Of a stretch of DNA of 3,829 nt, positions 1 through 3,829 are shown piece by piece; positions within the stretch are counted from its first letter, which is position 1, and each line of letters opens with the position of its first letter. The notes beneath the pieces were generated by a model that did not search any database, had not been told where the DNA came from, and saw only the letters and a program-made list of their open reading frames with translations. A program made the translations under genes and the position numbers. This stretch comes from Escherichia coli (GTDB lineage Bacteria > Pseudomonadota > Gammaproteobacteria > Enterobacterales > Enterobacteriaceae). Location of the stretch: assembly GCF_003334785.1 (NCBI RefSeq), contig NZ_QOWV01000050.1. The stretch is one strand, 5' to 3'.

Positions 1-62
1 AGAAAATATCCGGCGGGTTCCGGAGCGCCAGTCTGTAGGTTTATCCATCAATAGAACTCCGT

Positions 63-287
63 CTAATTTAGAAGGAGTTCTAATTTAGTCTGCAAGGAGC
101 AGGTGTTACAGACGGCATTGGCTTTACGCTTACCGTTTATATAAAAGCTGTCCTGCAATTTGCGGGTAACAACTTCTGCCAGGCGATTCCGGTTATCCGC
201 CAGTCCGGCATAACCTCTCTCTGTCAGCCACTCATTCAGTTCATGTTTCAGAGACAGATTGATAATATCATAATCGGACCTTGCCAT
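63..287 (-). CDS. Small hypothetical protein, about 74 aa from the ATG at 287 (the ORF track extends it to 99 aa from a TTG at 362); possible DNA-binding or regulatory protein, function unknown
   Basis: Open frame on the minus strand ending at TAG (65..63). The ATG at 287..285 is preceded by AAGGA with about 7 nt spacing (minus-strand reading GCTAAGGAAACGGGA-ATG). The track's start at 362 is a TTG preceded by a GGGGGA run 3 nt upstream. The product (MARSDYDIINLSLKHELNEWLTERGYAGLADNRNRLAEVVTRKL...) has a helical, charged composition and a single CxxC (CNTC) near the C-terminus. Same strand as all neighbours. Confidence 0.45.
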   Translation of the reverse strand: MARSDYDIINLSLKHELNEWLTERGYAGLADNRNRLAEVVTRKLQDSFYINGKRKANAVCNTCSLQTKLELLLN

Positions 288-382
288 TCCCGTTTCCTTA
301 GCACACATTTTCAGGCACGGGGATAAAGTATAAAGAATGTCGTACTGCTGCTGCCAGAGCAATATTCCCCCTGATGGTTGTA

Positions 383-1042
383 TCAGAGATGGTATGCCGG
401 TACTTTGCGGGTTGTTCCTGTCAGGTTATCGTGCACCTCCACGGTCGTGGTCACCACCGGCATTCCGGCCTTTCTCAGCCTCAGAACATCAGCCGCAATA
501 CGCTGACTACCAAACCAGAACAGGCCGTCCAGTGCAGTCACCAGTAAACCCGCCTCCAGTGCATACTTCAGCCGTTCACGGGGCGCTTTCACTTCCCGGG
601 CAACCTGCTGATATGGCAATGATGTGTTTTCATTCCCAACCACGCGACGAATACGGTGAGACAGATGATACCGGAATGTATCCGGCACACCAGAAAGGCT
701 GGCCTTCAGGCTGTACACGCAACCAAACCGTTTATCGTTAAACACCACATTTTTCTGGCTGATGCCCCATTCTTCACGCAGCGCGGCAATCAGTTGTGGT
801 GTCCGGGTAAGCAGCAAGCGAAAAGGCAGTTCAAAACTGGTGACGTAATCCACATTCAGCAGTGCAATACGCAGCCGTTCTTCTGGCCCGGCCTCTGTCT
901 GCCGGCACTCCTCCAGAACATCCTGCCACTGCTGGCGAAGACGGGGCGATTCGTTCCGTTCTGTAAAACAGTATTTATCCGCCAGATAGTCAATTTGTGT
1001 ACGCATACTGAAGAGCATTCCGTATAAAGATTCAGCTGACAA
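383..1042 (-). CDS. Hypothetical protein, about 211-219 aa, no family recognised; start uncertain (TTG at 1042 in the track, first ATG at 1018)
   Basis: Longest ORF in the window, minus strand, stop TGA at 385..383. The translation has protein-like composition with amphipathic helical stretches (LRIALLNVDYVTSFELPFRLLLTRTPQLIAALREEWG), whereas the overlapping plus-strand ORFs (337..741, 656..1027) are Pro/Ser/Arg-rich antisense-like. No Walker, HUH, PD-(D/E)xK or other clear catalytic motif; only a minimal R-x4-H (RYHLSH) that is not diagnostic by itself. None of the candidate starts (TTG 1042, ATG 1018, ATG 1006) has a convincing Shine-Dalgarno, so the N-terminus is uncertain. Confidence 0.6.
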   Translation of the reverse strand: MSAESLYGMLFSMRTQIDYLADKYCFTERNESPRLRQQWQDVLEECRQTEAGPEERLRIALLNVDYVTSFELPFRLLLTRTPQLIAALREEWGISQKNVVFNDKRFGCVYSLKASLSGVPDTFRYHLSHRIRRVVGNENTSLPYQQVAREVKAPRERLKYALEAGLLVTALDGLFWFGSQRIAADVLRLRKAGMPVVTTTVEVHDNLTGTTRKVPAYHL

Positions 1043-1139
1043 AACTTTATCAGTCCATAAGAATCAACGGAAGCACCGATGGTTCACTTGGTCATCGCCA
1101 AGTTTTGCCATAACCGGTAGCAATGATCATTCTGTGTAA

Positions 1140-1310
1140 CTATTTGGCCCACAGATGATGATGTTTATCGATGTCTCCTCTGTCTGAATGTCGCATAAAG
1201 AGGATCATCAGCAGACACAGCCAGTGAACCACCGTCCGCGGAACAAAGCGCCGGACCACATCCGGATCCGGCAGGGGCATGACTGGCATGATCAAGTAAT
1301 TATGTCGCAT
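1140..1310 (-). CDS. Candidate 56-aa small protein with a hydrophobic segment (possible small membrane peptide), apparently coupled to the upstream Cys-rich gene
   Basis: The ATG at 1310..1308 lies 5 nt downstream of the stop of the Cys-rich paralog B (minus-strand reading TGA-GGGAG-ATG, so a GAGGGAG SD-like element overlaps the upstream stop). The product MRHNYLIMPVMPLPDPDVVRRFVPRTVVHWLCLLMILFMRHSDRGDIDKHHHLWAK contains a roughly 14-18 residue hydrophobic stretch. The track's 80-aa version (start 1382) would overlap the upstream gene by about 67 nt and seems less likely. Weak evidence; could be chance. Confidence 0.25.
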   Translation of the reverse strand: MRHNYLIMPVMPLPDPDVVRRFVPRTVVHWLCLLMILFMRHSDRGDIDKHHHLWAK

Positions 1311-1315
1311 CTCCC

Positions 1316-1729
1316 TCACTCCTGGTCCCGGAGCAAATCTGGCTGGTATCTGTAAACATACTTCGTACATGCCGCTCTGCAATAAATCCCCGTACCACAG
1401 GTTTCACAGAACTTCTTCCCATGAAAAAGCCTCTCGCACATCACGCAATGCCACTCCAGCACGACAGGTAATGGCGATAAAAACATCGCCATATCATCAA
1501 TGTAAGGATGGGATTTTTCCGGATTCAGCACCACACAGGCCGCCTTCTGTTGCTCGCTCAGGGCATGTAAATCATGCTCAAACCACGCCCCCTGAGCATC
1601 TGTCTGCAAAATCAACCGACCACGACAGGAAAGGCAGAAACAATGCCTGATATTTCTGCTGAGCGCAGAATCGGCACTGATAATGTGCTCACCCGGCGTG
1701 ATCCCCAGCCCCGTTTTTAGACCGTTCAT
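1316..1729 (-). CDS. Cys-rich putative zinc-binding protein, paralog B (137 aa); function unknown
   Basis: Minus-strand ORF whose ATG (1729..1727) overlaps the stop TGA (1728..1726) of the upstream paralog as ATGA, with a GAGGAGG SD-like sequence inside the upstream gene's 3' end. It shares with paralog A an N-terminal CxxC (CLSC) followed about 13-15 residues later by W-F-E-H (nt about 1574..1585), and a C-terminal W-H-C-x2-C-x9-C-x-T-C-x-T-G signature (WHCVMC...CETCGTG). Conservation of these motifs between two adjacent same-strand ORFs is strong internal evidence that both are real. Confidence 0.72.
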   Translation of the reverse strand: MNGLKTGLGITPGEHIISADSALSRNIRHCFCLSCRGRLILQTDAQGAWFEHDLHALSEQQKAACVVLNPEKSHPYIDDMAMFLSPLPVVLEWHCVMCERLFHGKKFCETCGTGIYCRAACTKYVYRYQPDLLRDQE

Positions 1730-2115
1730 CCTGCCACTGCCTCCTCACTGAAACGCCCTGTATGACAGTGTGTGCAGTACCGCTCCCCATAATAATCGTG
1801 CTGGCATTGTCTGCAGTGCCAGTTGGCTTTACGCACCACGGGTAAGGCATCCGGTACCCATTGCTGTAAGCGTTTAATCAACAGTATTTCTCTGCGCTCC
1901 GGTCTGACATAAGGGCACTCATGACCGTGCTCAGCCAGCCCTTCGCCAGTGTGTTCAAACCAGGGACGCTCGGTATCGTATTGCGGGTGGTATCTGAGCG
2001 CACTGCCGCAAAGGTGACAGGTGTATCGATCGTAAGGCGCTGTCTGTGCAGTACGGGCACCAGTCAGGCGTCCGTTGCCATCGAATGCGAGAAAAGATTT
2101 TGCGTACATCGTCAT
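1726..2115 (-). CDS. Cys-rich putative zinc-binding protein, paralog A (129 aa); function unknown
   Basis: Minus-strand ORF with ATG at 2115..2113 (alternative ATG at 2109) and GAGGAA upstream (minus-strand reading GCTGAGGAAT-ATG). It contains CHLC, then W-F-E-H (nt about 1951..1962), then a C-terminal WHCRQC...CTHCHTG zinc-ribbon-like arrangement, with the same order and spacing as paralog B. The spacing does not match P2 Ogr / P4 Delta zinc fingers as I recall them. Confidence 0.72.
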   Translation of the reverse strand: MTMYAKSFLAFDGNGRLTGARTAQTAPYDRYTCHLCGSALRYHPQYDTERPWFEHTGEGLAEHGHECPYVRPERREILLIKRLQQWVPDALPVVRKANWHCRQCQHDYYGERYCTHCHTGRFSEEAVAG

Positions 2116-2371
2116 ATTCCTCAGCCGCCAGACGACACGCAGGCAGCAACCGTCCCGGTACGGGCAGCGTGGTCAGGGTGTGAATGGCGGTTCAGTTAAA
2201 AATCTGGAATGGGGTTAAGGTAAAACAGACAGGCTGCTGTTACAGCACTGTGGTTGTCACACAATGGCCCACCGACGTAAAAAACTGTCAGCAAGCAGAG
2301 ATGGACATCCAGCGCATGCAGCACCGTTGCAGCCATCAGGGGTTTTACTGGTGTGTCATGTATAGTTAAGT

Positions 2372-2397
2372 CTCCGTATGGTTTCGTTCATACGGAG
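2372..2397. repeat. Perfect inverted repeat / hairpin (9-bp stem CTCCGTATG / CATACGGAG, 8-nt loop GTTTCGTT) in the non-coding gap
   Basis: Read directly: 2372..2380 CTCCGTATG, loop 2381..2388, 2389..2397 CATACGGAG. It sits about 93 nt downstream of the HUH-protein stop (2491) on the minus strand. There is no U-tract on either side, so it is not a canonical intrinsic terminator; it could be an RNA stability element, a protein-binding site or a nick-site hairpin. Confidence 0.5.
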
Positions 2398-2490
2398 TAA
2401 CCACATCGTAAAAAATGCATAGTGCCTCTGAAGTAGCCTCCGGAACCGACTGCAAAGATTAGAGCCAGTCCGCAGTTGTCGCTCAGAACC

Positions 2491-3090
2491 TTATACCTGA
2501 GAACATATCCCCGGCAGGGTGCTGTCCAGTCGCGGTCGCCCCCGGTGACTTTTTTCAGGAAGCCTGCTGCAACCAAGAACGATGCCACATTCTTTCTGTT
2601 CTCGTTTGGCAAGGTAGCTAATGGCATAGCGTAAAGCATTCACCGCTTTGTGGTCTGAATAGTGAATGACGTGGTTAATGTTTACCGGATAATTTTTATT
2701 AAACCGGCACCAGTGGTAGTAACCATTACCATCGGTAACCCGCCTCCAGATATCTCCCATCAATCTGGATACCAGATACGAACTCCTGTGGATCTGACCG
2801 TTCAGATAACCCACAAAATGAATGTGAAGCCCTTTACGTTCCGTATATTCCATCACCCAGGCATACCCGACCAGTTTATCTCCTACCTCGTTAATCAGTT
2901 GCAGCATCTCCGCGCACATGGCATACCTGCAGGCGCATCCGTAGCTGAATGTGTTTTTTCGGTAAGCAAAATCCATTCTGAACGGTAACAGTTTCGAATA
3001 TACCCCGAATAATGAATCCAGATGCTGGTTAAAGTGTGTCAGGAGCTGGGGATCCATTTCGTAACCGGGATTGGCGTTGTAAGTCTTCAT
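2491..3090 (-). CDS. HUH-endonuclease-like (Rep-like) protein, YagK/YfjJ 'inovirus Gp2-like' family, about 199 aa
   Basis: Minus-strand ORF, stop TAA at 2493..2491. The likely start is the ATG at 3090..3088, preceded by GAGGAAG (minus-strand reading ACGAGGAAGAAAC-ATG); the track's upstream ATG at 3117 adds 9 residues and lacks an SD. Sequence shows an HUH motif G-L-H-I-H-F-V (H-I-H at nt 2818..2826) and a downstream Y-L-A-K (nt 2605..2616), the arrangement of HUH relaxase/Rep active sites (His pair for metal, catalytic Tyr in YxxK). The size is about that of E. coli CP4-6 YagK as I remember it. Family name is from memory, not a search. Confidence 0.65.
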   Translation of the reverse strand: MKTYNANPGYEMDPQLLTHFNQHLDSLFGVYSKLLPFRMDFAYRKNTFSYGCACRYAMCAEMLQLINEVGDKLVGYAWVMEYTERKGLHIHFVGYLNGQIHRSSYLVSRLMGDIWRRVTDGNGYYHWCRFNKNYPVNINHVIHYSDHKAVNALRYAISYLAKREQKECGIVLGCSRLPEKSHRGRPRLDSTLPGICSQV

Positions 3091-3265
3091 GTTTCTTCCT
3101 CGTGTTCTGTAACACAAGAAGAAGCGCTGGCGTAATTTTTGAAGAAAACGTTATCACACGAAGACGTGCAAGTTCACAACTCCCCGGGCGCCACAGAGAA
3201 AGTGGGACCACACCCGGGTATCAGAACCATACAGAGAACGGCATACGTGACTGTCAATCACAGCG

Positions 3266-3278
3266 CAGATAATATCTG
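3266..3278. repeat. 13-bp palindrome CAGATA-a-TATCTG between the small gene and the HUH gene
   Basis: Read directly from sequence (6-bp arms, 1-nt centre). It lies in the 231-bp intergenic region upstream of the HUH-protein start on the minus strand; a possible operator, but palindromes of this size are not rare by chance. Confidence 0.3.
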
Positions 3279-3321
3279 ATATGATGTCATTGTGACGACT
3301 GTACTTCATCAGAAACATTTA

Positions 3322-3534
3322 TCAGGTAACATATTTCCAGACTGAAGCGGGAACACGATCGTAAAGTTTGTTCATGGTCAGTTCTGCCAGCCGGTGATCG
3401 ACCGCAGAGTTGAAGGCTTCCATCTCCGCTGGAGTAAGCTTATAACGCGTGTGGGAAATCACTTTTTCCAGTGTCTCCCGGGATGAACAACGACGGAACT
3501 GATACAGCCAGTCTTCTTTGGTCTTAACTTCCAT
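3322..3534 (-). CDS. Small hypothetical protein (70 aa) immediately upstream of the HUH gene; possible regulator, function unknown
   Basis: The ATG at 3534..3532 is preceded by GAGAGGA (minus-strand reading AACGAGAGGATA-ATG); stop at 3324..3322. The track's longer 117-aa version starts at 3675, but that N-terminal extension runs through a palindrome-rich AT-rich region and has no SD, so the shorter form is preferred. Product MEVKTKEDWLYQFRRCSSRETLEKVISHTRYKLTPAEMEAFNSAVDHRLAELTMNKLYDRVPASVWKYVT is charged and helical; it does not resemble AlpA as I recall it. Confidence 0.5.
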   Translation of the reverse strand: MEVKTKEDWLYQFRRCSSRETLEKVISHTRYKLTPAEMEAFNSAVDHRLAELTMNKLYDRVPASVWKYVT

Positions 3535-3571
3535 TATCCTCTCGTTATTTTGTGCTGTGATTAACGTTAAC

Positions 3572-3577
3572 ATAATA
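3572..3577 (-). promoter_or_regulatory. Candidate -10 hexamer TATTAT (minus strand) for the small-protein / HUH-protein transcription unit
   Basis: Minus-strand reading ...GTCAGAATACGTTATTCTGACGG-TATTAT-GTTAACGTTAATCACAGCACAAAATAACGAGAGGATA-ATG. TATTAT matches the sigma70 -10 consensus at 5 of 6 positions and lies about 38 nt upstream of the ATG at 3534. The -35 region is poor (GTCAGA/TCAGAA) and overlaps the 10-bp-arm inverted repeat. Pattern-based only. Confidence 0.3.
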
Positions 3578-3578
3578 C

Positions 3579-3601
3579 CGTCAGAATAACGTATTCTGAC
3601 G
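3579..3601. promoter_or_regulatory. Operator-like perfect inverted repeat CGTCAGAATA-acg-TATTCTGACG (10-bp arms, 3-bp spacer)
   Basis: Read directly: 3579..3588 CGTCAGAATA, spacer 3589..3591, 3592..3601 TATTCTGACG. A perfect 10-bp-arm inverted repeat is unlikely by chance in 3.8 kb, and it overlaps the -35/spacer of the candidate promoter, as expected for a dimeric repressor operator. Confidence 0.45.
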
Positions 3602-3806
3602 TCATCCCGGAAGTCTTTCCACTTTCCTGTCTCTCCGGTAATAAAACATTTTAAATGCTGAAGGCATAACGCCATAACCAGATATTACAAGTAACGTGGC
3701 GTTACACGTGTTAATGCATTACAGAAGTAACAGAGACAATCAGATAGTAAACGTAACCGGCTCATTTAAACCGTCTGGTCTGTTTCCTCCGGCTCTACAA
3801 AAATAA

Positions 3807-3828
3807 TGTCCATCATTTTTAATGGACA
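3807..3828 (-). terminator. Candidate intrinsic terminator for a minus-strand gene lying beyond the window end
   Basis: Stem TGTCCAT (3807..3813) / ATGGACA (3822..3828) with an 8-nt loop. On the minus strand the hairpin is followed by TTATTTTTGT. The stem is short (7 bp, 3 GC) and sits at the window edge, so this is tentative. Confidence 0.35.
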
Positions 3829-3829
3829 C

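Follow-up and report, generated by a model that had tools for sequence, protein, structure and literature searches.

The open reading frame at 63..362 on the minus strand of the window, the whole 3,829-nucleotide stretch of Escherichia coli DNA analysed here, consists of the 5' two-thirds of a small gene, conserved but unnamed, joined to one end of an IS66-family insertion sequence. The best explanation, and one that we hold with high confidence, is that of an independent small gene, with its start at the ATG at 287, that has been cut by IS66 and is neither a fragment of the adjacent ECs1377-family gene nor its obligate partner. Transposition of an IS66-family element into codon 52 of the small gene has duplicated 8 bp of the target, and the gene continues through the IS terminus for 23 foreign codons, without its conserved C-terminal third. 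The product of the intact form is an acidic protein of 77 aa, mostly helical and cytoplasmic, and the small gene probably shares a transcript with the upstream ECs1377-family gene. These findings are already reflected in the RefSeq annotation of the strain, and are ordinary and of little import beyond correct annotation.

Insertion of an IS66-family element into the small gene

By megablast, the window matches with 100% identity the chromosome of E. coli TW10722, which was isolated from human stool (NZ_CP035841.1, from 1879990 onward), and the matches to all other E. coli genomes begin only at position 134 of the window. Among 5,426 complete RefSeq E. coli genomes, TW10722 is the sole carrier of the junction at 133/134. 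Several other assemblies and one metagenome contig also contain the 74-aa protein (P0062) together with the same IS66 neighbour; the insertion is therefore real, and the IS-bearing allele, being carried by all of these, is at least tolerated. As such, the insertion is an unremarkable event.

The uninterrupted locus reads ...GGAAACGTTTATATAAAAGC... and, in the sequence of strain TW10690 (L002), ...CCCAGGAAACGTTTATATAAAAGCTGTCC...; there the small gene is intact, its 234 nt encoding the 77-aa protein MARSDYD...FYINVSWDALNTAYSEHPEWFSGLVSGDEN (WP_000124185.1), and the octamer CGTTTATA is present in a single copy. At the TW10722 locus (L001), the interruption follows CGTTTATA and runs from GTAAGCGTCAACGG to GGCTTTACGCTTAC, after which comes a second CGTTTATA. 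One copy thus stands on each side of the element, forming an 8-bp target-site duplication at 134..141 of the window and at L001 2090-2097. The left terminus of the element (GTAAGCGTCAACGG...) and the right one (...GGCTTTACGCTTAC) have the form GTAAGCG...CGCTTAC, and the terminal inverted repeats (inverted-repeat pair I2; the window copy, at 112-133, ends in ...CGCTTAC) are imperfect, with 22-nt arms that are 73% complementary and located exactly at the homology breakpoints. The element carries three genes in the order tnpA (HTH_Tnp_1, 144 aa), TnpB_IS66 (116 aa) and a DDE_Tnp_IS66 transposase. Termini of the GTAAGCG type, an 8-bp target duplication and the gene order tnpA/tnpB/tnpC are hallmarks of the IS66 family. 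Given the termini, the duplication, the inverted repeats at the breakpoints and the gene order, positions 1..133 of the window are assigned to the right end of an IS66-family, ISEc47-like element, which spans 2,036 bp here (L001 2098-4133) and is annotated with tnpA, IS66 TnpB and an IS66-like transposase. The start codon of tnpA lies within this end (ATG 48-46, minus strand), and the annotation of positions 1-133 should be changed to that of an IS66 end.

The junction divides the small gene into two parts of different origin. The native part, at 134..287 on the minus strand, comprises codons 1-51 and one further base (MARSDYD...QDSFYIN) and is recovered by megablast, by tblastn (residues 1-51) and by the family profile (62.3 bits). 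Comparison of L002 with L001 shows that the remainder, at 63..133 on the same strand, is an IS-derived tail of 23 foreign residues, GKRKANAVCNTCSLQTKLELLLN, followed by a stop; these IS-encoded residues 52-74 replace the 26 native residues VSWDALNTAYSEHPEWFSGLVSGDEN. The C-terminal 28 residues of the native protein are located on the far side of the IS, approximately 2 kb away and outside the window, where the remnant is annotated by PGAP as a pseudogene (L001 2010-2096) and is matched by the family profile at 35.5 bits. The first-pass annotation had described the reading frame with correct positions and had missed that its C-terminus is IS-encoded, the stretch 63..133 not being native to the gene. 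Judged from what is lost, the truncated allele is most likely a non-functional remnant; it retains the N-terminal 51 residues, equivalent to two of the three main helices of the predicted fold, and could keep partial activity.

Two further observations concern the element itself. The IS66 transposase gene of TW10722 is devoid of its N-terminus, and a copy at the same site in another assembly (L031) keeps the N-terminal domains LZ_Tnp_IS66 and zf-IS66; the deletion within the IS of TW10722 therefore occurred later than the insertion. In addition, a near-perfect hairpin with 15-nt arms (52-66 and 68-82) occupies positions 46-82 of the minus strand in the IS66 end, overlaps the GGAG ahead of the tnpA start and contains the stop codon of the chimeric reading frame (TAG 65-63). 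As the IS genes are oriented in the same way as the island genes, read-through transcription from the island could enter the IS; in the resulting transcripts the hairpin may cover the ribosome-binding site of tnpA.

Start codon of the small gene and its separation from the upstream gene

The frame list of the window gives the small gene as a frame of 99 aa that starts from a TTG (362-360). An ATG is found at 287-285, and the neighbouring gene ends with a TGA at 385-383, leaving 20 nt to the TTG and 95 nt to the ATG; upstream, the frame stays open to 425 and overlaps the last codons of the neighbour. The start positions, the gaps and the open frame agree with the first-pass annotation, in which the ATG was already given Shine-Dalgarno support; the Shine-Dalgarno-like sequence is AAGGAAA at 293..299 (minus strand), with 7 nt between its GGA and the ATG. 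The run of five C residues that had been placed at 366..370 is actually at 367-371. Translation of the chimeric frame between its ATG at 287 and its TAG at 65-63 (63..287, minus strand) yields exactly WP_000124184.1 (74 aa), in agreement with the PGAP annotation of the identical record. The region was aligned with six other E. coli loci, five of which carry the small gene, and the sequence AAGGAAACGGGAATG at the Shine-Dalgarno-like site is invariant in each of these five. A non-coding spacer at 288..382 on the minus strand separates the ECs1377 stop from the start of the small gene; it holds both the TTG at 362 and the C5 run, and a scan of its minus strand for promoters and terminators revealed no promoter-like or terminator-like site.

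The start of the small gene is placed at the ATG at 287, with a ribosome-binding site of its own, because most homologues begin at the same point (the MARSDYD motif is the start of 87 of the 120 listed small-protein homologues), because the Shine-Dalgarno-like site and the ATG are invariant, and because the indels found upstream are not multiples of three. The preference for this ATG in the first-pass annotation was well founded. A start at the TTG at 362 would give a 99-aa protein and has in its favour that it produces the longest frame and that N-terminal extensions are called in five of the 120 listed homologues, those of P0059 and P0242 resembling the extension in the window. However, among the three extended sequences that were compared, that of P0002 has an extension unrelated in sequence to that of the window, and the start position of P0059 is a GTG codon. 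Moreover, the stretch between 287 and 362 contains a 7-nt deletion in one locus (L003) and single-base indels together with strong divergence in another (L004), the remote members of the family begin at the equivalent M-S-K-S-D, and no Shine-Dalgarno-like sequence precedes the TTG, which is only 20 nt past the stop of the neighbour. A TTG start is therefore extremely improbable, and in the annotation of the window the 99-aa call should give way to a chimeric remnant, or pseudogene, of 74 aa that derives from a 77-aa gene.

The same spacer bears on the suggestion, also made in the first-pass annotation, that the two genes are pieces of a single ancestor of about 300 aa that came apart near 360-390 through a frameshift or a homopolymer sequencing error. 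In favour of it are the frame of the small gene, which stays open into the end of the upstream gene, and the presence of the C5 run at 367-371. The homologues tell otherwise. A search with the intact 77-aa protein against 5.8 billion proteins resulted in 132 matches, and a search with the 207-aa product of the upstream gene against the same proteins in 725 matches, of which 120 were listed, typically of 207-215 aa; no fused protein of about 300 aa is present among the 132 small-protein homologues or the 120 listed of the 725 ECs1377 homologues. The longest small-protein homologue has 135 aa, the long ones bearing junk tails, and the longest of the listed ECs1377 homologues has 275 aa, the longer ones being N-terminal over-extensions or having unrelated C-termini; the profile of the small family matches none of these 120 proteins. 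The normal ECs1377 proteins, from E. coli as well as Citrobacter and Kosakonia, terminate at or only a few residues away from ...VPAYHL, and the remote homologues of the small protein are free-standing proteins of 77-81 aa. Both flanking genes remain in frame in all aligned loci despite spacer indels that are not multiples of three. The C5 run is of equal length in four other strains (L002, L003, L005 and L008), which disposes of a homopolymer sequencing error. As no fused form is found, the split-gene reading is regarded as refuted by the homologue comparison and retains almost no probability; the homologues compared consistently show two separate genes instead, the small one with a conserved start of its own.

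A family of small proteins on mobile elements

The small frame is a real gene that belongs to a conserved, unnamed family found on islands and plasmids of Gammaproteobacteria, most members of which have 77-81 aa. Exhaustive phmmer and profile searches identified relatives that match over the full length, with 27-40% identity, in Salmonella, E. albertii, E. coli, Rahnella, Serratia, Vibrio, Providencia, Lelliottia and Enterobacter, and a fold search added Erwinia and Rahnella as well as weaker matches (E of about 0.004-0.006) in Actinobacillus and Kushneria. In an alignment of 45 sequences (A3), residues M1, D5, E16, L17, W20, L21, N32, W54 and L57 are invariant, as are, nearly so, N10, L36, N51, A60, W67, F68 and L71. 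The N-terminal block of these positions (M1, D5, N10, E16, L17, W20, L21, N32) is present in the window allele, residues 1-51 of which are unchanged; the C-terminal block (W54, L57, A60, W67, F68, L71) is absent and replaced by GKRKANAVCNTCSLQTKLELLLN. A first model, for which only a shallow alignment was used, was of poor quality (pLDDT 66), and the AlphaFold model of the intact protein based on A3 (pLDDT 80, pTM 0.68) was used instead. It predicts a strand at 8-10, helices at 14-23 and 30-44, a second strand at 51-53 and helices at 54-63 and 65-68. Measured against this fold, the window allele is without the second strand, the last two helices and six conserved positions. The intact E. coli protein is hydrophilic and acidic, with a pI of 4.6.

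That the frame might merely be open by chance in island DNA had to be considered, since no library holds a named family that matches it, alleles of the small protein with truncations or deletions circulate in large number, and the pairwise dN/dS of the E. coli genes, computed over the first 60 codons ahead of the variable 3' end and from few substitutions, is 0.23-0.52 in most pairs and 0.80 in one, so not far below 1 in some of them. Against this, relatives from Salmonella, Rahnella, Serratia, Vibrio, Providencia and Erwinia that are 27-40% identical to it share its length, its ends and its invariant residues, weaker structure-only matches extend to Actinobacillus, the Shine-Dalgarno-like site and the ATG are conserved, and the fold is predicted with a pLDDT of 80 and matched by AFDB models of the same family at TM 0.85-0.90 (Foldseek). 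A chance frame is thus very improbable, and we retain the reading of an independent gene, on which constraint may be relaxed even in its intact form. The commonest allele in public assemblies (P0071, 944 contigs) encodes only 62 aa, owing to an in-frame deletion of 15 residues, RGYAGLADNRNRLAE, flanked by two LAE repeats; with these residues go most of the loop and the beginning of helix 2. This allele suggests relaxed constraint or a tolerated variant.

The identity of the protein was sought with single sequences and with profiles, and nothing significant was found in Pfam, NCBIfam, PHROGs, PADLOC or PDB; a scan of the whole window against Rfam also gave no match. Below the threshold, seven of the 45 members of the alignment match the Pfam families Ish1 and DUF3606 at E 0.1 or better (best i-E 0.031 for DUF3606 and 0.0029 for Ish1), no member reaching E 0.001 and the E. 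coli protein remaining unmatched in Pfam up to E 10. In our own reading, the core of DUF3606 is resembled by the pattern I/V-N-x(3-6)-E-L-x-x-W-L. The resemblance to DUF3606 and Ish1 is a lead and not membership. Foldseek searches against AFDB50 retrieved uncharacterised small proteins of the same family only, along with marginal matches to bL21 extensions and to proteins annotated as ribbon-helix-helix; we derive no function from them. An internal duplication (INLS..ELNEWL versus INVSW.ALNTAY) was considered and rejected, as the two halves, compared by hhalign, reached a probability of 0.24% (E 0.25). Our best guess would make the intact protein neither an enzyme nor a membrane toxin but a small, soluble accessory protein that serves mobile elements in a binding or regulatory role. 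The family, at present without a family model, could receive one from the A3 alignment, a mildly useful by-product. Separately, the C-terminal motif W...HPEWFxGL gave multi-stretch phmmer matches (E 7.5e-11 to 5.5e-4) between residues ~25-76 of the intact protein and repeats in the long proteins P0243, P0249, P0250, P0258, P0263, P0265 and P0266, the repeat ...W A...G I..HPEWYxGL being seen four times in P0265; these matches may reflect a shared short motif or chance.

The relatives are found in the surroundings of mobile elements. For the TW10722 stretch that matches the window, RefSeq annotates on the minus strand, in this order, hha, a YagK/YfjJ gene (inovirus Gp2-type), two 'putative zinc ribbon' genes, a 56-aa hypothetical gene, the 207-aa gene and the 74-aa gene, directly past which come tnpA, tnpB and a truncated ISEc47-like transposase gene. 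The Vibrio relative adjoins ParA, Hok, HicAB and RadC. Relatives in Salmonella and E. coli are found beside a two-gene pair, one product of which has PAPS_reduct and DUF3440 matches and which we take to be IbrA/IbrB-like; the Salmonella relative is flanked on its other side by a pair with SMODS/DncV-like and ThiF matches, presumably of CBASS type. The Providencia relatives are located on contigs of 7-11 kb, one of them, with genes for Rep3 and TraM, being probably a small plasmid, and those of Rahnella and Serratia occupy apparently chromosomal sites. Two observations concern other genes of the window. The zinc ribbon genes (1316-1729 and 1726-2109, minus strand) are tandem paralogues with DUF7828 and Zn_ribbon_11 matches that encode 137 and 127 aa, and their 4-nt overlap suggests translational coupling. 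The Hha-family gene (3322-3534, minus strand; NF008191, 104 bits) encodes 70 aa according to both the annotation and the profile, the 117 aa of the frame list resulting from an upstream ATG at 3675.

The ECs1377-family neighbour and comparison with known systems

The upstream gene, at 383..1006 on the minus strand, is intact and encodes an ECs1377-family protein of 207 aa that bears the NCBI name 'DNA-binding protein'. It matches the NCBIfam model NF052300 with 327.7 bits (cut-off 190) over profile positions 1-190 of 190, and phrog_24243 at E 1.1e-56. A weak HTH_39 (winged-helix) match at residues 160-219, together with precomputed HTH_39 matches for several homologues, makes the protein look like a winged-helix DNA-binding protein, and the dN/dS of its gene is 0.11-0.31. 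Its start is the ATG at 1006, as called by PGAP, and not the TTG at 1042 that would give the approximately 219 aa of the first-pass annotation: the homologues of Citrobacter and Kosakonia begin with MSGRIDYQ or MTGRIDYQ, aligned with MRTQIDY of E. coli, and the NCBIfam profile match begins at residue 28 of the 219-aa translation. The annotated length of the neighbour should accordingly be 207 aa. The name ECs1377 occurs once in a comparative-hybridisation paper (PMC1890555). The ECs1377 homologues of Citrobacter and Kosakonia (L009-L014) are located 0.6-1 kb upstream of type VI secretion clusters (VipA/TssB, VipB, VasE, DotU), and one E. coli ECs1377 match is found beside tssF; the family may thus include regulators linked to T6SS loci.

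The first-pass annotation had also proposed that the two genes are an effector and its small antitoxin- or immunity-like partner. In its strongest form, that of an obligate pair in which an ECs1377 effector or toxin is matched with a small antitoxin, immunity or regulatory partner, this proposal can draw on several features: the genes share a strand, and the 95 nt that separate them contain no terminator-like site, which makes their co-transcription plausible; they are adjacent in most E. coli loci; the small protein is acidic; and it has weak Foldseek matches (E 0.09-0.23) to proteins whose annotation is ribbon-helix-helix antitoxin. Nevertheless, neither protein has a match in PADLOC or to any toxin, antitoxin or defence model of Pfam and NCBIfam, the large protein having only the weak HTH_39 match and the uncharacterised ECs1377 model and looking like a DNA-binding protein. 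Each gene is also widely found without the other. E. coli strains KE51 and MS20655 carry ECs1377 without the small gene, and searching the ECs1377 loci of Citrobacter and Kosakonia in six frames with the small-family profile yielded nothing; conversely, the remote members of the small family have no ECs1377 neighbour, and strain ESY003 keeps an intact small gene beside a decayed ECs1377 gene. Across lineages the two families are therefore not co-inherited. (A 205-aa protein upstream of the Salmonella family member, considered as a possible ECs1377 relative, shows no similarity, with E 1.8.) Finally, here and in several other assemblies the small gene is disrupted and ECs1377 is intact, which is unexpected for the neutraliser of a toxin. 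Because each gene occurs without the other and a disrupted small gene stands beside an intact ECs1377 gene, an obligate pair of the toxin-antitoxin type is unlikely, and we give the proposal little credence.

A looser association is somewhat easier to entertain, since records that cover at least 80% of both genes make up about three quarters of the matching E. coli records (1,813 of 2,400), leaving room for a facultative partnership. The family of 77-81-aa proteins would then be an undescribed small modulator on mobile elements, for example one that tunes an ECs1377-like DNA binder or interferes with a host or defence function. This idea is tentative and rather doubtful; if true, the position of the E. 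coli gene beside ECs1377 would reflect a real facultative partnership; the window itself, however, carries a truncated copy. The reading that we prefer remains that of an independent small gene interrupted by IS66.

Compared with known systems, the locus resembles type II toxin-antitoxin pairs in having two close same-strand genes on a mobile island, one of which encodes a small acidic protein. It differs from them in that neither product is homologous to any toxin or antitoxin family, the small gene is downstream, 95 nt away and non-overlapping, the families are not inherited as a pair outside E. coli, the larger product has the look of a DNA-binding winged-helix protein and disruption of the small gene is tolerated. 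The sub-threshold matches of family members give the small protein a likeness to DUF3606 and Ish1, which are short motifs of the helix-extended-helix type. With the intact WP_000124185.1 (77 aa), the product of the window frame shares residues 1-51 identically, whereas its residues 52-74 are IS-encoded and the motif W-D-x-L-N...H-P-E-W-F-S-x-L is missing. The copy of the element in TW10722 differs from the ISEc47-like element in comprising only 2,036 bp, with a truncated transposase gene; in its GTAAGCG ends, 22-nt terminal inverted repeats, 8-bp duplication and gene order it is like other insertions of IS66-family (ISEc47-like) elements into host genes, as it is in the way the host reading frame runs into the IS end until it meets a chance stop.

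Follow-up and report, generated by a model that had tools for sequence, protein, structure and literature searches.

CoiA is a single-stranded DNA endonuclease with a small putative zinc finger at its N-terminus (bioRxiv 10.1101/2024.02.06.579203). Integrative islands of the CP4 type, which bring together a P4 integrase with AlpA, YagK/YfjJ, GTPase, DUF932, antirestriction and CbtA/CbeA genes, are among the commonest carriers of defence and virulence cargo in Escherichia coli and its relatives. HUH Rep-like enzymes act on single-stranded DNA, as CoiA does, and P4 Delta, a small zinc-binding protein, consists of two Ogr-like units in tandem. Here we analyse a window of 3,829 nucleotides from E. 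coli (contig NZ_QOWV01000050.1) that holds two adjacent genes for small zinc-ribbon proteins, termed ZnA and ZnB. New here are the homology of these proteins to the CoiA finger, found by profile comparison, the placement of their genes in the island backbone, and their link to both active and degenerate Rep-like genes.

The ZnA-ZnB gene pair and its family

The window matches the chromosome of E. coli TW10722 at 100% identity and is part of a CP4-type integrative island. Every gene in it lies on the minus strand: hha (3322-3534), a YagK/YfjJ-type ('inovirus Gp2') HUH Rep-like gene (2491..3090), ZnA (1726..2109), ZnB (1316..1729), an annotated 56-aa ORF (1140-1310), a gene of the ECs1377 family (383-1006) and a small hypothetical gene (63-287). 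ZnA (127 aa, WP_000270994) was delimited from the ORF list, RefSeq, a start kept across genera and dN/dS, and its paralogue ZnB (137 aa, WP_001013763) from the ORF list, BLASTP, RefSeq and dN/dS. Both the sequence and the ORF coordinates show that the ZnA stop and the ZnB start overlap at 1726..1729, which reads tcat on the plus strand and ATGA on the coding strand. An earlier, sequence-only reading of this DNA had described two same-strand genes of 129 and 137 aa with an ATGA overlap; the strand, the overlap and the 137 aa stand, and the 129 aa does not. It corresponds to a longer ORF (1726..2115) that begins at an upstream, non-conserved ATG at 2115, whereas the second ATG (2109, M-Y-A-K-S) is the start used by RefSeq and is conserved across genera, so that ZnA is 127 aa long. 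Within the 3' end of ZnA, 10 nt 5' of the ZnB ATG, an AGGAGG hexamer resembling a Shine-Dalgarno sequence can be read from the minus strand (1740..1745), and its presence would be compatible with coupled translation of the two genes.

The proposal that the two proteins are paralogues was borne out: pairwise BLASTP aligned them at 31% identity over 87 aa (E 2e-11), and the same two Pfam models are matched end to end by both. A toxin-antitoxin arrangement was rejected, the two products being paralogues of the same fold. Nei-Gojobori estimates of dN/dS, taken over E. coli alleles and between genera, were 0.10-0.24 for ZnA and 0.21-0.30 for ZnB; therefore, both are real protein-coding genes under purifying selection. 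Their ORFs are intact in the window and identical in several strains. The A-then-B order with overlapping genes is also found in Salmonella, Superficieibacter, Mixta, Yokenella and other E. coli, the overlap measuring 13 nt or 4 nt, and in Serratia the A and B genes are adjacent without overlap. As the A-then-B pair recurs across genera (the pairing is kept in at least six, and loci with a single zinc gene exist too), the duplication is old. A-type proteins are conserved, with 60-73% identity between genera, and B-type proteins are far more diverse.

The DNA flanking the pair was also inspected. Upstream of ZnA on the minus strand lies a leader or promoter region (2110..2290) whose DNA is conserved across genera in an alignment of eight loci from seven genera, with the conserved blocks TTTTTTACG, GTGTGACAACCAC, GGGACGG, CCTGCGTGTCGTCTGGCGG and AGGAA. 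A consensus scan of the minus strand of this leader yielded no match to the sigma-70 consensus, and an RNA explanation of the leader was rejected, with no Rfam match and no covariation (RNAalifold -6.7 kcal/mol). At the other end of the pair, a terminator-like hairpin (1249..1273, minus strand), picked up by the consensus scan only, lies 43 nt 3' of the ZnB stop and inside the annotated 56-aa ORF; it is a weak candidate for the end of the ZnA-ZnB transcript.

Although the sequence-only reading recognised no named family, a Pfam scan assigned both proteins to two. DUF7828 (PF25165) is matched by ZnA at 2e-28 (model positions 1-87 of 87) and by ZnB at 4e-22 (model positions 2-86 of 87), and Zn_ribbon_11 (PF11682, formerly DUF3279) is matched at 1.3e-9 and 1.1e-14, respectively. 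The N-terminal ~88 residues correspond to DUF7828 and the C-terminal ~35 to Zn_ribbon_11, and all 34 of 34 divergent relatives match DUF7828. RefSeq labels both proteins 'putative zinc ribbon protein', 'Ybl85' is among the UniProt names, and the UniProt label 'DNA-directed RNA polymerase beta subunit' that some family members carry is spurious. Neither ZnA nor ZnB matched NCBIfam, PADLOC or PHROGs, sequence searches of the PDB with single sequences and with the family profile gave nothing below E 0.1, and a literature search on the Pfam, UniProt and RefSeq names of the family found no paper mentioning it.

When 1.84 billion representative proteins were searched in depth with an HMM, 272 matches were returned, nearly all of them stand-alone proteins of 120-145 aa, and no informative fusion to an enzymatic domain was seen among them. 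One protein of 238 aa in this set bears an additional N-domain. The named organisms are Enterobacterales (Escherichia, Salmonella, Citrobacter, Klebsiella, Enterobacter, Serratia, Yersinia, Budvicia, Pectobacterium, Mixta, Erwinia, Moellerella and others), and by the measure of these searches the family has few members and a narrow reach. A scan of genome contigs with an alignment of closer members returned 10 loci. Among 5426 complete E. coli genomes, ZnA is present in 3807 (~70%) and the A+B segment, at a coverage of at least 80%, in 1410. ZnB is frequently truncated or IS-disrupted in other strains, and some apparent A-only cases, such as the BL21-derived C41(DE3), are cases of IS-truncated ZnB. 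None of 50,697 phage records contained the family, and 33 of 72,556 plasmid records did, several of these being chromosome-sized.

Predicted metal sites and homology to the CoiA finger

ZnA consists of an N-terminal domain (residues 1-88; 1846..2109, minus strand), classed by Pfam and hhalign as a DUF7828/CoiA_N-like zinc finger, and a C4 zinc ribbon (residues 95-124; 1738..1827, minus strand), which belongs to Zn_ribbon_11 and has nearly invariant cysteines. The CxxC, WFEH and C-terminal Cys motifs are present in both proteins just as they had been described, namely C31-x2-C34, W50-F-E-H53, C65 and W97-H-C99-x2-C102-x9-C112-x2-C115-x-T-G in ZnA and C32-x2-C35, W49-F-E-H52, C65 and W93-H-C95-x2-C98-x9-C108-x2-C111-x-T-G in ZnB. 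In an alignment of 34 divergent members, C31, C34, F51, H53, C65 and W97 (ZnA numbering) are invariant, and A18, C99, C102, C112, C115 and G118 are nearly so. Only two four-ligand sites are kept family-wide, a CCHC site (C-x2-C...F-x-H...C) and a C4 site (C-x2-C-x9-C-x2-C); the Cys and His ligands of the motifs are thus shared by the homologues, while the Trp and Glu of WFEH vary. The predicted ligands of the ZnA N-domain are C31, C34, H53 (in WFEH) and C65, and those predicted for ZnB are C32, C35, H52 and C65 together with C95, C98, C108 and C111. From the four conserved ligands of each site, we infer that both proteins bind metal.

The AF2 model of ZnA is confident and compact (pLDDT 85, pTM 0.67), with the N-domain at ~85-92. 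When this model was compared with the PDB using Foldseek, matches to rubredoxin, HypA, MCM and ribosomal zinc ribbons were obtained over the last ~40 residues only (E>0.8), and a comparison with AFDB50 retrieved the protein's own family only. ZnA and ZnB were also modelled as a fusion through a (GGGGS)6 linker, using an alignment that combined seven true pairs with unpaired rows of either type, and the result was judged by pLDDT and pTM. Both halves of this fusion reached ~90 pLDDT with the same secondary-structure layout, and its pTM of 0.45, as against that of ZnA alone, is approximately the value expected from two independent halves; a confident heterodimer was not obtained.

The relationship of the N-domain to CoiA was established by profile comparison. 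Authentic streptococcal CoiA proteins, so named by NCBI and UniRef, were fetched with a pneumococcal CoiA sequence that served as a probe only; these proteins have precomputed matches to DUF7828, to CoiA_N and to the CoiA nuclease domain. Comparison of 32 DUF7828 N-domain sequences with 26 authentic CoiA N-termini using hhalign gave a probability of 96.8% (E 3e-10) over 62 columns, in which the pattern 'F-x-A-x-D-x-x-G-x-L-x-x-A', the CxxC, the F-x-H and the last Cys align with CoiA. Therefore, the W-F-E-H of ZnA and ZnB corresponds to the H-F-A-H of CoiA. Direct matches to Pfam CoiA_N (PF25164) were seen in 8 of 34 members, all of them sub-threshold (best 1.3e-3) and covering the CxxC knuckle only. 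Judged from these alignments, the N-domain of ZnA and ZnB is a homologue of the zinc finger with which CoiA begins. A check for the PF06054 nuclease core of CoiA found no match at E<=10 in ZnA, ZnB or 34 relatives and no conserved acidic/Lys triad, and the two proteins end ~30 residues beyond the ribbon.

The layout CxxC...(D/E)H...Cys is also found in HNH/His-Me finger nucleases, and the sequence-only reading had raised this as a hypothesis; the likeness proved to be superficial. The residue before the histidine, E52, is replaced by S, T, M or I in several members and by Ala in CoiA, while H53 is the sole invariant His and completes the CCHC site. The 34-member alignment contains no further invariant polar residue, neither a conserved Asn nor a second His, no HNH family appears in the Pfam lists of ZnA, ZnB and their relatives at E<=10, and no beta-beta-alpha-Me fold was retrieved in the structure comparison with Foldseek. 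Thus, as far as sequence and predicted structure can tell, ZnA and ZnB show no sign of a nuclease nature.

Backbone position and Rep-like neighbours

Gene order was mapped in 30 loci using home-made HMMs and the precomputed Pfam tags of the contigs. A recurring order was observed: GTPase, DUF932 and antirestriction genes on the opposite strand, then the YagK/YfjJ-type gene and AlpA, then ZnA, an optional ZnB, variable cargo and a P4-type integrase. AlpA may precede or follow the YagK/YfjJ-type gene, and in some loci a ~190-aa family stands between the two. The cargo comprises Qat, SLATT and other genes in the strain of the window, Dpd in Citrobacter, an SNF2/AAA/S8-protease/methylase set in Klebsiella, an SMEK/CTD10/MC6/DUF2326 set in loci L024 and L025, and an ars operon in L027. 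The YagK-AlpA-Zn arrangement is retained even in those members of the family that have diverged most (24-27% identity to ZnA). In CP4-57 of E. coli K-12, which is without a zinc gene, the AbpAB and RnlAB defence cargo comes straight after alpA-yfjI-yfjJ. Together with the other loci, this identifies the slot after YagK/Zn as the cargo slot and the zinc gene as a frequent, non-universal backbone gene, and it further shows that a YfjJ-type protein is without a strict need of a zinc gene. The zinc genes are therefore conserved backbone of P4-integrase/AlpA/YagK(YfjJ) islands of Enterobacterales and not cargo; where the pair had been taken for accessory-island cargo, it holds a backbone position just before the cargo slot in the Enterobacterales loci examined.

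The YagK/YfjJ-type gene of the window, recognised from RefSeq, motifs and synteny, is the conserved upstream neighbour of ZnA. Its H-x-H motif and C-terminal Tyr motif are conserved in 14 homologues, so the earlier description of a Rep-like HUH gene upstream of the pair was right. Outside the lineage of the window, ZnB is always followed by a gene of ~190-220 aa, which is UCP030791 (PF27752) in other genera and is annotated as 'inovirus-type Gp2 / YagK-YfjJ domain' in E. coli. UCP030791 and the E. coli gene after ZnB are related to the YagK type (BLASTP E 1e-9 to 1e-11, via an intermediate that keeps H-Y-H), and hhalign matches among the YagK, UCP030791, f190 and ECs1377 alignments are weak (E 0.007 for YagK vs UCP). 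The Rep-like gene after ZnB is without the HUH histidines, Citrobacter excepted.

The numbers of the two kinds of gene are correlated across ~14 non-redundant locus types, all of which were found via ZnA homology. A single zinc gene goes with a single Rep-like gene (Klebsiella, L024-L028), and loci with two zinc genes have two Rep-like genes in ~8 locus types by the non-redundant count. The lineage of the window is the exception, with its downstream Rep-like gene gone and both zinc genes intact: deletion relative to RM14516 (L030) has removed this gene along with a UCP-like gene of 165 aa, and the 56-aa ORF is left at the junction. The chief reason to think that the zinc proteins work with the Rep-like proteins is this joint variation in copy number. 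However, the window and RM14516 are 88% identical in ZnA and 28% identical in the upstream YagK, so that ZnA and YagK alleles do not co-vary, which counts against a tight one-to-one protein partnership.

Possible functions and comparison with known systems

To account for these observations, we propose that ZnA and ZnB may be small proteins without enzymatic activity, each having two predicted metal sites, in which an N-terminal, CoiA-like CCHC finger would be joined by a linker helix to a C-terminal C4 zinc ribbon. The pair would be transcribed from its own conserved upstream region, after the HUH Rep-like gene and before the cargo slot. The proteins would bind nucleic acid in a zinc-dependent manner, probably single-stranded or structured DNA, and could act beside the island's Rep-like proteins, as accessory or targeting factors, in replication, mobilisation or the control of these processes, thereby providing as stand-alone proteins what the finger presumably provides in cis to the CoiA single-stranded DNA nuclease. 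For this reading of ZnA and ZnB, as zinc-dependent binders of nucleic acid that are accessory to the Rep-like module, we see somewhat less than an even chance. We infer a nucleic-acid role, both DNA binding and a partnership with Rep-like proteins, because two four-ligand sites occur in proteins without an enzyme domain, because the finger is homologous to that of CoiA, and because of the backbone position beside HUH genes and the copy-number relationship. The isoelectric points (7.7 for ZnA, 6.6 for ZnB and a family median of 7.7) are not markedly basic and limit confidence in nucleic-acid binding.

A more specific version of this proposal, which we regard as unlikely in its full form, gives each zinc protein its own partner, the HUH-competent YagK in the case of ZnA and the HUH-less UCP030791/YagK2 in that of ZnB, the zinc proteins acting as CoiA-type fingers for DNA structure and the whole as the replication or mobilisation engine of CP4-type defence islands. 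If this were true, such an engine, so far undescribed, would be present in islands of most E. coli genomes and would explain how 'cryptic prophages' move and exchange cargo without phage or conjugation genes. ZnA lies at the exact border of backbone and cargo slot, and its CoiA homology, together with its synteny and copy-number relationship with Rep-like genes, offers a testable way into the workings of these islands.

The main alternative, to which we assign a low probability, casts ZnA and ZnB as the island's own transcription factors of the zinc-finger kind, comparable to Ogr/Delta of P2/P4 and having two specificities. The targets in such a scheme would be island genes or helper-phage genes. 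The islands bear a P4-type integrase and an AlpA/Vis-like regulator, the proteins resemble the Ogr/Delta proteins of P4-integrase-type elements in being small, predicted to bind zinc and free of enzyme domains, the tandem duplication of P4 Delta parallels that of A and B, and the conserved DNA upstream of ZnA could be an autoregulatory site. However, Ogr has the spacing C-x2-C-x22-C-x4-C, whereas ZnA and ZnB have other spacings and two metal sites each, and Ogr_Delta is absent from their Pfam output; that the Cys spacing is unlike Ogr/Delta had already been noted correctly. Furthermore, the family is absent from all phage records, its homology is to a finger on a DNA-processing nuclease and not to a transcription factor, and zinc-gene copy number tracks the Rep-like genes.

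Lower still is the probability that the two proteins are protein-binding adaptors or zinc scaffolds for Rep-like or host proteins and make no contact with nucleic acid. Zinc ribbons and treble-clef-like fingers are common mediators of contacts between proteins, and both the near-neutral pI and the co-occurrence of ZnB with a catalytically dead, HUH-less Rep-like paralogue would suit such a role. Against it, no docking signal was obtained, even for A with B in the fused model, and ZnA does not co-vary with the YagK allele. There is a slim chance that the pair in the window is an orphaned, functionless remnant, kept by recent descent after the loss of its Rep-like partner. The lineage is without the YagK2 and UCP-like genes that come after ZnB in other E. 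coli, and the frequent truncation or IS disruption of ZnB in other strains points the same way, but neither ORF is broken, several strains carry identical copies, and dN/dS against diverged alleles is 0.1-0.3 for the two genes.

Finally, it is very improbable that ZnA-ZnB is a two-subunit HNH/His-Me-like nuclease and a cargo module for defence or anti-defence: the CxxC...EH...CxxC layout bears a superficial likeness to HNH domains stabilised by zinc, defence cargo of the island (Qat, SLATT and others) lies within 20 kb and the zinc gene directly adjoins the cargo slot, but the acidic residue before the His is variable and Ala in CoiA, HNH families are unmatched, ZnA, ZnB and four neighbour proteins gave 0 matches to PADLOC-DB 2.0 at E<=0.1, and the genes are island backbone. 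The HNH-like defence nuclease was thus a false lead that the analysis removes, and the interpretation given in the sequence-only reading is supported in part, its nuclease and defence-cargo components finding no support.

With respect to described families, ZnA and ZnB are full-length members of both DUF7828 and Zn_ribbon_11, Pfam families that come without functional information. Because these families are catalogued and routinely annotated, the two proteins are no new kind of object; on present evidence they represent a catalogued family with an inferred role and not a new mechanism. The closest comparison is with the N-terminal finger of CoiA, with which ZnA and ZnB share the layout of an N-terminal beta-beta-alpha unit followed by C-x2-C, a beta-hairpin, F-x-H and a final Cys. 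CoiA, a protein of natural transformation, continues into the PF06054 PD-(D/E)XK nuclease and a C-terminal region, whereas ZnA and ZnB have in their place a linker helix and a C4 zinc ribbon; and while CoiA belongs to the competence regulons of Firmicutes, the ZnA/ZnB family consists of stand-alone proteins of 125-145 aa from islands of Enterobacterales.

DNA upstream of ZnA

Across genera, the approximately 190 nt lying 5' of ZnA, the first of the two paralogous DUF7828 and Zn_ribbon_11 genes, are more highly conserved as DNA than the proteins are as proteins. This region (window 2110-2290, minus strand) has equivalent spacers in loci L003, L008, L011, L015, L016, L018, and L019, and its conserved blocks are TTTTTTACG, GTGTGACAACCAC, GGGACGG, and CCTGCGTGTCGTCTGGCGG. 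A search of 2110-2290 yielded no Rfam match, no covariation, and no match to the sigma-70 consensus. The region could serve as an operator or as a promoter of unusual type, or the Rep-like protein could use it as an origin or nick site. Farther upstream in the yagK-ZnA spacer, a perfect 9-bp inverted repeat with an 8-nt loop (CTCCGTATG / CATACGGAG, window 2372-2397) lies within a spacer portion of about 200 nt (about 2291-2490) that is absent from other genera, and no T-run follows it.

Deletion, module shuffling, and Rep-like paralogues

Compared with E. coli RM14516 (L030), the window lineage has lost approximately 1.7 kb from the interval that separates ZnB from the ECs1377-family gene (window 1043-1315; compare L030 1002-2970). 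The lost DNA includes the gene for a 165-aa UCP-like protein as well as the second Rep-like gene. A 56-aa open reading frame (ORF), WP_001216314, is annotated at the deletion junction (window 1140-1310). Because of this position, the terminator-like hairpin inside it (1249-1273), and the lack of a match in any library, the ORF may not be a genuine gene. ZnA and ZnB of the window are 88% identical to those of RM14516, whereas the upstream YagK genes share just 28% identity, and YagK of RM14516 has 64% identity with a gene from Superficieibacter. Island modules have undergone shuffling.

Outside the window lineage, the genes directly following ZnB are assigned to Pfam UCP030791 (L011 8852-9391, L016 6790-7386, L017 6836-7471, L018 6906-7343, and L020 6746-7450) or, in E. 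coli, are the downstream genes termed YagK2 (L029 1942-2508 and L030 1937-2503). The proteins of both groups are related to YagK-type proteins by BLASTP, yet their HUH histidines are substituted (for example, GRMLLLLNQD and YLMVLLLNND compared to HYHAVLLLNRD) and the Tyr motif is lost. From their sequences, UCP030791 proteins and E. coli YagK2 appear to be degenerate Rep-like paralogues.

ZnA and ZnB variants, and the start of hha

In other genera (L017, L018, L020, and L011), ZnA ends in an additional Cys-containing tail (...TACAC, ...TCVC, or ...VCAY) and ZnB in ...NY(R/C)C(N/S)T; the window ZnA lacks such a tail, and the window ZnB has C117 and C121. These C-terminal cysteines could bind metal at a third site or form a disulphide. 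ZnB alleles are mosaic (among P0169, P0176, P0186, P0195, and P0234), some of them joining an N-terminal half like that of the window to a C-terminal half from another B lineage, and one 238-aa protein carries an additional N-terminal DUF7828 domain ahead of a complete copy. Copies with 86% identity to the E. coli gene are found in the same AlpA/YagK backbone on metagenome-assembled contigs labelled 'Collinsella sp.' or 'Bacillota bacterium' (L014, L015, and L023); these most likely represent binning contamination from Enterobacteriaceae.

The hha gene (window 3322-3534, minus strand) is annotated by RefSeq as 70 aa starting at 3534. A longer reading of its ORF (window 3322-3675) gives 117 aa, of which the NCBIfam Hha model covers only residues 51-116.

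Island neighbourhood

On its cargo side, the source-genome island (L001 1-20000 and L002 1-20000) carries the Qat system, with QatB/C/D and a KAP NTPase, and a pair made up of SLATT and a nucleotide-binding protein. Genes for a 3'-5' exonuclease and a GIY-YIG nuclease, the latter frameshifted, are also present there, as are fragments of T6SS genes and several copies of IS66; window 1-48 holds the terminal part of a gene for an IS66-family transposase. Within the backbone, a family of approximately 190 aa, which has no Pfam annotation, recurs beside AlpA and at times again downstream of the UCP030791 gene (L003 6022-6555, L008 6498-7091, L011 9502-10089, and L001 25946-26518). In CP4-57 of K-12, its place is occupied by YfjI (DUF3987).

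Follow-up and report, generated by a model that had tools for sequence, protein, structure and literature searches.

The 375-nt gap between the HUH gene and the Cys-rich gene pair in this stretch of Escherichia coli DNA (the window, 3,829 nt) is a composite of two things, neither of which is an independent gene. As judged by alignment to related loci, its distal part (2490–2285) is the scar of a deleted B-type YagK/YfjJ HUH gene, and the remainder (2284–2110, 175 nt) is the sequence that normally lies upstream of the zinc-ribbon operon, with a putative structured leader directly before the first gene, zn1. We regard this account as a whole as likely. The observation is genuine but for the most part ordinary: a deletion scar accounts for the length, and the hairpin and open reading frames noticed in it are vestiges. 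In short, the gap is long because a gene, a paralogous B gene, is missing from it. The options listed in the initial annotation (a promoter, a small RNA, an HUH origin or a recombination site) omit this main explanation, and the last of them holds only insofar as the gap contains an old deletion junction.

All genes of the window lie on the minus strand, and the window represents the backbone of an E. coli genomic island; it is matched at 98–100% identity by island DNA of the E. coli chromosome, for example in ETEC TW10722. An Hha-like gene (3322–3534) and the A-type “inovirus-type Gp2” HUH gene (2491–3090; ORF, RefSeq annotation and weak Pfam matches) stand upstream of the gap. Downstream are zn1 (1726–2109), the first of the Cys-rich pair, which encodes a DUF7828 and Zn_ribbon_11 protein according to Pfam and RefSeq, and its DUF7828/zinc-ribbon paralogue zn2 (1316–1729), which overlaps zn1 by 4 nt. 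A 56-aa ORF and an ECs1377-family gene are further minus-strand genes. The label “HUH gene” is a fair one for the A-type gene, whose translation shows HIH and YLAK motifs and is weakly matched by the Pfam families REP_ORF2-G2P (E 1.9e-4) and YagK_YfjJ_C (E 5e-4); no match was obtained for the protein in PADLOC or in a PDB sequence search. The gap is bounded just as first described, by the minus-strand ORFs 2491–3090 and 1726–2115, and measures 381 nt if the RefSeq start of zn1 at 2109 (MYAKSF) is taken instead. The tight same-strand packing was also seen correctly, the remaining spacings being 231, −4 (overlap), 5 and ~133 nt.

Comparison with related loci showed that the gap is long for its place. 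In 10 other loci the spacer from a Gp2-like (A-type) gene or alpA to zn1 measures 118–182 nt, and in E. coli loci that carry an intact B gene before zn1 the corresponding spacer is 166–259 nt. The distribution of the gap was followed by megablast against 5426 complete E. coli genomes. Matches were found in 3367 of them, the entire gap in only 761; the other genomes have in common only ~176 nt, or only ~82 nt, adjoining zn1. The gap is therefore not one unit: zn1 is accompanied by the proximal part but not by the distal one. Alignment across related islands, which the initial annotation had proposed as a check, likewise separates a conserved zn1-proximal block from a fast-evolving scar. The first nucleotides after the A-type gene (2446–2490, minus strand) belong to its 3′ flank and include a small GACUG...CAGUC hairpin, as seen in alignments and folding; this flank is common to loci with an A-type gene and is missing in locus L007, which has none.

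The identity of the distal part was established from loci in which a B-type gene sits upstream of zn1, as in L006 and L007. The B-type protein carries HYH and YLAK motifs and is 40% identical to K-12 YagK; no significant similarity to the A-type protein was detected by tblastn. A B gene followed by zn1 is the common arrangement, being intact in 3482 of the 5426 E. coli genomes. Nissle 1917 is a strain of this kind, whereas ATCC 25922 and ETEC TW10722 have the deleted layout. The full layout was sought with a chimeric query, in which the 3′ end of the A-type gene was joined to the 5′ part of B, and STEC434 (locus L024) was the sole genome of the 5426 to match at least 80% of it in one place. 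Here the A-type gene (2100–2699) is followed by a 122-nt gap, the intact B gene (2822–3388), a 259-nt gap and zn1. Window positions 2486–2300 match STEC434 2704–2894, which is the upstream region and 5′ coding sequence of B (blastn, 75% over 200 nt, E 1.4e-37). Similarly, window 2445–2285 aligns to the B upstream region and first ~28 codons, and the match to L007 has 76% identity over 119 nt. A four-way alignment of STEC434, L006, L004 and the window revealed that the window and L004 miss one block of ~567 bp, which spans B from codon ~28 to ~80 nt beyond its stop and has the imperfect direct repeats GATGT.CATCC..CTGAC at both edges.

What is left of B consists of two parts. The first, 2360–2445 (minus strand), is the putative retained 5′ control region, aligned to L007 (76% identity) and STEC434, in which CCGGAGG..CACTTCAG.., a first copy of a T-tract motif, a hairpin and a Shine-Dalgarno sequence follow one another from 2445 to 2360. 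The second, 2285–2359, is a decayed N-terminal coding stub of ~75 nt, identified by tblastn and alignments, which begins with an ATG (2359–2357), is broken in frame by a TAA and a TGA codon, has lost 13 nt, and ends at the deletion junction ...CTGAC|AG. In tblastn the stub reads MTHQ*NP*WLQR against MTYKYNPFWQQR of the STEC434 B protein, and further on TVLHALDVH is identical in 9 of 9 positions to B residues 16–24. The scar is the least conserved segment between E. coli alleles (~80% identity against 87–93% for the neighbouring coding sequences) and contains indels of 4, 5 and 13 nt. Thus the segment is homologous to the 5′ part of an intact family member, its frame is destroyed, and STEC434 has an intact gene between the same neighbours, as for an ordinary pseudogene remnant.

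The following history would account for these observations. The ancestral layout would have been the A-type HUH gene, the B-type YagK/YfjJ HUH gene and zn1–zn2, and ~567 bp would have been lost between the two imperfect direct repeats, leaving of B only the TTTTTTACG motif, a hairpin that sequesters the Shine-Dalgarno sequence, the start codon and the decaying stub. The A-type and zn2 proteins of L004 are identical to those of STEC434, as are the B 5′UTRs, but the two loci diverge by ~19% in the stub. Recombination could thus have brought B back into STEC434, which would then not be ancestral; the homology argument is unaffected by this. The scar resembles the pseudogene remnants of E. coli islands and cryptic prophages (CP4-6, CP4-57-type backbones with yagK/yfjJ) in its homology to the 5′ end of an intact paralogue at the same position elsewhere, its in-frame stops, frameshift and relaxed conservation, and its origin by deletion between short direct repeats. 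It differs from ordinary remnants in that the motif, hairpin, Shine-Dalgarno sequence and ATG of the lost gene are still intact. This retained control region now stands upstream of the next operon and could still contribute transcription to it.

The zn1 side of the gap presents a different picture. Its distal portion (2206–2275, minus strand), recognized by conservation, holds a CCATTGTGTGACAACCAC..CAGTAAC.. block common to loci from Salmonella, Enterobacillus, Klebsiella, Enterobacter and Citrobacter or assemblies resembling them. The zn1-proximal ~90–95 nt are conserved across Enterobacterales, in every relative retrieved and in at least 12 genera, irrespective of whether an A-type gene, a B-type gene or alpA precedes them; among the sources are Salmonella, Trabulsiella, Serratia, Tenebrionibacter, Siccibacter, Citrobacter, Yersinia, Budvicia, Enterobacter, Enterobacillus and Erwinia, together with several metagenome contigs. 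Between E. coli alleles this leader is 91–94% identical, compared with 87–88% for the zn1 coding sequence. Its predicted fold is a hairpin of ~65 nt (2190–2125) with a basal helix P1 (2190–2185 with 2130–2125, CCGCCA/UGGCGG), a helix P1b (2182–2178 with 2138–2133, consensus CACAC/GUGU.G) and an apical helix P2 (2168–2161 with 2157–2149, GCUGCCCG-UAC-CGGGaCGGU in the window and GCUGCCCG-UAC-CGGGaCGGC in the per-sequence folds of relatives). The 3′ strand of P1 ends at a fixed distance of 2–4 nt ahead of the zn1 Shine-Dalgarno sequence GAGGAA (2122–2117), which is followed by the ATG (2109–2107).

Per-sequence folding gave a near-uniform architecture of P1, P1b and P2, and a covariance model (R1) was built from 17 consensus-type sequences. 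The model matches the window at 2107–2205 (minus strand), and in 30 of 30 aligned loci it has a single match, which lies on the sense strand and ends at the zn1 ATG; even loci whose zn1 is only 44–45% identical are matched with E 8e-10 to 9e-6. In the R1-model alignment of 30 distinct sequences, 88.8% of cells are paired. Ten of the 19 pairs are altered on both sides (30 cells), a value that none of 500 shuffles reached and for which slid controls gave 1–6; the alignment had, however, been fitted to the structure through the covariance model, and close relatives make up most of its 30 sequences. RNAalifold recovers the leader helices from this alignment, whereas a plain MAFFT alignment yields a weak consensus (−6.6 kcal/mol, 2 compensated pairs); the long-range helix is visible only after per-sequence folding and model-based alignment. 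The divergent loci form the helices from other sequences: CUGGA+GCAGGCA (GCAGGCA/UGCCUGC) in L019, CACC+GUUGCA (GUUGCA/UGCAAU) in L017, GCACGAC/GUCGUGC in L013, GCCAUG/CAUGGC in L020 and UGCAG/CUGCA in L040, with compensation also in L038.

These ~95 nt might instead be conserved as double-stranded DNA, that is, as an operator or an unusual promoter. Such a reading would explain why the GGGACGG and GCCUGCGUG blocks are conserved past what pairing requires; weak −35/−10-like hexamers (TTCACA-N18-TACCGG) can be picked out of the consensus by eye, and the regulators AlpA and Hha are present on such islands. However, the hexamer-like words are gone in the divergent loci, while P1 and P1b are maintained there by compensatory changes (L019, L017, L040, L038 and L020), and the distance from the element to the Shine-Dalgarno sequence stays constant at 2–4 nt. 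Moreover, a U·G pair is kept in 26 of the 30 leader sequences, and since this pair is possible only on the sense strand, its conservation is strand-specific and argues for a sense-strand RNA. A DNA element is thus unlikely, though it keeps some weight.

As an RNA, then, the leader has a fixed position and orientation relative to the zn1 start, and its pairing is kept by compensatory changes, as seen in a model-fitted alignment of related sequences. The last ~95 nt of the zn1 upstream region would be transcribed as a 5′ leader that folds into the ~65-nt hairpin and probably acts in cis, on translation initiation or on the stability of the zn1–zn2 mRNA. By prediction, most of the zn1 Shine-Dalgarno sequence is paired (mean probability 0.78), with a partner that varies between sequences; specific occlusion of this site is not claimed as the mechanism because the pairing partners are inconsistent. 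The conservation of the GCCC-loop-GGGACGG and ACGCCUGC segments exceeds the needs of pairing, which suggests a candidate binding site. A factor recognizing the invariant apical GCCC-loop-GGGACGG and ACGCCUGC would probably mediate the action of the leader. No match to Rfam 15 was found in 2100–2500 even at E up to 10. The leader has in common with Shine-Dalgarno-sequestering 5′UTR hairpins, such as translational operators and the ROSE and fourU RNA thermometers, a position fixed to the start codon and covarying stems. Those hairpins contain the Shine-Dalgarno sequence; the long zn1 hairpin abuts it and ends before it. The leader can be placed as a new candidate in the broad class of structured 5′ leaders.

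The perfect 9-bp hairpin with an 8-nt loop (2372–2397), which the initial annotation had noted, belongs to the B scar. The inverted repeat is exact, CTCCGTATG (2372–2380) being the reverse complement of CATACGGAG (2389–2397), and both sequence and folding support the structure. As minus-strand RNA the 69 nt of 2352–2420 fold with −19.2 kcal/mol, which no shuffle out of 200 equalled (z = −5.7); as plus-strand RNA z is −3.4. The 3′ arm of the hairpin (2380–2372) ends in the B Shine-Dalgarno sequence GGAG (2375–2372). In both L007 and STEC434 the same hairpin, UCCGUAUG-AAC-CAUACGGA, stands directly before the start of an intact B gene, and GGAG closes its 3′ arm 8 nt before the AUG; the L007 fold has z = −3.1 and an outer helix that pairs the AUG too. 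The loop differs among E. coli alleles, with 8 nt (AACGAAAC) or 3 nt (AAC). The B genes of L014–L016 (Tenebrionibacter, Siccibacter and an Enterobacteriaceae MAG) have a stem GGUUAU/AUAACC at the same place, with three pairs altered on both sides. The structure is the 5′UTR hairpin of the lost B gene, vestigial in the window, and it carries the signature of an RNA that controls ribosome access and not that of a sequence-specific DNA nick site. A role as intrinsic terminator was rejected: the hairpin runs into ACUUAACU on the minus and into UAACCACA on the plus strand, and the terminator scan does not list it. Like the sequestering hairpins named above, it holds the Shine-Dalgarno sequence before the start codon in its 3′ arm, but neither this hairpin nor the zn1 leader resembles ROSE or fourU elements in sequence, and neither has an Rfam match. 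Similar hairpins are predicted in A-type 5′UTRs; together with the B hairpin they hint at a module that is translationally silent until some signal arrives.

A second recurrent element is the T-tract motif TTTTTTACG, which occurs twice in the gap as an exact match on the minus strand. Copy 1 (2407–2415) lies 47 nt upstream of the B start-codon remnant; copy 2 (2276–2284) lies at −175 from the zn1 ATG and marks the start of the “normal” zn1 upstream region. The motif, as TTTTTTAC(G/A), or as AAAAATTACG ahead of A-type genes, recurs on the gene strand across the module: 46–53 nt before B starts, ~45 nt before A starts and just past A stops. In Salmonella, in Enterobacillus and in the L025–L034 assemblies, whose zn1 proteins are named Klebsiella, Enterobacter and Citrobacter, it stands 3–16 nt past the A-type stop. 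It is also found ahead of a small HTH gene and of alpA-like genes. The yagK/yfjJ regions of K-12 lack the zn1 module and are informative for this motif only; here it occurs 4 nt past the yfjJ stop with no same-strand gene downstream. By eye, no geometry fits TTTTTTACG as a σ70, σ32, σ28 or σ54 element, and stems of only 3–5 bp precede the motif, which dismisses it as the U-tract of a terminator. The motif could be the −10/TSS region of activator-dependent promoters, a nucleation site for H-NS/Hha or an HUH nick site.

Two bolder readings of these elements may be mentioned, namely that the zn1 leader represents a new class of protein- or ligand-responsive riboregulator and that the (A/T)6-TAC(G/A) motifs bracketing YagK/YfjJ genes are HUH nick sites. 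We give only a small chance to either or both. If true, the first would provide a riboregulator dedicated to the DUF7828 zinc-ribbon operons of AlpA/Gp2-type islands, with the apical GCCC-loop-GGGACGG as recognition site. If the motifs are nick sites of single-tyrosine HUH proteins, the Gp2-like genes would be part of a rolling-circle-type mobilization or cassette system in islands.

That the 9-bp hairpin itself, with or without the adjoining TTTTTTACG, is an origin or nick site for the neighbouring HUH protein, as in rolling-circle stem-loop origins, is a rival reading. The neighbouring proteins do bear HUH and YxxK motifs, and T-tract-TAC motifs flank Gp2-like genes, including the site just past K-12 yfjJ. 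The CRESS nonanucleotide TAATATTAC ends in TTAC, as does the motif, and in some alleles copy 2 falls in the loop of a CTGAC/GUCAG inverted repeat. Nevertheless, the hairpin belongs to the lost B gene, a second HUH gene, and not to the adjacent A gene; its loop (AACGAAAC against AAC) is not conserved; and its 3′ arm is a Shine-Dalgarno sequence with proper spacing to an ATG. In the Siccibacter and Tenebrionibacter relatives and the MAG (L014–L016) the stem sequence is swapped and the pairing kept, which fits an RNA role better. An HUH origin would be recognized by a conserved HUH-specific nick motif in or beside a conserved stem-loop, and here the loop varies, the stem is replaced and the motif also precedes the non-HUH genes (small HTH and alpA-like). 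Compared with the stem-loop origins of HUH Rep proteins (the CRESS nonanucleotide and the double-strand origins of rolling-circle plasmids and phages), the likeness consists of a hairpin beside an HUH gene and a nearby A/T-rich motif that ends in TTAC. In contrast to those origins, the present elements have the motif outside the hairpin, ribosome-binding signals within it and copies of the motif at non-HUH genes too. An origin at the hairpin is accordingly improbable, and the 5′UTR of the deleted B gene remains the preferred reading.

The suggestion that the gap holds the promoter or regulatory region of the Cys-rich operon is partly supported. In all relatives zn1 is preceded by the proximal 175 nt, the last ~95 nt of which form the conserved leader; a σ70-type promoter was not detectable. 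The scan for −35/−10 elements with 16–18 bp spacing found none on the minus strand of 2110–2490 or in the intact STEC434 layout, a result that may leave room for non-consensus or activator-dependent promoters. Likewise, scanning the gene strand for intrinsic terminators gave nothing usable in this gap or in the STEC434 layout. Transcription would enter by read-through, or else begin at non-consensus promoters located at the T-tract motifs or close to them.

An independent small RNA on either strand of the gap is very unlikely. The stable structure at 2352–2420 (with the z scores given above for both strands) and a weak terminator-like site on the minus strand (2246–2233) might be taken in its favour, but these structured parts are accounted for as the 5′UTRs of B and zn1, no promoter–terminator pair was found, and the intervening scar, with its 4-, 5- and 13-nt indels, is the fastest-evolving segment and shows no separate conservation of an RNA gene. 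The covariance-model scan proposed at the outset was run on the whole window against Rfam at E up to 10 and gave three chance matches only, all of them outside the gap; none of the RefSeq matches has an ncRNA annotated within the gap.

The initial annotation was right that no convincing ORF lies in the gap. That the gap encodes a small protein is extremely improbable: the 61-aa plus-strand ORF (2184–2369) exists as described and a 46-aa minus-strand ORF (2196–2336) is annotated by PGAP in a minority of genomes, but the first is interrupted in four of five related loci (a stop in L004, frameshifts in L005, L006 and L024), the second is the leftover B frame (TVLHALDVH...) running into non-coding DNA, with a start that differs between alleles and differences between the window and L004 mostly at codon positions 1 and 2, and the small ORFs have no match in NCBIfam, PHROGs or PADLOC. 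Conservation among relatives thus fails for both. The 61-aa ORF is a chance frame across the scar, the 46-aa ORF the frame of a gene fossil, and both are artefacts of the scar and not genes. The scar reading removes this false lead and accounts for the spurious “hypothetical protein” of some RefSeq genomes.

To our knowledge, none of the core genes of the island backbone has a known function, and our literature searches yielded no account of either DUF7828 or the non-coding elements. The leader before the zinc-ribbon operon offers a concrete, testable handle on the regulation of the module and has the first claim on follow-up, the T-tract motif being the second lead. The tmRNA islands of Pseudomonas, which are moved by jumbo phages, carry an AlpA regulator, an inovirus-Gp2-like protein and RadC together with variable defence cargo (bioRxiv 10.1101/2024.08.29.610337). 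Like these AlpA/integrase/Gp2 islands, the relatives studied here carry Dpd, DndB, SNF2-helicase and Qat cargo beside the same module. The two differ in host clade, and that paper (bioRxiv 10.1101/2024.08.29.610337) reports no DUF7828 zinc-ribbon genes and no non-coding element. The backbone itself, comprising the Hha-like, Gp2/HUH and two zinc-ribbon proteins, was found in about two-thirds of complete E. coli genomes, frequently more than once per genome; it occurs in many other Enterobacterales as well, beside variable anti-phage cargo.

The Gp2/zinc-ribbon module appears to form the conserved edge of a family of defence islands, because the anti-phage systems adjoining it vary from genome to genome. 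The cargo next to the module includes Qat, a KAP NTPase, DpdD with a PTPS-family gene, an SNF2 helicase and DndB, and anti-phage cargo was located at 175-4734, 2151-3390, 2109-3387 and 2682-2787 of the related loci L001, L027, L030 and L043, respectively. At the left end, window positions 1-133 are the edge of an IS66-family element, the matches of other genomes to the window begin at 134 or 330, and in the ETEC strain TW10722 the annotated transposase reaches window position ~48. Therefore, strains differ in how the region of the ECs1377-family gene is truncated or rearranged.

Several E. coli islands carry an extra YagK/YfjJ-domain gene downstream of zn2, at 651-1217 in L003 and L005 and at 87-596 in L004, and thus three diverged HUH paralogues can share a single island. 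These provide ample substrate for the recombination behind the scar that the lost B-type HUH gene left upstream of zn1.

The zinc-ribbon genes zn1 (1726-2109) and zn2 (1316-1729) are themselves paralogues with ~31% identity, both containing DUF7828. Their 4-nt overlap (ATGA, window 1726-1729) suggests that the two would be translationally coupled. The zn1 family is a small one: clustering at 50% identity yields 166 representatives, and all organism-named matches come from enterobacterial genera. In the Serratia locus L013, a weak match to the covariance model of the zn1 leader (3331-3417, E about 0.5) ends in GUAAGGAUCAACAUCAUG and lies close to where the second zinc-ribbon gene begins. Where zn1 and zn2 do not overlap, zn2 may have its own arrangement of a hairpin before the Shine-Dalgarno sequence.

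The minus-strand 83-aa ORF at 2388-2639 overlaps the A-type HUH gene (2491-3090) at the latter's 3′ end, in a different frame, and terminates within the perfect 9-bp hairpin (2372-2397). It returned no family matches and is probably a chance ORF.

The exact 9-mer TTTTTTACG occurs on the minus strand at 2276-2284 and 2407-2415. Together with its variants, TTTTTTACA and AAAAATTACG, it constitutes a gene-strand motif found at gene boundaries across the island module (many positions in loci L001-L034) and also directly after the stop of K-12 yfjJ (L039, 6179). The motif does not fit sigma-70 geometry; it may be a promoter or TSS element, an H-NS site or a HUH nick site.

In the 5′UTR of the A-type HUH gene (3091-3135, minus strand), AAAAATTACG precedes a long hairpin, CUUCUUCUUGUGUU-ACAG-AACACGAGGAAGAA, which contains the Shine-Dalgarno sequence of the gene. 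The fold of this 5′UTR in the window is no better than that of shuffled sequences (z = −1.4). Similar hairpins of different sequence are predicted at the A-type genes of other genera.

Follow-up and report, generated by a model that had tools for sequence, protein, structure and literature searches.

The window, by which we mean the whole 3,829-nt stretch of Escherichia coli DNA analysed here, is 100% identical over positions 1-3752 to the chromosome of the ETEC strain TW10722. According to the TW10722 annotation, this sequence belongs to a mosaic, IS-ridden chromosomal island that also encodes Cah/Ag43, a YeeP-type GTPase, DUF932, antirestriction and RadC/JAB proteins and the Qat defence system. 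All genes of the window lie on the minus strand, namely an hha paralog, a gene termed here gp2A, two zinc-ribbon genes, a small ORF and an ECs1377-family gene, with the hha paralog directly upstream of gp2A. The features are listed below, together with those attributed to gp2B, a sister gene of gp2A that appears to have been lost from this lineage.

1-48: IS66-family end, left side of the window.
383-1042, minus strand: ECs1377-family protein, which belongs to the same block of co-directional genes (NCBIfam NF052300, E=1.6e-98; phrog_24243).
1316-1729 and 1726-2115, minus strand: two overlapping genes for a "putative zinc ribbon protein" (ORFs, RefSeq).
2116-2291, minus strand: conserved region 3' of gp2B that doubles as the 5' region of the zinc-ribbon genes (alignment).
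2292-2299, no strand: apparent deletion junction at which the body of gp2B is gone (alignment to the L012 locus).
2300-2359, minus strand: putative relic start codon of gp2B with the decayed remnant of its 5' coding sequence (alignments).
2372-2397, minus strand: very probable leader hairpin of gp2B, the hairpin of the initial annotation (structure, and homology to the L002, L012, L020 and L021 leaders).
2491-3090, minus strand: gp2A, intact 199-aa protein, very probably HUH Rep-like (ORF and RefSeq CDS WP_000860803.1).
3093-3124, minus strand: gp2A's own leader hairpin (RNA fold; kept in seven gp2A loci).
3322-3534, minus strand: island-borne Hha paralog (NCBIfam NF008191, E=1e-30; RefSeq annotation).
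3579-3601, no strand: perfect 10-bp palindrome, 45 nt upstream of hha.
3753-3829, no strand: end of an IS66-family element, right side of the window.

The palindrome, already reported as a repeat in the initial annotation, is real; it is allele-specific, and CGTCA..TGACG alone is retained in other alleles. Zn_ribbon_11/DUF7828 is present in relatives of the zinc-ribbon proteins from Klebsiella and a further genus, and zinc-ribbon genes recur beside HUH and AlpA genes. The island that houses gp2A is a degenerate E. coli island of the tRNA-island type. Because the island is IS-ridden and no integrase is annotated within 20 kb of gp2A, its mobility module may be idle in the present strain. A role in anti-phage defence was dropped, as PADLOC returned no defence match for gp2A, gp2B or their neighbours.

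The gp2A reading frame runs from an ATG at 3090 to a stop codon at 2491-2493 and equals WP_000860803.1, which RefSeq names "inovirus-type Gp2 protein" or "YagK/YfjJ domain-containing protein". It had been proposed to encode an intact HUH protein with an H-I-H motif followed by hydrophobic residues and a downstream Y-L-A-K, and the sequence bears this out: H-I-H occupies residues 89-91 and is followed by FVGY, Y-L-A-K lies at 159-162, and the C-terminal tail contains RGRPR at 183-187. In an alignment of 51 diverse relatives, E81, H89, H91, Y159 and K162 are invariant (51/51), and R38, D40, G75, W115 and G184-R185-x-R187 are also invariant or nearly so. Y155 is not conserved in the same alignment, in contrast to Y159, and gp2A is therefore of the one-Tyr type. 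H89 and H91 fall within a predicted strand (87-97), E81 on the predicted strand preceding it and Y159 within a predicted helix (147-161) C-terminal to the HUH strand. As judged from the alignment, the gp2A family keeps what appears to be a complete one-tyrosine HUH signature together with an AT-hook-like GRPR tail.

HMM searches gave weak matches that are consistent with the proposed HUH and YagK/YfjJ affiliation, namely to PF23343 REP_ORF2-G2P (E=1.9e-4), spanning residues 71-163 and thus both the HUH strand and the Tyr helix, and to PF11726 YagK_YfjJ_C (E=5.1e-4). Eight out of eight relatives, 36-88% identical to gp2A, matched both models at E<=0.1, and six of the eight matched PF23343 at E<=0.001. 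NCBIfam held no matching model for gp2A and PHROGs placed it in an unannotated family only. When 1.84 billion representatives were searched by profile, 2,157 clusters (50% identity) reached E<=1e-3; proteins of 350-400 aa with the domain at the C-terminus account for many of them. These matches suggest that gp2A is an outlying, divergent subfamily of the YagK/YfjJ - REP_ORF2/G2P group. The best fold matches were the nuclease domains of parvovirus NS1, AAV Rep and SIRV Rep, all with modest scores (Foldseek against the PDB, E of at least 3e-3 and TM ~0.3, with unrelated alpha/beta folds interleaved), and sequence searches for solved homologues gave none, only spurious RecT and designed-protein matches. 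The HUH reading is well supported mainly because of the motif conservation, the fold evidence being only modest, and we regard gp2A as very probably an intact single-tyrosine member of the HUH Rep-like family. The protein already carries an annotation and belongs to a known family of putative function, and nothing about it is mechanistically surprising. The family had been called poorly characterised, and in the literature searched we indeed found YagK/YfjJ proteins as annotations only, with no functional study, activity, nick site or phenotype.

Comparison of gp2A with four E. coli alleles gave dN/dS values of 0.05-0.25 (~0.2), with residues 70-165, the core, almost unchanged among alleles, which shows the signature of purifying selection on gp2A. 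These values bear on the alternative that gp2A is no longer a nuclease and is either a decaying remnant or a DNA-binding or regulatory protein that acts through its AT-hook-like tail alongside Hha. Such a protein would be at home in a mosaic, IS-flanked island in which the sister gene has been deleted, and frameshifted or truncated copies of gp2A do occur in other strains (annotated as frameshifted in L030, replaced by split ORFs in L028 and interrupted by an in-frame stop in L006); gp2A is also co-directional with hha and its GRPR tail is invariant. Nevertheless, all catalytic-type residues are invariant in the 51 representatives, the dN/dS values and the constant core speak against decay, and pure DNA binding would not need the HUH histidines plus the Tyr. 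We therefore consider the loss of nuclease function to be quite unlikely.

The second part of the initial annotation paired gp2A with a perfect 9-bp-stem hairpin in a non-coding gap past its stop codon. The hairpin was reproduced at 2372-2397, 93 nt from the gp2A stop (CTCCGTATG, an 8-nt loop and CATACGGAG), with a DNA fold of -8.9 kcal/mol (z = -4.0 versus shuffles). Dinucleotide shuffling of the 375-bp gap gave an equally good hairpin in ~0.9% of cases; when the whole window was shuffled, the figure was ~8%. An intrinsic (Rho-independent) terminator was ruled out, since the sense-strand tail that follows the hairpin, ACUUAACUAUAC, lacks a U-run and a terminator scan of both strands did not call the hairpin. 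Similarly, a known structured RNA family was ruled out, as a search of the whole window against Rfam found nothing at E<=1.

Although no gene is annotated in the 375-bp gap (2116-2490), the gap is more than plain spacer. As a query it matched 3,779 of 5,426 complete E. coli genomes, mostly as two pieces flanking an annotated "inovirus Gp2 family protein" gene, which is gp2B. In strain CRE1540 (L002), the sequence equivalent to window 1747-2291 covers the zinc-ribbon gene as well as sequence downstream of gp2B, and that equivalent to window 2325-2443, hairpin included, lies directly upstream of gp2B and overlaps its start codon. The gp2B product is a strong PF11726 member (E=1e-47) and a classic YagK/YfjJ protein with H-Y-H and Y-L-A-K motifs; it is ~19% identical to gp2A, a relationship undetectable by BLASTP. 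We then used a synthetic tandem query, consisting of the CRE1540 gp2B gene and leader joined to the window spacer and gp2A, which matched exactly one genome end to end as a single collinear piece (STEC434, L012; 92.8%), where gp2A and gp2B are both intact and annotated. Window 2100-2291 aligns with L012 4985-5175 at 92% identity and window 2300-2519 with L012 5748-5971 at 76% identity, and the intervening L012 5176-5747 (~570 bp, essentially the gp2B body) is missing from the window. As 572 bp of the gp2B body are missing between its flanks, the gap reads as a deletion scar, which retains the gp2B leader with the hairpin, its ATG and ~60 nt of decayed 5' coding sequence. The relic ATG lies at 2357-2359, 12 nt downstream of the hairpin, and opens a frame reading ATG ACA CAC CAG TAA; compared with intact alleles, the remnant at 2300-2359 has a 13-nt internal deletion. 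An Escherichia albertii locus (L006) was rejected as the tandem ancestor: it carries gp2A-like and gp2B-like genes, but the spacer is unrelated and lacks a homolog of the hairpin. A genome-wide locus scan with a narrow peptide pattern returned seven loci.

The gp2B leader was found in 3,653 of the 5,426 complete E. coli genomes, and in ~3,600 genomes the hairpin closely precedes the gp2B ATG and gp2A is absent. On the strength of these alignments we are highly confident that the hairpin at 2372-2397 is the relic leader hairpin of the deleted gp2B. The proposed pairing of gp2A with this hairpin as its dedicated partner was thus a misassignment that arose because the sister gene is deleted in this lineage. 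The initial interpretation is therefore partly supported, in its protein half, and the hairpin half does not hold as stated, even though the hairpin may have a role at the DNA level.

We compared the leaders of intact loci. On the sense strand the gp2B leader hairpin reads UUCCGUAUG-AAC-CAUACGGAG; its 3' arm holds a GGAG Shine-Dalgarno (SD) sequence (window plus strand 2372-2375), and the gp2B ATG follows 6 nt past the stem. The loop measures 3 nt in most alleles (e.g., L002 and L021) and 8 nt in WCHEC020031 (L020), in which the gene is intact. The 8-nt loop of the window therefore represents an allelic form and not decay, and the occurrence of both loop lengths in intact-gene alleles argues against a nick site in the loop. 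The leader hairpin of gp2A (CUUCUUCUUGUGUU-ACAG-AACACGAGGAAGAA) carries a GAGGAAG SD sequence in its 3' arm, and 2 nt separate its end from the ATG. In the RNA fold, the pairing probability of its SD region is 0.91, and the hairpin is kept in seven out of seven loci examined, with one U.G to C-G change. The two leader hairpins are analogous and non-homologous, and both leaders share the same layout of an A/T-run, TTACG, ~10 nt, the hairpin and the ATG.

Changes within the stems are one-sided, i.e., U.G/C-G in the gp2A leader, U.G/C-G at the outer pair of the gp2B hairpin and G.U/A-U between L007 and L010. Such changes keep the pairing only if G.U pairs are allowed on the sense strand, which hints at function at the RNA level. 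The covariation analysis of the gp2B hairpin found no compensatory pairs, the 14 copies being too similar. In the alignment of these 14 leader sequences the stem is unchanged in 12, and it is conserved even in two relic lineages whose adjacent gp2B coding remnant has diverged strongly, hinting at a constraint that would be independent of gp2B translation. In L022, the closest relative of the window, two of ~12 substitutions fall in the 3' arm of the hairpin. Family-wide, the mean pairing probability at -15 to -5 was 0.58 in 18 leaders from several genera versus 0.54 in 89 control genes (p=0.13), so that SD-occluding hairpins as a trait of the whole family were not demonstrable.

HUH enzymes commonly recognise hairpins near their own genes, and the hairpin at 2372-2397 might accordingly be a DNA nick site or origin for gp2A, or for gp2A and gp2B. 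The low frequency of such a hairpin in shuffles of the gap is compatible with this, as are the near-invariant stem and its retention in two relic lineages after gp2B loss; moreover, a distinct hairpin precedes the start of each paralog, and the two could be paralog-specific cis sites. In position, however, the hairpin belongs to gp2B, and the ~3,600 genomes that carry it with gp2B do so without gp2A. The SD/ATG geometry fits an mRNA element, a nick motif carried by the loop is hard to square with its variable length, the one-sided changes are compatible with G.U pairing on the sense strand only, two L022 substitutions fall in the 3' arm, and the hairpin is flanked by no T-run, iterons or AT-rich unwinding element. 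We thus regard a nick site at 2372-2397 as improbable. Taken together, the leader data fit a putative mRNA translation brake better than a DNA nick site, and we lean slightly towards the hairpin acting at the RNA level.

To place gp2A in a wider context, we looked up seven family members, which took in Acinetobacter, Klebsiella, Citrobacter, Providencia, Halopseudomonas and two further contigs. In all seven an AlpA-family gene accompanies the HUH gene, directly adjoining it in six; in Providencia the HUH gene lies ~2 kb from alpA and an integrase gene. The HUH gene faces backbone genes for GTPase, DUF932, antirestriction and RadC proteins, and a Zn_ribbon_11 gene often comes next after it. The K-12 order is intA, yfjH, alpA, yfjI (DUF3987) and yfjJ. 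The 108 plasmid matches listed are mostly Acinetobacter plasmids of ~110 kb or records larger than that. None of those listed is smaller than 27 kb, and small rolling-circle plasmids are absent from the list. A rolling-circle plasmid Rep with its double-strand origin was ruled out on the matches listed, the adjacent hairpin being assigned to the gp2B leader. Searches of 50,697 phage records by tblastn found no inovirus with either gp2A or gp2B as query; gp2A matched two Acinetobacter phage records and gp2B one unverified 4.5-kb contig of 3.7x coverage, which is probably host DNA. An inovirus gene II initiator was likewise ruled out, given the lack of an inovirus match and neighbours that comprise hha, zinc-ribbon and ECs1377 genes and IS66.

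Transfer by conjugation was also considered. A canonical MOB relaxase was ruled out, as the order of HUH followed by Tyr in gp2A is Rep-like and no T4CP is found within 20 kb. Rep-like relaxases nevertheless exist in other integrative mobilisable elements, and gp2A could be a Rep-type relaxase that nicks an oriT and pilots ssDNA through a helper type IV secretion system. The antirestriction, DUF932, RadC and SSB genes are typical of a backbone that enters cells by conjugation, and L022, a 41-kb circular record of island genes, includes gp2A, SSB and a T4CP-like "TraM recognition domain" protein with no recognised relaxase or replicon; PLSDB/MOB-suite types this island-like circle as non-mobilizable. 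The lack of a T4CP near gp2A weighs against this alternative, plasmid-borne family members sit on large plasmids with their own machinery, and nothing at the gp2A locus separates an oriT from an ori. In a related class of islands, moreover, phage transduction is the only experimental transfer route reported (PMC12595487). These are Pseudomonas tmRNA islands, whose likely core consists of IntY, AlpA, RadC, YqaJ and an "inovirus Gp2-like protein"; on excision they form circles or linear concatemers, and a jumbo phage transduces them (PMC12595487, 2025). A relaxase role for gp2A therefore seems unlikely.

The best overall explanation, which we hold to be reasonably likely, combines gp2A as a nickase of the island with a gp2B-leader hairpin at 2372-2397; the nickase role itself, in replication or transfer of the island, is in our judgement an even call on the available sequence. 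In this model, excision driven by AlpA and the integrase would yield a circular island, and gp2A would bind its AT-rich DNA through the GRPR tail. E81, H89 and H91 would hold a divalent metal, and Y159 would cut one strand at a specific site and become covalently joined to the 5' end. The nick would start rolling-circle-type synthesis of the circle, and the products would be single-stranded or concatemeric island copies that could be transferred or packaged. Tight limitation is typical of rolling-circle initiators, and the leader hairpins, acting on the mRNA, would hold down translation of the nickases.

It is tempting to speculate further that the AlpA-adjacent YagK/YfjJ/gp2A proteins form a large class of Rep-like nickases (>2,000 50%-identity clusters) that amplify excised tRNA/tmRNA islands by rolling circle or as ssDNA or concatemers, with each paralog acting on its own pre-start hairpin as both nick site and translational brake. 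The islands concerned would include those of the E. coli CP4-57/CP4-6 type and the Pseudomonas jumbo-phage satellites. In this full form we consider the proposal a long shot. Islands of the same type as the one in the window occur in most E. coli genomes and carry virulence, defence and toxin-antitoxin cargo, and an intact putative HUH nickase beside alpA is an obvious candidate for the step of replication or movement that follows excision. A defined protein with candidate cis sites would make that step testable, and our re-analysis redirects the nicking question away from the downstream hairpin, the likely leader of a deleted sister, and towards gp2A's own leader hairpin, the AT-rich stretch past hha and gp2B itself. 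The finding offers a reasonable experimental handle on an open, not prominent, question and does not describe a new kind of system.

Among known systems, PF23343 REP_ORF2-G2P, described in Pfam as replication-associated ORF2/G2P, is the best Pfam match of gp2A, albeit a weak one. gp2A has no phage context, and the "inovirus Gp2" label is an annotation name and not a demonstrated kinship to f1 gene II. The nuclease domains of parvovirus NS1, AAV Rep and SIRV1 ORF119 share only 9-15% identity with gp2A at the Foldseek values given above, and gp2A has no helicase domain and is not part of a viral genome. Leader control of initiators and transposases is known from RBS occlusion in IS200 tnpA and from rep control in pT181 and pMV158. 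As in such systems, a stable SD-containing stem-loop lies directly 5' of the start codon, here in two non-homologous leaders; for the gp2A and gp2B leaders, no antisense RNA, attenuator or repressor partner was identified. The Pseudomonas islands I23, I44 and I55 (PMC12595487) differ in genus and integration site, and their Gp2-like protein is typically a long form of ~360 aa. Compared by gene name, they resemble the gp2A family in having AlpA beside a Gp2-like gene together with RadC and YqaJ, as is also seen in Acinetobacter loci. Within the YagK/YfjJ group, gp2A differs from the classic gp2B type by its GRGRPR tail, where gp2B ends in ...NFGCSRS, and by its far weaker match to PF11726. The closest parallels are K-12 YfjJ (CP4-57) and YagK (CP4-6), with which gp2A shares the H-x-H strand, the Y-L-A-K helix and a size of ~190-210 aa, and its family shares residence in the same kind of island, near alpA.

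The window has the end of an IS66-family element on either side, which means that in the source genome IS66 copies flank the block of hha paralog, gp2A (the intact HUH protein gene), zinc-ribbon genes and ECs1377-family gene. The sequence of TW10722, the closest complete genome, departs from that of the window past position 3752. An inverted repeat directly adjoins the IS66 end at the start of the window.

Features of the window and of related loci (window coordinates unless a locus is named)
1-48 and 3753-3829: IS66-family element ends, one at each window end
52-82: inverted repeat, 15-nt arms TAGAACTCCGTCTAA / TTAGAAGGAGTTCTA, 93% complementary, 1-nt spacer
2491-2548, minus strand: AT-hook-like tail, gp2A residues 181-199, motif S/G-R-G-R-P-R
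3535-3752 (L001, the TW10722 locus, 23535-24480): AT-rich intergenic region, ~950 bp, 34-38% GC
3579-3601: perfect 10-bp palindrome upstream of hha
L001 1887-6446: Qat anti-phage system (QatC, QatD and KAP NTPase), SLATT-domain gene and type VI secretion system remnants
L012 (STEC434, NZ_CP129383.1 73805-85340) 5943-6542, 5254-5820 and 2588-3097: HUH paralogs

The Qat, SLATT and type VI genes of TW10722 share the island region with the window, lying ~14-18 kb off on one side. A further record, CP088535.1, was submitted as a plasmid and is made up over its entire circular length of island genes, encoding a tyrosine integrase, a T4CP-like 'TraM recognition domain' protein, SSB, YeeU/YeeV, RadC and antirestriction functions. 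Its gp2A is 99% identical, the relic leader of the deleted paralog gp2B is present in two copies, and no typed replicon or relaxase was found in the whole 41,067 bp. This record could be an excised or circular form of the island, or else an assembly artefact. The UNVERIFIED 'Escherichia phage' entry OR844780.1, a contig of 4,468 bp with 3.7x coverage, includes gp2B (94% identical) and is most likely host island DNA within a phage preparation.

Beyond hha, the AT-rich region separates this gene from a divergent block with an AlpA-like gene. It contains TTACAG-type direct repeats and eight GTTAC/GTAAC pentamers where 2.0 would be expected. It may be a regulatory region, an origin or a target of H-NS/Hha. 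The palindrome within it, which a consensus scan also marks as terminator-like on the minus strand, is perfect only in the window allele and in L004, another gp2A locus; the remaining alleles have a 5-nt deletion, with just CGTCA..TGACG left.

The two zinc-ribbon genes share a 4-nt ATGA-type overlap (1726-1729), which suggests that they are translationally coupled. In E. coli the pair is found repeatedly alongside HUH genes, and in Klebsiella and another genus a single Zn_ribbon_11/DUF7828 gene follows HUH-AlpA.

Islands may retain several HUH genes that are very divergent. In the STEC434 island a third YagK/YfjJ-domain gene accompanies gp2A and gp2B; in L004, gp2A occurs with a distant third HUH type past the zinc-ribbon genes, and locus L010 has a tandem pair of gp2A-like genes. 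The C-terminal motif of gp2A is invariant among gp2A-type members of many genera, long forms of 350-400 aa included, and is absent from gp2B/YfjJ-type proteins. This tail resembles an AT-hook.
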